From the IMG/VR virus record IMGVR_UViG_3300042891_001180: a stretch of 64,000 bases of DNA. One strand, given 5' to 3'. The position numbers were made by a program, and so were the translations under genes. The notes under the pieces are model-generated. The model had not been told where the DNA came from, did no database searches, and worked only from the letters and a program-made list of their open reading frames with translations. This document shows, piece after piece, positions 1 through 64,000 of this stretch (position 1 is its first letter; each line of letters opens with the position of its first letter). The DNA is from a virus.

Positions 1-1
1 T

Positions 2-1576
2 ATCGATAACTTGAGCTGTGTTATTAGACTCATCGCAAACTACTTTAAAGTCTGTAATACCACGGCGACCTTGAACGTCACGCAAGAACGGCTCAACAAG
101 GTTTCTAAACTGGGCTCTTGTGAACGGATCGTTGAACTCGAACAATTGGAACTTAGCAGCTGTAGCGATTGCTTTCTCAAGCACAATAAACAATCTACGA
201 ACGTTAATACGATCGAAGGCTGAAGGCTTGGCAAGCAACGTCTTGTCACCGAATAGAACTGTACCGTTGCCGGGGAATGTTACAACGGGATTAATACCCT
301 TCTTGTACAATGCGTCGCGATCTGCTTTACTTGGTGAGTAAGCAAGTTTAACAACGTTCTTAACTTGACCGCGATTGAAACCAGCAGGTGAGAACCATGG
401 GTCAGCAACAAAGTCTGTACGAACTGCAAGACCGGCTGTATCACCGTTTAAGGGGATATAACGATAGACGTCATTGTAGCGATCGTATTGATACTTGTAA
501 CCAGAATCCAACACCGCATATGAGCTAGATGTCAAAGTCTCGCGGAATGCAACGATATCGGTAGCTTCTGAACCTGCGTTATTAACTACATCAGCCAGTT
601 CAGGTGAAGCAAAAACGATAACGTCTTTTCTTACTTCTGCAATACTTGAGATAGCATAGTTAACAACGGTAGATGAAGCAGCACCTAATGGAAGCAACGA
701 AATATCAAATGCTTCGTCATTAGCAAACAAGGCCAAAGCACTTGTAATGTTTCCATCAGTAGGAGCATCAGCAGAAACACCACCTGATAAAGATATTGTA
801 ACGTTAGATGTCAGATTAGCAAACAAGGATGCATTAGCTGCATTACCCCAGGCTGTACCTGTTGCAGTAACGTTGGCAGTATGATCCATCCAGTAAATGT
901 ATTCTGATTGAGTATTTACCACATCTTTATAGAATGCAGATGTACCATCGGCTCTTTTACCATCAGAGGCTTTAGAGGCGAAAGCAAATTTCTCTACCAC
1001 TGTACCTGCAGTTCCTGAAAGCAAACCGTCTTCATCGATAACAGCAATGTGAAGTTCATCATGTGAACCACCCAAGTTGCTAACATATGCAGACGTACCA
1101 GGGGCAGCATCAAAGTTAGATGAATAAGTCCATGTAGAAAAGACATTACCGTCAGCTATTGATACTTTTAATGAGTTACCCAATGCACCTGGGTACTTAG
1201 CAGCCCACTCACCCACATTGGCTTCTCCAGCGGAATAAGATGCTGTGTAATGATCTTCGTTTCTAATAATAACTGCAGTAGATGCAGCGTTTGATCTTGC
1301 GTTCCTTGCAGTAGCTTGATTTACAACGCGGATTACTTGTAGGTTATTACCGTAAGACAAGAAATTGGCTGCTGTAAAGAAAGATTGGAATGTATCGCTG
1401 TTAGGCTTACCAAATCTAGTTACAAGAGCGTTTTCCGAATCTATTGTGGTAACAACACCAACAGGACCCCATGCAAATGCGCCAGCAAAGCCGCCGGCTG
1501 TTGTAGCAACGGCAGGAACGACCGATGTAAGGTCCTGCTCCGTTACCAGAACGCCTGGTGATAGCTGAAATGCCAT
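2..1576 (-). CDS. gp18: Tail sheath protein (3' end runs off the window)
   Basis: Absent from the ORF track. Manual translation from ATG 1576 gives MAFQLSPGVLVTEQDLTSVVPAVATTAGGFAGAFAWGP...FFTAANFLSYGNNL; later PWFSPAGFNRGQ and GTVLFGDKT. AGGAG RBS; late promoter upstream. Confidence 0.95.
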   Translation of the reverse strand, partial: MAFQLSPGVLVTEQDLTSVVPAVATTAGGFAGAFAWGPVGVVTTIDSENALVTRFGKPNSDTFQSFFTAANFLSYGNNLQVIRVVNQATARNARSNAASTAVIIRNEDHYTASYSAGEANVGEWAAKYPGALGNSLKVSIADGNVFSTWTYSSNFDAAPGTSAYVSNLGGSHDELHIAVIDEDGLLSGTAGTVVEKFAFASKASDGKRADGTSAFYKDVVNTQSEYIYWMDHTANVTATGTAWGNAANASLFANLTSNVTISLSGGVSADAPTDGNITSALALFANDEAFDISLLPLGAASSTVVNYAISSIAEVRKDVIVFASPELADVVNNAGSEATDIVAFRETLTSSSYAVLDSGYKYQYDRYNDVYRYIPLNGDTAGLAVRTDFVADPWFSPAGFNRGQVKNVVKLAYSPSKADRDALYKKGINPVVTFPGNGTVLFGDKTLLAKPSAFDRINVRRLFIVLEKAIATAAKFQLFEFNDPFTRAQFRNLVEPFLRDVQGRRGITDFKVVCDESNNTAQVID

Positions 1577-1626
1577 ATTTTTTCTCCTTATAATGTTATT
1601 CTGTCATAACAAATTTTATACCAGTA

Positions 1627-1638
1627 TATTTATAAATA
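1627..1638. promoter_or_regulatory. T4-type late promoter TATAAATA for gp18, with an overlapping copy on the plus strand
   Basis: TATAAATA on minus strand at 1627-1634 and on plus strand at 1631-1638. Confidence 0.75.
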
Positions 1639-1652
1639 CTGAACTTTGACTA

Positions 1653-3305
1653 TTACCAGCTACGTTCTTTAATAAAATCCGAATAATCTTTTTGATATTT
1701 GTCACTTAACCAAATATCACCATCTACTACCTCAACATCTGGTTCCATTGACTGTCCGTTGTCAATAAATCCAAATGGGGTTAATTCGTCTTCTATGTTC
1801 TTCATCTGCGAACTATAGAGCGCTTGTCTATTGTTTGCATTCATTAAATCCTTAAACATGGGGTCATTTGTAGCCCATGCAAAAAGAACTAATGTCATAG
1901 TCAAATCATCATTGTAGCCTTCATCAGCTTGAAACACACCATTGTGTTCAATAAATGTTGAAAATTCTGATATAATGTCTCTATCAAAAACCAGTAGTTT
2001 ATTTTCTTCTACCAAAGATTTTAAAGTTGCACATCCTATGCGCTTAACTTGTTTTGTTGTTCTTACACCCAGAATAGAACTTCTTCCTGAACTAGAAAGA
2101 ACTTGGCCATATCTTGCATCGGATCCGACCCAGATCATATTCTCGTACTCTAAGTCGTTGTATATAATATCGGCAACTTGTTGACCAATATCATTAATCT
2201 CAACCAACACATATGCACTGTTATAGTCCTTAGATACCTTATGAATAACAGTAGGGTATAATAGAGGACTAATCTTATTGTTTCTATATTTAGCTACAAC
2301 TTTATAGGGGTATTCAGTAGTATCGATAATAGTAAATGCAGAATAATCACCACCAATACCTCTAGATGTATCAACGGTTGTAAAGTATACATGACCTGGT
2401 ACAGGGTACTCAAGAATATCTAACCCATCCTTTTCATGCATGAAAGGTATTGGAGACATTCTAGCAATTGTATCGGGGGCAATTAAGGTATTAGATGAAC
2501 CAAGAAATGCACATAAGACCTCTTGGTTAAACTTAAGTTCTCCTAAGACTGATTTTTGCTCTTCAGCCCATTTTTCATCTCTACCCGGTATCTTCCAGTA
2601 AGGTATTTGCAAGGCAACAAATCCGTTACGACCTTCTTGAGCATCATTCCAATACTTCCAGAAGTGATTATAACCTAGAGGTGTGGAGGTTAGCAACACC
2701 TTTGTGGTTTCACCAGCCATAATAGTTGGGTATGTCGACGTAAAGAACTCTTCAGCCACATTATTAGGAATAATAGCTGCCTCGTCAATGTACAACCAAT
2801 TAACTGATTTACCTCGAATACCAGAAGTAGAGGTGGCAGATGTAAATACCTTAGAACCATTCTCTAGTTCAACGTCACCTTTGTTCCAAGTCTTAATACC
2901 TTGTTGCATCCAAAGAGGTAAGTTCTCGTACATAATCTGGTAACGAGATAATACTTCTCTGGCCGCGGTCGATTTGTTAGCTAAAATAGCAACCGTTTTG
3001 TTAGAATTAAAAATAGTGTAGTGAAGAATACAGGCAGCCGAGGTAATGGTCTTACCCTGTTGGCGTCCTTCCATCAGAATAACTTTTCTATTATTCATAA
3101 TGACATCTACTTTTTCTCTCTGACAATCGTATAGACTAAAGAGAATTAAACCTCTATCTAAAGAAACAATATAACAATAGTTTTCAATAAAGTATATTGG
3201 ATCTTCTTTACACTTCATTAACTCCTTTACCTGCTCGGAGGTGAACTGCATCTCAAAGCCGGCAGGCTTTAAGTTACTATTACCATTGTAAGAATTATTT
3301 TCCAT
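1653..3305 (-). CDS. gp17: Terminase large subunit
   Basis: GRQQGKT Walker A, YIDEAA Walker B, STPLGYNHF, nuclease motifs VDTSRG and DDLTM. Confidence 0.97.
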   Translation of the reverse strand: MENNSYNGNSNLKPAGFEMQFTSEQVKELMKCKEDPIYFIENYCYIVSLDRGLILFSLYDCQREKVDVIMNNRKVILMEGRQQGKTITSAACILHYTIFNSNKTVAILANKSTAAREVLSRYQIMYENLPLWMQQGIKTWNKGDVELENGSKVFTSATSTSGIRGKSVNWLYIDEAAIIPNNVAEEFFTSTYPTIMAGETTKVLLTSTPLGYNHFWKYWNDAQEGRNGFVALQIPYWKIPGRDEKWAEEQKSVLGELKFNQEVLCAFLGSSNTLIAPDTIARMSPIPFMHEKDGLDILEYPVPGHVYFTTVDTSRGIGGDYSAFTIIDTTEYPYKVVAKYRNNKISPLLYPTVIHKVSKDYNSAYVLVEINDIGQQVADIIYNDLEYENMIWVGSDARYGQVLSSSGRSSILGVRTTKQVKRIGCATLKSLVEENKLLVFDRDIISEFSTFIEHNGVFQADEGYNDDLTMTLVLFAWATNDPMFKDLMNANNRQALYSSQMKNIEDELTPFGFIDNGQSMEPDVEVVDGDIWLSDKYQKDYSDFIKERSW

Positions 3306-3696
3306 TAATCATCTTCATAAGATCAGAAGTAGAGCCAGCAAACACTATGTTGTTCTGCTGTTTAATATTCTCCATCTTACCGCTTGCCTTATCAATATCT
3401 TTTTTAGTTTTATGCAGACCAATTAACTCTTTTGTAATAGCAGTTTGTGCTGATATCAATTGCCCAGCAACTTCAAATGCTCTTGGGTTCTCAGAGTTCT
3501 TAGCAATATGAACCAACTCAGTCATTACATCTTCATTTTTATTGATTAAACTACGAAGGGTGTTGCGAGCCAATTGAAAGTCATCCTCTTGATCTAACTC
3601 AGAAGGATTATACGCAACAGGCATACTCGTTGGAATAGGCAAATCAACGTCTGTCTCAACATTAAAGACATCATTAATTCTGTTAAGTGATTTCAT
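3295..3696 (-). CDS. gp16: Terminase small subunit
   Basis: DFQLAR...PRAFEVAGQL...GSTSDL; directly upstream of gp17. Confidence 0.92.
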   Translation of the reverse strand: MKSLNRINDVFNVETDVDLPIPTSMPVAYNPSELDQEDDFQLARNTLRSLINKNEDVMTELVHIAKNSENPRAFEVAGQLISAQTAITKELIGLHKTKKDIDKASGKMENIKQQNNIVFAGSTSDLMKMINGK

Positions 3697-4448
3697 TAAA
3701 AGTCCTCAAACGTATCTATAATACTAATTGTATCGCCAGGAACAGCGGTACCAGGATCAACTGTTGCGGTGTATGAGGATTGTTTATTAGATAGCGCGGG
3801 GTCTGAAAATGTATTAACGTTTGTAGTTCTGATAATGCCCTGTCTGTTGATAGGACCGTAAAAGTTAAGTTTCATTGTAAAGTTGAGAGTCCAGATAATG
3901 GCTCTTCTTTGAGTAAAGTCACCCTCATACTCATCTTCGTAGGTAATGTTATCTAGTATAATAGGTAAGTCATTCTTAATGCCCATTGCTGGGATTGCAT
4001 TAAGAGTCAAGTTATAGTCAGGATTAAAGTAAGGTAGAATCTGTTCAATGATTTGTAACCCATCATCCTGGTTCTTTGTATACACATACAAAGTCATCGC
4101 AATGTTATATGGTGTAGGGGCATACTGGGCGTTCAAAGAAGTAGTAGACGAACCGTTTAATGCTCTATTTTGCTGAACCAGACTGACTCTTCTATTAGGA
4201 TCATAGGTCAAACTTATCATCTCAAAACCAAGTCTTGGTAAGAAGGTCTGAAAGTTTTGTTCAAAAGATTGAGGTTGCGCGGCAATTCTAGCTAAGAACT
4301 TTTGTTTAGGAGAATAAGCCAAAGGAACCCGAAGAGTTTGTGTAATACCTCCACTTGAATTTAATCTATCAATATGAATATTATTGAATATATTACCAAA
4401 AGCTACTATTGACTTTCGTATTGTTCCGTGATAGAATTTATCAAACAT
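3696..4448 (-). CDS. gp15: Tail sheath stabilizer / tail terminator
   Basis: FYHGTIRK..AFG.IFN, VPLAYSPKQKF, LQIIEQILPYFNP. Confidence 0.95.
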   Translation of the reverse strand: MFDKFYHGTIRKSIVAFGNIFNNIHIDRLNSSGGITQTLRVPLAYSPKQKFLARIAAQPQSFEQNFQTFLPRLGFEMISLTYDPNRRVSLVQQNRALNGSSTTSLNAQYAPTPYNIAMTLYVYTKNQDDGLQIIEQILPYFNPDYNLTLNAIPAMGIKNDLPIILDNITYEDEYEGDFTQRRAIIWTLNFTMKLNFYGPINRQGIIRTTNVNTFSDPALSNKQSSYTATVDPGTAVPGDTISIIDTFEDF

Positions 4449-5184
4449 TTATTTCTCCGAATGGGTTTCTCTCGGAGAAGTCCAGTACGGATATCTCACC
4501 TCTAAAGTCCTCATTATCTACATTAGGGAAGATAGTACTTAAGTTATAAGATTGAAGAATGATACCAGCCGGACTATATTCTTCAAGTAACGCTCTATCA
4601 CCATTCTGAAGTAATAAGTTAAATGCATTGATGTCAGCAGATCTATCAGCGGAAATATCATCTATTTCAGATACCCCTGTATCAAACATCTCAGAAGAGT
4701 ACTGCATCAACTCACATTGGAGTTTATAAACGTATAATTTACCTACCTGGAAAAAAGGGTCGGTTGATTCAACTCTTTTAATTTCAAAGAAAGCTTTAGT
4801 TAGAGGAAAATAAACTACATCACCTTCAGCCGGTCTAGTAGTTAAGACAGCATCTCCGGAACTAGCGATCACTTCATCCCATCTTCTTCTTGCAACAACG
4901 AAAGTAGCGGTATCTCTAATCTCTACACCGAACTTAGTCATAAGGTCTCCGTCACCCTCAAACCCGGTAACGTTTTGCATATACATCTCTAATGGGTATG
5001 CTGATGCGTACTTATTAAGTACATCTTCTCCCAAAATCATATCCTCGCTAACAGCCTGTCTAGGAATATAATAAGTATCAAATCCGTATATTTTAAGGCA
5101 CTCTATTATAATGTCTTCCATGAGCAATTGCTCTGAAGATCGGCCTCCAGGTATACCAGATTGAAAATAAAAGTTCGTTGCCAT
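4441..5184 (-). CDS. gp14: Neck protein
   Basis: EQLLMED..IE..KIYG.D.YYIPR, RPAEGDVVYFP, PFFQVGK. Confidence 0.95.
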   Translation of the reverse strand: MATNFYFQSGIPGGRSSEQLLMEDIIIECLKIYGFDTYYIPRQAVSEDMILGEDVLNKYASAYPLEMYMQNVTGFEGDGDLMTKFGVEIRDTATFVVARRRWDEVIASSGDAVLTTRPAEGDVVYFPLTKAFFEIKRVESTDPFFQVGKLYVYKLQCELMQYSSEMFDTGVSEIDDISADRSADINAFNLLLQNGDRALLEEYSPAGIILQSYNLSTIFPNVDNEDFRGEISVLDFSERNPFGEINV

Positions 5185-5200
5185 TATTCGGTATATCCAC

Positions 5201-5250
5201 GTGGATTAGTTGTTGCCTTGATGGTATAATCCATAGGTGGGCTGATGAGA
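5201..5250 (+). repeat. Copy 1 of a dispersed 50-bp element containing TGGATTA-N18-TAATCCA and TATAAT
   Basis: 43/50 ungapped identity (manual alignment) with 55343-55392 on the minus strand. Confidence 0.8.
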
Positions 5251-5266
5251 TAAGCTAAAAACATTA

Positions 5267-6226
5267 TCAGCCTGTAAAGAAGTCAACAGGGAGTTCATAG
5301 GTAGATCTAACTTCATCCTTTAACTCTTTTATCTCTTCCATAGCCTCGTCAAAGATCTTTTGACCATTCAACGTTACCCCACCTGGTAATTGAACACCTT
5401 CAAACTTCTTAAGATTAATACCCCATTGACGCTTAATTAAAGCAGTTGTGTATCTCTTTAGATAACCATCGTTATATACATCGGTAAACGTATCTGGGTC
5501 AAGCATACGATAAGCTTCAATGATAATATAATCCCCGATAGCCAGATCTCCCCCATCCCCCCAGGTAAGATCGATATGCAATCTATTCATATGACGATTA
5601 AACCTAACAGGCTTTTGTCCTGTCATCAAGTCATTTATTAAATTTATATGCATCTTTAACATCGTAAAGTACTGAATATCAGTATTAGTCAAAGATTGAA
5701 TGTTATTAAGCATCAGCTGATATTTGGCATCAAAGAAACTAATGCTGTTAGATCTACTCGATAGCGGTAACGTTCTTACCACACTCAATACAGAATCATT
5801 TAAGGTAACGTATTTGTTATCAAAATTACCAAGTGTAATAGAAGATAAGGTAGCAGAGGTACCGGAAGAAGCACCAACAATTGTCTCACCAGCTGTGAAC
5901 GTACCTGCAGTGTTCTTTACATTTACACGATTAGCAGATACGTTTGCATGAACGAATGTAGTAGCACCAGAGGTGGAACCTGTGATCTTTTCTCCAAGAG
6001 AAAAAGATGCAGCATTAACCCCGGTGATCTGAATTAAAGAAGCCGTGATTTGTTCTTTGAGGTATACAGATTCAACCGCATCATAATGAAAGTCTCTGTA
6101 AAACTGTATAGCCTCGTCAACACGGTCTTCTAACTGATCTTCATCCACGTTAATTTCGAGGACGGGAAATCCTAGTGAGCGAAGGCAATAATCTATAAGG
6201 TTTTGTCTGGATGAAGGTGAAGACAT
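5267..6226 (-). CDS. gp13: Neck protein
   Basis: LIDYCLRSLG.PVLEINV, ALIKRQWG.NL.KF.GVQLPGGVTLNG; internal inserted beta-rich segment. Confidence 0.95.
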   Translation of the reverse strand: MSSPSSRQNLIDYCLRSLGFPVLEINVDEDQLEDRVDEAIQFYRDFHYDAVESVYLKEQITASLIQITGVNAASFSLGEKITGSTSGATTFVHANVSANRVNVKNTAGTFTAGETIVGASSGTSATLSSITLGNFDNKYVTLNDSVLSVVRTLPLSSRSNSISFFDAKYQLMLNNIQSLTNTDIQYFTMLKMHINLINDLMTGQKPVRFNRHMNRLHIDLTWGDGGDLAIGDYIIIEAYRMLDPDTFTDVYNDGYLKRYTTALIKRQWGINLKKFEGVQLPGGVTLNGQKIFDEAMEEIKELKDEVRSTYELPVDFFTG

Positions 6227-6251
6227 TGTATCTTTCCTAATTTATATGGTA

Positions 6252-6259
6252 TATTTATA
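6252..6259 (-). promoter_or_regulatory. Late promoter for the gp13 operon
   Basis: TATAAATA 25 nt upstream of the gp13 start. Confidence 0.8.
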
Positions 6260-6262
6260 AGG

Positions 6263-6282
6263 AAAGGGCCCTGAGGCCCTTT
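6263..6282. terminator. Rho-independent terminator
   Basis: AAAGGGCC-CTGA-GGCCCTTT hairpin. Confidence 0.75.
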
Positions 6283-6300
6283 GTAAAGATTTTAATAACA

Positions 6301-6471
6301 TCAGTGTTTATTACTGTCTGTAGACGGGGGTTCGGGTTTAGCTACTTGATTTTCCCCTTGTTCTTTGATCTTAATAATCAAAGGCCAGGCACCTGATTTA
6401 CTAGGCAATTCACCCAATACACCAATGACATAATTAACTTCTTCAACTGTAAGTTTCAATTCAATATCCAT
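6301..6471 (-). CDS. Small hypothetical protein
   Basis: Start moved to ATG 6471, which follows a GGAG RBS; has its own sigma70-type promoter. Confidence 0.7.
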   Translation of the reverse strand: MDIELKLTVEEVNYVIGVLGELPSKSGAWPLIIKIKEQGENQVAKPEPPSTDSNKH

Positions 6472-6501
6472 AATTTTCTCCAAATAAAAGGTTCAATTGT
6501 T

Positions 6502-6530
6502 ATTATATACTTATACTGAATAAAATGCAA
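6502..6530 (-). promoter_or_regulatory. Sigma70-type promoter
   Basis: TTGCAT-17 nt-TATAAT. Confidence 0.6.
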
Positions 6531-6563
6531 TTATAGTTCTATTTTACTCAGGCTAATTGCTCT

Positions 6564-7400
6564 TTATACCTTGACAATATAAGGTTGTTTTATTGCAAAA
6601 TTTGGTACCTCTGTACTTACTGATGACGTTCGCCAAAACTCTTTACCTCCATACTTGTCCCAAACTGATTTAGGCAGGATTGATGGGCGCTCTTGCCATG
6701 TAACTTCTTTACGTACTGTGTGCAGACTTTTCATATTCAAAGCTTTGTCATAAACTTCGTTTTCATACTCAACATTCTTAAAGTCATGATTGTAATAAGG
6801 TTTGTTAATGAACCCGTAGATTTCCTGCATTACGCTTTGAGGCTTTTTGCAAAGAGATTCATACTCCACCAGCATAATCATATCTGGATTTAACATTAAG
6901 CCTTCTTCTAAGAAATAATATGGCTTGACCACTTGGCCTTCTTTTTTTACATCCATCAGCGCATCGCACCTTGTTGTAACTGTTTGCCTAGCTTCATCAT
7001 CTGTTAATGCCGCACCATACAAGGAGTTCTTAGCTGAGATGCGTTCAAAGCTGTCCAGTATCCAAGGCAAGTCCCGCACACAGCAAATTATCTTAGTCTG
7101 AGGGTATAGATCTTTGAGGAGTGAGGTCTTAGAAGTCCAGCCCCTGCTGGTGTCAAACACAGTGTTTGGAGTAACTGCTTTGTAGTAAGCATTAATTACA
7201 TCCTTAAGTATCTGCTTGCGTCTTTCTTCATCAATAAGGTGGTTACTCTCACTGCCCGTGATAACTCCAATAGTTGATGCCACCAAGCTTTGTACAGGAG
7301 AAGTAATGTCAGCGTAAAACTCAGGGTTTTGGCTCAAAATTGCTGAGAGCAAAGTTGATCCTGACCTTGGTAAACCTGAAATAAAGAAAAATTCTTTCAT
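6564..7400 (-). CDS. PAPS-dependent sulfotransferase
   Basis: 5'-PSB motif SGLPRSGSTLL; 3'-PB motif KIICCVRDLPWILDS; VEYESL. Confidence 0.85.
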   Translation of the reverse strand: MKEFFFISGLPRSGSTLLSAILSQNPEFYADITSPVQSLVASTIGVITGSESNHLIDEERRKQILKDVINAYYKAVTPNTVFDTSRGWTSKTSLLKDLYPQTKIICCVRDLPWILDSFERISAKNSLYGAALTDDEARQTVTTRCDALMDVKKEGQVVKPYYFLEEGLMLNPDMIMLVEYESLCKKPQSVMQEIYGFINKPYYNHDFKNVEYENEVYDKALNMKSLHTVRKEVTWQERPSILPKSVWDKYGGKEFWRTSSVSTEVPNFAIKQPYIVKV

Positions 7401-7822
7401 GCCTGTGCAATCCAGTTGACTGTGGCCTCATTCCATTCATAGCGCACATTACCACCGTTCATAATTGCATCTACGGGCCTAGGTACAGGCGCACTCCATG
7501 TCATTGTGTCTGGATAACCAATCCAAGATGGATAAGGTCTACGAGCCAGATGTTCAGCGGCTTTAGCGGTGTTAAATTCTTCTTCTGTTAGAACTTGCAA
7601 CACACCAGCAATAGTTGTGTCGGCGTCGCTATCGCAAGTTCCGTAGTATCTTGGTGCTCTCAGGTACGTACCATCAGGAGCAACTTCTACAGGCCAAGTA
7701 GAGCTATCATGCCAAATATAAGCCCAGCCTTTGATAGCTGGCATTGATGGGCCTGTGCGCTGGGGCTCGGCTGTGCAGACTATTTTAGTTACTTCATCAA
7801 CTTCGGTTATGCAAATGTACAC
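7397..7822 (-). CDS. Hypothetical tail-fibre-associated protein
   Basis: GTG start with AGGAG; C-terminal RPYPSW...W.APVPRP...Y.W.E....W motif typical of fibre-associated small proteins. Confidence 0.65.
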   Translation of the reverse strand: MYICITEVDEVTKIVCTAEPQRTGPSMPAIKGWAYIWHDSSTWPVEVAPDGTYLRAPRYYGTCDSDADTTIAGVLQVLTEEEFNTAKAAEHLARRPYPSWIGYPDTMTWSAPVPRPVDAIMNGGNVRYEWNEATVNWIAQA

Positions 7823-7843
7823 TGTGCTGCTCCTTTTAAAAAT

Positions 7844-8539
7844 TTACACAGCTACTCTGCGAACTGCTCGGACAAATCTAGCAGTAGAAGTTTTTGTTGC
7901 GTTGTACTGATAACCAGTTTCAAAATTTGTAGCTCTGGCATAACCAGTACGGGGGCTAGCTGCTTGCGTACTAGACCAATAACTAGCTGGATTTGCGCCA
8001 TTTAAATAGGGAAACGCTTCAGCATTTCCAGTTTTAAAGATAGTTGCAGCTGTTTGTGCTGGATTGCCGCTAGTGTATGCGCTTGCCCTGCTTGGCACAG
8101 CGTTAGAATTTGAGCCATTTGGAAAACCCATTGGCTCTGCACCGCCAGTGTAGTTGCTGTTTGTTGAAGGTTTTAGGTTGAAATAACAAATTTCTAGTTC
8201 GTTAATAGCTGGCAAATACCAATCAGAAAACCCACCAATTGTAAGACCTTCACAGAATTGGGCGGCAGGATGATCTGCGTCATTTATTGAGGCACTGTTT
8301 GCTGGCCCATTAATAAGTGATAAAGCACCCGGGTCGTCGGTATTGCTGGTTTTAAATCTTAAACCTGTTGCATTATATGCAGAGGCCATTGGGCCAACCA
8401 CCAAATAATGCGTAGGAACACCACTAACTCCAATTTGACCTGCGTAATAGCCGCCACCAAATGCTTGACCTATAACTGTAGGTGCTGGTTCACCAAAACT
8501 TCTTTGGTTTTGAAATACAGCTTGTAGTGCACCACTCAT
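7844..8539 (-). CDS. DUF1566/Lcl-like (C-type-lectin fold) putative receptor-binding tip protein
   Basis: GFSDWYLPAINEL, YWSST, C-terminal VRAVRR; ATGA overlap with the fibre gene. Confidence 0.7.
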   Translation of the reverse strand: MSGALQAVFQNQRSFGEPAPTVIGQAFGGGYYAGQIGVSGVPTHYLVVGPMASAYNATGLRFKTSNTDDPGALSLINGPANSASINDADHPAAQFCEGLTIGGFSDWYLPAINELEICYFNLKPSTNSNYTGGAEPMGFPNGSNSNAVPSRASAYTSGNPAQTAATIFKTGNAEAFPYLNGANPASYWSSTQAASPRTGYARATNFETGYQYNATKTSTARFVRAVRRVAV

Positions 8540-11064
8540 GTTAATCCACTACCTGAAATGATCCAGCTTGTTGAAGTAATCTTGATTGCAGTTGCAGAAC
8601 CATATTGTGCAAGACTTCGTGAGCCAGTGGTGCCAGCAGAAGACAAATACATGGTATCGGTAGTAATCGCTATTGTTACTACTTGACTTGTCATGTTAAT
8701 AAATGTAATTGCAGTACCAATTGGATAAGCTACAGAACTATTTGCAGGGATCGTGAATGTCCTTGCATTGGCATCACCTGATGGATGTAGTATGTGTTTT
8801 CCAGCGTCATCCAAAACTAATGTGTAAGCCGCCGATTGACTGTTTTGTGGAATGTTTAAATAACCAATATTTTTAGTTGCGTCTCCACCTGCAATCGAAG
8901 TCCATGTTGGAGCCGCCGCAGAACCGCCAGAGGTCAGCACCTGACCGCTTGTGCCGTAGTTAGCACCTGATAAGCCAAATGCACCATCTTCAGTAATACG
9001 CAGTCTTTCTGTTGAACTGGATGATGAATTGTTGGTAAATAACATCATACACCCACCACTTGATGCATTAATACCGGGTGCGGAGGCTAATGTTGCCTGT
9101 ACTTTTACTTCTGCGGCAGTGTTTTTTCCCCAAAAATCTAAAAATGTTTTTACTACTCCCTGCGAACCTGTATCGGTGTTTGCAATTACACTATGAGTTC
9201 CACCACTACCAACAACAGCAAGCTTTCCATATGACGATGGACTTGTAGTCCCAATACCTACATTACTATTAACATCCATAGTAATAATAGGACCATTAAT
9301 ACCTAACTGAAATAATGCTGATGCGGCAGAACCTGCTGTTGGTATTATGAAATCAATAAGAGCATCTGCAATTGTTCCGGCGTAATCTTCAAACTGCAAC
9401 CTAGTTGTTCTTGCAGTAGCATTTGTGCCTCTTATTCGCATGACCGCACTAGTACTTGTACCAGTGTCACCCCTTACATCTAATGGCGCATTGGGCGCAG
9501 AAGTACCAATTCCTACAAGACCTGCGCTTGAAATACGCATACGCTCTGTTTGAGCAGAATAAAAAATGATACCTTGATGACCATACGCACCAAGACCATC
9601 ATCATTCCCCGAACCAAGGTTAACAGCTTTAAACCCAATACCCCCAGCACTACTTGGGCTAATCGAGTTCCTCAAAGTAATGTAGTTATTTGTTGGGCTT
9701 GCAAATCCATCTACACATAAAGAGCCGTTAATATCTAGTTTGTGGTCAGGCGAACTTGTTCCAATACCTAAATTCCCACTTGCATCCAGAGTCATCGCCT
9801 CGGTAAAGGTGATATCGGCCCCTGCCGTTCCTGATGCGGCTGTGGAAAATTGAAAACCCCCACCTGAAGCAGATAATCGAGAAGCAAAGCCGGTTATTGC
9901 GTATGTTTGAGTATTTGAACTAACTTTTTGAACTGTATTAACGCCTAAATATGGAAATCCAGAACTTGTTGACGAAGCAAGTGCAATAGGGAAATTGCTT
10001 GCATTGAATTGGGTTTGAATACCGTTAACTGCATTGTTGCCTGTGTAGACATGAACTCTACTTTGTCCAGTTGGAGTAAGTCCTAAACCTAAATTAGTCC
10101 CGTCAAACAACAGCCCAGACCCAGTAGCCAATGCGCTTGAACTAGATGCGTACACCACACCATTGGCAGTGAATGATGTTAGGTTTGTACCGCCATTGGC
10201 AGTTGGTAAAGTTCCTGTCACTCCAGTTGTCAAAGGCAAACCAGTTGCATTAGTCAATGTTGCGCTTGTTGGTGTTCCAAGAATAGGTGTAACGAAAGTT
10301 GGGCTATTTCCAAATGATGTCAGACTTGAAGATGTGATACCTGAACCTAGAGTAGACCCACTTAGTACACTGGTACCATTTATTTTTAAAACTTTACCGG
10401 TTAATAGATTAAGATCTTCTGAAGACGTCCACGCGGTTGTAGCTGAAACCCAGTTAAATGTCTTATCTGTTGCACCTTTAAGAGTAATACCCCCATTATC
10501 TGCAGTTACATCAGATGGGGTTGCAACAGAACCTAATTCAATATTCTTATCGTCAACAGTTAAAGTCGTAGAATTTATTGTGGTGGTAGTACCATTGACT
10601 GTTAAGTCACCACTTAGAGTTATATTGGCGGCAGCAACTGTACCGGTAAAAGTCGGTGAAGCAGAAAATACTAAACTACCTGTACCAGTTTCATCACTGA
10701 TTAAGGTGGCAAGTTGAGCAGAAGTGGTAGAGGCAAATTGCGATAAAGAATTCGCTGTAGTAGCGAAACTGGTTAATTGCGCATTAGTAGCATAAGAGGC
10801 AAGCTGAGCATTAGTAGCATAGGAACTAAGCTGTGCGTTGGTGGCATAACCAGAAAGAGCGCCCCCGGTAATGTAACCTAACTGGGTAACATTAGCGTAT
10901 ACTCTTGCATTTGAAAAGTATTGATTAGAGCCCTCCGGTACCACCGAAGTATTAAGAGAGCCCCCTGCGGATAGTGCCCATGCCTCACCATTGTATGTCC
11001 AGGTCTTACCGCTGAACGTATAAGTGGTATTTGCACTCGGCGAGGAAGGAAAATTTAAAGCCAT
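8536..11064 (-). CDS. Tail fibre protein
   Basis: Gly/Ser/Thr-rich; GNLGIGTSSP and ERMRI repeats; ISDETGTG repeats. Confidence 0.8.
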   Translation of the reverse strand: MALNFPSSPSANTTYTFSGKTWTYNGEAWALSAGGSLNTSVVPEGSNQYFSNARVYANVTQLGYITGGALSGYATNAQLSSYATNAQLASYATNAQLTSFATTANSLSQFASTTSAQLATLISDETGTGSLVFSASPTFTGTVAAANITLSGDLTVNGTTTTINSTTLTVDDKNIELGSVATPSDVTADNGGITLKGATDKTFNWVSATTAWTSSEDLNLLTGKVLKINGTSVLSGSTLGSGITSSSLTSFGNSPTFVTPILGTPTSATLTNATGLPLTTGVTGTLPTANGGTNLTSFTANGVVYASSSSALATGSGLLFDGTNLGLGLTPTGQSRVHVYTGNNAVNGIQTQFNASNFPIALASSTSSGFPYLGVNTVQKVSSNTQTYAITGFASRLSASGGGFQFSTAASGTAGADITFTEAMTLDASGNLGIGTSSPDHKLDINGSLCVDGFASPTNNYITLRNSISPSSAGGIGFKAVNLGSGNDDGLGAYGHQGIIFYSAQTERMRISSAGLVGIGTSAPNAPLDVRGDTGTSTSAVMRIRGTNATARTTRLQFEDYAGTIADALIDFIIPTAGSAASALFQLGINGPIITMDVNSNVGIGTTSPSSYGKLAVVGSGGTHSVIANTDTGSQGVVKTFLDFWGKNTAAEVKVQATLASAPGINASSGGCMMLFTNNSSSSSTERLRITEDGAFGLSGANYGTSGQVLTSGGSAAAPTWTSIAGGDATKNIGYLNIPQNSQSAAYTLVLDDAGKHILHPSGDANARTFTIPANSSVAYPIGTAITFINMTSQVVTIAITTDTMYLSSAGTTGSRSLAQYGSATAIKITSTSWIISGSGLT

Positions 11065-11079
11065 ATTCTTTCAAAGAAA

Positions 11080-11110
11080 AATCAGGGAGGTTCTTACACA
11101 CTCCCTGATT
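11080..11110 (-). terminator. Terminator-like hairpin
   Basis: AATCAGGGAG-N11-CTCCCTGATT followed by TTTCTTT on the minus strand. Confidence 0.65.
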
Positions 11111-11111
11111 A

Positions 11112-11119
11112 TATTTATA
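11112..11119 (-). promoter_or_regulatory. Late promoter
   Basis: TATAAATA. Confidence 0.7.
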
Positions 11120-11124
11120 ACGTA

Positions 11125-14100
11125 TTAAGGATGTGTCTTTTTGTATGCCTCAAAGTCTGCTTTCAATTCCTTAATGGCTTCAACCAGAACACCAATCACG
11201 TTGGTATACTTAATACCCATGTAACCGTCATCATCAGTTGTTACTACTTCTGGTAAGACTTCTTTAACTTCCTGGGCAATCATACCGATTGCAGATGTAT
11301 TGCTGTCTTTCCATGTGAAGGTAACACCGCGTAGAGCATCAACAGCATCCAAAGCACCCGTAACAGTCATGATATTCTTCTTCAATCTCTTATCTGATGA
11401 AGAATTGTAATCAGTAGATGTTAACAAACCTGTAGAAGGATTAAAGAACAGCTTAGTATTAGAAATAGTTTGCGGAAGGTTACCAGATGTTGACGAGACG
11501 AAAGTTGGAAAAAAGCTTGCGTTGGTTGAGGTATCGTTAGTAATAGCAGTATTGGTAGCGTTTGTTGCCGCAGCTACCGTACCAGATACGCTTACGGTAA
11601 CGGCTCCTGTTCCTCCACTTACAGAAATATTAGTACCAGCTACCAGGCTTGTTACACCGGTATTAGTAATAGTTTGATTTGGAAAACTTCCTGATACGCT
11701 TATAGCCGTTCCTGCAACTGTGGCAGGAGAAGAAGTTCCTGTACCTCCATTAGCTACTGGTAATGTACCTGTAACGCCAGACGATAATGGTAATCCCGTT
11801 CCACTAGTCAATACAATAGCTGAAGGGGTCCCTAGTGCTGGAGTAACAAGAGTTGGGCTATTTGCAAATACCAATGCACCTGAACCAGTTTCATCTGAAA
11901 TAACTCCTGCTAATTGCGAAGATGTTGTTGCTCCAAATTGAGCTAGAGTTCCTGCAGTTGTGGCAATTCCTGTCACTGCTCCTGAACTACCGTTAACAGA
12001 GATGACCCCGGTGTTAGTAATAACAGGTGTTGAACCTTCTCCGGTAGCTGTACCTACTGTGATACCACTACCAGCAGTCATTGAGGTTACATAATCTCCT
12101 GTTGTATCTGTACCAAGACGAACAGAATTAGGTTGAATACTTGCATTAAATGTACCGCCATCGGCAGTACCAATAGTAAAGGTGTTACCTGAAGCGCTGA
12201 AAGTTGATACACCAGCAACGTTAACGTTAGCTGCGCTGGTAATTCGACCGAAGGTATCAACCGTAAATACTGGTACCTTGGCTGCACCGCCGTATGTATT
12301 AGCTGTAACACCGGATGCTCCAGCAACTGTTGTACCATTAATTTTAAATACTTTACCTGAAGCTAGATCTATGTCTTGGCTAGATGTCCAAGCATTAGAA
12401 GTACTATTATAAAGATAAGTTGCATTTGCTCCAGCAACAGCAATACCGGCGCCATTAGCGGCTGCGCTATTAGTAGAGCCGCTGGCAACTGTAATAATCT
12501 TATCGGCGGTGGACAGTGTAGCAGAGGATACAGTTGTTGTGGTACCTGTAACTTGCAAGTTACCAGTTATTATCATGTCATGATTGACCGTGGTAGAACC
12601 GGTGGCTGCTCCCACTGACAATGTAGTAGCTGCTTTTGCAAAGTTAACCGTTGTTGCAGTTGTATTAATTAGATCAAATGATGCACTCGGGGTAGTAAGT
12701 GATGTTGTAATTGCTGGGCTTGTACCAAATACTAATACACCGGTACCGGTCTCATCGGTAATTAATGTACGTAAATTAGCACTTGTAGGTTCTTGACCTA
12801 AGAATGTAGCAACTCCAGTACCAAAACCAGTAATATCTGTATCAAGACGAACAGAATTAGGTTGGATACTAGCATTAAATGTACCGCCATCTGCTGTACC
12901 AATTGTAAACGTGTTACCAGAGGCTGCAAATGTAGAAACACCGGCTACATTAACGTTAGCTGCGCTAGTAATTCTACCAAAGGTATCAACTGTAAATACC
13001 GGTACCTTGGCTGCACCGCCGTATGTATTAGCTGTAACACCGGATATTGCTAAAGATATGGTAGGTGTAGCATCTTCAGTACCAAAATTCGTACCCGTTA
13101 GACCTGTTCCAGGTACAACATTAGAAAGATAATTACCAGTAGTATCTCTACCTAGAACAACTGAGTCTGGTTGAATACTTGCAGAGAATGTACCACCATC
13201 GGCAGTACCAATTGTAAACGTGTTACCAGAGGCTGCAAATGTAGAAACACCGGCTACGTTAACGTTAGCTGCGCTGGTAATTCGACCGAAGGTATCAACT
13301 GTAAATACTGGCACCTTGGCTGCTCCACCGTAAGTATTAGCAGTAACTCCAGAGGCTCCAACAGCTGTTGTACCATTAATCTTCAGCACTTTACCAGAAG
13401 CAAGATTAATATCTTGGCTAGAAGTCCATGCAGTAGTTGCATGTACGTAGTTAAATGTAGCACTTGCACCATCAACGGTAATACCAGCTCCATCAGCAGC
13501 AGTACTGTTGGCAGCACCCTTGGCAATAGTAATGTTCTTATCAGCAACCTCAAGGGTTGTAGAAGAAACTGTAGTTGTCGAGCCAAGGACGATTAAGTTC
13601 CCATTAACAGTAACATTACCAGCTGTTAGATCACCAGCTCCGGATCCGCTTGGCGTTACCACCGACAAGCCCCCGGCATTGTTGGTAAGTTGCAAACCAC
13701 CCAGGTGAATAGTATTACCAGCTAGATAAAGATCTTTAAACTGATTAGTTGGGCTACCCAGGCTTTGAATTAAATTACCTGAAGGAATTAAATTACCAAC
13801 CGTAATATTCTGTCCAGTTAATGCAGTTGCAAGCATTACATTAGAGATTGCACCGGTTGAACCTCCAACCGATTCTACCAATGCGCTAACAATTATACCA
13901 GTTGCCTGTTCAACCCACTGTGAACTTGTACCATCGTCAAAGTATAAGTACGTAGTTCCGTCATCTTCATCAATCCATTGATCACCAATGTTCGGTGAAC
14001 CAGGAGCATTTGCAGATACGGTAACATTTGCAATATTGGTAAAGTTAAATACACCAGTACTGTTATTATATTGACCTTTAGTACCTGTTATAGATAAGGC

Positions 14101-17100
14101 AGCTCTTGCATTAGCATCGGTATATGTACCAGATGCAGATATGATACCGTTTGCAGTATCATATGTAATACCAGTACCGGCTGTTATAGATTGTCTGGAT
14201 CTAGCATTTGTAAAATACAGATTTGTTAATTCGGCAACATCAGCTGTAGTAATTGTACTTACAGGTTTCTGTATAACAATATTACCAACCATTCCTGCGT
14301 GAACGGAGCATTGATAGACATATGTACTGCCGTTTAATGAATATGGTACTTTCCAAAATAATTTACCAGTAACCTTGCCTTGAGCAGAAGAACCGGTTGT
14401 TACAGTTCCATCAGTTGCTACATGTGTTAAACCTGTATCGTAATTTGATCCTCCAGATGATACTCTGATCATGAAAGGGTGACCGGTAACATTTAAATCA
14501 AATGATATAGTTTCCCCGGCAGTTACATAAATTGTAGGATTATTGCCAGAATATGAATCTAACAAAAAGTTCATTCCACTATTAGTAACCGCTAGTTGTG
14601 TTACTGCTGGTATTTCTGCAAGTATAGCTCTTGAATTAGAAAAATATAGATTAGTTAATTCAGCTACGTTTGCAGTCGTTAATACACCAGAAGATGTAAC
14701 GGCAGAAGCAAGTTGTGCATTAGATACAGCACCGGTTGCTCCACCAACAGAAGAAACGCCTGATACAAGGGCTACGTTGGCAGCAGATGTAATTCTACCG
14801 AATTCATCAACGTTAATAACAGGAATATTCAACGCACTACCATATGTAGTAGCAATAACACCTGTCTTAGCTTCACCGCTCAACAACGTTGCAACGTTAC
14901 CGCCCAGACCAGATACCCCGGTACTGATTGGCAACCCTGTTGCATTGGTAAGAGTAGCTGAAGAAGGCGTTCCAAGTGCTGGAGTTACCAACGTCGGGCT
15001 GTTACTAAACACTACATTACCAGAACCTGTTTCATCGGTAATAGCAAATGCAAGCTTAGCACTTGTTGGATCTGCCAAGAACGTTGCAACGTTAGCACCA
15101 AGACCGCTGACTCCAGAACTAATTGGCAATCCAGTTGCATTAGTCAATACCGCTGTTGAAGGAGTACCGAGGTTAGGTGTTGTAAGTACTGGGCTTGTTG
15201 AGAATACAACGTTACCGGTACCTGTCTCATCAGAGATTAAAGTAGCAAGTTCAGCAGATGTGGTTGAAGCAAATTGTGAAAGACCGTTAGCAGTGCTTGC
15301 AATACCGGTAACAGCACCAACTTGTCCATTAACAGATGTAACTTTAGCAGCTGTGTACGTGGTGCTGATTTCAGAACCATTCCACACACCAGTAGTAATA
15401 GTACCAACTGATGTTAAGTTAGATGCAACAACGTTAGGACCAAGGCCAGTTGCACTCAATACCTGGTTATTGTTTACTTTGTAAACCTTACCAGTAGCAA
15501 GATCAACATCTTGGCTAGAAGTAAATGCTGTAGTGGCGTGCACGTAGTTTAACGTTGCATTAGCACCATCGATTGTGATACCTGCACCATCGGCGGTTGC
15601 GCTATCAGCAGCGCCTTTGGCTAAAGTAATATTTTTATCTGCAACATTTAATGTTGTGGATGATACAGTTGTTGTAGTACCTTGAACAACCAAGTTACCA
15701 GCAATAACCATATTATTTAATATGTTAGTATTACCAGTAGCAGCACCAATGTTAACTGTAGTACCTGCTCCAGCAAAATTAACTGTAGTCGCACCTGTAT
15801 TAACTAAGTCAAAAGATCCACTAGGTGTAGTTAATGATGTAGTGATTGCTGGACTCGTACCAAATACCAATGCACCGGTACCGGTCTCATCAGTAATATA
15901 AGCTGCTAAGTTAGCGCTTGTAGGTTCTTGACCTAAAAATGTAGCTGTACCAGTACCTAAACCACTGACACCAGTACTGATTGGCAGACCAGTCGCGTTT
16001 GTTAGAGTAGCAGCAGATGGTGTTCCTAAGTTAGGAGTAACCATGACTGGTGAGTTAGAGAACAGAATATTACCTGTTCCTGTTTCATCGGTGACTGCAG
16101 CTGCAAGATTAGCAGAAGAAGGCGTTGCTAAGAAAGTTGCTACACCAGTACCGAGTCCGCTGATACCTGTTGCGACTGGCAAACCTGTTGCGTTAGTCAA
16201 TACTGCGTAAGAAGCTGTACCAATGTTAGGAGTAATTAAAACTGGGCTATCAGAGAATACCAAGGAACCAGAACCGGTTTCATCTGAAACAAGAGTTCTA
16301 ACTTCTGCGGAAGTAGTAGAGGCAAATTGTGCTAGTGAGTTAGCTGTGGTTGCAAAACCAGTAGCATTACCTGTCTGACCGTTAACAGACAAAACACCAG
16401 AGTTATTAATAGTAGGTGTTGTACCTTCGTTACCGAGACCGGAAATTGTAATACCGGTACCAGCAACCAAGTTACTAACATACGCACCAGTAGTATCACG
16501 ACCTAAAGTAACAGAATCTGGCTGAATAGAGGCAGAGAATGAACCGCCATCGGCAGTACCAATTGTAAAAGTATTACCAGAAGCGGTAAATGTTGAAACA
16601 CCTGCAACACTGACGTTAGCGGCAGAAGTAATTCTACCGAATGTATCAACTGTAATAACTGGGACTTGAGAAGCACCACCGTAGGTGTTGGCAGTGACAC
16701 CAGATGTATTTAAAGAGACATTACCTGTTGTAGCATTGTATGCAATTGGACCACCAGCAGCTGCATCAATTGAATTGCGTGCTCTTGATGTGGTGAAATA
16801 CAGATTACCACCTTCGGCAACATTAGATGTATTCAATACACCTGATGCGGTAATACCAGCTGCCAATTGAGCATTTGATATAGCACCAGTAGCACCACCA
16901 ACCGAAGTAACACCGCCGGTAATTGTAATTACACCAGTAGTATTATCATAGGAACCAGCGCCAGCAACTGAAATTGCAGCTCTTGCTCGCGCATTTGTAA
17001 AGTACTGATTAGTACCTTCAGTTACTGTGGTTGTGGTAAGAGCGGTGGAATTTAATTTCCATGCTGAACCATTGTATGTCCAAGTCTTACCACCAAATGC

Positions 17101-17154
17101 ATATGTATCATTGGTATTTGGACTTGATGGAAAATTAAGTGTTGCACCTGACAT
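11125..17154 (-). CDS. Long repeat-built tail fibre with internal cupredoxin-like domain and C-terminal intramolecular chaperone (peptidase S74)
   Basis: 2009 aa; SSDKRLKKNI...GMIAQEV...LVEAIKEL; GHPF...YQCSVHAGMVG; several internal repeat families. Confidence 0.85.
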   Translation of the reverse strand: MSGATLNFPSSPNTNDTYAFGGKTWTYNGSAWKLNSTALTTTTVTEGTNQYFTNARARAAISVAGAGSYDNTTGVITITGGVTSVGGATGAISNAQLAAGITASGVLNTSNVAEGGNLYFTTSRARNSIDAAAGGPIAYNATTGNVSLNTSGVTANTYGGASQVPVITVDTFGRITSAANVSVAGVSTFTASGNTFTIGTADGGSFSASIQPDSVTLGRDTTGAYVSNLVAGTGITISGLGNEGTTPTINNSGVLSVNGQTGNATGFATTANSLAQFASTTSAEVRTLVSDETGSGSLVFSDSPVLITPNIGTASYAVLTNATGLPVATGISGLGTGVATFLATPSSANLAAAVTDETGTGNILFSNSPVMVTPNLGTPSAATLTNATGLPISTGVSGLGTGTATFLGQEPTSANLAAYITDETGTGALVFGTSPAITTSLTTPSGSFDLVNTGATTVNFAGAGTTVNIGAATGNTNILNNMVIAGNLVVQGTTTTVSSTTLNVADKNITLAKGAADSATADGAGITIDGANATLNYVHATTAFTSSQDVDLATGKVYKVNNNQVLSATGLGPNVVASNLTSVGTITTGVWNGSEISTTYTAAKVTSVNGQVGAVTGIASTANGLSQFASTTSAELATLISDETGTGNVVFSTSPVLTTPNLGTPSTAVLTNATGLPISSGVSGLGANVATFLADPTSAKLAFAITDETGSGNVVFSNSPTLVTPALGTPSSATLTNATGLPISTGVSGLGGNVATLLSGEAKTGVIATTYGSALNIPVINVDEFGRITSAANVALVSGVSSVGGATGAVSNAQLASAVTSSGVLTTANVAELTNLYFSNSRAILAEIPAVTQLAVTNSGMNFLLDSYSGNNPTIYVTAGETISFDLNVTGHPFMIRVSSGGSNYDTGLTHVATDGTVTTGSSAQGKVTGKLFWKVPYSLNGSTYVYQCSVHAGMVGNIVIQKPVSTITTADVAELTNLYFTNARSRQSITAGTGITYDTANGIISASGTYTDANARAALSITGTKGQYNNSTGVFNFTNIANVTVSANAPGSPNIGDQWIDEDDGTTYLYFDDGTSSQWVEQATGIIVSALVESVGGSTGAISNVMLATALTGQNITVGNLIPSGNLIQSLGSPTNQFKDLYLAGNTIHLGGLQLTNNAGGLSVVTPSGSGAGDLTAGNVTVNGNLIVLGSTTTVSSTTLEVADKNITIAKGAANSTAADGAGITVDGASATFNYVHATTAWTSSQDINLASGKVLKINGTTAVGASGVTANTYGGAAKVPVFTVDTFGRITSAANVNVAGVSTFAASGNTFTIGTADGGTFSASIQPDSVVLGRDTTGNYLSNVVPGTGLTGTNFGTEDATPTISLAISGVTANTYGGAAKVPVFTVDTFGRITSAANVNVAGVSTFAASGNTFTIGTADGGTFNASIQPNSVRLDTDITGFGTGVATFLGQEPTSANLRTLITDETGTGVLVFGTSPAITTSLTTPSASFDLINTTATTVNFAKAATTLSVGAATGSTTVNHDMIITGNLQVTGTTTTVSSATLSTADKIITVASGSTNSAAANGAGIAVAGANATYLYNSTSNAWTSSQDIDLASGKVFKINGTTVAGASGVTANTYGGAAKVPVFTVDTFGRITSAANVNVAGVSTFSASGNTFTIGTADGGTFNASIQPNSVRLGTDTTGDYVTSMTAGSGITVGTATGEGSTPVITNTGVISVNGSSGAVTGIATTAGTLAQFGATTSSQLAGVISDETGSGALVFANSPTLVTPALGTPSAIVLTSGTGLPLSSGVTGTLPVANGGTGTSSPATVAGTAISVSGSFPNQTITNTGVTSLVAGTNISVSGGTGAVTVSVSGTVAAATNATNTAITNDTSTNASFFPTFVSSTSGNLPQTISNTKLFFNPSTGLLTSTDYNSSSDKRLKKNIMTVTGALDAVDALRGVTFTWKDSNTSAIGMIAQEVKEVLPEVVTTDDDGYMGIKYTNVIGVLVEAIKELKADFEAYKKTHP
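12114..13350 (-). repeat. Three near-identical ~200-bp intragenic repeats (~12114-12315, ~12844-13044, ~13150-13350); fourth diverged copy ~16500-16705
   Basis: Encode GVTANTYGGAAKVPVFTVDTFGRITSAANVNVAGVSTF.ASGNTFTIGTADGGTF.ASIQP.SV. Confidence 0.85.
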
Positions 17155-17191
17155 TTTATTCCTTATTGATTGGAAATTATCGTTATTCGTT

Positions 17192-17199
17192 TATTTATA
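17192..17199 (-). promoter_or_regulatory. Late promoter
   Basis: TATAAATA upstream of the 2009-aa fibre gene. Confidence 0.75.
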
Positions 17200-17228
17200 C
17201 TATTCAGACTGTCAAAAAATTAATTATG

Positions 17229-17930
17229 TTATATTCCAAATCTTGCTCTGTCTGCTTGAAAATTCTGTGAAATTTGTTCTGCTGATAAAGCTATGTTATA
17301 AAGTTGAGCTATTGCTATGTTGCCATTAAAATATCTACCGCCAAGATCATCTTGACCAATTTTTATATCATCCAGGGTAGCGCTAGTATGAGATACTGTA
17401 TTAGTGGCTGAAGTAATTCCTCCAGATTGACACAAATATGCCTTTGCTGTTGTGCTGGTAACAGAAACTGCAACCATACACCATGTTAAATCTGGAATTA
17501 GTAGTCCACTATCCCATGTATACGTATTAACAGCATCGCTCCATGTATATGAAATTTTATTAGTGGTACCAAAAAACGATATTCCTGTAGCAGTTGCGCT
17601 TCTAGAATACATGATACCATCAAAATCATCCTGGGGTCCGTTTCGTCTTATCCAGATTACAAATGTAGCTGCTGTAGCTGTAAGTGAACCTGAACATTGA
17701 ACAAAATCATTTGAACCATCAAAAACAATAGACCCACCATTTGTAGCACTATAAGCTGGCCCGTTAGTTAGTGTGCCATTTCTACCATTGCCACTTAAAT
17801 CAGTCCAAGCTGTTCCTGAACCTGGATAACTTGAAGCCTTACCTGCATCTAAGTATAATTGTAATCCTGAAGATACAATAGGTAGATCAACCACCGTTAC
17901 CCCATTAAGAGAAACACCTTGTATGATCAT
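17229..17930 (-). CDS. LamG/concanavalin-A-like domain protein
   Basis: GLQLYLDAG..SYPGSGTAWTDLSGNG, FDGSNDFV, FNGNIA...LYN.ALS; ATG 17930 overlaps the upstream stop. Confidence 0.85.
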   Translation of the reverse strand: MIIQGVSLNGVTVVDLPIVSSGLQLYLDAGKASSYPGSGTAWTDLSGNGRNGTLTNGPAYSATNGGSIVFDGSNDFVQCSGSLTATAATFVIWIRRNGPQDDFDGIMYSRSATATGISFFGTTNKISYTWSDAVNTYTWDSGLLIPDLTWCMVAVSVTSTTAKAYLCQSGGITSATNTVSHTSATLDDIKIGQDDLGGRYFNGNIAIAQLYNIALSAEQISQNFQADRARFGI

Positions 17931-19432
17931 AGGGTGACATAGCCCCAATATACTGTTTGAGATGATCCACTAGAATTGTTAATACCAAAGTCAAATCTAT
18001 TGGTAGTTGCACTGGGAGCAACACTGCTGCGAACTATGGTGTTGGCAGTGCCTATAAATTGATTGGGTATGCTGGTAAAGTCAATTGGCGACCCACCGCC
18101 GTTGTAGACCCAGGCATACTGAACACCCACAACAGGCACATTAGTGTTTGTAACTACCGCAGTAGCACTATATGCTATAATACCATTAGGTATATTACCT
18201 CTAACCCATATTTGATATGTGCCGCTGGCAGGAACTGTAATGCTGTAGGTATTTGTTCCAGTAGTCACAGTCCATGATCCTAATGTTGTTAAGGCAACTC
18301 CAGTCAGGCTAGAGCCGCTACCAACAAAAGTACCAGGAATAGTTAAGTTACCAGTATTATCAAATGTTGCAGTATACGAACCAGCAACTAAGGAGACATT
18401 TGCGCTTGTACCAACTACATTACCTGTGATAGAAATATTACCAACAAAATTAGATGCGATAACATTACCTGATACTGCTAAATTGCTTAAAGATGTATTG
18501 GTAATGGCAGCAATTGCCCTTGCATTAGTAAAGTATAAGTTAGTTAATTCTGCAACGTTAGCTGTCTTAAGATCGGCAACGTTTGCTTTTAGAGCAACGT
18601 TGGCATTGGTAGCATAACCTAATAATAACACGTTAGAATCACCGTAGGTTGAAGAACCCCCGGTGGCAGTAGAATTAATTCTACCATTGGCATCAATAGT
18701 AATACTTTGACCGGCGGTTAATGAGGCAACAGCTCTTGCATTAGTAAAATATAAATTATTTACCTCAGTAACGTTAGCTGTCGTTAATATACCTGTTTGA
18801 GAAATACCAGATGCTATTTGAACATTGGATACGTTTCCAGTAACACCAGCTACTGTAGATCCTGAACTACCTGTACTTGGTTCTCCTAGTTCAACCCATT
18901 GAAATGTATCCCCATCACCAAAGAATAGATACTCAACAGCAGTGTCTGCATGAATCCACAAATCACCTACATAGGGGTTAGTTGGAGCATTAGAGGAAAC
19001 AGTTACATTAGCGGCATTAATTGATATAACACCAGTAGCGCTATCGTAAGAACCCTTACCATTTACATTACCAGAGGCAATGGAGATGGATTCTCTTGCC
19101 CTAGCATTAGAAAAATATAGATTAGTTAATTCAGAAATATTAGCTGTAGTTAGTAACCCGGAAGAGGTAATACCGGAAGCCAATTGAATGTTAGATACAT
19201 TACCGGAGACCCCGGCAACGGTGAAAGCTGCGGCCACATTGGCGGCATTAAATGCTAAAGATGCAATAGTAGAGGCATTACCGGAACTGATAACAACAAT
19301 ATTACCGCTGTTATCCTTGGTATACAGTATCCTATCAACCAGGTTAAATACTGGTTCTCCAACCAAAACATTAGCGGCACCCGGAATTTGCCCAGATATA
19401 TAAGACCGTTTTAGTTGAATTTCTGTTGCCAT
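17927..19432 (-). CDS. Tail fibre-like structural protein
   Basis: N-terminal IQLKRS...GEP..N; repeated TANV.ELTNLYFTNARA; P.VGDLW module. Confidence 0.7.
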   Translation of the reverse strand: MATEIQLKRSYISGQIPGAANVLVGEPVFNLVDRILYTKDNSGNIVVISSGNASTIASLAFNAANVAAAFTVAGVSGNVSNIQLASGITSSGLLTTANISELTNLYFSNARARESISIASGNVNGKGSYDSATGVISINAANVTVSSNAPTNPYVGDLWIHADTAVEYLFFGDGDTFQWVELGEPSTGSSGSTVAGVTGNVSNVQIASGISQTGILTTANVTEVNNLYFTNARAVASLTAGQSITIDANGRINSTATGGSSTYGDSNVLLLGYATNANVALKANVADLKTANVAELTNLYFTNARAIAAITNTSLSNLAVSGNVIASNFVGNISITGNVVGTSANVSLVAGSYTATFDNTGNLTIPGTFVGSGSSLTGVALTTLGSWTVTTGTNTYSITVPASGTYQIWVRGNIPNGIIAYSATAVVTNTNVPVVGVQYAWVYNGGGSPIDFTSIPNQFIGTANTIVRSSVAPSATTNRFDFGINNSSGSSQTVYWGYVTL

Positions 19433-19932
19433 TATTTGCTAGACATCCCAGCCATTTCAGCTTTTAGTCTTCTTATTTCTTGCAATAAAGTTTCGTTTTG
19501 ATCTTTTAAAAAACTTGAACCACTATTAAACTTGCTCTCTAAGTCTGTGTTTTTATCTTGTAGAACCTGTATTTGCTCAACATATTTCTCTTCTAATACT
19601 CTTAAATTCTCACTGTTACTATTTTCAAGCGTTCTTATATTTTCATTGCATGTATTCTGTAATGATTCAACTAAACTTTTATAGGTAGAAATTTCTTCTT
19701 GAGCTTTATTAAGTTCTTTTTGACAATGTTCAAATTCTTTTTTCAAATCTTCAAACGCTGTAATGTTAAAATTCAAAGCGGGTAATTCTTCCACATATTT
19801 TTTATATGTGTCCTTCTCATCATTAGCCATTTGGAGTTGAGACTCAAGCACAATAATTTGTGCTTGAAAAGAATTTAACTTTTGATTTGTTTTATCTATT
19901 ATTACATTAAAAAACTTGCTTGGATCTTCCAT
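19432..19932 (-). CDS. Coiled-coil hypothetical protein
   Basis: Heptad-rich E/K/Q/N; start moved to ATG 19932 after GAGGTG. Confidence 0.7.
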   Translation of the reverse strand: MEDPSKFFNVIIDKTNQKLNSFQAQIIVLESQLQMANDEKDTYKKYVEELPALNFNITAFEDLKKEFEHCQKELNKAQEEISTYKSLVESLQNTCNENIRTLENSNSENLRVLEEKYVEQIQVLQDKNTDLESKFNSGSSFLKDQNETLLQEIRRLKAEMAGMSSK

Positions 19933-19962
19933 ACTCACCTCATAAAAGTACAATTAATAATA

Positions 19963-19970
19963 TATTTATA
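19963..19970 (-). promoter_or_regulatory. Late promoter
   Basis: TATAAATA. Confidence 0.7.
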
Positions 19971-19979
19971 ACAAGTTTT

Positions 19980-21353
19980 TTAGTATGTTCCGCCGTCTAT
20001 TCCACCGTATACGGGTGTACCATCGATACTTGCTTGTAATACTTGACCGTAGGTTCCAGCTGCAGTCACCTTCAAGGCACCTGTAGCATTACCAAACAAG
20101 ATACCGTTAGTAGTAAATGTACCACGTCCAGTTCCGCCATCTCCAACAGCGATATTAGCAGTCAAACCAGATACTGTTCCACCCGTTAAATTGGCAACTA
20201 ATGAGGCAATTGTATAGTCAGCAACAGAGACAACGTTACCTGTTGGGTTAGAAGTAAGATTATTAAATAATTTAAATATACCAGAATCAGAAGCATCTCG
20301 GAACAAACCGGCGTACTTGGTACCTGAATTAACGTATTCACCAAAGAAGCCAATGTCTAATGCATCTGATGGGTTAGAATTACCAAACTTAACCAGTGGA
20401 TCTTCAACTATTAAGGTTGCTGTACTTAAAGTAGTTGCATTACCGAGTACAATTAAATCCCCGTTAACAGTCAGAGTGTTACCAATTGTAACATCATTTG
20501 GCAAACCAATTGTAATAGCGCCGTTAGCTGAGCTAACTTCAACCTCGTTAGCAGTACCTGTTAGACTCGTAACACCGAGGTTGGTAACGGTAATCGTATT
20601 ATCTGTAACAGCAGTACTTATCCCCGTTCCACCGGTAACTCGAAGTGTATCCCCGCTGTTAAATGTGTCGGCGGTACCGGTATCAGCAGCTAAGTTAAAC
20701 GATGTAGATATGGCTGCATTAGCTGCAGATGTAATTCTACCGAATGTATCAACTGTAATTATAGGTATGTTAGTTGTTCCGCCATATGTTGAGGCAGATA
20801 CACCTGAGGTAGATAGGGCTACAGTGATGTTAGAGGACTCACCTGCTTGCCCTGTTAAAGTAATACCTGAACCGGATGTTAGATTAGCAACATAATCCCC
20901 AATTGTATCAGTACCTAAGGTAACAGAATTACTGATTACATTTGCAACAATGGTAACATCTGTTGTACCATCAAATAGTACATTACCTTCAAGATCACCA
21001 CTCAGATTAATTCGTCTGGCTGTAGTTAATTTTTGTGCAGAAGTAGCTGTAATATCACCAACAAAAGAATTGGCAGTAATAGTGTTTGCAGAAAAATTAC
21101 CTAGAGAATCACGAGCAACTAAAGTGCTTATAGTGTTAGCACTGGTTGCAGCATCTACCCTGGATGTATAGTATCTACCACCAATGGTATGAATTACTTC
21201 CCCGCCCCCGGAGTCTTGTACTTCAATATACAGTTTGGCGTTAGCGCCATTGTTACTTTTGTCGTAAGAATAGGCTAATTCCCCTTCCAGCAGATCTGCA
21301 GTGGTTGCTGCTGTTACGTTGGGGGAGCGTTTAATTTGAATAGTGGTTGCCAT
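19980..21353 (-). CDS. Tail fibre-like structural protein
   Basis: IQIKRS...L.EGELAY; shares the YGG..IP.ITVDTFGRITSA module; C-terminal IDGGTY. Confidence 0.7.
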   Translation of the reverse strand: MATTIQIKRSPNVTAATTADLLEGELAYSYDKSNNGANAKLYIEVQDSGGGEVIHTIGGRYYTSRVDAATSANTISTLVARDSLGNFSANTITANSFVGDITATSAQKLTTARRINLSGDLEGNVLFDGTTDVTIVANVISNSVTLGTDTIGDYVANLTSGSGITLTGQAGESSNITVALSTSGVSASTYGGTTNIPIITVDTFGRITSAANAAISTSFNLAADTGTADTFNSGDTLRVTGGTGISTAVTDNTITVTNLGVTSLTGTANEVEVSSANGAITIGLPNDVTIGNTLTVNGDLIVLGNATTLSTATLIVEDPLVKFGNSNPSDALDIGFFGEYVNSGTKYAGLFRDASDSGIFKLFNNLTSNPTGNVVSVADYTIASLVANLTGGTVSGLTANIAVGDGGTGRGTFTTNGILFGNATGALKVTAAGTYGQVLQASIDGTPVYGGIDGGTY

Positions 21354-21375
21354 GATGGTTCCTGGTTATTATTGT

Positions 21376-21612
21376 TTAGTAAATTCCACCATCAATTTCA
21401 AATGCTGCAACTGTTACAGGTTGAGCTACCCACTTATTAGTTGTTGTATCATAAATTAAAGTATACCCATCTTGTAGATCAGTGGTATTAACATTACTTA
21501 AAGATTGTAAAGTACCACCTGTTGATTTGTTAACTGTAATACTGCCGGTTGCTCTTGAACCTTGTGCAACAGAAATACCAGTATTAGTATTTTTTCTGAC
21601 TGTAATTGCCAT
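21376..21612 (-). CDS. Small structural protein
   Basis: LSNV...DG.TLIYD....KWV; ends IDGGIY. Confidence 0.7.
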   Translation of the reverse strand: MAITVRKNTNTGISVAQGSRATGSITVNKSTGGTLQSLSNVNTTDLQDGYTLIYDTTTNKWVAQPVTVAAFEIDGGIY

Positions 21613-21945
21613 TTATTTTGTAGCCTCAGGGTAAACAGTGACTATACCTTCAACAAGTCTTTCGACTGTTGCAACGTTAGAAACTAATTCAACATCATAT
21701 ACATACCTACCGGGTTTAAGGGCACTGGTTTGTGTAGAGGTTAAGTCCAAGGACACTGTACCATCGGCAGGACTAGCAATGTTGGCTGAAAAGGCAACAT
21801 TGGCATTTGTATAATATGACCTTCTCATCTGGGAACGAACGGTGTAGTTGGTCAAGTTCCTTGCCGAACCCGTATCATCAGTTACAGTAATAGTAATACT
21901 ATAAGTTGTACCTTGGTCGATTGCTAGGTTAGAGATAACAGCCAT
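21613..21945 (-). CDS. Conserved Ig-like virion protein
   Basis: NLAIDQGT...LTNYT..SQMR...LT..QT.AL..GRYVYDVE...RLVEG; start moved to 21945 after GAGG. Confidence 0.75.
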   Translation of the reverse strand: MAVISNLAIDQGTTYSITITVTDDTGSARNLTNYTVRSQMRRSYYTNANVAFSANIASPADGTVSLDLTSTQTSALKPGRYVYDVELVSNVATVERLVEGIVTVYPEATK

Positions 21946-21968
21946 TTTATTCCTCAATATTTATCGTA

Positions 21969-21976
21969 TATTTATA
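21969..21976 (-). promoter_or_regulatory. Late promoter
   Basis: TATAAATA directly after a terminator. Confidence 0.75.
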
Positions 21977-21979
21977 AAA

Positions 21980-21999
21980 AAAGGGCCCTAAGGCCCTTT
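21980..21999 (-). terminator. Rho-independent terminator
   Basis: AAAGGGCC-CTAA-GGCCCTTT followed by a T-run on the minus strand; nearly identical to the 6263 hairpin. Confidence 0.8.
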
Positions 22000-22016
22000 C
22001 TAAACAACGCTTAAAT

Positions 22017-22478
22017 TTAATTATAAGCGTTTAAGAAGTCCATTATTTCCGGAATAGCAGGCCACGTAGGATTAAATACATCACCAGTTGTAGTAATGTC
22101 TCTCAGTGCTTGTCGATATGTAGAAATAGTAGTCTTTTGCTCTTGGGTATAGGTCTCCCATCTGTCGATAACTACAGCTCTATCAGAAGCTGACAGTAAA
22201 ATATCGCGTTTTTCTCTCAAAAATATCAAACCCACCTCTACTGCTACAGGCATGACTCTATCTAGCTCTGCCTGAGTTACACCTTTGGCAAGAGCTGCTT
22301 CTTTTGACAAGAAGCCCTCGTTATGACCAGCCCAGTTCATGTCAGCAATAGTAGCTTCATCAACTAAAGATGTTGCGTTTAGACCCGATACATTACCCCA
22401 GCTATCTAGAATTTGCGTATATTCTATAGCCGTCAGATTTTGTAAGTTAATACGGTAATACCATTTTTTATTTTGCAT
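22017..22478 (-). CDS. Tail fibre assembly chaperone-like protein
   Basis: LREKRDILLSASD...YRQALRDIT...WP. Confidence 0.75.
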   Translation of the reverse strand: MQNKKWYYRINLQNLTAIEYTQILDSWGNVSGLNATSLVDEATIADMNWAGHNEGFLSKEAALAKGVTQAELDRVMPVAVEVGLIFLREKRDILLSASDRAVVIDRWETYTQEQKTTISTYRQALRDITTTGDVFNPTWPAIPEIMDFLNAYN

Positions 22479-22486
22479 AAATGCTC

Positions 22487-23209
22487 CTATTTTCTTGGTT
22501 CTCTAAGCTCGCTATTATAAACACTATGTCTAGCGCATTGTTTAGCTTCTAATTTTTTATTTTTATTAATTTCATTTACAGTTGACACTCTTACTTTAAC
22601 AGATCTTGGAATATTTTTTCTTTTAAAAGGTATTACTGTTACCAAGGGTGTCCCGGCCTCTAATGTTCCATCAAAATCTTTAATATGCCACATTGCGGGG
22701 AAGTTTATTGTCTGATCAAATACATCCGTGTCAACAACTCCAGATAAGCACGTGAATCTAGGATCAAAGTGATTAATCGGGGGAATAATTAAAACAGAAT
22801 AACCAGGCGCAGTCTTAATGAACCATCTATTTATAAACTTTAAAGGCATGGTAGGTGATCCAGGGTAATTATTACCTACCTGTGCAATATGGTGGGTTTG
22901 AATTGCAGGTATCGGTATTTCAGGTATATCTAATAATTTACCATCCTTACTTACTCTTAAATTAATAGTACCAGATAACGGGATTATATAACCTAAAGAC
23001 ATAGCATCTAATAAAGGTAAACATTTTTTAGCTGTAGTCATCTTGCGGCCCCAAGTATCTCTCGGGACACTTGGATCTTCAATATGCTGAGGTAGTCTTT
23101 TAAACCAATCAGGTATATCTTTATATGCAGGAATCGGCTCTGGTATTACTCCAAAAAATTCTGGTTTACAATGAAACTCAATAATATCATCTTTAAAAAA
23201 AATACTCAT
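22487..23209 (-). CDS. Conserved phage protein (DUF6065/dUTPase-like fold)
   Basis: IPDWFK, KKC.P.LDAM..GY, TAPGYS, GVVDTD, GTPLV.VIPFKR; ATGA coupling to the oxygenase. Confidence 0.6.
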   Translation of the reverse strand: MSIFFKDDIIEFHCKPEFFGVIPEPIPAYKDIPDWFKRLPQHIEDPSVPRDTWGRKMTTAKKCLPLLDAMSLGYIIPLSGTINLRVSKDGKLLDIPEIPIPAIQTHHIAQVGNNYPGSPTMPLKFINRWFIKTAPGYSVLIIPPINHFDPRFTCLSGVVDTDVFDQTINFPAMWHIKDFDGTLEAGTPLVTVIPFKRKNIPRSVKVRVSTVNEINKNKKLEAKQCARHSVYNSELREPRK

Positions 23210-23805
23210 TTTAGTTTTGGCCCATTTACCCATGTAACAAGAGTCTTTCTTTCTCCTGCAGTCACATTTGTTACAGTGTGAGGTATATGAGAATAAAATA
23301 ATAACATGTCTCCACGTTCTAATTCATACTCAACGTGCGTATCCGGGTTACCGCTAAAATTAAATAGAAGATTACCACCTTCATATTCTTCCTGTTTAGA
23401 AAGCATTACAATTATAGAGAGCTTTCTAACATAACCCTCTTCGTTAAGTTTATTTGTAGAATCAATGTGCCATTTATAATGACTACTTTCTTCCGATTTA
23501 TACTTAGAAAATTGAATACCATCAAAATTAATTAGATCTAGTTGAAACTTATCATAGTTTATTTTTGCAACTATTTCATTAATTTTTTTAAAGAGCCATA
23601 TATTGTCTTCATCAGGTTGTATCCATGTTACGTTGACGTCTCTAATATCAAGATCTTTAGACTCTTCATCCGCAGATCCAATAACACCCTTAGTAAATTC
23701 TGCATACTCCCCTATAGTATCAATAGTTTGCAAGTCCTCTTCATTAAAAGCTCCACGCCACAATACTGCTTGCTCAATATCCGAAACATATTTAAAAATC
23801 TTCAT
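23206..23805 (-). CDS. 2OG-Fe(II) oxygenase (PKHD/prolyl-4-hydroxylase-like)
   Basis: HYKWHID (HxD), RKLS, YEGG, PHTVTNVTAGERKTLVTW. Confidence 0.9.
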   Translation of the reverse strand: MKIFKYVSDIEQAVLWRGAFNEEDLQTIDTIGEYAEFTKGVIGSADEESKDLDIRDVNVTWIQPDEDNIWLFKKINEIVAKINYDKFQLDLINFDGIQFSKYKSEESSHYKWHIDSTNKLNEEGYVRKLSIIVMLSKQEEYEGGNLLFNFSGNPDTHVEYELERGDMLLFYSHIPHTVTNVTAGERKTLVTWVNGPKLK

Positions 23806-23835
23806 TTCATATCACTTTCTTTAATTTAAAAATTA

Positions 23836-24402
23836 TTAATAATTACCAGTTATATTATCAACAGTCACATATCCCCCTGTAGGAACCGTTATGCTTAAAG
23901 TTGTGGAACTTTCATATTTTAGTGAGGATGCTGTCTGACCAATTACAGGGGCCGATGAACCTGCGTTCCCACCTGGAAAAGTAATACCTCCAATTGTAGC
24001 TGAGGAGCCAGCATTACCAGGCGTGGCAGGATTAAAATATTGTTGACCCGGTGTAAAACTAGAAGATTGATAATTATAGTAACAAGTATAAGCTGCTGGT
24101 TCATAACCGCTGTAAGTTACATAATTACCTCCACCCCCTGGAAAGTTTCCAGCAAATTGAAAATAATAATTGCCGAAATATCGATACACGCAATGCACTG
24201 TATAGTAAGAAGTAGTTAGTCCTGGATTAGAGTATGAAAAGTTACCCGGGGTAGTAGGATTACCTGACGCACCTCTACCACCAATACGAACAACAGTCTT
24301 TCCGTAAGGTAATGTATAGGTACCGGGAGAGTTAAACGTAGTGGATGTTGTAACCCCTACATTGGTCTTCTCTTTTAAAAGATTTGAGCCAAATCGTGCC
24401 AT
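23836..24402 (-). CDS. Gly-rich putative adhesin / fibre tip with Tyr-rich central loop
   Basis: TFNSPGTY, GRGASGNP, FPGG; position in fibre operon. Confidence 0.55.
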   Translation of the reverse strand: MARFGSNLLKEKTNVGVTTSTTFNSPGTYTLPYGKTVVRIGGRGASGNPTTPGNFSYSNPGLTTSYYTVHCVYRYFGNYYFQFAGNFPGGGGNYVTYSGYEPAAYTCYYNYQSSSFTPGQQYFNPATPGNAGSSATIGGITFPGGNAGSSAPVIGQTASSLKYESSTTLSITVPTGGYVTVDNITGNY

Positions 24403-24414
24403 ACTAAACTCCTA

Positions 24415-24798
24415 TTAACTTGCATTAATAATAGCAAGAGACCCGTAGTACGTGCTATTATCATAATAAAAAGACCACACATCTACGGCACCGCTTGCTG
24501 TAGTTCTAGGGGGTAATGTCCCCCCTGCATATTTAATTGTATTGCCAAATGCAATGGAATAACCAGCACCTGAATTTGTGGTAATCATGACCCAGGATTG
24601 ACCTTGCTGCGGGTTAGAAAAGGTAATGGTTGTACTTGCCCCCACTGCTACTCTGTAAATACTTGCGTCATCAGCAGAAAGATCTATTGATGTTGAACTC
24701 CCGCTGACCGTTACAGCTCGGGCAGCATCACAAAACTTTGTATTTGTAATTAATCGAGCATTTGTAATTACTGTTGTACCTGCGACTTGAATTGCCAT
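24415..24798 (-). CDS. Fibre-associated small structural protein
   Basis: MAIQVAGTTVI; TITFSNP..G...IKYAGGT.P..T...AVDV..F. Confidence 0.65.
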   Translation of the reverse strand: MAIQVAGTTVITNARLITNTKFCDAARAVTVSGSSTSIDLSADDASIYRVAVGASTTITFSNPQQGQSWVMITTNSGAGYSIAFGNTIKYAGGTLPPRTTASGAVDVWSFYYDNSTYYGSLAIINAS

Positions 24799-24845
24799 CT
24801 TCGTTCTCCTTTTTTTTTATGAACTCGGCATAGTATAATTATATA

Positions 24846-25790
24846 CTATTTATTTGTTTTAATCTCTTGTATTTCTCGTTTTAGGTCTTTAATTGCTTCA
24901 ATTAAGAACGCAGTAAGATTCATATAATTAATACCTTTAGTACCGTCAGGTCTATTTTTGACGATTTCAGGTATTACTTTTTCAACTTCTTGTGCAGATA
25001 AGCCGTAGGCTTTCTCTTTACTATCTTTCCAGGTAAATCCAAATCCAGTTAATTGGTTAATAATATCTAGTGGGTTTTGAATAGATGTAAAGTCTTGCTT
25101 TAGCGTTATATCCGAGGACGAATTATAATCTGTGGAAGTTAAAAGCCCTGTATTTGGATTAAATGTTAATTTAGTGGTAGATATACTCGCACCGGAGGCA
25201 GAGCCTGAAGTAAGGGAAGTAAATGTAGGATAAAACGTACTATTAGTTGTTGTATCATCACTAATCGTTAGTCCAGATATCACTGATATATTTGAAGCTG
25301 ATGTTATTCTACCGTAAGTATCGATAGTAATGATAGGGATAGCCGTACCCCCACCATATGTTGTAGGAGTAACACCTGATGATGCGTTACTTCCGAGCAA
25401 TGTTGCTTGCCCGGATCCCAATCCAGTAATACCAGTTGAAAGAGGCAGGCCTGTAGCGTTTGTTAAGACTATAGCAGACGGTGTACCAAGAGCGGGAGTT
25501 GTAAGGGTCGGAGAGGTTGAAAATACTAAATTACCTGTACCTGTCTCATTAGAAATAACGGAGGCAAGTTGAGCTGAAGTAGTTGAACCAAACTGACTTA
25601 AATTGCCTGCTTTAATCTCATTAACAGCATTGACAACGTTAGCCTGGGTAATAGTTGTTAAGTTAGTTAAAACACCAATATTAGCGTTTACAACATCTCC
25701 AAACGTGTTTAAATTAGAGAAGTTATTATCTACTTCTATATTTGTTAACGGCGTACCTTTGACCGTTCTTAAAACCAGTGTTGCTGCCAT
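24846..25790 (-). CDS. Short tail fibre with peptidase S74 chaperone
   Basis: KGTPLT..EVD.NF baseplate-attachment N-terminus; SSD..LK...GLSAQEVE...LIEAIKDL. Confidence 0.8.
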   Translation of the reverse strand: MAATLVLRTVKGTPLTNIEVDNNFSNLNTFGDVVNANIGVLTNLTTITQANVVNAVNEIKAGNLSQFGSTTSAQLASVISNETGTGNLVFSTSPTLTTPALGTPSAIVLTNATGLPLSTGITGLGSGQATLLGSNASSGVTPTTYGGGTAIPIITIDTYGRITSASNISVISGLTISDDTTTNSTFYPTFTSLTSGSASGASISTTKLTFNPNTGLLTSTDYNSSSDITLKQDFTSIQNPLDIINQLTGFGFTWKDSKEKAYGLSAQEVEKVIPEIVKNRPDGTKGINYMNLTAFLIEAIKDLKREIQEIKTNK

Positions 25791-25828
25791 TTAATTTACC
25801 TTGCTGTATTCGTTTGAATATTTATTGT

Positions 25829-26074
25829 TTATTTATCTGTCTTAGTTTGACTGATTAAAATACGAAGCATATCTTTAAGTTCATCAAGTTCTTGCTTCAT
25901 ATTTAACATCTCTTTTTCAAGACCTTCGGTAGAAGTAGCAGTCTTTTGAGCCAGAGTTCTCTGGTTAATGTAGTTCTGTCTTGATGTTTGATCTACTACT
26001 AAAATAGCCTTTGAGTTAGGGTCTCTATAAAGTGTAGGGTGATCTCTCACCTTTAATACCTGGTTGTTAATCAT
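25829..26074 (-). CDS. Conserved small protein downstream of the VrlC-like gene
   Basis: KV.DHP.LYRD..SKAI plus C-terminal coiled coil. Confidence 0.75.
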   Translation of the reverse strand: MINNQVLKVRDHPTLYRDPNSKAILVVDQTSRQNYINQRTLAQKTATSTEGLEKEMLNMKQELDELKDMLRILISQTKTDK

Positions 26075-27906
26075 TCTAGGGCAATAATTCTAAGGTCTTT
26101 TACCTTGGGGTACGCTGCAATACTGGTAGACTTAAGTACTATTTTAATTACAAATGCACTGAAGGAGGCTAAACTATCTACAAACTTTTCAATATCTACA
26201 AACTGACCATCAACAGTATTTTTAATTGTACCAAGATCTAATTGGGTATATTCTTTGGTATCGAATCCAGATGCCTCATTACCATTTTGAAGTTTAAAAT
26301 AGACTTCAATATCGGCGCCTGCCGGTTTAGATACTGCCAATCTTACAAGTAAGCTGGTGGCGGGAGTGGCAAGTTCAATTTTTCTGGTCACATAATTTGC
26401 ACGAGTACTACTTCCCGAAGCTGCTTCATCAGATACAAACATCGGTCTGTATACAATACTGGTTACGTTGCCAGAAGGAACAGCATTAGAGACTGGTATA
26501 CTAAAAGATGAACCTTCATTAGAGACCGCTGTCAACCTAAATGTACCGTTATTGGTAACCGCACCAGAAGTTGTGATAGTAACAAAGGCCCCGGGCACCA
26601 TGGTTTTTACGTTTGCTTTTTCTAATGCACCGCCTATAGTTACATTACCTGCACCATTAAATGAAATAAGGGTATTAGCATTAGCAATAGTAATTAAATC
26701 TGTACTTAAGTTATCAGCAGTAGAAGGAGAATTAATATCAGGTGTTATAAACAATGCACTGGAGAAAGGAAGATCAACTGCGGGGGATACAAAACCATCG
26801 CTGGTCTTTAATTCTAACCTGTAAATAAAACTCTCCGCTCCTGCCATAGAAATAGAAGCGTTTTGATTATCTACTAATAATCTTTCAGTATTAAAATAAA
26901 TAGTATCTGGATTAAAAGATTCAAAATTACTAACCGTAAAAGACGTATCAGTAGTTTTTAATTTATGGTTTATAGTAGTTCTTGGTGGTGTAGAGGTACT
27001 AATTGCTGGATAGATAGCAGAAAATTTACGAGGAGTAGTAGCTGTAATACCGCTACCTCCAAATCTACCACTTGTTATATTACCAGTAATAAAAGAGTTA
27101 GCTGCTGTAGCAACTGTATAACCATTAGCAACCACATTACTTACCGATAGATACGTATTTGCTAGTAAAAGAGTAGGTATGTTGCTAATAGATACTGTAT
27201 TGCCTGATGTATTAGCTTCATACGCAAAATGTCCAGGTATACCATCGTACTTAACAACCGAACCATTTGTAAACCCGTGGTTTTTATGATATACTCTTAA
27301 AATGGATTGACCATTAAACGCTTGAAAGGGATTATTTTCAAGCAAAGCCAAAGTAGGCTGCTTAAGAGAATTTTTAGAAACAATTAAATCAACAGTAGCT
27401 ACCTGGGAGGTAACGTTGGCGCGGTATATTTTAAACTTTACATCACGAGTCTGGTCTTCTGTCCAATTAACACCATTGGTAGACATAAGCATAACCCCAG
27501 AATAGGGTTGTTTAAAGATAATTGAACCAGTAGCATTATCTTCTCCCCCTATTTGTCCAACATATACCTTGTGTTTTTTGCTATCAGAGGATAAAGCAAA
27601 ACAGTATTGTCCAGACTCTAAATTTATAGGTACAGGAAATGTAAAACTAGTAGCTACAGCTGCATTTGCAGACGTGTTAATATTATCTGAATCAACTACA
27701 ACTATTGAGTTAGGTAGGATAGATGAACTGGGAATACCATTTTCAAGTTTTCTAACAGAAAGTTCTACAGGTAGTTTATCATGTTTATCACTAAAAAATA
27801 AATCAATTTTAGTTAGAAGTAAGTTTCTGTCGACAAAAAAGGATTGAGCAAGTGTGTCTGAGTAACCACTTAACCCTGTTCCCCCGTCTGCATTTAGACT
27901 AGGCAT
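26071..27906 (-). CDS. VrlC/DUF4815-like structural protein, C-terminal part
   Basis: LAQSFFV, IDLFF, F.FP.PI.L, W..DQ..D.KF.IYRA, YVTRKI.L, P.VKDLR.IAL. Confidence 0.75.
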   Translation of the reverse strand: MPSLNADGGTGLSGYSDTLAQSFFVDRNLLLTKIDLFFSDKHDKLPVELSVRKLENGIPSSSILPNSIVVVDSDNINTSANAAVATSFTFPVPINLESGQYCFALSSDSKKHKVYVGQIGGEDNATGSIIFKQPYSGVMLMSTNGVNWTEDQTRDVKFKIYRANVTSQVATVDLIVSKNSLKQPTLALLENNPFQAFNGQSILRVYHKNHGFTNGSVVKYDGIPGHFAYEANTSGNTVSISNIPTLLLANTYLSVSNVVANGYTVATAANSFITGNITSGRFGGSGITATTPRKFSAIYPAISTSTPPRTTINHKLKTTDTSFTVSNFESFNPDTIYFNTERLLVDNQNASISMAGAESFIYRLELKTSDGFVSPAVDLPFSSALFITPDINSPSTADNLSTDLITIANANTLISFNGAGNVTIGGALEKANVKTMVPGAFVTITTSGAVTNNGTFRLTAVSNEGSSFSIPVSNAVPSGNVTSIVYRPMFVSDEAASGSSTRANYVTRKIELATPATSLLVRLAVSKPAGADIEVYFKLQNGNEASGFDTKEYTQLDLGTIKNTVDGQFVDIEKFVDSLASFSAFVIKIVLKSTSIAAYPKVKDLRIIALE

Positions 27907-27935
27907 TTATTTTCCTTGATATACATTTTATTAAA

Positions 27936-30900
27936 TTAGGGATATTGACTTGCGACACCATTAGTTCTTAAAGTGTCCCAGGCTGAGTTTCCTGATGCTC
28001 CATCTTCAATAATACTTAGGGTAATAGCTGCAGCATAATTTGCGATCGCTGTTTGTACTCCCGCTTCAGTATTGGGGAAAGAACCGTTAGCAAGTCCAAC
28101 TTCCCAGAACGAAAGCATATCGGCAGTAGGGGTACCAGCATCGACAATTGTTGCTACCGTTTCTTTTGTTGCTTCAAAAATTGGAACAATTGTTGTATTA
28201 AAATCAGCGCCTGTTATCGAAGCAACTCTTTCTGTAAAGCCATTACCACTACTATCTGTAGCAGAGAGAATGTTGGTTGCAGTAAGATAATTATTTACAG
28301 TAAGCCCGTTTGGTAATACGTAACCGGGATCTGCTAGTGCAGATGTAGGGTTAATTGCAGCAATGACAGGCCCGGATTGGAAGTTATATTGAGTGCCTCC
28401 ATCGTTCGCTACCACTTCTCTATTAAAATCATAACCTGCAGGGGTATTGACTGCAGCTTGTTGTATAACAGTAAGTGAGCTACCTCTCTCAGCAGCATAT
28501 GCTGCAACAGCATCCCTATACGCTTGCGCCGCTGCTGGATCAGAACACCAATTATAATTAGCTCCAGCTCCTTCATTGTATAATGCACCTACCACAATGT
28601 AATCTAAAGCTATTACAGGCGCCTTTGGTGGCGGGGGAGGCGGAGGTGGCGGTACGGGTGGTACGCCACCTTCAGTATATACTGGTGGTTGATATACAGG
28701 TGAAACTGTATTTGCTGGAGGCGGGGAAGGGGTGTCTACAAAAACTACTGGCGGTGAATATACCACCCTTGGAGGTTCAGTATATGAAATTGTACCGCTT
28801 GCTGTATATATAGCGTCAGCAAAAGATTCTTTATCACTGCTATCAGTTGGAGAATCGGTGAGTCTAAATTTAACCGAGCCAGCAGGGATCCTAAGACTGT
28901 TTATATCTAAGTTATAGTTAAACGTACCTGTAACTGTACCTTTATCATCGGTAATTATGTCAGCATTTGCGGTAAGAAAATCACCTGTAAATGTAACATT
29001 TGAAGTAGTATTAGCACTCTTACAGAAATCGGTAACATTGTATTCATTAAAAAAGGCAAACATTTTTGTATTAGGTTTAAGCTTTTTGGCTGTAAATCTA
29101 ATCGATGCGCTACGTAGGAATGGAAAAACTGCATTGGTAGAGCTACCAGTGGTGCTAGCATCTGTAATTACTACCCCACCTTGTACTGCCTTAGCAGCAT
29201 CTTTGTTTGTTGGTGTGTACCAAAACTGCTTCCAAGATCCCCATACAGAACCATAGGTTGCTTCCCCTACAGAATCTGGAATAAAAGTATCGTATGCACC
29301 AGTATCATCTCTGTATATTAATGGTTTATCTGAGGTACTAAACCATGTATCCCCTGGTGGGGAAAGTGTCATTGATCCTGTAAAAGTATAATTGTCATAA
29401 GGATTAATACTTTCGACCGAATCAGAAAAATCATTTACAATATATGGTAGCTCTTCATACTGTAACATTACAGTATTATTCTTTACTACATACCCGTTAT
29501 TAGTTCTATTTGCTGCAGTAGGAGTTTGTTCGACTAATTTAAAATTATCTTGAATAAAAGCAGGTTTTAATTCTCCGCTATCAAAATCCATAGAAATATT
29601 ATAATCTAAATTACGTACATCACCTATACCATGACCTTTAAATGCTTCTACAACAAAACCATTTTTAAATCTATCTAATCCAAAGCTATCTTTGACTGAA
29701 AATACTGCTGTATCTAATTCTAATAAAGACAAGGTTGTATAGTATTCAAGATTTTTAATACGGTTTTCTAGTTTACCAATATCTTTCATAGTATAGCGTT
29801 TTTGGTCTATAGCATAAAAGATTGAGTCTCTATTAATATTAAAACCGTATGCAGGGTGCTCTACAACGTATAGTGGCATAGCTTCAGCAGGTATTAAAGG
29901 CTCTACAGGCTCCAGGCTTGATATACCTTCCTTATACGTTATCTTACCATCACTGGTAATAAAGATTTTATCAGTTCTAGGTAAATAATAAGAATAGTCA
30001 GTTTGAAAATCATTCGCAAAATCTAAAAATTCATTTCTTACCGCTCCAGTGTTTTTAAAGTTTACACCGTCGTTTGAAATTCTCGGTCTTAAGTCAATAG
30101 AGTCTCTTAATGAATAAACTATACCTTGATCCTTAAAGGTAGGTATAGTATTATAATCTGGGTATGATTCAGCGCTAAAATAATCTCCTGTACCATGGGT
30201 AAAGTAATCATAATGAATTTTTATAGGGCCTTCAGGTGCAGGTTTACCAGGTTTTAATTTAATCTTAGAAATACCGTAATAAGTAGAAGTTTGTCCACTC
30301 TCTAAAGTATAGTTATCTGAAATATCAATTGAATTGCTTTCAAGATAGGACGTTCCAAAAGCATTAGCTGACATTCTTACATTAGATACTTCGTAAACAT
30401 CAGCAACACCTAGAGAGATGACGGTTGCTTGACAATCGGTTCTAGTAGTATAGGTGGCAGATGAAGAGGTAGAAGTTTTTGCTTTTGCTGAAGGGTTGTT
30501 CTTGATAATTGTGGTATAAACTAATACGTCTTGATTAGTTAACCCGTAGTCAGAAAGATCAATGGATATGTTACGATTAGTTGGTGCGTCGGTGAATGTA
30601 ATTTCGTCAGATTCTATTTTATAAATTTTACCAGCCGTACCACCAGTAACAGCAACTGCAAAGTAATCCTGATCGGTCCTAGATGCAAAGGTAGAACCTA
30701 CAGCTGTAGTTAAGGCTACAACGTTAGCAGTAAGGGTACCAAAAAATACTCTTCTTGTACGAATAGTTATATCACTAAGTTCTTTTATAACATCGTTAGG
30801 CATCGGGAAGATATATGACGCTTTATCATTATCAACCAATACCGCTTCATCCCTAGTTGTATTTACCCCAAAAACATTAGATAGTGGGTAATTTCTGTCT

Positions 30901-32495
30901 ATAGTTAAAGCAGAATTTGTAGTGACTGCAGTGACTCGATATGAATTAGAAGTATCTGAATTAAATTTAATATAATCACCGACCTCTAAGTCAGTGGTAA
31001 ATACTGAATTAAGGCCTACAACAGCAGCACTTCCATTGGTGAGAGTAACCGTACCGGTAACAGAAGTATTTGTAGATGGTACAATGTTTGCTGTAAAAGC
31101 GGTTGAAACATAACCAGTATCTGATACGCTTGCATGGTATAACTGTTTTACATCTCTTTCAAACGTATACCCGCTATTCATACTAATATCAAATAAGAAG
31201 GTATTAAAGGTGGAGGCAGCCAACATAGCGTTGCTTGAAGGAGATTCAAACCCTCTAACCTTTGCATTACCTACCAATGTACCTGCAGGAGAGCCAGGAG
31301 TAGCAGTATACTGATCGTATAAATTAATATCTATTAAATTAGAAGTAAAATTAGGAATACCGAATGCATCTTTTACTTCTACGTAGTTACCAATAGGAGT
31401 TCTAACTACAGCATTAGTAACGTTAGCGGTATCTCTAGGTTTGCTAAAAGGAAAATAACGATTTGATTGAGTTTCAACTTCATACCCTTTTACATAACTT
31501 TTACCGGGTGTTAAAATAGCAATAGCAAGACTGGCGTTACCTTGAGCGTTCCCTGAATACCCGGTGAGATCTGCAGAGGTGGCAGCATGCTCAATAAATT
31601 TTAAATTAAATGGCTTAACAGTATAATCACCAGATTCGTCAAAAGTACGACGTGCAAGCTCATCTTGCAATACGCTATAACCTGGCTTATCGACAATGTC
31701 CACAAGGGAGCCATTTTCAATACGAAGCAACTCAATAAAATTATCAGATGTAGCAGAAGAAATAGAACGTTTATTTAAAATTAATTCAATTTTATATCTA
31801 TCTGCACCTGGAGCAAAATAGTTAAATGTACCAATAGCGGGATCTAAAAGTGTTTCATCATCATCGCTGTTAACAGTAGTTTCAGATACTTCTAATCCTA
31901 CCCTGTAGTTAGAATTAATAAGATACTTGTCAAGAATAATATTATTGGAAAATACTTTTACAAAGTGATCTTTAACAAAATACACACCGTCGGTGATACT
32001 TGCCCCTAAGCACTTACCAGTTGAAGAAACGGTTGCGCTGTAGGTAGTACCAGTATCATTAGTAACAATGTTTTCAGCTGCACTGAATGCACCTGCAGTT
32101 CTACTGGTACCTGAGTCTAGATATTTTACAAAAATTGTTGGTGGGTCTGTAGCAGTACCTTCTTCAACATTTATTACCTGTGCTCTTACCCCGGATGTCT
32201 GTCCAATCATCTCTCTGTTAAGATAATTAGCAACCTCAATATCTTCTGAATTAAAGGTAGTAAGTAGTTTTACAAAGTTTACATTCTTATCAAATTTAAT
32301 GTTACCAGGTATAACTAATGAACCGGGCTTAAATACATGATTACCAAATCTTGATACTTGATTTTGTAGTATTGTTTGAAGTTGATTTAATTCTCTTGAT
32401 TGAACAGCCACCCCTGGTTTAAAGAGAATGCGGTGAAAGCCATCTGCTTCACTGTAATCATCAAAGTACGGGTCGGTGTTAAAATTAATCGCCAT
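27936..32495 (-). CDS. VrlC/DUF4815-like large virion structural protein, N-terminal part
   Basis: PYFDDY, ILFKPG..VQSRELNQLQ, APGADRY, LARRTFDESGDY, RYTMKDIGKLE.RI.NLEYYT.LSLLE, DRFKNGF. Confidence 0.85.
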   Translation of the reverse strand: MAINFNTDPYFDDYSEADGFHRILFKPGVAVQSRELNQLQTILQNQVSRFGNHVFKPGSLVIPGNIKFDKNVNFVKLLTTFNSEDIEVANYLNREMIGQTSGVRAQVINVEEGTATDPPTIFVKYLDSGTSRTAGAFSAAENIVTNDTGTTYSATVSSTGKCLGASITDGVYFVKDHFVKVFSNNIILDKYLINSNYRVGLEVSETTVNSDDDETLLDPAIGTFNYFAPGADRYKIELILNKRSISSATSDNFIELLRIENGSLVDIVDKPGYSVLQDELARRTFDESGDYTVKPFNLKFIEHAATSADLTGYSGNAQGNASLAIAILTPGKSYVKGYEVETQSNRYFPFSKPRDTANVTNAVVRTPIGNYVEVKDAFGIPNFTSNLIDINLYDQYTATPGSPAGTLVGNAKVRGFESPSSNAMLAASTFNTFLFDISMNSGYTFERDVKQLYHASVSDTGYVSTAFTANIVPSTNTSVTGTVTLTNGSAAVVGLNSVFTTDLEVGDYIKFNSDTSNSYRVTAVTTNSALTIDRNYPLSNVFGVNTTRDEAVLVDNDKASYIFPMPNDVIKELSDITIRTRRVFFGTLTANVVALTTAVGSTFASRTDQDYFAVAVTGGTAGKIYKIESDEITFTDAPTNRNISIDLSDYGLTNQDVLVYTTIIKNNPSAKAKTSTSSSATYTTRTDCQATVISLGVADVYEVSNVRMSANAFGTSYLESNSIDISDNYTLESGQTSTYYGISKIKLKPGKPAPEGPIKIHYDYFTHGTGDYFSAESYPDYNTIPTFKDQGIVYSLRDSIDLRPRISNDGVNFKNTGAVRNEFLDFANDFQTDYSYYLPRTDKIFITSDGKITYKEGISSLEPVEPLIPAEAMPLYVVEHPAYGFNINRDSIFYAIDQKRYTMKDIGKLENRIKNLEYYTTLSLLELDTAVFSVKDSFGLDRFKNGFVVEAFKGHGIGDVRNLDYNISMDFDSGELKPAFIQDNFKLVEQTPTAANRTNNGYVVKNNTVMLQYEELPYIVNDFSDSVESINPYDNYTFTGSMTLSPPGDTWFSTSDKPLIYRDDTGAYDTFIPDSVGEATYGSVWGSWKQFWYTPTNKDAAKAVQGGVVITDASTTGSSTNAVFPFLRSASIRFTAKKLKPNTKMFAFFNEYNVTDFCKSANTTSNVTFTGDFLTANADIITDDKGTVTGTFNYNLDINSLRIPAGSVKFRLTDSPTDSSDKESFADAIYTASGTISYTEPPRVVYSPPVVFVDTPSPPPANTVSPVYQPPVYTEGGVPPVPPPPPPPPPKAPVIALDYIVVGALYNEGAGANYNWCSDPAAAQAYRDAVAAYAAERGSSLTVIQQAAVNTPAGYDFNREVVANDGGTQYNFQSGPVIAAINPTSALADPGYVLPNGLTVNNYLTATNILSATDSSGNGFTERVASITGADFNTTIVPIFEATKETVATIVDAGTPTADMLSFWEVGLANGSFPNTEAGVQTAIANYAAAITLSIIEDGASGNSAWDTLRTNGVASQYP

Positions 32496-32507
32496 CTCTT
32501 ACCTATG

Positions 32508-34646
32508 TTATAATTTGAGTACTGTTCTAAGAGTAACTAATTGTTGTTCGCTGTAACTTACCGCTGTTCTATTATCTATAAACAACAAGTCACCGCTAAA
32601 TTTATTTATATCGGGAGTTCTATCAATTACGGTCACTACATAATTAAGATTAGAAGTTTCATCAGTTAAAACATTACCTACTACTAATGCGTAATTATTT
32701 TTGTCTTGAAGTAGTAATTGATTAGAAGAACTTGTAATCTCTACGACTTCATAGTTACGCTTAGCTCCATGTATTGTAATAGTTAAAATATCGTCGCGAG
32801 CAAGCCCAGAAACAGTATCGGTAGTTACCAAATAGCATGCGCTCCCGGTAACGTTAGCATATGCTTGATCGTTTGTAAACTTATCTATATCTCTTATGAT
32901 ACCAAACTGTCTGTAATCATTCTGTACCAAGACACCATGATTCTTTTCATTATTTATAGTAGATGTAAACATCAAAGTATCTGCAAATAATTCTTTAACT
33001 GGATCACTTCCATGGCCTCCAGTAGGAGAAATAATAGCTGATACATTAGCGTTTGCACCATTACCAGTTATGGTTACATTAGCAAACGTATACCCTACCC
33101 CTGGTGCTTGCACGGTAATATAACTGATGGTGTTATTTGCAAGCACTACGTTACCTGCAAATCCTACCCCGTCTCCTGCAACTACTACATTGGCATAAGA
33201 ATAACCACTACCTACATTGGCAATTCTAAAAGCATGAATACCTCCATCAATAGCTGATAATTCAACCACCGTCTGTAAAGTATCTAGATCATCTACTGAA
33301 AGATTAGGAAAGGCATTAGCACCACTTCCTGTAGCGCTTGCAAAAGTTATTTCTAAATGAGTATAACCATTACCGCGTTCTTCAATTATAACATCTTCAA
33401 CTTGTCCAGCGGCATTAACAAACGGAGTTAAAACTGCACCAGTACCATCACCTATTAAAGAAATGGTAGTATTTAAATTTGAGGAATAATTAATGCCACC
33501 ATCTTCAATTAGCACTCTTTCCAATTGCCCATTAACCAATACAGGGGTAAGAACTGCGCTGGTAGAGAAGTTTAAATTAGCAGTAGCATTTGAAGTTGGT
33601 TGACTGCTACCGGTCGTTGCTATACTGATGGTGGTATTTGATCTTGCATCAGGCGAATAACCATAGCCTTTATTAGTTAAAGTAACCCCTACTATTGAAT
33701 TACTGGTACTACCATAAACAAGACTTGCAAATGCATTAGCCGTTGGCTGAAAGGCACCAGTAGTTGCTATAGTTACAGTAGTATTATTTCTTACATTTGT
33801 AAAGTATCCAGCTCCTGTGCTGTAAATACTGACATTACTGATATTATTAAATTCACTATGCCCAGAATAACCAGAATTGTTTATTCTTATATTTGCAGAT
33901 TTATATTTTGCGCCAGCATTATCTATCAATACCTTAATAAATTCACCAGATGTATTAAATACTGGTCTAATATTAGCAATTGAATTACCTGAGCCTCCAG
34001 TAAATTCACCAAGAACCGAAAGTGAAACCAATGCGTTACCGGTGTAGCCTGAACCGTTACTATCTATAGTTATACTACTTACTTCACCTCTAGAATAAAA
34101 AGCATTAGTTACCGCTCTCTGCACCGGCATAAATGAAGCTGTAAGAAATCTATTCTGAGCCGATAGGGGGATAGTATACATATACTTCCAAACATATCCA
34201 TCGGCTGTAGTAAGAGTGGTAACGTCTTGCCCGGAGGGTTCAACGGTTGAAGCTGCTCCATTATTATTAAAAATACACTTATATACTGCAAAGGTACTGG
34301 TCAGTACATAAAATTGAGATGCCTTTAAACTAGTTGCACCAGATTCGGAAGTAAAAGTTGAACTGTAATTACCATCGTATTGATCATATACGGTACCTGT
34401 TTCCCAATCATATCTAGGTACTACAAAAGATACGTCTCTTAAGTTTATTCTTTTAATACTTAAAATACCATTTCGCGTATAATGTTCGTAGTCCTGGGTT
34501 ACCTCAGGTGTCTGGGGGGTAGCAGGTACAGCCCATTCTAAAATATTACCAATAAAATAGTAATAGTTAGCTCTACGAGACAAAAACTCATTATAAACCG
34601 ATTCCACCAATGAGCGGTGAATGGTATCCTTTAAAAGAAAAGACAT
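32508..34646 (-). CDS. gp8: Baseplate wedge subunit
   Basis: VYKC, ADGYVWKYMY, GGHGSDP..EL, NDYRQFG, SGDLLFIDNR; GSGY repeats. Confidence 0.85.
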   Translation of the reverse strand: MSFLLKDTIHRSLVESVYNEFLSRRANYYYFIGNILEWAVPATPQTPEVTQDYEHYTRNGILSIKRINLRDVSFVVPRYDWETGTVYDQYDGNYSSTFTSESGATSLKASQFYVLTSTFAVYKCIFNNNGAASTVEPSGQDVTTLTTADGYVWKYMYTIPLSAQNRFLTASFMPVQRAVTNAFYSRGEVSSITIDSNGSGYTGNALVSLSVLGEFTGGSGNSIANIRPVFNTSGEFIKVLIDNAGAKYKSANIRINNSGYSGHSEFNNISNVSIYSTGAGYFTNVRNNTTVTIATTGAFQPTANAFASLVYGSTSNSIVGVTLTNKGYGYSPDARSNTTISIATTGSSQPTSNATANLNFSTSAVLTPVLVNGQLERVLIEDGGINYSSNLNTTISLIGDGTGAVLTPFVNAAGQVEDVIIEERGNGYTHLEITFASATGSGANAFPNLSVDDLDTLQTVVELSAIDGGIHAFRIANVGSGYSYANVVVAGDGVGFAGNVVLANNTISYITVQAPGVGYTFANVTITGNGANANVSAIISPTGGHGSDPVKELFADTLMFTSTINNEKNHGVLVQNDYRQFGIIRDIDKFTNDQAYANVTGSACYLVTTDTVSGLARDDILTITIHGAKRNYEVVEITSSSNQLLLQDKNNYALVVGNVLTDETSNLNYVVTVIDRTPDINKFSGDLLFIDNRTAVSYSEQQLVTLRTVLKL

Positions 34647-34647
34647 G

Positions 34648-35088
34648 TTATGCTACAGTAACGTTCCAGGTAATAACAATAGTATCCCCAGCTGCCTTAT
34701 TAACCGTACTAAAGGTTGTACGGCATAGCATATTACCTGTAGAGGCTGCATTTAAAATAGCTGCCTCAGTCAAAGCACCTGTACCGGTACCTGCAGGAAA
34801 TGTAGCAATATATGTAAGAACGTTAGATACACGGGTTGTTGAATCTAATACTACTCGACCTAATTCTCCCCCTAATGCAGTTTGACCGGTAGCAGCAGCA
34901 GTAGCATCCGAACCCACTGCCATATGACTAGGAACTGCAATAGTATTACCAACCAGGCGAGCTGCAATAACTTGCTTTCCCACTGCTACTACAAGGTTAT
35001 CAATTCTACGATAATCTTTTTGAATACCTTTTTCATCCAGAAGAATAACTTCCAGATTACCTTTTATACTTACTGATTCTGTAAACAT
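34648..35088 (-). CDS. Baseplate / tail-fibre attachment-type protein
   Basis: NLVV..G, MAVG, ATFPAG.GTG.LTEA, ITW.V. Confidence 0.65.
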   Translation of the reverse strand: MFTESVSIKGNLEVILLDEKGIQKDYRRIDNLVVAVGKQVIAARLVGNTIAVPSHMAVGSDATAAATGQTALGGELGRVVLDSTTRVSNVLTYIATFPAGTGTGALTEAAILNAASTGNMLCRTTFSTVNKAAGDTIVITWNVTVA

Positions 35089-35115
35089 GTTTTTTCCTTA
35101 AAAAGTTCTTTTATA

Positions 35116-35123
35116 TATTTATA
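35116..35123 (-). promoter_or_regulatory. Late promoter
   Basis: TATAAATA. Confidence 0.7.
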
Positions 35124-35126
35124 TTA

Positions 35127-37265
35127 TTAAAATACAATCACTGATGACCCAGCATAAATTTCATCAAAGTAATCTATCGCATAATCTACAAGTATGCCTG
35201 AGCCAGTATCAGTGATTGAAACATTACTTATATTATTATCAATATTCTTATTAAATACTTGCGAAAGCTCTTCAGATAATGATAAGCTATCATTTACTAA
35301 TGAACTTCCTGATATATCATTTAAAATAGATAGTACATTTACATTATCAGAAAATGCGTCAAGTGTTTGAACTATGTTAATGGATTCAGAAATAGTTACA
35401 GTATCAGATACTGGTTTAAACACATTTAATGATATAAAACTATCAGATATACTTACTACATTTGCAAGTGGTTTTTGCAATTGATATGCTCTACTATCCA
35501 GCGTACTGAATACACTGTTAAGTTGTGTAAATACATTTTTAGCAGAAACCACTTCCACATTGGCACTAACATTCGCAATAGTAGTCAGGGCTCTATTTAC
35601 AAATAAATTAGTACCAGCTTGATGTACCAATTTTTTAACAATATTATAGAAAACACTTATATCAAGCTCAGATTCAACTTGGTATGCAAATGGCTGATAC
35701 AGATTCTTATCTTGTAAACGTACATCAGGTTCGGATAAAAAGCCCTGAGTCGCCATATATTCACCTGGATACTTTGCAATAGCTCCTATATCAAACGTTA
35801 TGATAGCATCAGAGGGGTTAGAAATACCTACAGAGGTTGCTGAAATAATTGCTTGAGAAGTCGTACTTGAAGAAGCTAATAAATTACCAGTATATGCAAA
35901 AGGTGTAACATAATCTGAATCAAAATATCTGGTTGAGTCAGTTGTAGAATGAATTCCTATTAAAGTAAAACTTTCTTGGAATCCTCCTGCAGTAGTAGCA
36001 AAATATTTAGTAGATGTGGCCACTCCCAATGCATTGGATAAGGTAATAGTAAAATTACTACTATAATTATAACCAAAATTAATAAACTTTAAAGTTTGAA
36101 TTGATCCGTTAGATCCAACCTTAGTAATTCTAACTAAAGTATCTTGACCTCCGATGGTAAGATTAAATACTTCTCCTACTCTAAATCCCGTACCCCCGAA
36201 ACTAACTTGGTATGAAGTAGTAGTTGGTTTTACAATACCAGTGAAAATAGTACTAGTTAAGCTTTTTACAAATACATTATCATCTATTTCAAAAGGAACA
36301 TCAACTAAACTCTTATAAAATATTTCATAAAGATTTGTAGCTAGAGTCTTTACTCTGACTATTTCAACAGTATAAGCAATATTATTTTTTACAAGATTTA
36401 AAAACCTATCTTGAAGGTTAGTTACGCTACCAGAGGTTAATAGTACCCGTATAGATGTACGGAAACTCCATTTTCCATCGGATGGTCTTAATACAAAATC
36501 ATAAGGATGACTGGTAGTTGCAACAGTATCATATAAAACTTTAAAAAGTGTTTCTATAGAAAGGGTACTACCCTTGGCCTTATACAACCCTTCTATCTTT
36601 TTAACTAAGAGTGATTTGTTAACTTGTAGACTTATAGGTAGGTCACTTGCATAATTAGTTAAAAAATAATTTACAAAACTAGATGTAGTTTTATCTATAT
36701 CACTGTACTGTCTGGCATTTTGTACTAATTCAAGAGCACCTTGATCTTGCTCTAAAAATTTATAATAATACTCTAAAAACGCCACAAAGGTGGTATAGTC
36801 AGACCTGATAAACTCAGGTAGCTGACTGCTTATTAAATCAGATACTCGGTCTTTTATTCTTTCAGTACTTACGGTATTGGTATTAGGGGTATTATCAATG
36901 TAAAGTATACTCAATGAATCATTTATTATAGAACTATCGGTGAGAGATTGTTCTACTACCGTGCCACTTATACTCAAGACTCCCTGCATGCTGGAATGAA
37001 TTTGACAGATATAGTATAAGGTAGAGGGGGCATCATTTGGAACTGTGAAGGATATTGTTCCAACAGCAACCCCATTATTAGTAACTCCATCATTATAAGC
37101 ACTACCTGTACCAGTTACTGCAGCTGTCTTTATCCAAAAAGGATGACCAGTTGCATTAACGTTAAAGGTATAGGTATTTCCTCTGACTAAATTAAGAGTT
37201 GGATTACTATTACCATCAATGCTATAGGCTCCTGCGCCTACATTAGTTACTGCAAATGTGGTCAT
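35127..37265 (-). CDS. gp7: Baseplate wedge initiator (gp7-like) with N-terminal cupredoxin-like domain
   Basis: QLPEFIR.DY..FV.FLEYYY, YKAKGS, PSDGKW, LQD..YQ.F.Y, LVH.AG; GHPF...YYICQIH..M. Confidence 0.75.
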   Translation of the reverse strand: MTTFAVTNVGAGAYSIDGNSNPTLNLVRGNTYTFNVNATGHPFWIKTAAVTGTGSAYNDGVTNNGVAVGTISFTVPNDAPSTLYYICQIHSSMQGVLSISGTVVEQSLTDSSIINDSLSILYIDNTPNTNTVSTERIKDRVSDLISSQLPEFIRSDYTTFVAFLEYYYKFLEQDQGALELVQNARQYSDIDKTTSSFVNYFLTNYASDLPISLQVNKSLLVKKIEGLYKAKGSTLSIETLFKVLYDTVATTSHPYDFVLRPSDGKWSFRTSIRVLLTSGSVTNLQDRFLNLVKNNIAYTVEIVRVKTLATNLYEIFYKSLVDVPFEIDDNVFVKSLTSTIFTGIVKPTTTSYQVSFGGTGFRVGEVFNLTIGGQDTLVRITKVGSNGSIQTLKFINFGYNYSSNFTITLSNALGVATSTKYFATTAGGFQESFTLIGIHSTTDSTRYFDSDYVTPFAYTGNLLASSSTTSQAIISATSVGISNPSDAIITFDIGAIAKYPGEYMATQGFLSEPDVRLQDKNLYQPFAYQVESELDISVFYNIVKKLVHQAGTNLFVNRALTTIANVSANVEVVSAKNVFTQLNSVFSTLDSRAYQLQKPLANVVSISDSFISLNVFKPVSDTVTISESINIVQTLDAFSDNVNVLSILNDISGSSLVNDSLSLSEELSQVFNKNIDNNISNVSITDTGSGILVDYAIDYFDEIYAGSSVIVF

Positions 37266-37266
37266 A

Positions 37267-39114
37267 TTATACTGAAGAGGTTACAGTAATAGTTGTACCG
37301 GCAACCAAGCCCCCGGCCTTATTAGTTGTAGTATCATCTAGTAGTAAAATTTCATTTCTTGAAACAGTCAAATTATAATTAGCTTCCTGTATAGTTCCTG
37401 TAATCCGGATATCCGTTACTCCGGCTGGAATACCCGATGGAGTAATACCAGTTAAAGAGATAATTCCTGTTCCATAATCTACTGTACCGACATTTGAAGA
37501 TACAATAGCATTATTAACGATATTAACAAGCCTTAGTACACCAGAGCCGTTATCGTTTGGAGGGGTATCATTTGGAAGATCTGTAATTTTTACCAGCGTC
37601 GAAACTCCACTAACAGAGATAAAAAAGAAGCTAGAAAGTATAGACCCAGGCTTTAATGGATTTCTAAATTTTACAGCGGTATCCCCGGTAAATAAATTAG
37701 TAGTATTTAAAACAGGTATAATTCTACGTTGTAACTTAAGAGTAAGCAAGGCGCTGGTAATAGAGTTATTAGTACTGAGAATATCTTTTATCAAAGCTGA
37801 ATGAATATAATTCTTATTAAACTTTTGTACGTTATTAGTAAAGAAGTTAGTTATGGTAGTATTAACCTGGGCTCTTATTTGTTCAGAAGATAAGGTAGTA
37901 ATAGAAGAATTAAACTTTATATCAGCAGTAAGATTTACAAAGAATAATGAAGGATCAACAAAGACTGGGGTAACAGTAATACCTTGTTTAGACTTTAGAA
38001 TATTATTTTTGATTGATTCTTTAGTAGCATCAGAAATAGTAAAAGAGGAAAATGGTTTTAAGGATATAATTACTCTACCATAATAGGGAGGATCATTATC
38101 CTCACCACCCCATACCGAAACAGATTCTGCTCCTGCATAATTAGCTAAGATCAACGCCTCATAATCGGTAGCAGTAACTGCTCTGTTCTTTGCTGCATTA
38201 ACCCTGGGAGCATTAAACTTAATTGAGGTAATGCTTTCAGCATCCGCGCCACCTGTTGAATTACTGTTAACGGTAATTGCAATACTACTTGATCCCCCTA
38301 TTGTGGTTCCGGCGGTAAAGGATTGAGTTATCGTACTTGATACGTTAACTACAGAACCTGTAGCAACCATGTATTGTATAGTAACGATATTACCAAACGT
38401 TAAACTCTTACCTAATACTCCGTCACCGAAAAATATTTGATACTTACCCTGGGGATTCTGTTCAAGAAAATAGATTTCTGATGTATCACTTATCCCGGTA
38501 ATATCGGTAGATAGGGAATAGGTGGTAGTTGTGGTATCAGAAGATGAGGTCTGTACGCTGACTTTAATAGTAGTTGTATCTACCGATTCACTGGGTATCT
38601 CGTATTTTGCATTAGGTGTGATATCGGTAACAACATAACTAAAAGACAGCAAAGTACCTTCCGTAACATCGGTATCAGCAAAAGTGTAGGTTGTACCTAC
38701 CCTGGAAGCAGTCTTAGCCTCGGTGGTAAGGAAAGTATATGATATCCCATCTACTGTAGATGTAAAGGGAGTATATCGATCCATTGTCAAGGATGCAGGC
38801 AAGTTAGATGGATTGGTAACTACTATGTCTAAGTTTGCTACTGCCCCCCTTGCCGATACCGGTGTATAACCTAAATGCTTGGCAATAGAAACTGCAGAAG
38901 ATCTCTTAACTGCAGAATCTAAGAACATCTCATTTACCACCATATTAGCCAGATAAGCGTTGTAATGGGTATTATAGGCTAAGATATCCAATAGAGTAGA
39001 TAATCCTGATCCTTCAAAATCATAATCGGTAAATTCGGTTTGAGCGTTTAAAAACGTTTTTAAGTTTGACTTAATTTGATCAAAATCAAGTTCGGCTATT
39101 CTTAGATTAGACAT
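37267..39114 (-). CDS. gp6: Baseplate wedge subunit
   Basis: LDFDQIK.NL, TDYDFEGS, LAYNTHYN, FGDGVLG, NRAVT..DY, WGGED. Confidence 0.95.
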   Translation of the reverse strand: MSNLRIAELDFDQIKSNLKTFLNAQTEFTDYDFEGSGLSTLLDILAYNTHYNAYLANMVVNEMFLDSAVKRSSAVSIAKHLGYTPVSARGAVANLDIVVTNPSNLPASLTMDRYTPFTSTVDGISYTFLTTEAKTASRVGTTYTFADTDVTEGTLLSFSYVVTDITPNAKYEIPSESVDTTTIKVSVQTSSSDTTTTTYSLSTDITGISDTSEIYFLEQNPQGKYQIFFGDGVLGKSLTFGNIVTIQYMVATGSVVNVSSTITQSFTAGTTIGGSSSIAITVNSNSTGGADAESITSIKFNAPRVNAAKNRAVTATDYEALILANYAGAESVSVWGGEDNDPPYYGRVIISLKPFSSFTISDATKESIKNNILKSKQGITVTPVFVDPSLFFVNLTADIKFNSSITTLSSEQIRAQVNTTITNFFTNNVQKFNKNYIHSALIKDILSTNNSITSALLTLKLQRRIIPVLNTTNLFTGDTAVKFRNPLKPGSILSSFFFISVSGVSTLVKITDLPNDTPPNDNGSGVLRLVNIVNNAIVSSNVGTVDYGTGIISLTGITPSGIPAGVTDIRITGTIQEANYNLTVSRNEILLLDDTTTNKAGGLVAGTTITVTSSV

Positions 39115-39509
39115 TATCTTATTCTTGTTATTAATGTGGTTAAAGTAATGGGTCTATCGGAGTTATTTAATCTAAAAATTATATCGCAAATAATATCATT
39201 TTCATCGACTTTTTCTCGCAAACTTATTTCTAATACCGTTACTCTAGGCTCGAACTTAGAAATTGTATCTATAATAGTCTTTTTCATGACCTGTACTGTT
39301 ACAGGGTTAAAGTTCTCAAATAAAAGACCATGTATTTGACAACCAATCTCTGGATGAAAGGGACGCTCGTAATGTCTCGTAGACACTAAATTTCTAAGAG
39401 ATTGCTTGACTGCTTCTTCATCGTTCTTTTTTAATACGTCGCCGGTGACCGGATGAATAGAAAAAAGAAGATTTAAGTCTGAATATTGTCTGGTATTTCT
39501 GGTAGCCAT
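39114..39509 (-). CDS. gp25: Baseplate wedge subunit
   Basis: YSDL.L.F..HP, AVKQSLRNL..T...ERPF.P..G, FEPRV; start moved to 39509. Confidence 0.92.
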   Translation of the reverse strand: MATRNTRQYSDLNLLFSIHPVTGDVLKKNDEEAVKQSLRNLVSTRHYERPFHPEIGCQIHGLLFENFNPVTVQVMKKTIIDTISKFEPRVTVLEISLREKVDENDIICDIIFRLNNSDRPITLTTLITRIR

Positions 39510-39514
39510 GTTTA

Positions 39515-39522
39515 TATTTATA
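39515..39522 (-). promoter_or_regulatory. Late promoter for gp25 (near-leaderless)
   Basis: TATAAATA ending 5 nt before the ATG. Confidence 0.7.
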
Positions 39523-39768
39523 TCAGTTTGCGAAGGTATTCGAGCTTCCTTCACGGATACTATCGTTTCTTGTGTCTCTATCTCCTATTCTACAAATCCC
39601 TCTTCCGTTTGCAAAAACTTTAGAGCTTCCCCCTACCATTGTATCCAGGCGTGTATCCCTATCACCGATTCTAACAACACCAAACCCGTTTACAAAAACG
39701 GTAGAGCTTCCATTATTCTTAGTATCGTTTCTGGTGTCTTTATCACCAATTCTTGCAATCCCAGCCAT
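39523..39768 (-). CDS. PAAR-like spike tip protein (gp5.4 equivalent)
   Basis: Three RIGD...GSS..F.N(G) repeats; lies between gp5 and gp25. Confidence 0.8.
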   Translation of the reverse strand: MAGIARIGDKDTRNDTKNNGSSTVFVNGFGVVRIGDRDTRLDTMVGGSSKVFANGRGICRIGDRDTRNDSIREGSSNTFAN

Positions 39769-42056
39769 TATGCTAATTGTGTTAGACCCTGGGAGTGGGT
39801 CTTATGGTTATAGAAAGTTAATACCTGACTTCTATTCTTAACAGAATAGGAAATATGAATCCAAGGATTTTTTGCATAGCTGCAATACTCTAATATCATT
39901 TGATCGTATTTAAGAACTTTTGCAAGTTTAGTAGCTATTTCAAAATATTCTTTCTTTGTAATGCCTTTAAATTGTATATCTACGCCTTGACCGAGAGGGT
40001 GCTGGGAGGTCTTAGCATTAGATGCATTCCCTGGATCCCTGAAGGCTGATGTAACAAACATATTAGGGTATATCTTCTTTACTGGTTCAAGCACATTAAG
40101 CGCTATAGCCTGTAGATTAAAAATGATTTCCCCGTAAGTAGCTTTTTCATGACCCCGGATAAGGTCCCGGGTAACTGCTGCTTTACTTGATAACATCTCA
40201 ACTGTAAAGTTTGGCGATAGATTATAATTACCTGGCAATTGCGTTACAGTTTTTAACTTAACATCTGGTTCAACAAAGTTCTGCTGCTCAGATTCCACTG
40301 TTGCATTATCTACTGCAGTCGGTGGTTCTGATAAATCAGCTGCATTAGCAAATCCTTCACTTATAATTAAATTCTTTTGACTATTAAAGTCTTCTAGAGA
40401 TTGAGTTTCTTCTTCTAATGCAATCGACCGACTATCGGCTAAAGAAAGAACCAAAGGATCATTTTTATCGTTATCGGTTATATCTTTGCGGCCTGCAATC
40501 ACCCCAATCTTAGAAGATCCTGCAATAATGCTTTCTTGAGATTCAGAAGCAGCACCGGCATTACCTGATTGTAGGTGTGTTTCACTGCCATCGAGATTAA
40601 CGCTATTACTAGCTAGTAAATTAATTGCTGCACCAGAATCAATATTAGTATTATCTCCAGCTTTAATATTGATAGCTCCGGCTGCTTGAGTGTAAACAGT
40701 ATCGGAAACAAAGTCATAGAGATTTGTTGCTTGCACTTTAATATCAGCATTACTACGCATATGCATATTTTCCTTTGAATGCATATTTAATGTAGTAGCT
40801 TTTTGATTCATGGTATAGTATGCTTCAATATTTACATTACCACTCGCTATATTAAACTCTTCTACAGCTGAAAGATTAAACGTGCCTCCTGCCTGGGCGG
40901 TAATATCGTTATGACAGGTTAAGTTAACGTCACCCTCTACCTCAATATTAGCATCATTACCAACAAAAATATTACACGCACCATTAATTGAAATATCTGC
41001 TTTACCAGCTATTGATATTTTTCCATTACGATCAATAATTTCATATGAAGATCCTTTTGTTCTTTTAACCATCGAGCCATTAGCATCTATTTCAATATAG
41101 GTACCAGACTTATGATAAATGTGAAGACGTTCTGAACCTGGGGTATCATCAATTTCAATAATATGACCAGATTCAGTTTGAGTTACTTTATTATACGGAT
41201 ATGCACCACGGTAAGCTGACTCGGGTTCATCCCATGCCTCACCTCCAGGGAGTTTGGCACCCTTCATCCTATTATTATTTTTTTCTTGAACTATTGTACC
41301 CCGGGCATCACCCTGGGCAAGTTTATTAGTCTCTGAAATACCCGCATACTCTTTAGTAGGGTAATTAGCATTAGGGTCGGTAAACCCTCTTTCTAATACT
41401 TCTAATTTTTCTCTATTTTCAGTAGAGTTAATATCAAACTGTTTAGCCTCTTGTAGAGCAGAATTAGCACCACTTGATACAAATATTTCATCTGCTTTAT
41501 TTAATGCTTCTTCAGGAGGAAAGTTACCAAATAAAGTTTCAATATTATTAGTTGTTACTTTAGGTTTCTGACCTCTACCAAATATAGCATCTGCAAAGCC
41601 CCCGACTGCAGTAGTAAGAGTCTTTCCAACAGTTGGTGTAATGCCCTGGATTAAGCTTGCTGATAATGCATCAAAATTTATAATACCTAATTTATCAGTA
41701 GGTAGAGATAGTCTTAATTGAGATTGTAATTTACTAACTATCTTATCGGTAGTTTGTAAAAGTAATTGCTGTTGAATAATACCATCAATGTTATTGCTGA
41801 TGGTAGTAGGGCTATTATTATTATTAGTAATATTTACCGGATTTATAGATCCAATAATATTTTTAGGTATATCGGTAAGTTGTTGATTCGAGGCTTGACT
41901 TACCTGCCTTACAATATCAACTGCCCCTACCTCAGCCACCCTCGATATTACCGCCCTTAGTATAGGGTTAGGTATATTTAAGTTGAGAGCAATAATCTTG
42001 TTAAAGATACTGTTCTCAAGTACACCTTGTATTTGTTTAGTTATTAAGGGATCCAT
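39768..42056 (-). CDS. gp5 C-terminal part: beta-helix spike plus peptidase M15-like domain
   Basis: YPYNKV..TESGH..EIDDTPG.ERL...H.SGTY.E; beta-helix repeats; LSPNFT, SAFR, SQH..GQ.VDI, WIHIS. Confidence 0.8.
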   Translation of the reverse strand: MDPLITKQIQGVLENSIFNKIIALNLNIPNPILRAVISRVAEVGAVDIVRQVSQASNQQLTDIPKNIIGSINPVNITNNNNSPTTISNNIDGIIQQQLLLQTTDKIVSKLQSQLRLSLPTDKLGIINFDALSASLIQGITPTVGKTLTTAVGGFADAIFGRGQKPKVTTNNIETLFGNFPPEEALNKADEIFVSSGANSALQEAKQFDINSTENREKLEVLERGFTDPNANYPTKEYAGISETNKLAQGDARGTIVQEKNNNRMKGAKLPGGEAWDEPESAYRGAYPYNKVTQTESGHIIEIDDTPGSERLHIYHKSGTYIEIDANGSMVKRTKGSSYEIIDRNGKISIAGKADISINGACNIFVGNDANIEVEGDVNLTCHNDITAQAGGTFNLSAVEEFNIASGNVNIEAYYTMNQKATTLNMHSKENMHMRSNADIKVQATNLYDFVSDTVYTQAAGAINIKAGDNTNIDSGAAINLLASNSVNLDGSETHLQSGNAGAASESQESIIAGSSKIGVIAGRKDITDNDKNDPLVLSLADSRSIALEEETQSLEDFNSQKNLIISEGFANAADLSEPPTAVDNATVESEQQNFVEPDVKLKTVTQLPGNYNLSPNFTVEMLSSKAAVTRDLIRGHEKATYGEIIFNLQAIALNVLEPVKKIYPNMFVTSAFRDPGNASNAKTSQHPLGQGVDIQFKGITKKEYFEIATKLAKVLKYDQMILEYCSYAKNPWIHISYSVKNRSQVLTFYNHKTHSQGLTQLA

Positions 42057-43141
42057 TAGGTAATCAATTTAAGTAGTGCTTGTTTTTCTGATTGATAACG
42101 CGATTTAACACCAGCTCGTATAGATTCCGAACTTGATTTAAATAAAGTATCGACGTTATTAATTTTATATTCGCTTACCAGGGTTACGATGTCTTTATCT
42201 GTAAGGGTACTTTTATCTCTTAACGCCTCGGTAAAAGCCTTAATATTAGCAGGACCAAATTGTACTGCCCCTGACCAAATTAAATCCTGGACTGCAGGCC
42301 CGTACTTAGTTAAATCTAATCCTTTTCTTTGCAGATTTGATACTGCTACATCGTAATATTTCTTTTGAATATAATCGTGTTGTTCTTTTTTAAAGTCTGC
42401 AGCATTTGTAGTTGCAATCTCTTTCCATTTAGCATCAAAGGCAGCCGTGGCAGGTTCTAACCCTGCAAATTTTTCTTTAAACTTAGAGTTGTTTAAAAAT
42501 TGAATAACAGGAGAGTTTTTAGCTGATGGTCTTGCTTTACCTGTTGACATAACTGCTGGTAAGAAAGATGCAAGTTGATAGGTACCGTAAGATGCACCAC
42601 CTAGATCGCCACCTGCACCTCCATTGTACGCATTAATCGTACCTGGACCCTTGCCACCGGATTCATATTTTTCAGATGTTTGACCAAGCTCCCAACCTTC
42701 AACAGTTGGTGTACCGACCTTAACTGGCTCACCTTGACCGTCAACAACTATATTACCTGAACCGTCTTTAAGTACTCCATCGTTAGGGTTAGATACTTGA
42801 GGTTTTTCTTCTAGTACTCTAAATGCTTTATTAGCTGCCTTGGTTGCAATAGTACCAAAGATGGCCGGTTGCTGCATGTCTTCACCATCAAGGAAGAATC
42901 CAATGACCCATGTACCTTCAACAGGCCCTAGCGGTGAAGAACCAATACCTGAAATGGCAGCCGAGGTGATAGGTTGTATAGGAGTTGCCCAGGGAAGATC
43001 TTTTGTAGGAAGAATTACTTTATTGTCTGTATGATAGCCGTATATACGAACTCTACATCTACCCATTTTTTCAGGATCCATGCGATCTTCTACGACCCCA
43101 ATCCACCAATTAAAACCATCCTTGTTAAAAATTCTTTGCAT
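42056..43141 (-). CDS. gp5: gp5 N-terminal part: OB-fold plus lysozyme-like (VgrG3-C-like) domain
   Basis: WWIGVVEDR.DP.K.GR.RVR, LPWA, GTWVIGFFLDG...QQP; LG.TS.KYESGG, D.GG.SYG.YQL, WS.AVQ.G. Confidence 0.8.
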   Translation of the reverse strand: MQRIFNKDGFNWWIGVVEDRMDPEKMGRCRVRIYGYHTDNKVILPTKDLPWATPIQPITSAAISGIGSSPLGPVEGTWVIGFFLDGEDMQQPAIFGTIATKAANKAFRVLEEKPQVSNPNDGVLKDGSGNIVVDGQGEPVKVGTPTVEGWELGQTSEKYESGGKGPGTINAYNGGAGGDLGGASYGTYQLASFLPAVMSTGKARPSAKNSPVIQFLNNSKFKEKFAGLEPATAAFDAKWKEIATTNAADFKKEQHDYIQKKYYDVAVSNLQRKGLDLTKYGPAVQDLIWSGAVQFGPANIKAFTEALRDKSTLTDKDIVTLVSEYKINNVDTLFKSSSESIRAGVKSRYQSEKQALLKLIT

Positions 43142-43143
43142 AA

Positions 43144-44520
43144 TTAAACTTTCTCAATACTTTCTTGATCGACAAATAAAGAATCTTTTATTACTTCCAT
43201 TACCATTTGATGTTCAAATTTATTTACTTTATGATGTATAGCAGTAATAAGATAGTACCCAGAATATAGTTTATCTTGAGCAGTTGAACCGGTATCACTT
43301 TCACTTTTACCACCCATTGAAGGGTACTCAAAATAAATTAATCTCCCTACTTCTGCATCCGTTCTACCTGGTACAGTCATATTCATTTTAATATTGGTAA
43401 GTTCAAGCATACTTGATAAACGATTACCATGAATCTCGCCCATTTTTTCGCTTACGTTATCAGCATAGTCATTAAATAGTTTTGGATTTTTAGGGTAAAA
43501 ACTTATGTTGGTTGCAAAATTTCTAAATGTTTCATTATTAAAAACTGGCTTAGCCTCTTTACCAATGCCTGAAGTATGAAACTGCTTATCATAATTAGTT
43601 ACATGATCATAATCAATCAGTTCATACTCTTTGTTAAATACATCTAGATATATTAATCTATTACCAAGATACCCGTTAGTATAATTTTTAATATAATCTG
43701 TTGACTCTATCATTTCAACATCTTTAGCTAAAAACATCTCTCTATTTACATTTTGAGTATTTTTATCTTCACGAACATTAGAGGCAGATATAAGATACCT
43801 ACCTAGGTAATTTTTTTCTTGGTGAGCATTTCTAAATAAGTTTTCAAGAGTACCTAGATAAAAGCTTTTATTAGATTCAAAAAATATAAAGTTTTTAGCT
43901 ACCCCATCCTTTGGTATGGCTTTAGTAGCTAACCAATTAATGCATTTAAATGGAGACCAACCAGGGGAAACAAATTTTACTTTATTAGAAGACTCATTTA
44001 AAACTATTAAATCAGTACCAGAATTACCTTCGGTTACATTTTCATTGCTTTCTGATATATTAAATTTACGTGTACTAGCTAAGAAGTCTGTAAATATCTT
44101 ACCAGCAACATCTGTAACTATACCTTCAAAAGGAGAAAATAAAGGTAAAGATATATCATAAAAAAATTCAATAGAGATAAAATGTAATGTAAAATTTTGT
44201 GTATTATTATCTCTAACTATATTTCTATCAGTTAATTTATAGACTCTAAAAGTCTTTTCTATAACTTGATTATCAGGGAAAGAAGGAGTTCTTAGTTTTA
44301 CATTTAAAAACTCTTCTCCGTGAATATTGAACTTATCGATAATATTTCTACTATCCGTTAAAACTATATTACCGTTAAGATAATTTTTAAATATATCTTC
44401 GTATATGTTAAGTTCGACTACAAATTCAGTAAGGTCTATAACTTCATCACTTGCGTTAATAAGTTTAAGTTGCTCAATTCGTACCTCCCCAGCGCGCTGC
44501 AGACCTTGTTCACCAATCAT
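43144..44520 (-). CDS. Baseplate hub / tail protein (gp27-like)
   Basis: IYEDI...L.G...L.DS, GEE, FFES, VPG....VG, YSG.YLITAIHH; synteny. Confidence 0.65.
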   Translation of the reverse strand: MIGEQGLQRAGEVRIEQLKLINASDEVIDLTEFVVELNIYEDIFKNYLNGNIVLTDSRNIIDKFNIHGEEFLNVKLRTPSFPDNQVIEKTFRVYKLTDRNIVRDNNTQNFTLHFISIEFFYDISLPLFSPFEGIVTDVAGKIFTDFLASTRKFNISESNENVTEGNSGTDLIVLNESSNKVKFVSPGWSPFKCINWLATKAIPKDGVAKNFIFFESNKSFYLGTLENLFRNAHQEKNYLGRYLISASNVREDKNTQNVNREMFLAKDVEMIESTDYIKNYTNGYLGNRLIYLDVFNKEYELIDYDHVTNYDKQFHTSGIGKEAKPVFNNETFRNFATNISFYPKNPKLFNDYADNVSEKMGEIHGNRLSSMLELTNIKMNMTVPGRTDAEVGRLIYFEYPSMGGKSESDTGSTAQDKLYSGYYLITAIHHKVNKFEHQMVMEVIKDSLFVDQESIEKV

Positions 44521-45215
44521 TATTCACTCAATTTCTTTTTAAAATCATTTACTACCGCATCTACATAGGAAGCTTTTAATATTTTAATTCTGCGTTTAGA
44601 TTCATTAACTCTATCTTCATATATTAAATTAGTAACTGGGGTACCTGTAAGGGTAGTGGTAGTTGAGATATTACCAATTATAGAAGTATTAGAAGCTAGT
44701 ACAAATTGATCTCCTGAAATAAAGCCACCGGTAGTTACAGTTACAAATACATTTGAATTACTTATCTTAGATGTAATTACACCTGAACCAATATTAGTAT
44801 TATTGGTGATAGGGTCGTTAAGTGCAAAATTACCGAATGAATTATTAGATGTAAGTATTACATTCCCGTTAATGTAGTTTAGGTTAGCATCTTCATAGTG
44901 ATGTATACCATTCACATCTGTGTATTTACCAGCAACATAAAGGTTTAAATTGTTAGTACTTAGAGGCCAGTCAAATCTCGGATCTATAATATCATTATAG
45001 TGCAGTACAAGCCAGTGTAATTCAGAATTTCTATAGAACTTATCAGCTACCAGTTCCGGCGTCTCTCCATCTTTTACATCGTACTCGTCAAACAATGCTA
45101 GATTATTTTTTACCTCATCAGCAAGAGTTACCCGGGTAGTAATGTTGGTTACGACTTGTACTGTACTCGTATCATCTAAAGAATAAAGTGTATAGGGAAA
45201 ACTTTTAAAGTACAT
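44520..45215 (-). CDS. gp53: Baseplate wedge protein
   Basis: YF..FP, DGETPE.VA.K.Y....HWLVL..N.I.DP..DWP, YE..VNE.KR.IKIL. Confidence 0.9.
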   Translation of the reverse strand: MYFKSFPYTLYSLDDTSTVQVVTNITTRVTLADEVKNNLALFDEYDVKDGETPELVADKFYRNSELHWLVLHYNDIIDPRFDWPLSTNNLNLYVAGKYTDVNGIHHYEDANLNYINGNVILTSNNSFGNFALNDPITNNTNIGSGVITSKISNSNVFVTVTTGGFISGDQFVLASNTSIIGNISTTTTLTGTPVTNLIYEDRVNESKRRIKILKASYVDAVVNDFKKKLSE

Positions 45216-46357
45216 TAGTATCCTTCACTTATCATATTCTTAGTGAGAATTTCAAGTTCACGGAACGTTAACGACATATTAATTTCAGTTGGTGATCCAT
45301 CTCTAAATGATGAGAATTGTTCTCCACCGTAGCTTACATCCATATTTTCTAACACACATGTTGCAAATCTATGAAAGTAACCGTTTTCATCATTACCAAA
45401 ATAGTAGGTGATGTTAAATTCTGAAGGGTAAATAAAAAATAATTTACCAGCTGACATTTCCGGATGCATATGAAATTTAAAGGTCTCTATAATTTTATGT
45501 ACATCGTCAGATTCTCTTTTATTTTTAGGATAAAATTTATATTTAAAAGCAAAAGACCTAAAATCAACAGACTCAAATACGGTTTCTCTAAAAGGGTTTA
45601 AAGCAGTTCCAGTTGATACACTTAATGCTGAAGCAATATCTGCTGCACCAAAGGCACCGGGTAACTTAGCAAGTGTGGCTCCTATTGCTGCTCCTGCTTC
45701 TACAGAGCCTGCTTTAAATCCTGCACCGTCAATAACACTACCACTTAATACCCCTAACAATGTACCTAGCTCTTTATTAGCATAGTTCATACTGTATTTT
45801 ACAGTTGGGGGACCATCAACGTAAAGAGCAATTGCATCAGAAATTCTATAGGTTGTATCAGGCTTTAAAATAGCTGAGGCTGCTACTGCACCTCCAACTG
45901 CAACTGCGGCTGCGGCGCCTGTTAAATTGGCTCCGGTGTTTATAGCAGCCTCTTTTAAATCTCTTTGAGCCGTAGTTAAATTCTTACCCCCTGTTAGACC
46001 GAAAGATTTAGCAGCTCCTTTAACTAATGCTGAAACAGCAACCCCGGCAGTAGCTCCTGCAGCTATAGCAGTAGTTGCTCTTATAGGACCACTAGCAAGT
46101 TGATCAGGAGATAGGTTAGCCGAATTAGGGTTCTTTTTTACTTCAAATTGCACCTTATCAGCATTAAACTTAGATTTCCCTCTAATATTAATATTAAATA
46201 AAATGTAATGTTTTAAATTATCTGCTATTTGAAGGTCTGAAGGATACTGCCTAATACTAACATTAAAGCGATTTTTATCAATGCTACCACCCGAGCTTGT
46301 ACTCTCCTTGTAAGCATCTAAGGCTGTTTTCTGGCGTTCTTTAATATCTGCGGCCAT
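45215..46357 (-). CDS. gp48: Baseplate tail-tube cap
   Basis: QYP.DL, NP..E..F....FR.F.F.Y.F.P, YPSEF.I, CVL....V.Y, L.F.ELE. Confidence 0.85.
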   Translation of the reverse strand: MAADIKERQKTALDAYKESTSSGGSIDKNRFNVSIRQYPSDLQIADNLKHYILFNINIRGKSKFNADKVQFEVKKNPNSANLSPDQLASGPIRATTAIAAGATAGVAVSALVKGAAKSFGLTGGKNLTTAQRDLKEAAINTGANLTGAAAAVAVGGAVAASAILKPDTTYRISDAIALYVDGPPTVKYSMNYANKELGTLLGVLSGSVIDGAGFKAGSVEAGAAIGATLAKLPGAFGAADIASALSVSTGTALNPFRETVFESVDFRSFAFKYKFYPKNKRESDDVHKIIETFKFHMHPEMSAGKLFFIYPSEFNITYYFGNDENGYFHRFATCVLENMDVSYGGEQFSSFRDGSPTEINMSLTFRELEILTKNMISEGY

Positions 46358-46367
46358 AGGGAATTTC

Positions 46368-46401
46368 CATAAATAGTAGATTAAGTTATATTATATTTAT
46401 C
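46368..46401. promoter_or_regulatory. Face-to-face late-promoter variants at the gp48/gp4 divergence
   Basis: CATAAATA (+, 46368-46375) and GATAAATA (-, 46394-46401). Confidence 0.55.
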
Positions 46402-46406
46402 CCGTT

Positions 46407-46850
46407 ATGTACAAATCAACTCACAGAGGACGTTACAGGATCTCTAACCCTGTAAAATACAGAGGTAACATTCATGATGTTATCTACAGATCGTCGTGGG
46501 AATTAAAATTTATGAAATGGTGTGATAATAATGTATCTGTACTGGAATGGGGTTCAGAAACTATGATTATACCTTATAAGTCTCCAGTTGATAGCAAAAT
46601 ACATCGTTATTTTGTAGATTTCTATATACGGGTTAAAGACAAACATGGGGGCATTACTAAGTATTTAATTGAGATTAAACCAGAAAAATTTACGAAACCA
46701 CCAGCTATCCCTCAACGCCAAACTAAAAGATTCATTGATGAGGTGTTTCAATACGGAGTTAATCAATCTAAATGGAAAGCAGCTGACGAGTATTGTGTAG
46801 ATAGAGGTATGAAATTCCTAGTTTTAACCGAAAAAGACCTTGGGCTATAA
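46407..46850 (+). CDS. gp4: Head completion protein (TnsA-like nuclease fold)
   Basis: NP.KY.G, YRSSWE, W.SE...IPY, HRYFVDF, EIKP, N..KW.AA. Confidence 0.92.
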   Translation: MYKSTHRGRYRISNPVKYRGNIHDVIYRSSWELKFMKWCDNNVSVLEWGSETMIIPYKSPVDSKIHRYFVDFYIRVKDKHGGITKYLIEIKPEKFTKPPAIPQRQTKRFIDEVFQYGVNQSKWKAADEYCVDRGMKFLVLTEKDLGL

Positions 46851-46865
46851 CGGATAAATATTATT

Positions 46866-47435
46866 ATGGCAACTGTTAATCCTTTTCAAGATATTAGAAT
46901 GAAGGCGGGTGATGTAGATCGCTCTCTTAACTGGTATCAGGTTCAAATTAAGAACCTTAAAAACGTCAGACCTAATCAGTTGATGGCAAATACACCTGAG
47001 TTAACGACAACCATTATGCCTGGTAACATGTATATGTTCTTTTACGATGCTAAGTTAAAAGACAAATTACCTTACTGGGATATGTTTCCTTTGGTACTGC
47101 CTTTTAGAAAAGTACCGGGTGGGTTCTTTGGATTAAATTTGCATTATATACCTTACCCTGTCAGATTTAAATTACTTGCTGCGATGCATGATTTAGCTTA
47201 CGATGCTAAGGTTACTGAAAATACAAGACTTCAGTTAAACTGGAGAATATTGAATGCTTCAACTAGATATGCACCAGTTAAGGCTTGTGTAAAACATTAT
47301 CTTTTTGATCAGCTTCAATCTAGATTTTTAAAGGTACATTACCCTGATTGGGTTACTGCTTCACAACTACCTGTTGAGAGGTTTGTTGGAGCTAATAAAA
47401 CAGAGGTCTGGAGAGATTCCAGAAAAAAATACTAA
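46866..47435 (+). CDS. gp2: DNA end protector protein
   Basis: YDAK.K..LPYWD.FPL, GLNLHY, VKHYL; GATAAATA at 46853-46860. Confidence 0.9.
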   Translation: MATVNPFQDIRMKAGDVDRSLNWYQVQIKNLKNVRPNQLMANTPELTTTIMPGNMYMFFYDAKLKDKLPYWDMFPLVLPFRKVPGGFFGLNLHYIPYPVRFKLLAAMHDLAYDAKVTENTRLQLNWRILNASTRYAPVKACVKHYLFDQLQSRFLKVHYPDWVTASQLPVERFVGANKTEVWRDSRKKY

Positions 47436-48127
47436 TGGCAAAGTCTAATTTTAATTTAAGTCAGTTTATAGGTGCAGTTAGAGAAGATAGTCTGGCCAGA
47501 GTAAATAGGTTTGAGGTCTTTATTAATGCTCCAAGCTCCCTAACCAATAAAAATATTGCTAACTCAGGTGCTATAAGTTTATATTGTGAGATGGCAAGTT
47601 TACCCCCTGTAAATATATCGACTAAGTCTTTTAAGATCTTTGGCCCTACCTATCAAAGACCGTTTAGCGCGGAGTACGGAGGCGAAGGTATTTCTATGAC
47701 TTTTCACGTTGATAGGGATATGCAGGTTAAAAAATTCTTTGATAATTGGACTGCTAAGGTGGTGGATCCTGATTCAGGATTTGTAGGGTTTCAAGAAGAT
47801 TATATTTCTACAATTAGACTTAGGCAGTTAAATGAGCAAGATGATATTACATATGAATTAGAGCTGTATGAAGCATTTCCTCGAAGTGTAAATCTTTTAG
47901 AATTAAATAATTCTGCTCAAAATCAAACCCATCGGCTTAACGTACTATTTGCATACCGTTACTGGAAAGATGTAAGCCCGGAATTTCAAACTATGCCAAT
48001 GGATATTCCTAGACAACGTTTGTTTCCTCAAGTACCGGTCGCTGATGTTAGAAATAGACAATTTAGTCCATTTACCGCACAACTTGAATTTGATACCCCG
48101 GGGTCTGATCTACCCATTTCAGCTTAA
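47435..48127 (+). CDS. Tail-tube initiator / tube-fold protein (gp54-like)
   Basis: AR.NRFEV, C..A.LP, FF..W, L.EAFP, V.FAYR.W. Confidence 0.75.
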   Translation: MAKSNFNLSQFIGAVREDSLARVNRFEVFINAPSSLTNKNIANSGAISLYCEMASLPPVNISTKSFKIFGPTYQRPFSAEYGGEGISMTFHVDRDMQVKKFFDNWTAKVVDPDSGFVGFQEDYISTIRLRQLNEQDDITYELELYEAFPRSVNLLELNNSAQNQTHRLNVLFAYRYWKDVSPEFQTMPMDIPRQRLFPQVPVADVRNRQFSPFTAQLEFDTPGSDLPISA

Positions 48128-48142
48128 TAATAGGAAAATATA

Positions 48143-48838
48143 ATGGCTTTACCAAAATTAGAAACACCAACGTATGAATTGATTCTACCATCGACAGGTA
48201 ATAAACTTAAATTTAGACCTTTCTTAGTTAAAGAACATAAGATTCTTTTAACTATGTCAGAAGCCGATAATAATGAGGTAGCAAGAATTATAAGAGAGTT
48301 AGTAGATGTATGTACGTTTAAAACTATAAAGATAAAAGAATTACCGCATTTTGATATTGAATATATCTTTATGCATTTAAGAGCAAAGTCAATTAGCGAG
48401 ACGGTTGAAGTTGTAGTTAATTGTGAATGTGGCGAAAAGATAGATGCTACTTTCAATATTGATGAGCTAAAGGTAGTAAAACCTGAAGGTCATTCTAATA
48501 AGATTATGATTAATGATGAAATCGGTATTGAGTTAAAGTATCCTAATATAGATGATGTTGTAGATGTATTTGCTACTAAAGATAATCAGAAGGTAATAGA
48601 TCTTATTATCAGAAGTATTAAAGCTATCTACAATCAAGAAGAGTATTGGGAGGCATCAGATCAATCGAAAGAAGAGTTAGAAGAATTTATTTATTCTTTA
48701 ACTAAAGAACAGTTTGATAAACTTGAACAGTTCTTTGTAACTTCTCCTAAGATTGTTCAGACTATTGAATGTGATTGTCCTAAGTGTGGAAAGCATAATG
48801 TTACCAAGCTTGAAGGATTACAAAATTTTTTCGTATAA
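48143..48838 (+). CDS. gp26: Baseplate hub assembly protein
   Basis: MALPK...P.YEL.LPS, RPFLVKE.K.LL, FDIEYIF..LRAKS, CxC and CPKC, LEGLQNFF. Confidence 0.9.
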   Translation: MALPKLETPTYELILPSTGNKLKFRPFLVKEHKILLTMSEADNNEVARIIRELVDVCTFKTIKIKELPHFDIEYIFMHLRAKSISETVEVVVNCECGEKIDATFNIDELKVVKPEGHSNKIMINDEIGIELKYPNIDDVVDVFATKDNQKVIDLIIRSIKAIYNQEEYWEASDQSKEELEEFIYSLTKEQFDKLEQFFVTSPKIVQTIECDCPKCGKHNVTKLEGLQNFFV

Positions 48839-49032
48839 CCCTTTCCCAGGATAGTTTAGTTAATTATTTTACACTGAACTTTTCATTAATGCACCATCAT
48901 AAGTACAGCTTGACTGAAATTGAAAATATGATGCCGTGGGAGAGGGAGATTTATGTTTCGTTATTGATAGATTTTATTAAACAAGAAAACGAGAAGTTGA
49001 AAATACTTAAACAAAATGCGAGGAATACATGA
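48829..49032 (+). CDS. gp51: gp51-like hub assembly catalyst, probably made as a -1 frameshift extension of gp26 (first in-frame ATG 48889)
   Basis: Absent from the ORF track. FRITLSQDSLVNYFTLNFSLMHHHKYSLTEIENMMPWEREIYVSLL matches the T4-like gp51 pattern; no SD before ATG 48889. Confidence 0.8.
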   Translation, partial: FRITLSQDSLVNYFTLNFSLMHHHKYSLTEIENMMPWEREIYVSLLIDFIKQENEKLKILKQNARNT

Positions 49033-49577
49033 CTAAAGAAAATAAAAAAGAAGAAAAAGTACAGAAGAAACCAGATGAAGATTGGATGACCAAGAAATGG
49101 CGTCCAATGATGGCAATTATGTATATGACATGTTGTCTTATGGATTTTGCGATATTTCCAATTATGTTTACCATTGTTCAGTTCTGGGAAACAGCTATAC
49201 AAAATGATGCATTTAGACAATGGGTTCCTATTACGTTACAGGGCGGTGGTTTGTTCCACGTAGCCATGGGTGCCGTTCTAGGTGTTTCAGCTTACGGTCG
49301 TACGCAAGAAAAGGTAGCAGGAGCATCGAATGTCTCAACCAGTTTCCAAGGAGGCGGGGTACCAACTCCTAACCTATCTTCGTCAGTACCGTCATTCTCA
49401 GGCGGTGGGTTTAACTCTCCACAGCAATCACCAGGCTTTGGAGCACCCCAGAGTCAATCATTCGGTTCATCCCAGTCCTATAATACTACAGAAACTGTAA
49501 CTGAATTTAGCATGAGTCCTGCTCCTACATCGGCACCCGGTGGAAGAAGACCCGTTACTCCTAACTTCAACGTATAA
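49029..49577 (+). CDS. Holin-like membrane protein
   Basis: KWRP.M...Y, two hydrophobic segments, GAVLG.SAYGRTQEK; low-complexity C-terminal tail. Confidence 0.6.
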   Translation: MTKENKKEEKVQKKPDEDWMTKKWRPMMAIMYMTCCLMDFAIFPIMFTIVQFWETAIQNDAFRQWVPITLQGGGLFHVAMGAVLGVSAYGRTQEKVAGASNVSTSFQGGGVPTPNLSSSVPSFSGGGFNSPQQSPGFGAPQSQSFGSSQSYNTTETVTEFSMSPAPTSAPGGRRPVTPNFNV

Positions 49578-51388
49578 TGCAATCTCCAACAGCATCTGAT
49601 CCTAGCTTTAAAGCGTTTCTGGAGAAACTTCAGGAACAGAATTCTCGTAGTTTTATTACTCAGCTTATTCAGCTTAAGGCGGAAAGAGAAATTGCTGGTG
49701 AAGATAATGATAAGAGAGAAGAGCAGCTGGATGAAGTAATTAAATCTCTTAATAATTTAAGGACTGCAGTTACAGGTATTAATATAGAAATTAATATTAA
49801 ACCACTGGTTGATATCGGTGAAAATCAAACTAGACTATTAGAAGAATTATCAAGAGAAGCATCTCTAACTCGTAAACTTACTGAGGGTAGTGTCGAGTAT
49901 GATAAGGAAGCAGCTCAGTATAGGAATACCAGCGGTCGTGATATTGAAAGTAAAGTTTCCGGTAAGACATCTAAGAGCGGTGGTTTTATAGATTTTGAAA
50001 CTGCAAGAGATACCTTATCAGGTCAAGGTAAGAGGGTCAGGGAGGATAATGCCTTTGATTTAAAACCTATAAATTATACTCCTGGTAAAGTAGTAGCATC
50101 TACTGTAAAGGGATCTGGAATACCGGTCTCTAAAACAGTGAAAGAAGAAGAGAATCAAGATCGTAGTTTATTAGATGCAATAAAAGACAGTATAAATTTT
50201 GTTTTAACTGATGGTTTATCTGAAAAAACTGGTTATGATATTTTTAAGACTCCATCGAAGGATGTAGCTAAAAAAGAAAGAGAAGCTAAAGTATCTAGCC
50301 CAAGACAAGAAAACCCTGAAGCAGATAATATTAATACTACAGGTGAAATACAGGCAGATGTAGCTAAAAGCGATCTTGAGTTATCTAAACAGATGTTAGA
50401 TACAACAAGAGAGCAACTTACTGTATTAAAAGAAATAAGAGATGCTCTGGCCCCTACTACTCCTAAAGAGTTAACAGAACAAAAAAGCTCGGCTACCCCA
50501 AGCAAAGAAAAAGATGAGGATTCAACAGATTCTGGTACACTTTTACCAGATATAGATTTACCAGATCGCAGAAGACCTACTCGCAGAGCTCCACGTACAG
50601 GTACCCCTAAGCCTTCAAAGGTAGGTCTTGGATTAAAGATAGGAGGCGCGCTTGCTATTGGAGCAGGCGCCTATACTGCTTATACTGGTATTTCAGAGGC
50701 TGAGGATAGTAAGCAGGCCAAGCTTGAAGAAGTTCAGGCTCAAGTAGATGCAGGTAGTATTAAACCAGAAGAGGCTGCAATACAAAGAAAAGAGATCGGC
50801 AATACAGCTACTATTGAAAAGAGTGGAGCAGTCGGTGAAGGTACAGGGCTTGCAGGAGGAGCAATTGCAGGTGGTGTAGCTGGTGCAAAATTAGGAGCTA
50901 CCGTAGGTACTTTCTTTGGACCAGGTATAGGTACAGCAATAGGCGCAGGTGTTGGAGGTTTAGCCGGTGGTGCTCTAGGGGCTTTCGCAGGATCAGGTGC
51001 AGGTAAGTATGTAGGTGAAGCTATTGGCGGTGGTATAAACACAGCTAAGAATTTCTTTAGTGGAGGTGATTATAAACAGCCTGTTAATATTACCCCATCT
51101 ACAGTACAAGGGGTAAGTGCTGAAGAAGCAGCCAGGGTAAGAAGTAATTACGCCACGGTAGATCCAAGAAGAGTAGATTTAGCAGGTAAAAATGTAAATC
51201 AAACTTCTACGGAAAATAGAGATATGGAAAGAGACGTAAGCGGTAAAGGCGGAGCTAATAATACCATTGTGTCTAATAACGTCAGTAGTAACAATACAAC
51301 TAAATTTGTCCCAATGAAAGCTAATCCTAGACCTGAGTATACCGGGTCTTCTCTAGATCGATATACAAACCGTATAACGGTTTATTAA
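49577..51388 (+). CDS. Putative tape measure protein (gp29-like)
   Basis: 603 aa, helical N-terminus, Gly/Ala-rich hydrophobic zipper, NNTIVSNNV C-terminus; follows gp26/gp51. Confidence 0.6.
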   Translation: MQSPTASDPSFKAFLEKLQEQNSRSFITQLIQLKAEREIAGEDNDKREEQLDEVIKSLNNLRTAVTGINIEINIKPLVDIGENQTRLLEELSREASLTRKLTEGSVEYDKEAAQYRNTSGRDIESKVSGKTSKSGGFIDFETARDTLSGQGKRVREDNAFDLKPINYTPGKVVASTVKGSGIPVSKTVKEEENQDRSLLDAIKDSINFVLTDGLSEKTGYDIFKTPSKDVAKKEREAKVSSPRQENPEADNINTTGEIQADVAKSDLELSKQMLDTTREQLTVLKEIRDALAPTTPKELTEQKSSATPSKEKDEDSTDSGTLLPDIDLPDRRRPTRRAPRTGTPKPSKVGLGLKIGGALAIGAGAYTAYTGISEAEDSKQAKLEEVQAQVDAGSIKPEEAAIQRKEIGNTATIEKSGAVGEGTGLAGGAIAGGVAGAKLGATVGTFFGPGIGTAIGAGVGGLAGGALGAFAGSGAGKYVGEAIGGGINTAKNFFSGGDYKQPVNITPSTVQGVSAEEAARVRSNYATVDPRRVDLAGKNVNQTSTENRDMERDVSGKGGANNTIVSNNVSSNNTTKFVPMKANPRPEYTGSSLDRYTNRITVY

Positions 51389-51389
51389 T

Positions 51390-51418
51390 AAAAAAGGGGC
51401 ATTTTAAGCCCCTTTTCT
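51390..51418. terminator. Bidirectional terminator between convergent operons
   Basis: AAAAAAGGGGC-ATTTTAA-GCCCCTTTT. Confidence 0.85.
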
Positions 51419-51613
51419 TTACTTCTTTTCAGCTGGCTTATCTGCCGGCTTTGCTGCAGGCTTTTCAGCCTTCTTTTCAGCAGGCTTCTTCTCCGCCTTC
51501 TTTACTACGTGACAGCCATCTGCTTCCGTCTGACCTTCTTTACAAGGTTTCTTTGGAGCCGCATAAGCACTAAGTGCAAATACAGAAATACAAACTACTA
51601 GAAATTTTTTCAT
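51419..51613 (-). CDS. Small secreted Lys/Pro/Ala-rich protein
   Basis: Signal peptide ending AYA; Cys pair; KPAE/KPAA repeats. Confidence 0.7.
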   Translation of the reverse strand: MKKFLVVCISVFALSAYAAPKKPCKEGQTEADGCHVVKKAEKKPAEKKAEKPAAKPADKPAEKK

Positions 51614-51621
51614 CTTAATCC

Positions 51622-52515
51622 TTAGTCGTCATTTGCCAGTTTGGCAAAGTATGAAAGAGAATCATCTGCATCGTCGAAATCAGCCTTGGGCTTGGCGGCA
51701 GGCTTTGCTGCAACCGGCTTAGGCATATCTTCTTCAAGGCTTGTGACTTCAGCACGGGGTGCAGATGCACCTGTTGCAGCCAGAACCATTTGAAGCTTTG
51801 CTTTCAACTCGTCATATGACTTAAAGTTTTTAGGATCCACAAACTCAGCTAATGAGTGTTGCTTCTTCCAGATTGACTCCATTTGATCGTCATCTGCCAA
51901 AGGTGTTGCTGAATCAAATTCAGACTTATCGTAGTTGCGATAACCTTCAACATTACGAATCTTAAGTTTAAAGTTAGCACCCTTCCAGAAGTCGAAAGGA
52001 TTAACTGGATCCTCGTCCTCAAATTGAGGTTGCATCACATCCTTGATCTTATCAAAGATCTTCTTACCAAACTTATACAGCTTAACTGTACCTTCGTTCT
52101 CAGGGTGTGCAGGATCTTTAACCACGTAGATATTAGCAACATAGGTTAGGCGACGTTTTTGCTTACGTACCAGATCTTTGTTAGCCTCGATACCAGAATT
52201 CCACAACTCAGTATTGAGTTCAGAAACAGGATCGGCTTTACCCAGGGTTGTAAGAGAGTTCTCGATGTACCACTTACCTGTAGGGCCTTGGAAGCCATGG
52301 TTCCAAATACGAACCCAGGGTAGCTCTTCACCTGCTGATGGTGGTAGGAATCGAATGACAGCGTAGCCGTTACCAGCTTTATCTACTTCCGGTTGCCAGA
52401 AGCGGTCATCTTTTGCGTTGTCTTGAGTCTGGGGTGTTGCAATCTTTTCGACTTCTTTCATCAGCTTGTCGAAGCCACCGGTACTCTTCTTCATAGAATT
52501 AAAATCTAATGCCAT
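51622..52515 (-). CDS. gp32: Single-stranded DNA-binding protein
   Basis: DDRFW, GNGYAVIRFLP, WYIENSLTT, FGKKIFDK, FDFWKGANFKLK, SYFAKLA. Confidence 0.97.
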   Translation of the reverse strand: MALDFNSMKKSTGGFDKLMKEVEKIATPQTQDNAKDDRFWQPEVDKAGNGYAVIRFLPPSAGEELPWVRIWNHGFQGPTGKWYIENSLTTLGKADPVSELNTELWNSGIEANKDLVRKQKRRLTYVANIYVVKDPAHPENEGTVKLYKFGKKIFDKIKDVMQPQFEDEDPVNPFDFWKGANFKLKIRNVEGYRNYDKSEFDSATPLADDDQMESIWKKQHSLAEFVDPKNFKSYDELKAKLQMVLAATGASAPRAEVTSLEEDMPKPVAAKPAAKPKADFDDADDSLSYFAKLANDD

Positions 52516-52562
52516 AATTTTCTCCTTGTATGCGTAGTATAGCGTTGTATTAGTGTTGTATT
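52516..52562 (-). promoter_or_regulatory. Repetitive unstructured leader of gp32 (candidate autogenous operator)
   Basis: ATACAACACTA-ATACAACGCT-ATACTACGC-ATACAAGGAG. Confidence 0.55.
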
Positions 52563-52566
52563 TTTA

Positions 52567-52746
52567 TTATTCTTCATCATCTAGATCATCATAATTATCT
52601 ACTTCACCGTTATTAAGATCGGGACTTTCGTCCTCCTCTTCTAACATATTATATATGCTCTTCCGATATTTGCCACTCTTATCGACACCTTTAGTAACCT
52701 TACGTACCTTCTTGTCGTAATCTACTTCAAAATTTTTACGTTTCAT
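52567..52746 (-). CDS. Hypothetical protein, basic N-terminus and acidic C-terminus
   Basis: Start moved to MKRKNF at 52746. Confidence 0.6.
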   Translation of the reverse strand: MKRKNFEVDYDKKVRKVTKGVDKSGKYRKSIYNMLEEEDESPDLNNGEVDNYDDLDDEE

Positions 52747-52954
52747 CTCTGTTACTGTCAACTGCAATAAACGGCCAGGCTGAAATACGTTTCGTAATTT
52801 CGGACTGGTGATGTGCAAGTTTAATCAAATATCGTTGGGTTTCTCTAATATGTTCGGACAGCTCCGTCATGCTGTCTTGCATGATACAAATAGACTTTTC
52901 AATCTCCGTGATACGGGCGTCAGAAAGGTCCAATTGCTCTTCGGTAAATTTCAT
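52736..52954 (-). CDS. Hypothetical coiled-coil protein
   Basis: ORF in operon. Confidence 0.6.
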   Translation of the reverse strand: MKFTEEQLDLSDARITEIEKSICIMQDSMTELSEHIRETQRYLIKLAHHQSEITKRISAWPFIAVDSNRDET

Positions 52955-53528
52955 TGTACTTGTCTTTTTTAATTTCTAGAAAAGGTGAATACTTCTTGAT
53001 AATTCTTGATGTATCCGGCCAGACTAAATCATCTTTCAGATCCTGATCTAACTGATCAGTAAAATTATTTAGCTTATTCAGGATTACAAGAGTCTCAATT
53101 GAGATATCGTTCCGAAGATACATTTTTACAATAGGTGGGTGTTGCCCATTATTGCATTCGAAGAGACCGTCAAAGGTAATATTGTTCTTATCAGCAAACA
53201 ATACAGCTTTATCTAGTTCTTTTTTAAACGTATATGAGATAGATTCTATACGCTTCTTCCATCCTTGGTAACGGTCTTTGGCTTCTACGTCAAATACACC
53301 GCCCCATCTATCACCGGACACAAAATTGGCTACCAAGAAGTCTACAATATCTTTATCCGAATAGGTTTCAGCAACACGGCGAATAGCTAAAAGATCTTTA
53401 CGTTTAAAGAAAGAGTTCTTGGTAGCACGAACTCGCCCTTTTTGTTCAATCACATTATAATTGTCTGTCGTAAAATGCAGGCGTAATGCCAAATAATAAC
53501 GATAAACTTCAAATGGTTCCATAATCAT
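52920..53528 (-). CDS. gp59: Helicase loader
   Basis: Y..YLAL.LHFT...Y, F.KRKD, FLVANF, HPPI...YL...IS.ETL, KYSPFL. Confidence 0.9.
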   Translation of the reverse strand: MIMEPFEVYRYYLALRLHFTTDNYNVIEQKGRVRATKNSFFKRKDLLAIRRVAETYSDKDIVDFLVANFVSGDRWGGVFDVEAKDRYQGWKKRIESISYTFKKELDKAVLFADKNNITFDGLFECNNGQHPPIVKMYLRNDISIETLVILNKLNNFTDQLDQDLKDDLVWPDTSRIIKKYSPFLEIKKDKYNEIYRRAIGPF

Positions 53529-53788
53529 ACAGGTAAGTGACCTCGGGGTTTAATCATGTTAGCCTGTTCAGCCTCCATTTGAATCTTCTCTCGAAGCTTC
53601 TGATTAATCAATGAACCGATACTATCAATATCGATTTCTTTTTCATTACAATAATTAATGACTGCATCCATATAGGTTATCTTAAATGCCGATACCTGCT
53701 CATCAATGTATAAACTAAACTCAGTAGGAGATCTAAATCGTTTAGTAATTACAAGAGCATCAGTCAGTTGTTCGTTTTCGTCCGTCAT
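53525..53788 (-). CDS. gp33: Late transcription co-activator
   Basis: FS..I, YMDAV..YC....ID......LI...L.EKI..EA...N, LPV. Confidence 0.9.
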   Translation of the reverse strand: MTDENEQLTDALVITKRFRSPTEFSLYIDEQVSAFKITYMDAVINYCNEKEIDIDSIGSLINQKLREKIQMEAEQANMIKPRGHLPV

Positions 53789-54093
53789 ACAAAGTAAATA
53801 AGGCCTAGCAATACTGCTTGAATGGCGAAACCAAATCCAATTGTCACTACCATCAGCATATCTTTAAGTATAGCTGATTTCACAAAATAAAGCAATAGCC
53901 CCGTCCACAACATCAGGGTAATATCTAAAGGAGGCATCTTATCTGTTGCACCTGCCATAACGGCAATAAAGCCTGGAATAGTTGCACCGATTAATACCAC
54001 AACACTAATCCATGCAAACGTATCAGCTGTAGCTTTAGTAAAGCCTTCAAAGTAAGAGAATACTTGATTCTTTAATTGGTTAAATTTTTCCAT
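53785..54093 (-). CDS. Membrane protein, about 3 TM segments
   Basis: Hydrophobic segments; start at 54093 after GGAG. Confidence 0.7.
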   Translation of the reverse strand: MEKFNQLKNQVFSYFEGFTKATADTFAWISVVVLIGATIPGFIAVMAGATDKMPPLDITLMLWTGLLLYFVKSAILKDMLMVVTIGFGFAIQAVLLGLIYFV

Positions 54094-54622
54094 TTTTCTC
54101 ACCGTAAAATATATGACGACCGATTTGACTGATTTTTGGAAGATTCCAATTAGGATTTACATAATCGGCATGATAGTACATTGCCTTATGCATTGAAGGT
54201 AATCTAAAGTTCTCTAGAAGTACTTTCTTAGCCACCTCCATTGACTCTCTATAATGAGCATTAGATCTTACCTTAGGACCACTTTCACAGTACCATGAGA
54301 ACTGACAAATGACTCTACCGTAAACTACGTTCTTCTGATATACTACGTTACAGATATCAGATGGAAACTTACCTGACTCTGCCCGATTTATTGTAACTTG
54401 TGCTACTGCAACCTTACCTTCAAAGGGCTCTGTAGCCGCCTCGTGATAGATGTTCTTTGCAAGACAAGTTAACTGTCTGTCTCTTTCCTCCATTGTGATT
54501 GGGGTACCATTATACTGCTTAGTATTATGATATTGGATTCTACTGGCGGTAAATTTGGTAACTAAAAATACCATCAATACCACAAGACCTATTTTTAAAA
54601 ATAGATTAAAAGCTTTTACCAT
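54080..54622 (-). CDS. Cell-wall hydrolase (SleB / Hydrolase_2)
   Basis: CLAKNIYHEA..E...GK.AVAQVT.NR, IC.VVYQ, CQFSW, YYHADYV.P.W, IG.HIFY; N-terminal anchor. Confidence 0.9.
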   Translation of the reverse strand: MVKAFNLFLKIGLVVLMVFLVTKFTASRIQYHNTKQYNGTPITMEERDRQLTCLAKNIYHEAATEPFEGKVAVAQVTINRAESGKFPSDICNVVYQKNVVYGRVICQFSWYCESGPKVRSNAHYRESMEVAKKVLLENFRLPSMHKAMYYHADYVNPNWNLPKISQIGRHIFYGEKNGKI

Positions 54623-54639
54623 TGGTTTTCCTTATTAAG

Positions 54640-54666
54640 GAGGCTCCTGAGTTAACAAGAGCCCCT
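54640..54666 (-). other. Stable intergenic hairpin without a U-tract
   Basis: GGGGCTCTTG-N6-CAGGAGCCTC. Confidence 0.45.
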
Positions 54667-54675
54667 ACCTTCAGA

Positions 54676-54948
54676 TTACTTCTTACTAATAGTCTTAATG
54701 TTATCTTGAGGGATGTTAGAAACAAAACCATTCAAGACCTGAGCCTTGGCAATAATTTCAGTTTCTGAGGGATAGGCTGGATAGCCTGGATGCTCTGGAG
54801 GTGTCTGGCCGGCATGTTTTGCCGTCTCTACCTTTGTGGCCCAGTCGTTAGATATTACTTCGCGCTTACCGTAGTAGTCGTCACCAAGCATATCTTTGGC
54901 CATTTTGAGAAGTTCGAGACGAATCTCGAAGGGGGTCATGTTACTCAT
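54676..54948 (-). CDS. Conserved T4-like hypothetical protein
   Basis: TPFEIRLELLKMA, YPSE.EII.KA..LN.FVS; AAGGAG RBS. Confidence 0.8.
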   Translation of the reverse strand: MSNMTPFEIRLELLKMAKDMLGDDYYGKREVISNDWATKVETAKHAGQTPPEHPGYPAYPSETEIIAKAQVLNGFVSNIPQDNIKTISKK

Positions 54949-54977
54949 AATAATCTCCTTTGTGTGTATGAGTGTTA

Positions 54978-55322
54978 AAGATGGTAGGTTATTCTGTTAC
55001 GAGGAAACCTACCGAAACCCTAAGCAGTGTTTAGGCTGCTAATGCGAACTTTGAGTCGTTTGCGTTTACTTTTGTTTAGTGTTAACGACAACTCTGTCGG
55101 ATCGTCCATCTTTATACTTATTGCCCTGTCGAATCTAAAACAGGCCCATCATAAAGACTCTTCCATGCGTTATGTGCTTCGAAATAACTTAACCAAACAC
55201 AATGCTCACATGCTCTACCACAACATGTCGTTGGTGGTATTGGTTCTAAGACCTTATGGTGGACCTGAAGGGATTTGCACCCTTGTCCAGAACTACTTTC
55301 GATTAACTTCATACGATCATAA
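54978..55322 (-). ncRNA. ssrA: Circularly permuted two-piece tmRNA: acceptor piece ~55322-55257, intervening segment 55256-55148, coding piece 55147-~54978
   Basis: GGGCCUG/CAGGUCC-A-CCA stem with G3.U70; T-arm AAGGG-UGCAAAU-CCCUU; AGAUUCGAC; tag ANDSKFALAA* at 55063-55031; inter-piece pairing GAUCGU/ACGAUC. Confidence 0.9.
55118..55312 (-). CDS. Oxidoreductase-like N-terminal-domain (CCGxxCxxCVW) protein nested in the tmRNA precursor
   Basis: EPIPPTTCCGRACEHCVWLSY.E....W confined to the tmRNA intervening segment; no SD seen. Confidence 0.5.
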   Translation of the reverse strand: MKLIESSSGQGCKSLQVHHKVLEPIPPTTCCGRACEHCVWLSYFEAHNAWKSLYDGPVLDSTGQ

Positions 55323-55342
55323 TCTTATTTAGGCGACCTAAT

Positions 55343-55392
55343 TCTCAACCGCCCACATATGGATTATACATGCTAGGCAACAACTAATCCAC
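55343..55392 (-). repeat. Copy 2 of the dispersed 50-bp element, immediately upstream of the tmRNA
   Basis: GTGGATTAGTTGTTGCCTAGCATGTATAATCCATATGTGGGCGGTTGAGA. Confidence 0.8.
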
Positions 55393-56041
55393 TCTTTCTT
55401 TCATATAGGTCCCGAAAGTACATTAGCCTCTTTACATGGGTATTTCTACGTTCAACAAACACCTGGGGCTCTTCATCATCTACTGCAATTGCAACCACGG
55501 TTTGAGCAACCGGGATCTTAAACTGCTCTTCAAACATAATGGCATATGCCGAACATTGCATAAAGTAATTCTCAATATCTTTACTATCTTTGAGTCGTTT
55601 AGAAGTCTTAAAGTCAATAACAGATAATACCCCATCAAATTCTGCTACACAATCTACGGTACCAGCAATACGCAAATGATCAGAGTACATACGTAACTCT
55701 TGAGCATAAACGTTATTAATACGATGAAGAGTAGGTTTAAATTTATTAAACAGTTCTTGATCTAGAGGACTCTTAAATGCAGGTACTTTATTATCAATAT
55801 ACTGCTCACACAAAGTATGAATACGGGTACCCCGACCAGACGCCTTTTGTGATATTTTATTAGCTTCTTCTTCACCCACCCTTTTGCGCCACTCCATAAT
55901 ATAACCTATGTTATAAGCGGCAAGAACGGTAGTGATAGAAGGATACTTATTCCCCTCTGGGGTCACATAATACCGTGTACCGTTTTCGTTCAGTTGTTGT
56001 AGTTTGGGGACTTCACGGTCAAGCTTTACATGATTAAACAT
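55373..56041 (-). CDS. PD-(D/E)XK exonuclease
   Basis: YPSITTVL, WR.RVGEEEA, RGT.IH, AGTVDC, IDFKTS, YFMQ..AYA. Confidence 0.9.
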   Translation of the reverse strand: MFNHVKLDREVPKLQQLNENGTRYYVTPEGNKYPSITTVLAAYNIGYIMEWRKRVGEEEANKISQKASGRGTRIHTLCEQYIDNKVPAFKSPLDQELFNKFKPTLHRINNVYAQELRMYSDHLRIAGTVDCVAEFDGVLSVIDFKTSKRLKDSKDIENYFMQCSAYAIMFEEQFKIPVAQTVVAIAVDDEEPQVFVERRNTHVKRLMYFRDLYERKSGLVVA

Positions 56042-56049
56042 ACGTTATT

Positions 56050-56688
56050 TTAATGATGTCCGGATAATACTTCAACTGCGTGGGCGAAATGTTTCTTACG
56101 GTCTTCTAAACCAATAGTACCACCGTTAATCTTTTTAGTCATCATAACGAAGTCGCCAGAATCGGCGTACTGGTTAAGATTGTTCTTATGCCAGAACCAG
56201 CATGCGGAGTGAATAGCGTAATAGGCATCTAAAAGAATATCAGGATTATCTAATAGTGTTTCATCCTGGAACATAAATCTTGAACAATTGCGATAGTTAT
56301 CTTTACCAGTCAATTGAAGGAGCCCTCGGCCTCTGAACTTCCACCCGTCACCAGATGATTCAGGTCCGTTACCCATCCTGCCACCATACGACTTATTGGC
56401 AATAAGTTCGGGCTTACCTGCGTATTGCTCCGCCACTCCAGCTGGGTACCGTTGAGGCCATATCCTCGTCAATGTAGCTGCTTTGTAGTTAAGGTTCTCT
56501 TCTAGCATTGAAAAGCCCCCTGACTCGTGTGCACACTGGGCAATGAAAGAAGCAACTCTTGGTACGGTTGTAATATTGTACTGAGGTAAAGCCTCACACA
56601 TACTTTCATACCAGTCATCAGGTCCCCCTAATGCCCGCGGCAGTAACTCTCTTACATGACTTTCAGTAAATTCGAAATCAAAACTCAT
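56050..56688 (-). CDS. GH19 (chitinase-like) endolysin
   Basis: FIAQCAHESGGF, EENLNY, GDGWKFRGRGLLQLTG, SACWFW, INGG..GL.DR. Confidence 0.9.
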   Translation of the reverse strand: MSFDFEFTESHVRELLPRALGGPDDWYESMCEALPQYNITTVPRVASFIAQCAHESGGFSMLEENLNYKAATLTRIWPQRYPAGVAEQYAGKPELIANKSYGGRMGNGPESSGDGWKFRGRGLLQLTGKDNYRNCSRFMFQDETLLDNPDILLDAYYAIHSACWFWHKNNLNQYADSGDFVMMTKKINGGTIGLEDRKKHFAHAVEVLSGHH

Positions 56689-56689
56689 A

Positions 56690-57118
56690 TTATTCAACCT
56701 TTGTAAAATTTTCTAATTTTTTATTAGTTTTTTTATTAATTATACCGGGTAATACTTGCAGTAGTTTTGTATCAAATTGATCCTTTAATAGCAAAGGAAT
56801 ACAGTCCGGGTCAATAATTTCTTGATCTACTGTTCTAATAGCATGAATACAGTAGCATACAGTATTATCCTCTAAGGCTGTAATCTCATGTACTGATTCT
56901 TTTCTTATAAAGATCATGTTTGGAGCTTTAAACACACTAGAAGCTATAACATTACTACTATCATCATATACATTAACTCTTACCGAACCATGTCCCACCA
57001 GAGTAGCATGATCATAAAGATGCTTATGCCCTTTTTCAATATCACCTTTACTTTTAAAATTCATAGCTCTACAAAAAACATTACTTAGCGCTAGTAGTTT
57101 AATATCTGGGGTACTCAT
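56690..57118 (-). CDS. Cupin-fold protein
   Basis: GHKHLYDH, F.AP..I.I.....H.I.ALED.TV..CIH. Confidence 0.7.
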   Translation of the reverse strand: MSTPDIKLLALSNVFCRAMNFKSKGDIEKGHKHLYDHATLVGHGSVRVNVYDDSSNVIASSVFKAPNMIFIRKESVHEITALEDNTVCYCIHAIRTVDQEIIDPDCIPLLLKDQFDTKLLQVLPGIINKKTNKKLENFTKVE

Positions 57119-57142
57119 TTTTACCTTTCTTATTTAATTTAA

Positions 57143-57913
57143 TTATTTATCACAAATATCTTCGTATCTAATCTTAGCCAATATATAGTCTTTAACTAAA
57201 GAACTTCTCACAATATCAGCCGCTTCAAATTCTATTTTAGTAAACGCGCCCATGTGATAGGCAATATCAAAAAACTTAAGAATACCACTCACATCTGTCT
57301 TCTTCTTATTTAAGTCCGTTTGTCTATAGTCCCCACACCATATAATCTTCGATCTATAACCTACACGGGTCATAACAGTATCAATCTCTTCAAAGTTCAT
57401 ATTCTGCATCTCATCGACAATAATAATTGCATCGTCAAATGACATACCACGAATAAAAGAAGTTGAAATAAATTCAATATGACCTTGTTCGGCTAACCTA
57501 TCGTATGCATCTTTTCTATCAAACAAGGTAGCGCAAATTTGACGATATGGTTGTTGATATATATCCAACTTCTCGTCGATGTCACCAGGTAGGTGACCCA
57601 TCTCCCTGGACTGTACTGCCGAACGAACTATAATAATTTTATTAAAAGGATTTGTCTTATCTAATACTTCTTCTAAAGCTTTGTATACTGCGATAAATGT
57701 TTTTCCTGTACCTGCAACTCCGTGAAGAGCTAAGAAGTAATCGCCTCTTTTATATGCGTCGTAAAATAGCCTTTGATTATCTGTTAACGGATCAAATGAT
57801 TTTAGATGATCTATTTTTAATCTAAGTGCATTTGTTTGTTGAATTTTTGAACTTGTGTGTCTTTCCTCGGTATCGTGAACAATAGGAAGTTTCGCAGCTC
57901 TTTTAGTAGACAT
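57143..57913 (-). CDS. phoH: PhoH-family ATPase
   Basis: GVAGTGKT, GHLPG, SFIRG.SF, IVDEMQN, TRVG, GD..QTDL, DIVRS.LV. Confidence 0.95.
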   Translation of the reverse strand: MSTKRAAKLPIVHDTEERHTSSKIQQTNALRLKIDHLKSFDPLTDNQRLFYDAYKRGDYFLALHGVAGTGKTFIAVYKALEEVLDKTNPFNKIIIVRSAVQSREMGHLPGDIDEKLDIYQQPYRQICATLFDRKDAYDRLAEQGHIEFISTSFIRGMSFDDAIIIVDEMQNMNFEEIDTVMTRVGYRSKIIWCGDYRQTDLNKKKTDVSGILKFFDIAYHMGAFTKIEFEAADIVRSSLVKDYILAKIRYEDICDK

Positions 57914-57931
57914 GTTTCCCCTTAAGAAAAT

Positions 57932-57964
57932 AAAAAAGGACTACAGTATTACCTGTAATCCTTT
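57932..57964 (-). terminator. Rho-independent terminator
   Basis: AAAGGATTACAG-N6-CTGTAGTCCTTTTTT. Confidence 0.75.
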
Positions 57965-57995
57965 ACGTTAAGTTATATAACAAAGATACCCAGAA

Positions 57996-58241
57996 TCATT
58001 TTCTGGATAATTTATCCGCCAAGTTACTTTTATAATTTGCGGCATGAATCTTAGACAAAACTTCATTAAAGCCTTGATCAGGTTTTCTAATTCCTAATCT
58101 AACAGAATCACCCATGGCAGGGGCGCCCATGATGACCTCTAGATTAGGATTCTCTTTTAAGTATTCTTCACGGGAATCCCATGACATAATCTTATCAAAA
58201 ATCTCTTCATTATCTTTATTGCGAAATGTATATGTTGGCAT
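57996..58241 (-). CDS. FmdB-like small protein lacking Cys ligands
   Basis: MPTYTF.N....E, YL.ENP, GF.EVL.KI. Confidence 0.7.
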   Translation of the reverse strand: MPTYTFRNKDNEEIFDKIMSWDSREEYLKENPNLEVIMGAPAMGDSVRLGIRKPDQGFNEVLSKIHAANYKSNLADKLSRK

Positions 58242-58249
58242 ATTTTTAT

Positions 58250-58462
58250 TTATACAAATTCAGGTGGCGATTCAAAGAGATGATCAATAGAATGTACGTC
58301 AAAAGTATTCTCAGGATTAATCTCCAGCATCTTACCCTTTGCTACTTCAATATCTTCAATAGAATCGTATACGCCAACGTGTGATGTCTTTTTAATACGG
58401 TTCATCTTATCCCGTACCTGCATCTCTAGATTATAAACTGTATGCATTTTAGTTAATATCAC
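58250..58462 (-). CDS. Hypothetical protein
   Basis: ORF in operon. Confidence 0.6.
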   Translation of the reverse strand: MILTKMHTVYNLEMQVRDKMNRIKKTSHVGVYDSIEDIEVAKGKMLEINPENTFDVHSIDHLFESPPEFV

Positions 58463-58724
58463 CTAGGGTAGTTTCCCCAGTCAGTTGCTCATACATAGTT
58501 TCAAATTCCTCATGCTCGGCGACCTCCTTAGAGAAGTTTTGCTTATGATAAACTTTGGCAAGTCTACGAAACGTTTTTTTACTCATTTCGTATTCTTCAC
58601 AAATATTATCGATAGCTTCTTTAATAAAATCTCGTTCACCATCAATACGTGCCATAGATGCAGATAACTCATCCATACATTTCTTAATAGCTTTACGGGC
58701 GGCGGGATCAGAAGGCAAACTCAT
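58449..58724 (-). CDS. dsbA: dsDNA-binding protein (T4 DsbA-like)
   Basis: E.S.SM.RI..E...IK, LAK.YHKQN......E..E.E..Y. Confidence 0.75.
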   Translation of the reverse strand: MSLPSDPAARKAIKKCMDELSASMARIDGERDFIKEAIDNICEEYEMSKKTFRRLAKVYHKQNFSKEVAEHEEFETMYEQLTGETTLGDIN

Positions 58725-59104
58725 TATAAACTCCTTAGTTTCAATTCTTCTTTAAAAGATTCTTTATATGCCGGGTGCATTGACGGTACATTCTCAAGAC
58801 ATGCACATATATGTTCAGTACTCATGTCTTTTAGTAAAATATAGGTTAACGGTTCATTACCGTCTTTCCCGTATGTACCCCACTTGACTACTTCACGTAT
58901 TTTATCATGACCGTCAGTAATATAAACGCTTAATTCCTCGTACGGGGCATCAGCGTGAACATTACGTCTGACATATTCTAGTCCCCCATCTACCATATAC
59001 TCTTTACCGTTTTTATCTACGTAGACATTATAGTCATGTCTATGCATAGACTCTAGTACGGTACCATCAGGGGTACGGATTGCATTATATACTAATGTAC
59101 TCAT
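58724..59104 (-). CDS. Conserved hypothetical protein
   Basis: TPDGT.L.S.HRHDY, VDGG..Y.RR, WGTYGK.G. Confidence 0.75.
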   Translation of the reverse strand: MSTLVYNAIRTPDGTVLESMHRHDYNVYVDKNGKEYMVDGGLEYVRRNVHADAPYEELSVYITDGHDKIREVVKWGTYGKDGNEPLTYILLKDMSTEHICACLENVPSMHPAYKESFKEELKLRSL

Positions 59105-59105
59105 T

Positions 59106-59459
59106 TTATCTTCTCATCTGCGATACATCAACTGCGTTATCGTCACTAAAGATAGGTACAAGGTTAGACTTATGCATCGTAGCAACACCCAGCATCTTAT
59201 CGCCCGTATAACGCATAACAGTCTTACCGGTATTAACAGCACCCTTATGCCCGGTATCTAAACTAGGATAGCGAATAGTTTCGCGAATATAAGGCGTATA
59301 AACAGTTCCAGGTAATTTTATCATATTAGGAGTAGGCTTTTTCTTAACCTTACCTTCAGGTTTAATATCGTATTTCGCACACCACTTAGCATACGCCTCG
59401 CGCTCGGCTTTAGGCATAGTCTTAGGTTTAACTTTAGATTTAGTATTAGAATAGATCAT
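59106..59459 (-). CDS. Conserved basic hypothetical protein
   Basis: YTG.K..G.ATMHKSNLVP.F...A...S.MRR. Confidence 0.75.
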   Translation of the reverse strand: MIYSNTKSKVKPKTMPKAEREAYAKWCAKYDIKPEGKVKKKPTPNMIKLPGTVYTPYIRETIRYPSLDTGHKGAVNTGKTVMRYTGDKMLGVATMHKSNLVPIFSDDNAVDVSQMRR

Positions 59460-59465
59460 AATATA

Positions 59466-59493
59466 ATTATATAATAACTAGAGAAAAAATCAA
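59466..59493 (-). promoter_or_regulatory. Sigma70-type promoter, probably leaderless
   Basis: TTGATT-16 nt-TATAAT; ATG follows 6 nt after the -10 box. Confidence 0.55.
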
Positions 59494-59639
59494 CTCTTAC
59501 GGGGCTGCCGTAACCTTACCTGCCTTACGTCATAGAATCTCTCTGGTTCAGGTAAGTCGTTACTTACTGACCAAGGACTTGGTTTAGGTTTTTCGAAACG
59601 CTTAAGTAACCATACCCAAAGAGATTTTATTCTAAAGGG
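59490..59639 (-). other. Candidate -1 frameshift cassette with a 47-codon extension
   Basis: C CCT TTA heptamer; 11-bp long-range stem 6 nt downstream; open -1 frame with no start codon. Confidence 0.6.
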
Positions 59640-60106
59640 ACTGATTCGTCCTTCTTTTCTGCTTTTTCTTTAACCGGTTTAGGAGTTAATGCTAGGGGAA
59701 AAGCTTCTCTTACAATATCTTCTTTTAGAGACTTATACTTAGTATGTAACTTACGGTCTTTAGCCAGACAAAGTGCTTCGGCCTCCGTCCAATGAATACC
59801 TTCAAGCATATTTACAAACAGAGACTCTTTTTTAAGCTTAGGTAAAGTAGTCCTAGGATCTAACCAAACATAGAAACGTCTAAGTTCTAACTGAAGAGAG
59901 GATTCATTATATCCAATCGGCTTATCAGTATCTTTCCTGAACGGAGGCTCACCATCAGGTAAGTCCATCTTAAGCATATGATCGTAGTTAAGACGAAGCA
60001 AAACTAACAACGGATCAGTTACGTTGTTTTGTAAGACTGCGATCTTTTCTTCTCGTGTCTTAGCTACTTCAAATTTATCTAAAATTTCGGATACTAGTAG
60101 GTGCAT
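59627..60106 (-). CDS. Conserved T4-like protein downstream of rnh (DUF6433-like)
   Basis: EIL......K...EK...L, LP.G.PP, K.E.LF..MLEG.H..EAE.L...KD. Confidence 0.8.
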   Translation of the reverse strand: MHLLVSEILDKFEVAKTREEKIAVLQNNVTDPLLVLLRLNYDHMLKMDLPDGEPPFRKDTDKPIGYNESSLQLELRRFYVWLDPRTTLPKLKKESLFVNMLEGIHWTEAEALCLAKDRKLHTKYKSLKEDIVREAFPLALTPKPVKEKAEKKDESVPLE

Positions 60107-60990
60107 TAAAACTCCTGGATATGTTCAATCATCTGTTTCATTCTATTAGTCATAAAATAGTCAAGCAACAGGCCTTTATCCTTAACGGGATATGTCGTAA
60201 ATGTATTTATAATCTCTTCTTGAATGTGTTTAGGAATCATAGATAAATCAACTAAAGTAGCATTACGATGATAGTTACGTCTCTCCTCTTCCGTATTGCA
60301 TGCGATAAACCCGTTATCAAAGAATTCCTGAAGTCGTTTAGATGTAACAGACTTCTGTCTCTCCCCGCTTACAATAGCATCATCAGCAGTTAAGATATTA
60401 GGTACCCCGTCACCTTTATCACCCTTAACAATATGCTCCATTAAAATCTCATGAATACTGGCTTCAGGTTTAATAAACTTCTTTAGTGCAGGAGAGAACT
60501 GTTTTACATGCTTATACTTCTGTAACTGATTAAAGTCATGGTCACCGGAAATAATAAGGAACGGGTTAGGTTCAGACATTAACGTGCCTTCTTTAACATC
60601 GTTCTCTACTGACCAGTAAACTAAAGTTGCAATTACATCATCAGCTTCTGCACCTTCAATTTCAATAACTCTATACGGGAAGATAGCTTTTAATTCTTCT
60701 TTAATTAAATTAATAGAGTCAAAAATTAAAGGCCAGTTAAAGCCAGAATCTTCTCTGGCTTTCTTACGATTAGCTTTGTAATAGGGAAACACTTCCTTAC
60801 GCCAGTACTTACGGCTATCACAAGCAATAACTACCTCTCCGAATTCCTTACCGAACTTAACCTTATGGCTTCGAATGGTATTAATTACCATATGGCGAAG
60901 TAAATTTACGTCAAGCTCTACATCGGTTCTATTACCAATCTCAGCCATTAAATTAGAGATAATAGTCTGAGAATAGTCAATAACAATCAT
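60106..60990 (-). CDS. rnh: RNase H / 5'-3' exonuclease
   Basis: YWRK..FPYYKA.RK, EADD.IA, ISGD.DF.QL, GDKGDGVPN. Confidence 0.95.
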   Translation of the reverse strand: MIVIDYSQTIISNLMAEIGNRTDVELDVNLLRHMVINTIRSHKVKFGKEFGEVVIACDSRKYWRKEVFPYYKANRKKAREDSGFNWPLIFDSINLIKEELKAIFPYRVIEIEGAEADDVIATLVYWSVENDVKEGTLMSEPNPFLIISGDHDFNQLQKYKHVKQFSPALKKFIKPEASIHEILMEHIVKGDKGDGVPNILTADDAIVSGERQKSVTSKRLQEFFDNGFIACNTEEERRNYHRNATLVDLSMIPKHIQEEIINTFTTYPVKDKGLLLDYFMTNRMKQMIEHIQEF

Positions 60991-62045
60991 TTAATAACTC
61001 TCACAATAATACATTCATCGTTGATACGACCAGTTACATCGTACCCCTTGGTTGTGAGATCGGAGAGAAGCTTACGCAACTTCACCTTACTGGCATCTAG
61101 TAATACTTTAAGGAACGCTTCCGGGCGACGAATAGAACGACACTCACTCATATCCGGATCATAGTTCTGTAAGGTAGAACCTTTTACCTGAATGCCTTGT
61201 ACAGAGTCTGAACGATAGGCAGCCAATCTCTTATACTTAACATTATATACCCATACCTGGGAGGCTCCAACCATCTCTGAAGGATTAACTGACTTAATAC
61301 CCAGTTCAGTATCTTCTTTCTTAAACTTAATCCTAGCCACTTGAACGGCAGGGGGCTTAGCCTTGGTAACTCTAGGTTTACGATTAGCTTTCTTAAACTG
61401 CGTATACTTCTCTAGATCCACAATAAACGCACCAAACATTTTAACCAGATTAGCCTGTTGGCGACGACTGATATTCGAATATCCGTCCTTAACCTCTTTA
61501 TCTGTAGTCTTATAAACTTCGGTAAATTCCATACCGCGTTTACGAGCCCACTCGTCAATATCCTTACAGTAAGGCTTAGGAATAGAGTTAGCTTGGAGAT
61601 AATTATAGAGATCAAACTCTTTATCTTCTTTAAGAAAGGCATCTACGTGACCTTCTAGTTCACCGATTACCTCTGCAATCTTATCTTGCATATAATCACG
61701 TACCGAGAGGCGCGGCGTTTTATCTACTACAACTTTAATGACTTGCTTAGTAGTACTAAGATTAGTAATATAGCTATCTAGATCTTCATTATGACGTTCT
61801 AGTAGTGTATTGCCGTTTAATACTAAGCGCGATAACCAGCCATACGTTAGAATAATATTACTATCAGATACTTCGTCAATATCGACAGCCATACCTTTAT
61901 GCTTAATATAAGTCTTTAAATATAACCGTGCATCTTTCTTATCTTTATCTTGATTATAAAAATTAAAGGCACGGGATAGAGCCGACTTATAATTAGTTAA
62001 CTCCGGAGTAATACCATGAGGTTCCGTTACAGTAATTCTACTCAT
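60987..62045 (-). CDS. Conserved T4-like hypothetical protein
   Basis: 352 aa; VGA..VWVYN.K, VKGSTL, GRIN...II. Confidence 0.75.
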   Translation of the reverse strand: MSRITVTEPHGITPELTNYKSALSRAFNFYNQDKDKKDARLYLKTYIKHKGMAVDIDEVSDSNIILTYGWLSRLVLNGNTLLERHNEDLDSYITNLSTTKQVIKVVVDKTPRLSVRDYMQDKIAEVIGELEGHVDAFLKEDKEFDLYNYLQANSIPKPYCKDIDEWARKRGMEFTEVYKTTDKEVKDGYSNISRRQQANLVKMFGAFIVDLEKYTQFKKANRKPRVTKAKPPAVQVARIKFKKEDTELGIKSVNPSEMVGASQVWVYNVKYKRLAAYRSDSVQGIQVKGSTLQNYDPDMSECRSIRRPEAFLKVLLDASKVKLRKLLSDLTTKGYDVTGRINDECIIVRVIK

Positions 62046-62368
62046 CGACCTTCCCCTAGGTTAAATCTAATTTCAGTAATAGCATCATAACGGAACGATC
62101 GCCATTCTTTCTTATCGATATCATAAACCGGGCAAGTATCTTCACTTACTGTTTTAACTCGATCAGTTTTTTTTTCATAATCTAACGTCTTACCTTCTTG
62201 CAAGGTACAATTCATAATACGAATAGATCCATCTTTTTTACGAAAATGAACATTAACGTAATGCATACGCAATACCCCACCTAACCATTCACGAAATACT
62301 TTTCGCTCGTCTTCGTTTGCATTAGTATAGTAAGTAGGTTCGTAAGCGCGAGTTTCAACTTGACTCAT
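62042..62368 (-). CDS. WYL-like / SH3-fold protein
   Basis: V.F.KKDG..R.M.CTL, VYD....WRSFR. Confidence 0.75.
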   Translation of the reverse strand: MSQVETRAYEPTYYTNANEDERKVFREWLGGVLRMHYVNVHFRKKDGSIRIMNCTLQEGKTLDYEKKTDRVKTVSEDTCPVYDIDKKEWRSFRYDAITEIRFNLGEGR

Positions 62369-62370
62369 AA

Positions 62371-62694
62371 TTAACTTCCAGTTCTTAAAAATAACGTCTT
62401 ACCATCAGTAGACTTTTGAAAGTCTTCGATAAAGACATGGTGCTTATCTTCAGATTCAATTATAGCTTTATCTGCGGCAGACCACAAGTCCCACCACTTA
62501 AGGTTACCACTAGGTAATGGAATAGATACTGCTCGCTCATGACCCCAATGATCTTTATAAACGAGAGTCTCAGCATTAAAGCCAGAAGGATCGTAAATAT
62601 TACTTACTTCATAGATAGACCAAATAGACCTAAAACTTGCATCGTCTTTAATCTTATCAAAGTAACTAAACTTAACATCAAAATCATCAGTCAT
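62371..62694 (-). CDS. Hypothetical protein
   Basis: AAGGAG RBS and its own promoter. Confidence 0.75.
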   Translation of the reverse strand: MTDDFDVKFSYFDKIKDDASFRSIWSIYEVSNIYDPSGFNAETLVYKDHWGHERAVSIPLPSGNLKWWDLWSAADKAIIESEDKHHVFIEDFQKSTDGKTLFLRTGS

Positions 62695-62715
62695 ATAATC
62701 TCCTTAACATACGTT

Positions 62716-62744
62716 ATTATATGCTAAAACCGAGTTACGGTCAA
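62716..62744 (-). promoter_or_regulatory. Sigma70-type early promoter
   Basis: TTGACC-17 nt-TATAAT. Confidence 0.75.
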
Positions 62745-63151
62745 GCGTTACGTAACGGTCTAAGATGTGACTTATTTACTTTACATTGAATCCAAGAATT
62801 ATACCAGGCATTACTGTCCTCTAGAACAGCATGTAACATTTGCTCCTTGGCTTCCAAGTAGTTAGTTACACCTTTAGATGGGCACAGATGAATTATTGTG
62901 CGCTTGAAATTGTGCTCACCGATGTTTGCGATATCGGTTTTGAGCTCATCAGAAGACGACCAATACGTCTTCCAGTCTGACTCAACTTTGTACGATTTAC
63001 GTTTCTTATTAACTTGCTTTCGCTTGATAGACCAGAAAAACTTCTTCCCGATGTACTTCCTACCAGATAACAAGTTTTCGATGATATAGACAAATCCATA
63101 ATATTCTCCAGGTTCATAATAAGGTTCACCATTGTATAGCCAATCGGTCAT
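62741..63151 (-). CDS. GIY-YIG-like nuclease (catalytic domain only)
   Basis: GFVY.I.N...GRKYIGKK, Y.SSS..L, F.R.I, YN. Confidence 0.75.
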   Translation of the reverse strand: MTDWLYNGEPYYEPGEYYGFVYIIENLLSGRKYIGKKFFWSIKRKQVNKKRKSYKVESDWKTYWSSSDELKTDIANIGEHNFKRTIIHLCPSKGVTNYLEAKEQMLHAVLEDSNAWYNSWIQCKVNKSHLRPLRNA

Positions 63152-63300
63152 TCGTAATCGTCCGATTCTTCTTCCTCTTCATTATCAATTTCACCACCGC
63201 AGAACGGGCAAAAGTTTACTTCAAAATAAGACTCATCAAGAGAATGTTTTAATTTAAAATCTGCTTCACAACTGGTGCAGTTATAATGGTTATTTGCCAA
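63148..63300 (-). CDS. Small Zn-ribbon protein with acidic tail (50 aa)
   Basis: Absent from the ORF track. TTG start after GAGG; MANNHYNCTSCEADF...FCPFCGGEIDNEEEEESDDYE. Confidence 0.75.
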   Translation of the reverse strand: MANNHYNCTSCEADFKLKHSLDESYFEVNFCPFCGGEIDNEEEEESDDYE

Positions 63301-63727
63301 TTTGTTTTACCTCTACGTTACATTTTTGTAGGAATTGAATTCCATCTTCACTACGATATGTATCCCGATAAAATACCGATTTAATTCCAGATTGATATAT
63401 TAACTTTGCACATTCCAGGCATGGTGCATGAGTTACAAAAAGATCAGCACTATCGGTTGAATTAGATGATCTAGACACTTTAGCAATCGCGTTTGTTTCT
63501 GCATGAAGTACTTCGGGCTTAGACTTCATAAGTACCGTACCAGTGAAGTCTTTATGACCAACCGTCTCACATACATTATCCCACCCCGAAGGCATGCCAT
63601 TGTAACCAATACCGATAATGGTATTATCTTTTACAATGACACAACCGACCTGGAGTCGCACTGCGGTAGAGAGCTCAGCATAAACCTGAGCTGCCTTCAT
63701 GTGCGCAATAATATATTTTTCTTTCAA
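63290..63727 (-). CDS. cd: dCMP deaminase
   Basis: VGCVIV, GYNG.P, HAETNAI, PCLECAK. Confidence 0.92.
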   Translation of the reverse strand: MKEKYIIAHMKAAQVYAELSTAVRLQVGCVIVKDNTIIGIGYNGMPSGWDNVCETVGHKDFTGTVLMKSKPEVLHAETNAIAKVSRSSNSTDSADLFVTHAPCLECAKLIYQSGIKSVFYRDTYRSEDGIQFLQKCNVEVKQIGK

Positions 63728-63999
63728 GCAGCTCTACCCCAGACATCATCCCAAGAGCCGGTGTGAGCGGCTTTAGCGTAATCGGTTGCTCTATTCTCAA
63801 AAAAGTTAGTATGAGTAGGAGCGTTAATCATCTCTTCAACCCAGGGTAATGGGTTTCTCTTGACCTTCATAATTCCCTTAAGACCAAGGCTAATAAGGCG
63901 ACGATCAGTAATATAGCGGATGTAACGTTTAACGTCAACAGCGTCCAAACCATCCATGCCGCCCATGCTGAATGCCAGATCAATAAACCTGTCTTCGAG
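63724..63999 (-). CDS. nrdB: Ribonucleotide reductase class Ia beta subunit, C-terminal part (5' end off window)
   Basis: YIRYITDRRL..LG, NPLPW, HTNFFENRATDY. Confidence 0.9.
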   Translation of the reverse strand, partial: LEDRFIDLAFSMGGMDGLDAVDVKRYIRYITDRRLISLGLKGIMKVKRNPLPWVEEMINAPTHTNFFENRATDYAKAAHTGSWDDVWGRAA

Positions 64000-64000
64000 T

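What the first reader, a model, noticed from the sequence alone, without database searches (positions are those of the whole stretch)
54978..55322. Phage-encoded circularly permuted two-piece tmRNA
Seen: the 3' tRNA-like half (T-arm, CAGGUCC-A-CCA ending at 55257) is transcribed before the 5' half (GGGCCUG starting at 55147). The acceptor stem has the alanyl G3.U70 pair, the pieces pair through CAGGGC/GUUCUG and ACGAUC/GAUCGU, the tag reads ANDSKFALAA*, and a hairpin at 55013-54983 closes the coding piece. The T-loop UGCAAAU is non-canonical. Established: permuted ssrA occurs in alpha-proteobacteria and some beta-proteobacteria and cyanobacteria. Inference: sustains ribosome rescue or evades host RNase-based defence. 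No smpB is in this window.
Basis: partly seen in the sequence, partly recalled or inferred. Interest (0 to 1): 0.75.

Follow-up and report, generated by a model that had tools for sequence, protein, structure and literature searches.

The report
Phage two-piece tmRNA with coding spacer
A lake-water T4-like phage carries a genuine two-piece ribosome-rescue RNA (tmRNA) gene, a kind already known from aquatic phages, but here the stretch cut out during maturation also encodes a small cysteine-rich protein domain that evolves under protein-level selection.

Summary
Its helices covary across 80 related viral contigs. The window is a T4-like phage found in lake-water metagenomes.

Phage-encoded two-piece tmRNA is already published (Melnitz paper, PMC9004378: 53 phage genomes), so the headline is not new. 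These points are new:
- **Type:** it is the betaproteobacterial type, not the alpha type of Melnitz.
- **Family:** it has at least 119 IMG/VR contigs and no member among 50,697 GenBank phage records.
- **T loop:** most members carry G at tRNA position 55.
- **SmpB:** none was found in the window or in five large relatives.
- **Spacer:** the 109-nt spacer between CCA and G1 encodes an Oxidored-like domain (PF09791, E 6e-9). Its pN/pS is about 0.2. It has no start codon of its own and is in frame with an AUG inside the acceptor piece.

A covarying stem closes the spacer. In other family members the spacer holds other small ORFs. This scan has already found genes in phage tmRNA spacers on other DNA. 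Processing, charging, tagging and translation remain untested.

The parts
55360..55391 (-). Promoter-like palindromic element (TGGATTA-N18-TAATCCA) with a perfect TATAAT at 55368-55363, about 45 nt upstream of the acceptor piece. A second copy lies at 5202-5233(+).
   Evidence: Two matches in the window against 0 expected. The two copies align over about 55 nt. Its role as the tmRNA promoter is inferred. The consensus scan instead listed TTGAGA-18-GATTAT at 55348-55319.
55257..55318 (-). Acceptor piece (3' tRNA-like half, transcribed first). It comprises the P2b 5' strand 55318-55313, the P2a 5' strand 55295-55288, the T stem-loop 55284-55268 (loop UGCAAAU), the acceptor 3' strand 55267-55261, A73 at 55260 and CCA at 55259-55257.
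   Evidence: Covariation: P2b 4 of 6 pairs, P2a 5 of 7 pairs and T stem 2 of 5 pairs show changes on both sides. The exact 5' end is not determined.
55148..55256 (-). Intervening spacer of 109 nt, removed on maturation. Its ends form a closing stem, 55257-55248 with 55160-55151. Bases 55150-55148 (GAU) are left as the unpaired leader before G1.
   Evidence: Closing stem: 9 of 10 pairs covary, and 93.9% of cells pair against about 50% when slid. Spacer length in the family ranges from 25 to 385 nt.
55118..55312 (-). 64-codon ORF that starts at AUG 55312-55310 inside the acceptor piece. It runs through the T arm, the CCA and the whole spacer, and stops at UAA 55120-55118, 27 nt past G1. The Oxidored-like domain (residues 23-52, motif CCGRxCxxCVW) occupies 55246-55157, wholly within the spacer.
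   Evidence: PF09791: E 6.3e-9, 35.8 bits against a cut-off of 24. pN/pS is 0.18-0.20, with variation mostly at third positions, over 32 unique spacer copies. All 47 spacer-resident copies are in frame with an upstream AUG. Free-standing homologues of 47-62 aa exist. Translation itself was not shown.
54977..55147 (-). Coding piece (5' tRNA-like half plus the mRNA-like part). It comprises the acceptor 5' strand 55147-55141, the D-loop analogue 55140-55129, the P2a 3' strand 55128-55121, the P2b 3' strand 55105-55100, the hairpin 55099-55086, the tag frame 55063-55031, the stop-codon helix 55040-55023 and the 3' hairpin 55013-54983.
   Evidence: The 3' hairpin covaries at 8 of 8 pairs, and the stop-codon helix at all 5 of its pairs (4 plus an outer pair). 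The 3' end is only approximate: no intrinsic terminator was found.
55031..55063 (-). Tag reading frame GCA AAC GAC UCA AAG UUC GCA UUA GCA GCC UAA, which reads ANDSKFALAA*.
   Evidence: ARAGORN. The family tags are mostly ANDSQFALAA or ANDEQFALAA, and four loci share ANDSKFALAA.

Best explanation
This is a functional ssrA gene of a lytic, lake-water T4-like phage, in the circularly permuted form of the betaproteobacterial type.

Shown: the gene order, the anatomy, the covariation and the family membership.

Inferred mechanism:
1. One precursor is transcribed from a promoter just upstream.
2. The acceptor piece (about 62 nt, ending in an encoded CCA) and the coding piece (about 170 nt, starting at G1) pair through the acceptor stem and helices P2a and P2b.
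3. Host RNase P cuts at G1 and host 3' processing frees the CCA, removing the stem-closed 109-nt spacer.
4. Host AlaRS charges the RNA through G3.U70 and A73.
5. Host SmpB and EF-Tu deliver it to stalled ribosomes.
6. Translation resumes at GCA and adds ANDSKFALAA, whose ALAA end sends the product to host proteases.
7. The benefit to the phage is probably more free ribosomes while host mRNA is being destroyed.

Before or instead of being processed, the same precursor also serves as a messenger. An ORF starting at an AUG in the acceptor piece reads through the spacer and makes a small Oxidored-like cysteine-rich protein of unknown function. That the protein is selected is shown. Its start codon, and the fact of translation, are inferred.
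For: - Detectors.
- Type: the beta model scores 100-107 bits, against 39-59 for alpha and 31-35 for cyano on close relatives.
- Structure: helices covary across 80 sequences, and so does the spacer-closing stem.
- Tag: the tag frames are conserved, of the form ANDxxFALAA.
- Phage context: gp32, gp59, baseplate, terminase and PhoH genes surround it.
- Habitat: 18 lake-water DNA runs hold the stretch.
- SmpB: none in the window or in 5 large relatives, three of them at least 95% complete. The host's SmpB must therefore be used.
- Spacer protein: a Pfam hit above the cut-off; pN/pS about 0.2; spacer lengths of 109 or 115 nt, which keep the frame; an upstream in-frame AUG in all 47 spacer copies, including a second AUG further upstream where the usual one reads ACG.
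- Precedent: phage two-piece tmRNAs are published (PMC9004378).
Against: - The T loop has G where tRNAs and bacterial tmRNAs have U55. This might impair the elbow or SmpB contacts.
- The score against the beta model (107 bits) is far below that of bacterial members (169-296 bits).
- No experiment shows processing, charging or tagging.
- The RNA runs were available only as contigs, which cannot show molecule ends.
- The AUG at 55312 has no Shine-Dalgarno sequence.
- The stop codon lies beyond the RNase P site, so only an uncut precursor could give the full protein.
- Relatives exist in which the Cys motif is deleted or frameshifted (P0004, P0005, P0012), so the protein is dispensable.
Confidence: 0.8

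Rival explanations
1. The RNA is a decoy. It binds host SmpB, AlaRS or ribosomes but does not tag productively, so it dampens host trans-translation. A CDS-less tmRNA-like RNA of mycobacteriophage DS6A is reported to do this.
For: The T loop is non-canonical, with G55 in 83 of 87 unique family members. The sequence is divergent from bacterial beta-type tmRNAs. The DS6A precedent is mentioned in PMC11915505.
Against: The tag frame is intact and conserved. It has a canonical resume context, an ALAA end and a stop codon in a covarying helix. A decoy would have no need to keep these.
Confidence: 0.07
2. The tmRNA is real, but the spacer ORF is not translated. On this view its protein-like conservation is left over from a recently captured free-standing Oxidored-like gene, or reflects RNA constraints of the spacer.
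For: There is no Shine-Dalgarno sequence and no start codon inside the spacer. The ends of the ORF are fixed by tmRNA structure. Decayed copies exist (P0004, P0005, P0012). Free-standing copies with their own Met exist.
Against: pN/pS is 0.18-0.20, measured among the spacer-resident copies themselves, in two length classes. The indel between the classes is 6 nt. An in-frame upstream AUG is kept in all 47 copies. RNA constraints cannot produce a Pfam domain match.
Confidence: 0.15
3. The gene is a passenger picked up from a host or prophage and is now decaying, with no role in the phage.
For: tmRNA genes are common integration sites, and fragments of them occur in prophages (PMC9004378).
Against: The gene is complete. 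Its helices keep pairing through compensatory changes across at least 80 diverged phage contigs. No close bacterial copy exists: 6 pattern hits in 185,579 species genomes, none of them a chromosomal permuted copy. No integrase was found near it in the genes scanned.
Confidence: 0.03

Closest known systems
Two-piece tmRNA of Betaproteobacteria (Rfam RF01850; Sharkady and Williams 2004, as cited in PMC9004378)
   Same: - The gene order is permuted.
- The acceptor stem has G3.U70 and an encoded CCA.
- The P2 helices join the two pieces.
- There is a hairpin after P2.
- The tag has the form ANDxxFALAA.
- The 3' hairpin has a CCUYGUAACAGAA-like loop.
- The score is above the family's gathering threshold.
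   Different: - It is encoded by a phage.
- It scores 107 bits, against 169-296 for three bacterial members.
- The T loop is UGCAAAU or UGCGAAU, with G55, against UUCGAUU-type loops in bacteria.
- The spacer is 109 nt and coding, against 25-43 nt in the three bacterial examples.
- No smpB accompanies it.
Phage-encoded two-piece tmRNA of OM43 phage Melnitz and pelagimyophages (PMC9004378)
   Same: - It is a permuted ssrA in an aquatic T4-related myophage.
- It lies downstream of a candidate sigma-70-type promoter box.
- The proposed role is keeping the hijacked translation machinery running.
   Different: - Melnitz ssrA is reported as alphaproteobacterial in type and carries a glutamine riboswitch in its 3' domain.
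- Here the beta model wins by about 50 bits, and no riboswitch reaches Rfam's threshold anywhere in the window.
- No member of this family is among 50,697 GenBank phage records.
- The sections of that paper I read do not mention a coding spacer.
Intervening sequences of 23S rRNA that carry an ORF (Coxiella burnetii IVS with S23p, PMC4990558, abstract seen)
   Same: A segment is excised from the precursor of a stable RNA, leaving the mature RNA in pieces held by base pairing. That segment contains a protein-coding ORF.
   Different: - The RNA (tmRNA, not rRNA) and the processing enzymes differ.
- According to that abstract, the results suggest the Coxiella protein is not made. Here the ORF shows purifying selection.
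- Here the ORF has no start of its own and overlaps mature RNA at both ends.
Group I introns with homing-endonuclease genes in the T loop of standard tmRNA genes (PMC11915505)
   Same: A tmRNA gene is interrupted by removable sequence that can carry a protein gene.
   Different: Here there is no intron and no splicing. The removable part is the linker created by the circular permutation, and its cargo is a small Cys-rich domain, not an endonuclease.

Membership tests
Circularly permuted (two-piece) tmRNA, Rfam RF04321 / RF01850 | Covariance-model score above the curated gathering threshold | tested here: met
   RF04321 scores 110.8 bits (threshold 47). RF01850 scores 107.5 bits (threshold 84).
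Circularly permuted (two-piece) tmRNA, Rfam RF04321 / RF01850 | 3' tRNA-like half (T arm, acceptor 3' strand, CCA) lies upstream of the 5' half on the same strand | tested here: met
   The CCA ends at 55257 and G1 is at 55147 on the minus strand.
Circularly permuted (two-piece) tmRNA, Rfam RF04321 / RF01850 | Alanine identity: 7-bp acceptor stem with G3.U70, discriminator A73, CCA end | tested here: met
   GGGCCUG pairs with CAGGUCC, followed by A and CCA. Charging itself was not tested.
Circularly permuted (two-piece) tmRNA, Rfam RF04321 / RF01850 | Helices that hold the two pieces together, supported by compensatory changes | tested here: met
   P2b has 4 of 6 pairs and P2a 5 of 7 pairs with changes on both sides. 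84.9% of cells pair, against 39-50% when slid.
Circularly permuted (two-piece) tmRNA, Rfam RF04321 / RF01850 | Tag reading frame with a GCA resume codon, a hydrophobic ALAA-type end and a stop codon | tested here: met
   The tag is ANDSKFALAA* at 55063-55031. Such tags are conserved in the family.
Circularly permuted (two-piece) tmRNA, Rfam RF04321 / RF01850 | T arm with the usual T54-Psi55-C56 loop (typical of the family rather than defining) | tested here: not met
   A 5-bp stem and a 7-nt loop are present, but the loop is UGCAAAU. 83 of 87 unique family members have G at position 55. Three bacterial beta-type genes have U there.
Circularly permuted (two-piece) tmRNA, Rfam RF04321 / RF01850 | Precursor is cut into two RNAs in the cell, and the RNA tags proteins with SmpB | not testable with these tools
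   Only assembled contigs of RNA runs were available, and these cannot show ends. No SmpB was found in the window or in 5 related phage records.
Alpha-type phage tmRNA with glutamine riboswitch (Melnitz type) | Best match to the alphaproteobacterial model, and a glnA-type riboswitch in the 3' domain | tested here: not met
   On close relatives, alpha scores 39-59 bits against 100-105 for beta. No riboswitch reaches the gathering score in the window.
Oxidored-like domain (Pfam PF09791), for the spacer ORF | HMM score above the curated cut-off, with the CCxxGCxxCVW motif | tested here: met
   35.8 bits against 24, E 6.3e-9, residues 23-52. The motif is invariant in alignment A2.
Oxidored-like domain (Pfam PF09791), for the spacer ORF | Is made as a protein | not testable with these tools
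   The evidence is indirect only: pN/pS is 0.18-0.20 and an in-frame AUG is kept.

The most novel reading that the evidence does not exclude
The precursor is a truly bifunctional RNA in which translation and maturation compete.

Ribosomes that start at the AUG in the acceptor piece must unwind the T arm and the spacer-closing stem, and must run past the RNase P site to reach the stop codon. While ribosomes are free and active, the transcript would therefore be used as a messenger for the Oxidored-like protein. When ribosomes are stalled or scarce, it would fold, be cut and become active tmRNA. This would be a built-in feedback that ties the supply of tmRNA to the need for rescue.

A precursor cut at G1 while it is being translated would itself become a non-stop message, and so a substrate of the tmRNA it releases.
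Probability: 0.15. Interest if true: 0.85.

Novelty: new variant of a known kind. Interest (0 to 1): 0.55.

Why it matters
tmRNA is the main ribosome-rescue system of bacteria. Why phages carry their own copy is still an open question.

This locus belongs to a large freshwater phage family of beta-type two-piece tmRNAs. The family is absent from the cultured and GenBank phage records searched, has an unusual T loop and relies on host SmpB. It therefore offers natural variants for asking what tmRNA really needs at its elbow.

The coding spacer matters more. It shows that the supposedly disposable linker of a permuted stable-RNA gene can be a selected protein gene. In this phage the gene is read through part of the mature RNA itself. 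If confirmed, this would be a compact case of one transcript serving as both a structural RNA precursor and a messenger. It also gives a route to the function of the uncharacterised Oxidored-like domain, the domain named in human OXLD1.

Tried and rejected
**Whole genome.** No genome is held for the window, and its contig is not in IMG/VR. SmpB outside the window could therefore be checked only in relatives.

**GenBank phages.** blastn with the window's tmRNA gave no match. A majority-type family member gave only short chance or generic T-arm matches.

**The look-up of encoding contigs.** I traced the homologues through the search for related loci instead.

**Host identity.** This was not resolved.
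- The single genome-contig scan gave 6 hits. Two are phage-like copies on short contigs of metagenome-assembled genomes. Four are ordinary one-piece tmRNAs or tRNA-like sequences.
- blastn identity to three bacterial beta-type tmRNAs is limited to stretches of 34-41 nt.

**Structure elements left open.**
- A candidate pseudoknot, UAGGG (55022-55018) with CCUCG (55004-55000), is inconclusive (helix 10).
- The hairpin 55099-55086 could not be assessed, because this region exists in several non-alignable variants (helices 6-7).

**RNA runs.** Contigs of four freshwater metatranscriptome runs cover the tag and 3' hairpin part. The spacer is not covered in three of the four. By the tool's own rules, contig depth and gaps cannot show ends or levels. 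Two 'joints' across the spacer are probably relatives with other spacers. I count this as no more than compatible with the proposal.

**Oxidored-like protein.**
- AlphaFold on a free-standing copy gave pLDDT 64, so I ran no fold search.
- The OXLD1 literature gives no molecular function.

**Literature.** Two searches turned up no description of this freshwater family or of ORFs in permuted-tmRNA spacers.

**Rejected reading.** 'Evades host RNase-based defence' is rejected as unsupported.

Full report
**1. Is it there?**

Yes. Read on the minus strand, the region holds the following elements.
- A 5-bp T stem with a 7-nt loop (55284-55268).
- The acceptor 3' strand CAGGUCC, discriminator A and an encoded CCA ending at 55257.
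- 109 nt further on, GGGCCUG at 55147-55141. This pairs with that strand to give a 7-bp acceptor stem with G3.U70.

ARAGORN reports one gene in the whole window: a permuted tmRNA at 54940-55349(-) with tag ANDSKFALAA*. Rfam's gathering-threshold scan reports two overlapping hits and nothing else in 64 kb. These are tmRNA_permuted RF04321 at 110.8 bits (threshold 47) and beta_tmRNA RF01850 at 107.5 bits (threshold 84).

**2. Is it a phage, and which?**

The surrounding genes match PHROG families of T4-like phages. They include gp32 single-strand DNA binding protein (51622-52515), the gp59 helicase loader, baseplate wedge and hub proteins, tail proteins, the large terminase, PhoH and exonucleases. 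The best gp32 relatives in GenBank are cyanomyophages, at 55-57% identity.

No whole genome is held for the window, and the contig is not in IMG/VR. Eighteen lake-water metagenome runs hold 30-97% of the sampled words of 54000-56500. The source is therefore an uncultured lake-water T4-like phage.

**3. A family, and evidence that the structure is selected.**

A 32-nt degenerate pattern over the T arm and acceptor strand hits at least 119 IMG/VR contigs, where the scan stopped at its limit. ARAGORN calls a permuted tmRNA in 96 of them. The tags are mostly ANDSQFALAA or ANDEQFALAA.

Eighty full-length copies were aligned. On that alignment:
- 84.9% of cells form standard pairs, against 39-50% with slid partners.
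- The covariation score is 0.216 against 0.03-0.08.
- No shuffle of 500 reaches either value.
- Changes on both sides occur in 4 of 6 P2b pairs, 5 of 7 P2a pairs, all 5 pairs of the helix that holds the stop codon (4 plus an outer pair), and 8 of 8 pairs of the 3' hairpin.

The acceptor stem and most of the T stem were fixed by the search pattern, so they say nothing either way.

**4. Which type?**

On three close relatives the beta model scores 100-105 bits, alpha 39-59 and cyano 31-35. The gene is therefore beta-type, but a divergent member.

In a sample of 151 genomes of one proteobacterial order, the three true beta-type genes score 169-296 bits.

The family's T loop is UGCGAAU in 77 of 87 unique sequences, UGCAAAU in 6 (including the window's type), and canonical in 4. 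G at tRNA position 55 is thus the family norm.

The same pattern hits only 6 contigs among 185,579 species genomes. Two are phage-like permuted copies on short contigs of metagenome-assembled genomes. Four are ordinary one-piece tmRNAs or tRNA-like sequences with U55. I found no recent bacterial donor and could not name the host.

**5. What is known already.**

The Melnitz paper (PMC9004378) describes a phage two-piece tmRNA. It counted 53 two-piece tmRNAs among 18,146 phage genomes, 50 of them from aquatic samples. The tmRNA database paper lists 79 phage tmRNAs (PMC11915505). The kind is therefore published.

This family differs from Melnitz. It is beta-type, not alpha-type, and it has no glutamine riboswitch. 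No member is present among 50,697 GenBank phage records.

**6. SmpB.**

tblastn with a bacterial SmpB finds nothing in the window. The SmpB Pfam model finds nothing in five large related phage records, three of them estimated at least 95% complete, although it rings in all ten bacterial controls. The phage RNA must therefore work with host SmpB, AlaRS, EF-Tu and RNase P. This is an inference.

**7. The spacer is not just a spacer.**

Prompted by earlier first-reader notes and by the alignment, I tested the ORF 55312-55118. It matches Pfam PF09791 (Oxidored-like) at E 6.3e-9 and 35.8 bits, against a cut-off of 24. The match covers residues 23-52, which are bases 55246-55157 and lie wholly inside the spacer.

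An exhaustive HMMER search finds free-standing homologues of 47-62 aa with their own Met, plus bacterial proteins of 74-81 aa.

A scan of IMG/VR with an alignment of these proteins gave 61 loci.
- In 47 loci the domain sits between the CCA and G1 of a permuted tmRNA. The spacer there is 109 or 115 nt, and the domain is always in frame with an upstream AUG.
- In 8 loci an ORF with its own Met lies immediately upstream of the acceptor piece and reads into it.
- In 4 loci the ORF stands alone, with no tmRNA nearby.
- In 2 loci my motif search did not find the Cys motif, so they were left unclassified.

In the relative where the usual AUG reads ACG, an in-frame AUG lies 22 codons further up.

Among 32 unique spacer-resident copies, pN/pS is 0.18-0.20, and variable sites are concentrated at third positions: 16 of 26 and 30 of 54. 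Some relatives have lost the Cys motif or are frameshifted.

The domain is thus selected as a protein in most carriers, but it is dispensable. Its function is unknown: the OXLD1 literature gives none, and the structure model was too weak to use.

**8. How could it be translated?**

There is no start codon and no Shine-Dalgarno sequence inside the window's spacer. The only in-frame start is AUG 55312, directly 3' of the P2b strand, and the stop lies 27 nt beyond G1. The full protein can therefore come only from an uncut precursor. This is inference.

**9. A structured, exchangeable slot.**

The bases just after the CCA pair with those just before the GAU leader (55257-55248 with 55160-55151). 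Nine of 10 pairs covary, and 93.9% of cells pair against about 50% when slid.

Spacer length in the family ranges from 25 to 385 nt. In 44 of 118 unique spacers an ORF of at least 15 codons starts in the spacer behind an AAGG-type box. That box is part of this closing stem. The ORF often ends at the UGA just before G1. Many of these ORFs encode small hydrophobic peptides, and some encode proteins of 86-123 aa.

Earlier reports of this scan describe the same 'gene in a phage tmRNA spacer' on other genomes. My survey agrees with them. The window's case differs in having no start of its own.

**10. Transcription.**

A perfect TATAAT (55368-55363) lies in a palindromic element that recurs at 5202-5233. 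Many relatives have TTGACA-17-TATAAT, or a tRNA gene, directly upstream. No intrinsic terminator follows the 3' hairpin here.

RNA-library contigs from four freshwater runs cover the tag and hairpin part, but contigs cannot show ends.

**11. Verdict.**

This is a real, very probably functional phage tmRNA of a known kind. It belongs to a large, undescribed freshwater beta-type family with an unusual T loop, and its excised spacer doubles as a protein-coding sequence.

Noticed in passing
window 5202-5233(+) and 55360-55391: A palindromic element, TGGATTA-N18-TAATCCA, with an embedded TATAAT occurs twice in the window (0 expected by chance). The similarity extends over about 55 nt. One copy sits just upstream of the tmRNA. 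The other is antisense to the structural genes.
   Followed up: partly
L113:9745-10446 (IMG/VR relative, 85% identical to the window around the tmRNA): Two copies of the T arm and CCA acceptor segment lie upstream of a single G1 and coding piece. Such a duplication could move leader sequence into the spacer, which is a possible route by which cargo enters the slot.
   Followed up: no
L154, L158-L162, L169, L170 (IMG/VR): An Oxidored-like ORF with its own Met lies directly upstream of the acceptor piece and reads into it in the same frame as in the window. In several of these loci the tmRNA part looks degenerate and ARAGORN does not call it.
   Followed up: partly
L145:2431-2800: This relative has compensatory changes in P2a (AUUCAA/UUGGGU instead of GUUCUG/CAGGGC) and a quite different T loop (GGCAGUG). 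It still carries an intact in-frame Oxidored-like spacer ORF.
   Followed up: no
L008, L024, L109, L077, L115 (IMG/VR spacers of 284-382 nt): Long spacers carry larger ORFs: an 86-aa Cys-rich protein and a 123-aa protein. These start behind the AAGG box after the CCA and end 4-15 nt before G1 (stop codon at or just upstream of the UGA before G1).
   Followed up: no
L199 = G011:C1:131426-134661 (Haliscomenobacter MAG): A second match to the permuted-tmRNA model (67 bits) lies on a large contig of a Bacteroidota metagenome-assembled genome. ARAGORN does not call it. I did not examine it.
   Followed up: no
window 55284-55268 in the frame of the ORF: In the ORF's frame the family's G55 T arm reads G-R-G-C-E, the same five residues as the core of the Oxidored-like motif C-C-G-R-G-C-E. 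With a canonical U55 it would read G-R-G-F-E. There is no nucleotide similarity between the two sites, so this is probably coincidence.
   Followed up: no

Follow-up and report, generated by a model that had tools for sequence, protein, structure and literature searches.

The intervening spacer of a permuted tmRNA gene in a T4-like lake phage carries a protein frame that, judging from its codon substitutions, is under purifying selection and can be entered only from inside the acceptor piece of the tmRNA. The DNA analyzed, IMG/VR virus record IMGVR_UViG_3300042891_001180, comprises 64,000 nt and is referred to in its entirety as the window; the neighboring genes identify it as part of a T4-like phage. 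We propose that a 64-residue Oxidored-like protein would be read from an AUG in the acceptor piece, via the T-arm, the CCA end, and the spacer, to a UAA in the coding piece, with the unprocessed precursor serving as the messenger. We consider this proposal as a whole moderately probable, and the spacer as such is very probably translated.

ARAGORN recognized a permuted (two-piece) tmRNA with the tag ANDSKFALAA at 54940-55349 on the minus strand, and the same locus matched the Rfam families tmRNA_permuted (RF04321; 110.8 bits, cut-off 47; 55031-55318, minus strand) and beta_tmRNA (RF01850; 107.5 bits, cut-off 84; 54969-55362, minus strand). The acceptor stem is tRNA-Ala-like, with GGGCCUG pairing with CAGGUCC to give G3-U70, and is accompanied by an encoded CCA and a tag ending in ALAA. 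The MFE fold of the locus yields the T-arm and an acceptor stem prolonged by the spacer ends, which pair with each other in a stem that covaries between lineages; the spacer interior encodes the Oxidored-like core. The features of the locus, listed in the direction of transcription, are as follows.

54940..55349, minus strand: permuted tmRNA gene, in the order acceptor piece, spacer, coding piece (ARAGORN, Rfam, MFE fold)
55326..55331, minus strand: -10-like box TAAATA, T4-late-like (a box at the same position in most threaded lineages)
55318-55314, minus strand: strand GAUCG of a 5-bp helix (Rfam structure line)
55118..55312, minus strand: threaded ORF, 64 codons (ORF list, Pfam PF09791, homologues P0001-P0006)
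55310..55312, minus strand: ATG of the ORF, its sole in-frame start, in an unpaired stretch just 3' of the helix strand GAUCG (Rfam structure line)
55257..55287, minus strand: acceptor piece, tRNA-like end with T-arm, acceptor 3' strand, discriminator A, and CCA (sequence, Rfam alignment)
55284-55268, minus strand: T-arm (sequence reading)
55267-55261, minus strand: acceptor 3' strand (sequence reading)
55260-55257, minus strand: ACCA (sequence reading)
55256..55148, minus strand: intervening spacer, 109 nt (sequence reading)
55031..55147, minus strand: coding piece, 5' part, beginning at G 55147 (ARAGORN; the deepest part in the lake metatranscriptome contigs)
55120-55118, minus strand: TAA stop of the ORF, 27 nt into the coding piece (sequence reading)
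55063-55031, minus strand: tag reading frame (ARAGORN)

The tmRNA gene is flanked downstream by a conserved 90-residue gene (54676-54948, minus strand) and upstream by a PD-(D/E)XK-family gene (55373-56041, minus strand). Synteny of the flanking genes is kept in relatives down to about 50% identity, with variable content between the two genes, and tRNA genes cluster beside the tmRNA gene in several relatives (L254:182-1078, L138:1646-2063, L267:23-955). A blastn search of the locus against the INPHARED phages returned no match.

The initial annotation had described a 64-codon ORF running from the acceptor piece through the T-arm, CCA, and the 109-nt spacer into the coding piece, and the ORF list together with direct reading of the sequence bears this out exactly. 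Residues 1-19 are encoded by the acceptor piece, residues 20-55 by the spacer, and residues 56-64 by the coding piece; about 85 bases, including those of the T-arm and CCA end, are common to the protein frame and the mature tmRNA. An in-frame TAA lies five codons 5' of the ATG, and the frame therefore cannot begin farther upstream. RNase P cleavage and 3' trimming would split the frame into three, so that only the unprocessed precursor could be a messenger. Since the ORF spans both mature pieces, we infer from this anatomy and from the selection described below that no other form of the RNA can encode it. Each precursor molecule would become either an mRNA or a tmRNA, the transcript probably serving in one role or the other, and a ribosome caught by the cut would be left with a non-stop message. 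The locus had been interpreted at the outset as a dual-function transcript; of that interpretation, the Oxidored-like ORF under selection and its extension across both mature pieces stand, and translation, initiation on a Shine-Dalgarno (SD)-less leader, and competition with processing are suggested by the sequence. The switch envisaged there may be a selected regulatory device or simply an unavoidable competition, and metal or Fe-S binding by the peptide, likewise envisaged, would be a possible property; neither it nor redox activity is an established feature of the family. In the frame of the ORF, the T-arm region (55264-55288, minus strand) reads G-x-G-C-x-S; its likeness to G-R-G-C-E-G in the Oxidored motif is probably a coincidence, although it could provide microhomology for rearrangements.

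Oxidored-like identity and selection on the threaded frame

Residues 23-52 of the ORF matched Pfam PF09791 (Oxidored-like) with an E-value of 6.3e-9 and 35.8 bits, above the cut-off of 24 and covering profile positions 10-39 of 46, which establishes as real the oxidoreductase-like motif named in the initial annotation; the relatives' contigs scored 34.9-35.5 bits against the same profile. An alignment of 26 sequences (the window ORF and 25 relatives) contained eight invariant residues, and all of them (P24, C30, C31, G32, C35, C38, V39, and W40) are kept in the window. Codon 34 of the window (55211-55213, minus strand) is GCA, encoding Ala, at a position of the CCGxGC motif where Gly is at least 90% conserved. 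This substitution is a singleton among the 14 window-type variants, all others having Gly, and the window allele, with Ala at this position, may be weakened.

In the AF2 model, residues 21-55 have a pLDDT of 82-90, with a helix at 39-54, and the head (residues 1-19) falls below 50; both the head and the tail, which are encoded by the tmRNA, are disordered. NCBIfam and PHROGs searches with the ORF and a Foldseek comparison of the AF2 model with the PDB gave no match, and a profile built from the family alignment matched chain o of PDB 7zm7 (E 2.9e-11). Like members of PF09791 such as human OXLD1 and 7ZM7 chain o of Chaetomium thermophilum complex I, the phage protein has a P-x-x-P and CCGxGCxxCVW core followed by a helix; unlike them, it consists of a bare 30-40-residue core whose ends are tmRNA-encoded. 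Chain o, a subunit of the respiratory complex I of C. thermophilum, is the sole solved chain with an Oxidored-like domain. A non-canonical complex I subunit at the NDUFV3 site has been reported (PMC9699679), to which chain o may correspond, and the structural match may represent a possible lead to a candidate target, the NADH-dehydrogenase module.

With the neighboring PD-(D/E)XK gene as bait, we retrieved 80 viral contigs and identified a permuted tmRNA in 50 of them, and the acceptor end plus five spacer bases, used as a query, gave 118 further loci; these 118 loci, the first 80 contigs, and the window together provided 80 distinct spacers. Searching with the family alignment yielded 61 viral loci (48 threaded like the window), a set that was found through an intact Cys motif and is biased towards intact copies. 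The pooled loci contain 35 distinct threaded spacers belonging to at least three lineages. The same threaded ORF recurs in dozens of related contigs, and spacer lengths of 109 and 115 nt in different lineages differ by 6 nt, which preserves the frame. Decayed alleles were also present, comprising a Cys-to-Tyr change (L010/L011), a frameshift (P0012), and a 58-nt spacer (L017; proteins P0004 and P0005) in which the Cys cluster is lost through an in-frame deletion of 51 nt that spares the C-terminal half of the cassette, and the start position reads ACG. From its sequence, this last allele looks like the decay of a threaded gene. Near-identical phage backbones carry quite different spacers, and one relative with a bare 27-nt hairpin spacer is without the 84-nt (28-codon) block 55163..55246 (minus strand), as seen in an RNA contig of run X4 that joins 55162 to 55247 with 2 letters between them.

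Our codon-model analysis of 31 sequences gave an omega of 0.072 and rejected omega = 1 (2dlnL 117, p 2.5e-27), and shifted frames gave values of 0.5-2.3 and contained stops. The dN/dS test of the spacer that had been suggested alongside the coding interpretation therefore revealed strong purifying selection, with an omega of about 0.07. Within the window-type clade, the loop part of the spacer showed 14 synonymous versus 12 non-synonymous changes, where about 20-25% synonymous changes are expected (omega 0.2-0.3, p 1e-4 to 2e-3). The corresponding counts were 11 versus 3 in the L199-type lineage and 22 versus 8 in the L206/L247-type lineage (omega 0.07-0.13, p 8e-5 to 3e-10), leaving out both the eight motif codons through which the loci had been found and the stem codons.

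Spacer cassettes and free-standing Oxidored-like genes

The spacers of sister phages frequently hold genes of their own. At least 44 of the 66 distinct non-Oxidored spacers contain an SD, a start codon, and an ORF of 22-84 codons, in which the SD forms the 5' strand of the closing stem and the start lies 10-14 nt into the spacer; in 27 of these, a UGA inside the 3' stem strand ends the ORF. One such gene encodes a thioredoxin (PF00085, E 4e-21; L127:213-464, minus strand) and another a GNAT-like protein (L158:3185-3517, minus strand), both inside Rfam-confirmed permuted tmRNA genes that ARAGORN misses because their spacers are long. The dN/dS of the sister cassette families is about 0.1-0.3. 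On this sequence evidence, small genes use the tmRNA spacer as a slot in the phage group of the window, and the threaded ORF is one case of a wider spacer-gene habit that the initial annotation had missed, as it had the several ways in which the Oxidored-like gene overlaps the acceptor piece; our literature search found no paper describing genes inside phage tmRNA spacers. The Oxidored cassette shares with the sister genes the slot, the closing stem, the phage group, and the exchange of cassettes between near-identical backbones. The sister genes, however, are self-contained, with an SD in the 5' stem strand and a stop that is often the UGA of the 3' stem strand, whereas the Oxidored cassette lacks a start codon and takes its AUG from within the mature acceptor piece, so that the excised spacer alone could not encode the ORF. 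In some spacers (L121, L138, L186, and L266), two consecutive small ORFs are present, each with its own SD.

The closest non-threaded relatives of the cassette are genes of 47-62 residues with their own ATG. In L202, L210, and L274, the TGA of the Oxidored-like gene overlaps the GUAUGA with which the acceptor piece begins; in L268-L273, the gene reads across the whole acceptor piece in the same frame as the window ORF and stops 9 nt past CCA; in L266, L267, and L207-L209, the acceptor piece is crossed in another frame with a stop at or just after CCA; and in L204, the gene lies just upstream of the tmRNA gene. Contigs of the L207 type may be either viral or cellular. Among the non-threaded relatives, a nearby tmRNA was not seen only in L277/L278 and L211/L212. 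Compared base for base, the L206 spacer cassette is a close match to the free-standing L202 gene. We suggest that the cassette of the window derives from a phage gene for an Oxidored-like mini-protein, whose core would have been captured in the tmRNA spacer and would have lost its own start and stop. No second Oxidored-like copy that could have served as a gene-conversion source for the spacer was found in the 64-kb window or in the contigs, which are fragments, of five relatives.

A search of genome contigs with P0009 gave, among the matches listed, one distant Pseudomonas locus, and 400 control genomes were drawn from the taxonomic class of the matched genome. Twelve of these contained Oxidored-like genes, amounting to 13 loci, none of which had a tmRNA within 1.5 kb (ARAGORN); the linkage is therefore specific to the tmRNA loci studied here rather than a general property of the family. 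In L202 (2253-2653), a thioredoxin gene and the Oxidored-like mini-gene overlap (ATGA) directly upstream of the tmRNA, a pair restricted to that lineage that may point to a redox partnership. We discarded a wider association with thioredoxin, as thioredoxin adjoins the Oxidored-like gene in L202/L203 only.

Some relatives (L201:2935-3060, and also L235, L020, and L025-L030) carry an extra 41-codon gene between the promoter region and the acceptor piece, with ACG at the site of the acceptor-piece ATG. The apparent N-terminal extension of P0002 was rejected as an alternative frame over this separate, upstream-inserted gene.

Initiation and competing readings

Within the spacer, an in-frame start is conserved in none of the lineages. 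Before the Cys motif, 21 of the 35 distinct threaded spacers contain no in-frame ATG, GTG, TTG, CTG, or ATH, 13 contain an unconserved ATA alone, and one contains TTG. The ATG of the acceptor piece, in turn, is present in 35 of 36 Oxidored-type contexts versus 36 of 67 relatives with other spacers (Fisher 1.2e-6, uncorrected for phylogeny), and its presence in only some of the latter indicates that it is not simply a requirement of the RNA. Translation starting at this AUG is accordingly the reading we favor with moderate confidence, as suggested by sequence comparison. In two contexts, L201 and L235, ACG replaces ATG, the cassette is intact, and the frame is open to an ATG 22 codons farther upstream.

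The two caveats raised in the initial annotation were right, in that the window has no SD before the ATG of the ORF and the ATG adjoins the inter-piece helix; the bases directly 5' of it form the conserved helix with the coding piece. A -10-like box (TATAAT or TAAATA) ends 13-15 nt 5' of the ATG in most threaded lineages (13 nt in the window) and is seen best in the window and L199 types and in part of the L206/L247 type. Because of this position, the leader would probably be roughly 6-9 nt long and devoid of an SD. Initiation would occur on the nascent, still unfolded 5' end with this short leader, which is the least supported step of the proposal. A sigma-70-like arrangement (TTGAGA-N18-GATTAT) was rejected, given that transcription would start at the ATG itself and leave the covarying 5-bp helix strand outside the RNA. 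Coupling through a mini-ORF, AUG-AUC-GUA-UGA (55309-55320, minus strand), whose stop overlaps the AUG of the ORF, was likewise dismissed, its start being ACG in most relatives.

Several other explanations of the threaded frame were weighed. That it arose by chance, as a non-coding ORF across a spacer of structured RNA, has almost no probability. In favor of chance, most relatives have an open acceptor-piece frame irrespective of the spacer they carry, and the ATG is also found without the cassette. The Pfam match above cut-off, the codon-model and count tests, and the fact that the threaded frame spans the whole spacer in only 1 of the 36 ATG-bearing relatives with other spacers all speak against it, and chance is refuted by the coding-type substitutions of the threaded ORF, which recurs in dozens of related contigs. 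The window ORF could instead be a recently silenced relic, with the family signal stemming from relatives or from an earlier free-standing life. The singleton Gly34-to-Ala change at a near-invariant position, the absence of an SD, the decayed alleles nearby (L010, L017, and P0012), and the dispensability of the cassette, in place of which near-identical phages have a different spacer or just a hairpin, would all fit such a relic. However, the frame of the window is intact, with neither indel nor stop, all eight invariant residues are kept, and synonymous changes are significantly in excess within the clade of the window itself, which renders the relic explanation unlikely.

The protein might also be functional with its start elsewhere, at a non-canonical codon in the spacer (perhaps on the excised spacer RNA) or through ribosomes arriving from upstream. 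Sister cassettes use an SD at the very start of the spacer, window-type spacers begin with the half-SD UAAGG followed 12 nt later by an in-frame AUA, and L201 and L235 have kept the cassette without the ATG. On the other hand, close variants have GUA or UUA where the AUA would be, 21 of 35 spacers offer no candidate start, the other two lineages begin with AAAAGA, AAAGGA, or UAAAGA, which are poor SDs, and only contexts with the Oxidored cassette have the ATG almost without exception; a start elsewhere therefore appears quite unlikely. Translation across the acceptor piece might itself be what is selected, as in leader-peptide-like control of tmRNA folding or processing, with the peptide being incidental. 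This idea draws on the observation that all arrangements found (the GUAUGA stop, read-through in two frames, and threading) bring the Oxidored-like ORF up to or across the acceptor piece. It is compatible with the threaded protein, and we regard selection on translation alone as decidedly improbable. A related conjecture is that the overlap with the acceptor piece, constant in four arrangements among divergent phage tmRNAs, is functional, with ribosome traffic deciding tmRNA maturation or with the mini-protein acting as a dedicated partner of the phage tmRNA system. We hold this to be unlikely; if true, ribosome traffic on the acceptor piece would constitute a sensor of translation status built into the ribosome-rescue RNA.

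In Logan contigs from four lake metatranscriptomes, the word depth of the coding piece ranged from 56 to 2223 and that of the spacer from 0 to 23, the spacer being 5 to more than 100 times less deep. This pattern fits a mostly processed precursor, with DNA carry-over being possible; stretches lacking RNA-contig coverage and the small word shares of the runs are given no weight as to habitat or absence. In one 310-nt contig from an RNA library (depth 4.8), the coding piece is joined to the acceptor piece through an Oxidored-type spacer.

Relation to known systems

Intervening sequences of bacterial 23S rRNA carry an S23p-type ORF in Leptospira and Coxiella, and the window ORF resembles these in lying in a stretch excised from a stable-RNA precursor. 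The S23p-type ORF is located wholly inside the excised stretch, whereas the window ORF overlaps the retained functional RNA on both sides. SgrS/SgrT and RNAIII/hld are dual-function RNAs in which the same mature molecule does both jobs. The window transcript would likewise be both a functional RNA and an mRNA, but maturation of the RNA would destroy the frame, making the two roles mutually exclusive in each molecule. A further parallel is arfA, whose non-stop mRNA is regulated by trans-translation (PMC10107115). In both cases, a message cut by RNA processing would lack a stop and its product would be tagged by tmRNA, as the initial annotation had proposed for the cut precursor; this is demonstrated and regulatory for arfA, whereas in the window it would follow as a logical consequence of the anatomy alone.

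Phage copies of permuted tmRNA are described from Melnitz-like and pelagimyophage T4-like phages (PMC9004378) and in a database paper (PMC11915505), and a tRNA-Ala and a repeat element are the only spacer contents mentioned in the latter. The window gene shares with published permuted tmRNAs (RF04321 and RF01850) the order of acceptor piece, spacer, and coding piece, the pairing of the spacer ends, and, presumably, a tRNA-type removal of the spacer, and it shares with published phage tmRNAs their carriage by aquatic T4-like myophages. In the published descriptions consulted, the spacer is treated as discarded RNA; in the window, by contrast, it is protein-coding, and its ORF uses both mature pieces.

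The tmRNA is a textbook stable RNA, and the spacer of its permuted gene, treated as waste, here contains a conserved and selected protein frame. At this locus, one molecule would naturally be contested between translation and RNA maturation, and the locus indicates that bases forming a tRNA-like structure can at the same time encode protein. The Oxidored-like family, to which human OXLD1 belongs, gains a genetic context that is defined and testable. Annotation tools catch half of such loci at a time, gene callers one half and tmRNA finders the other, and protein databases list these ORFs as "hypothetical proteins" with the tmRNA overlap unmarked.
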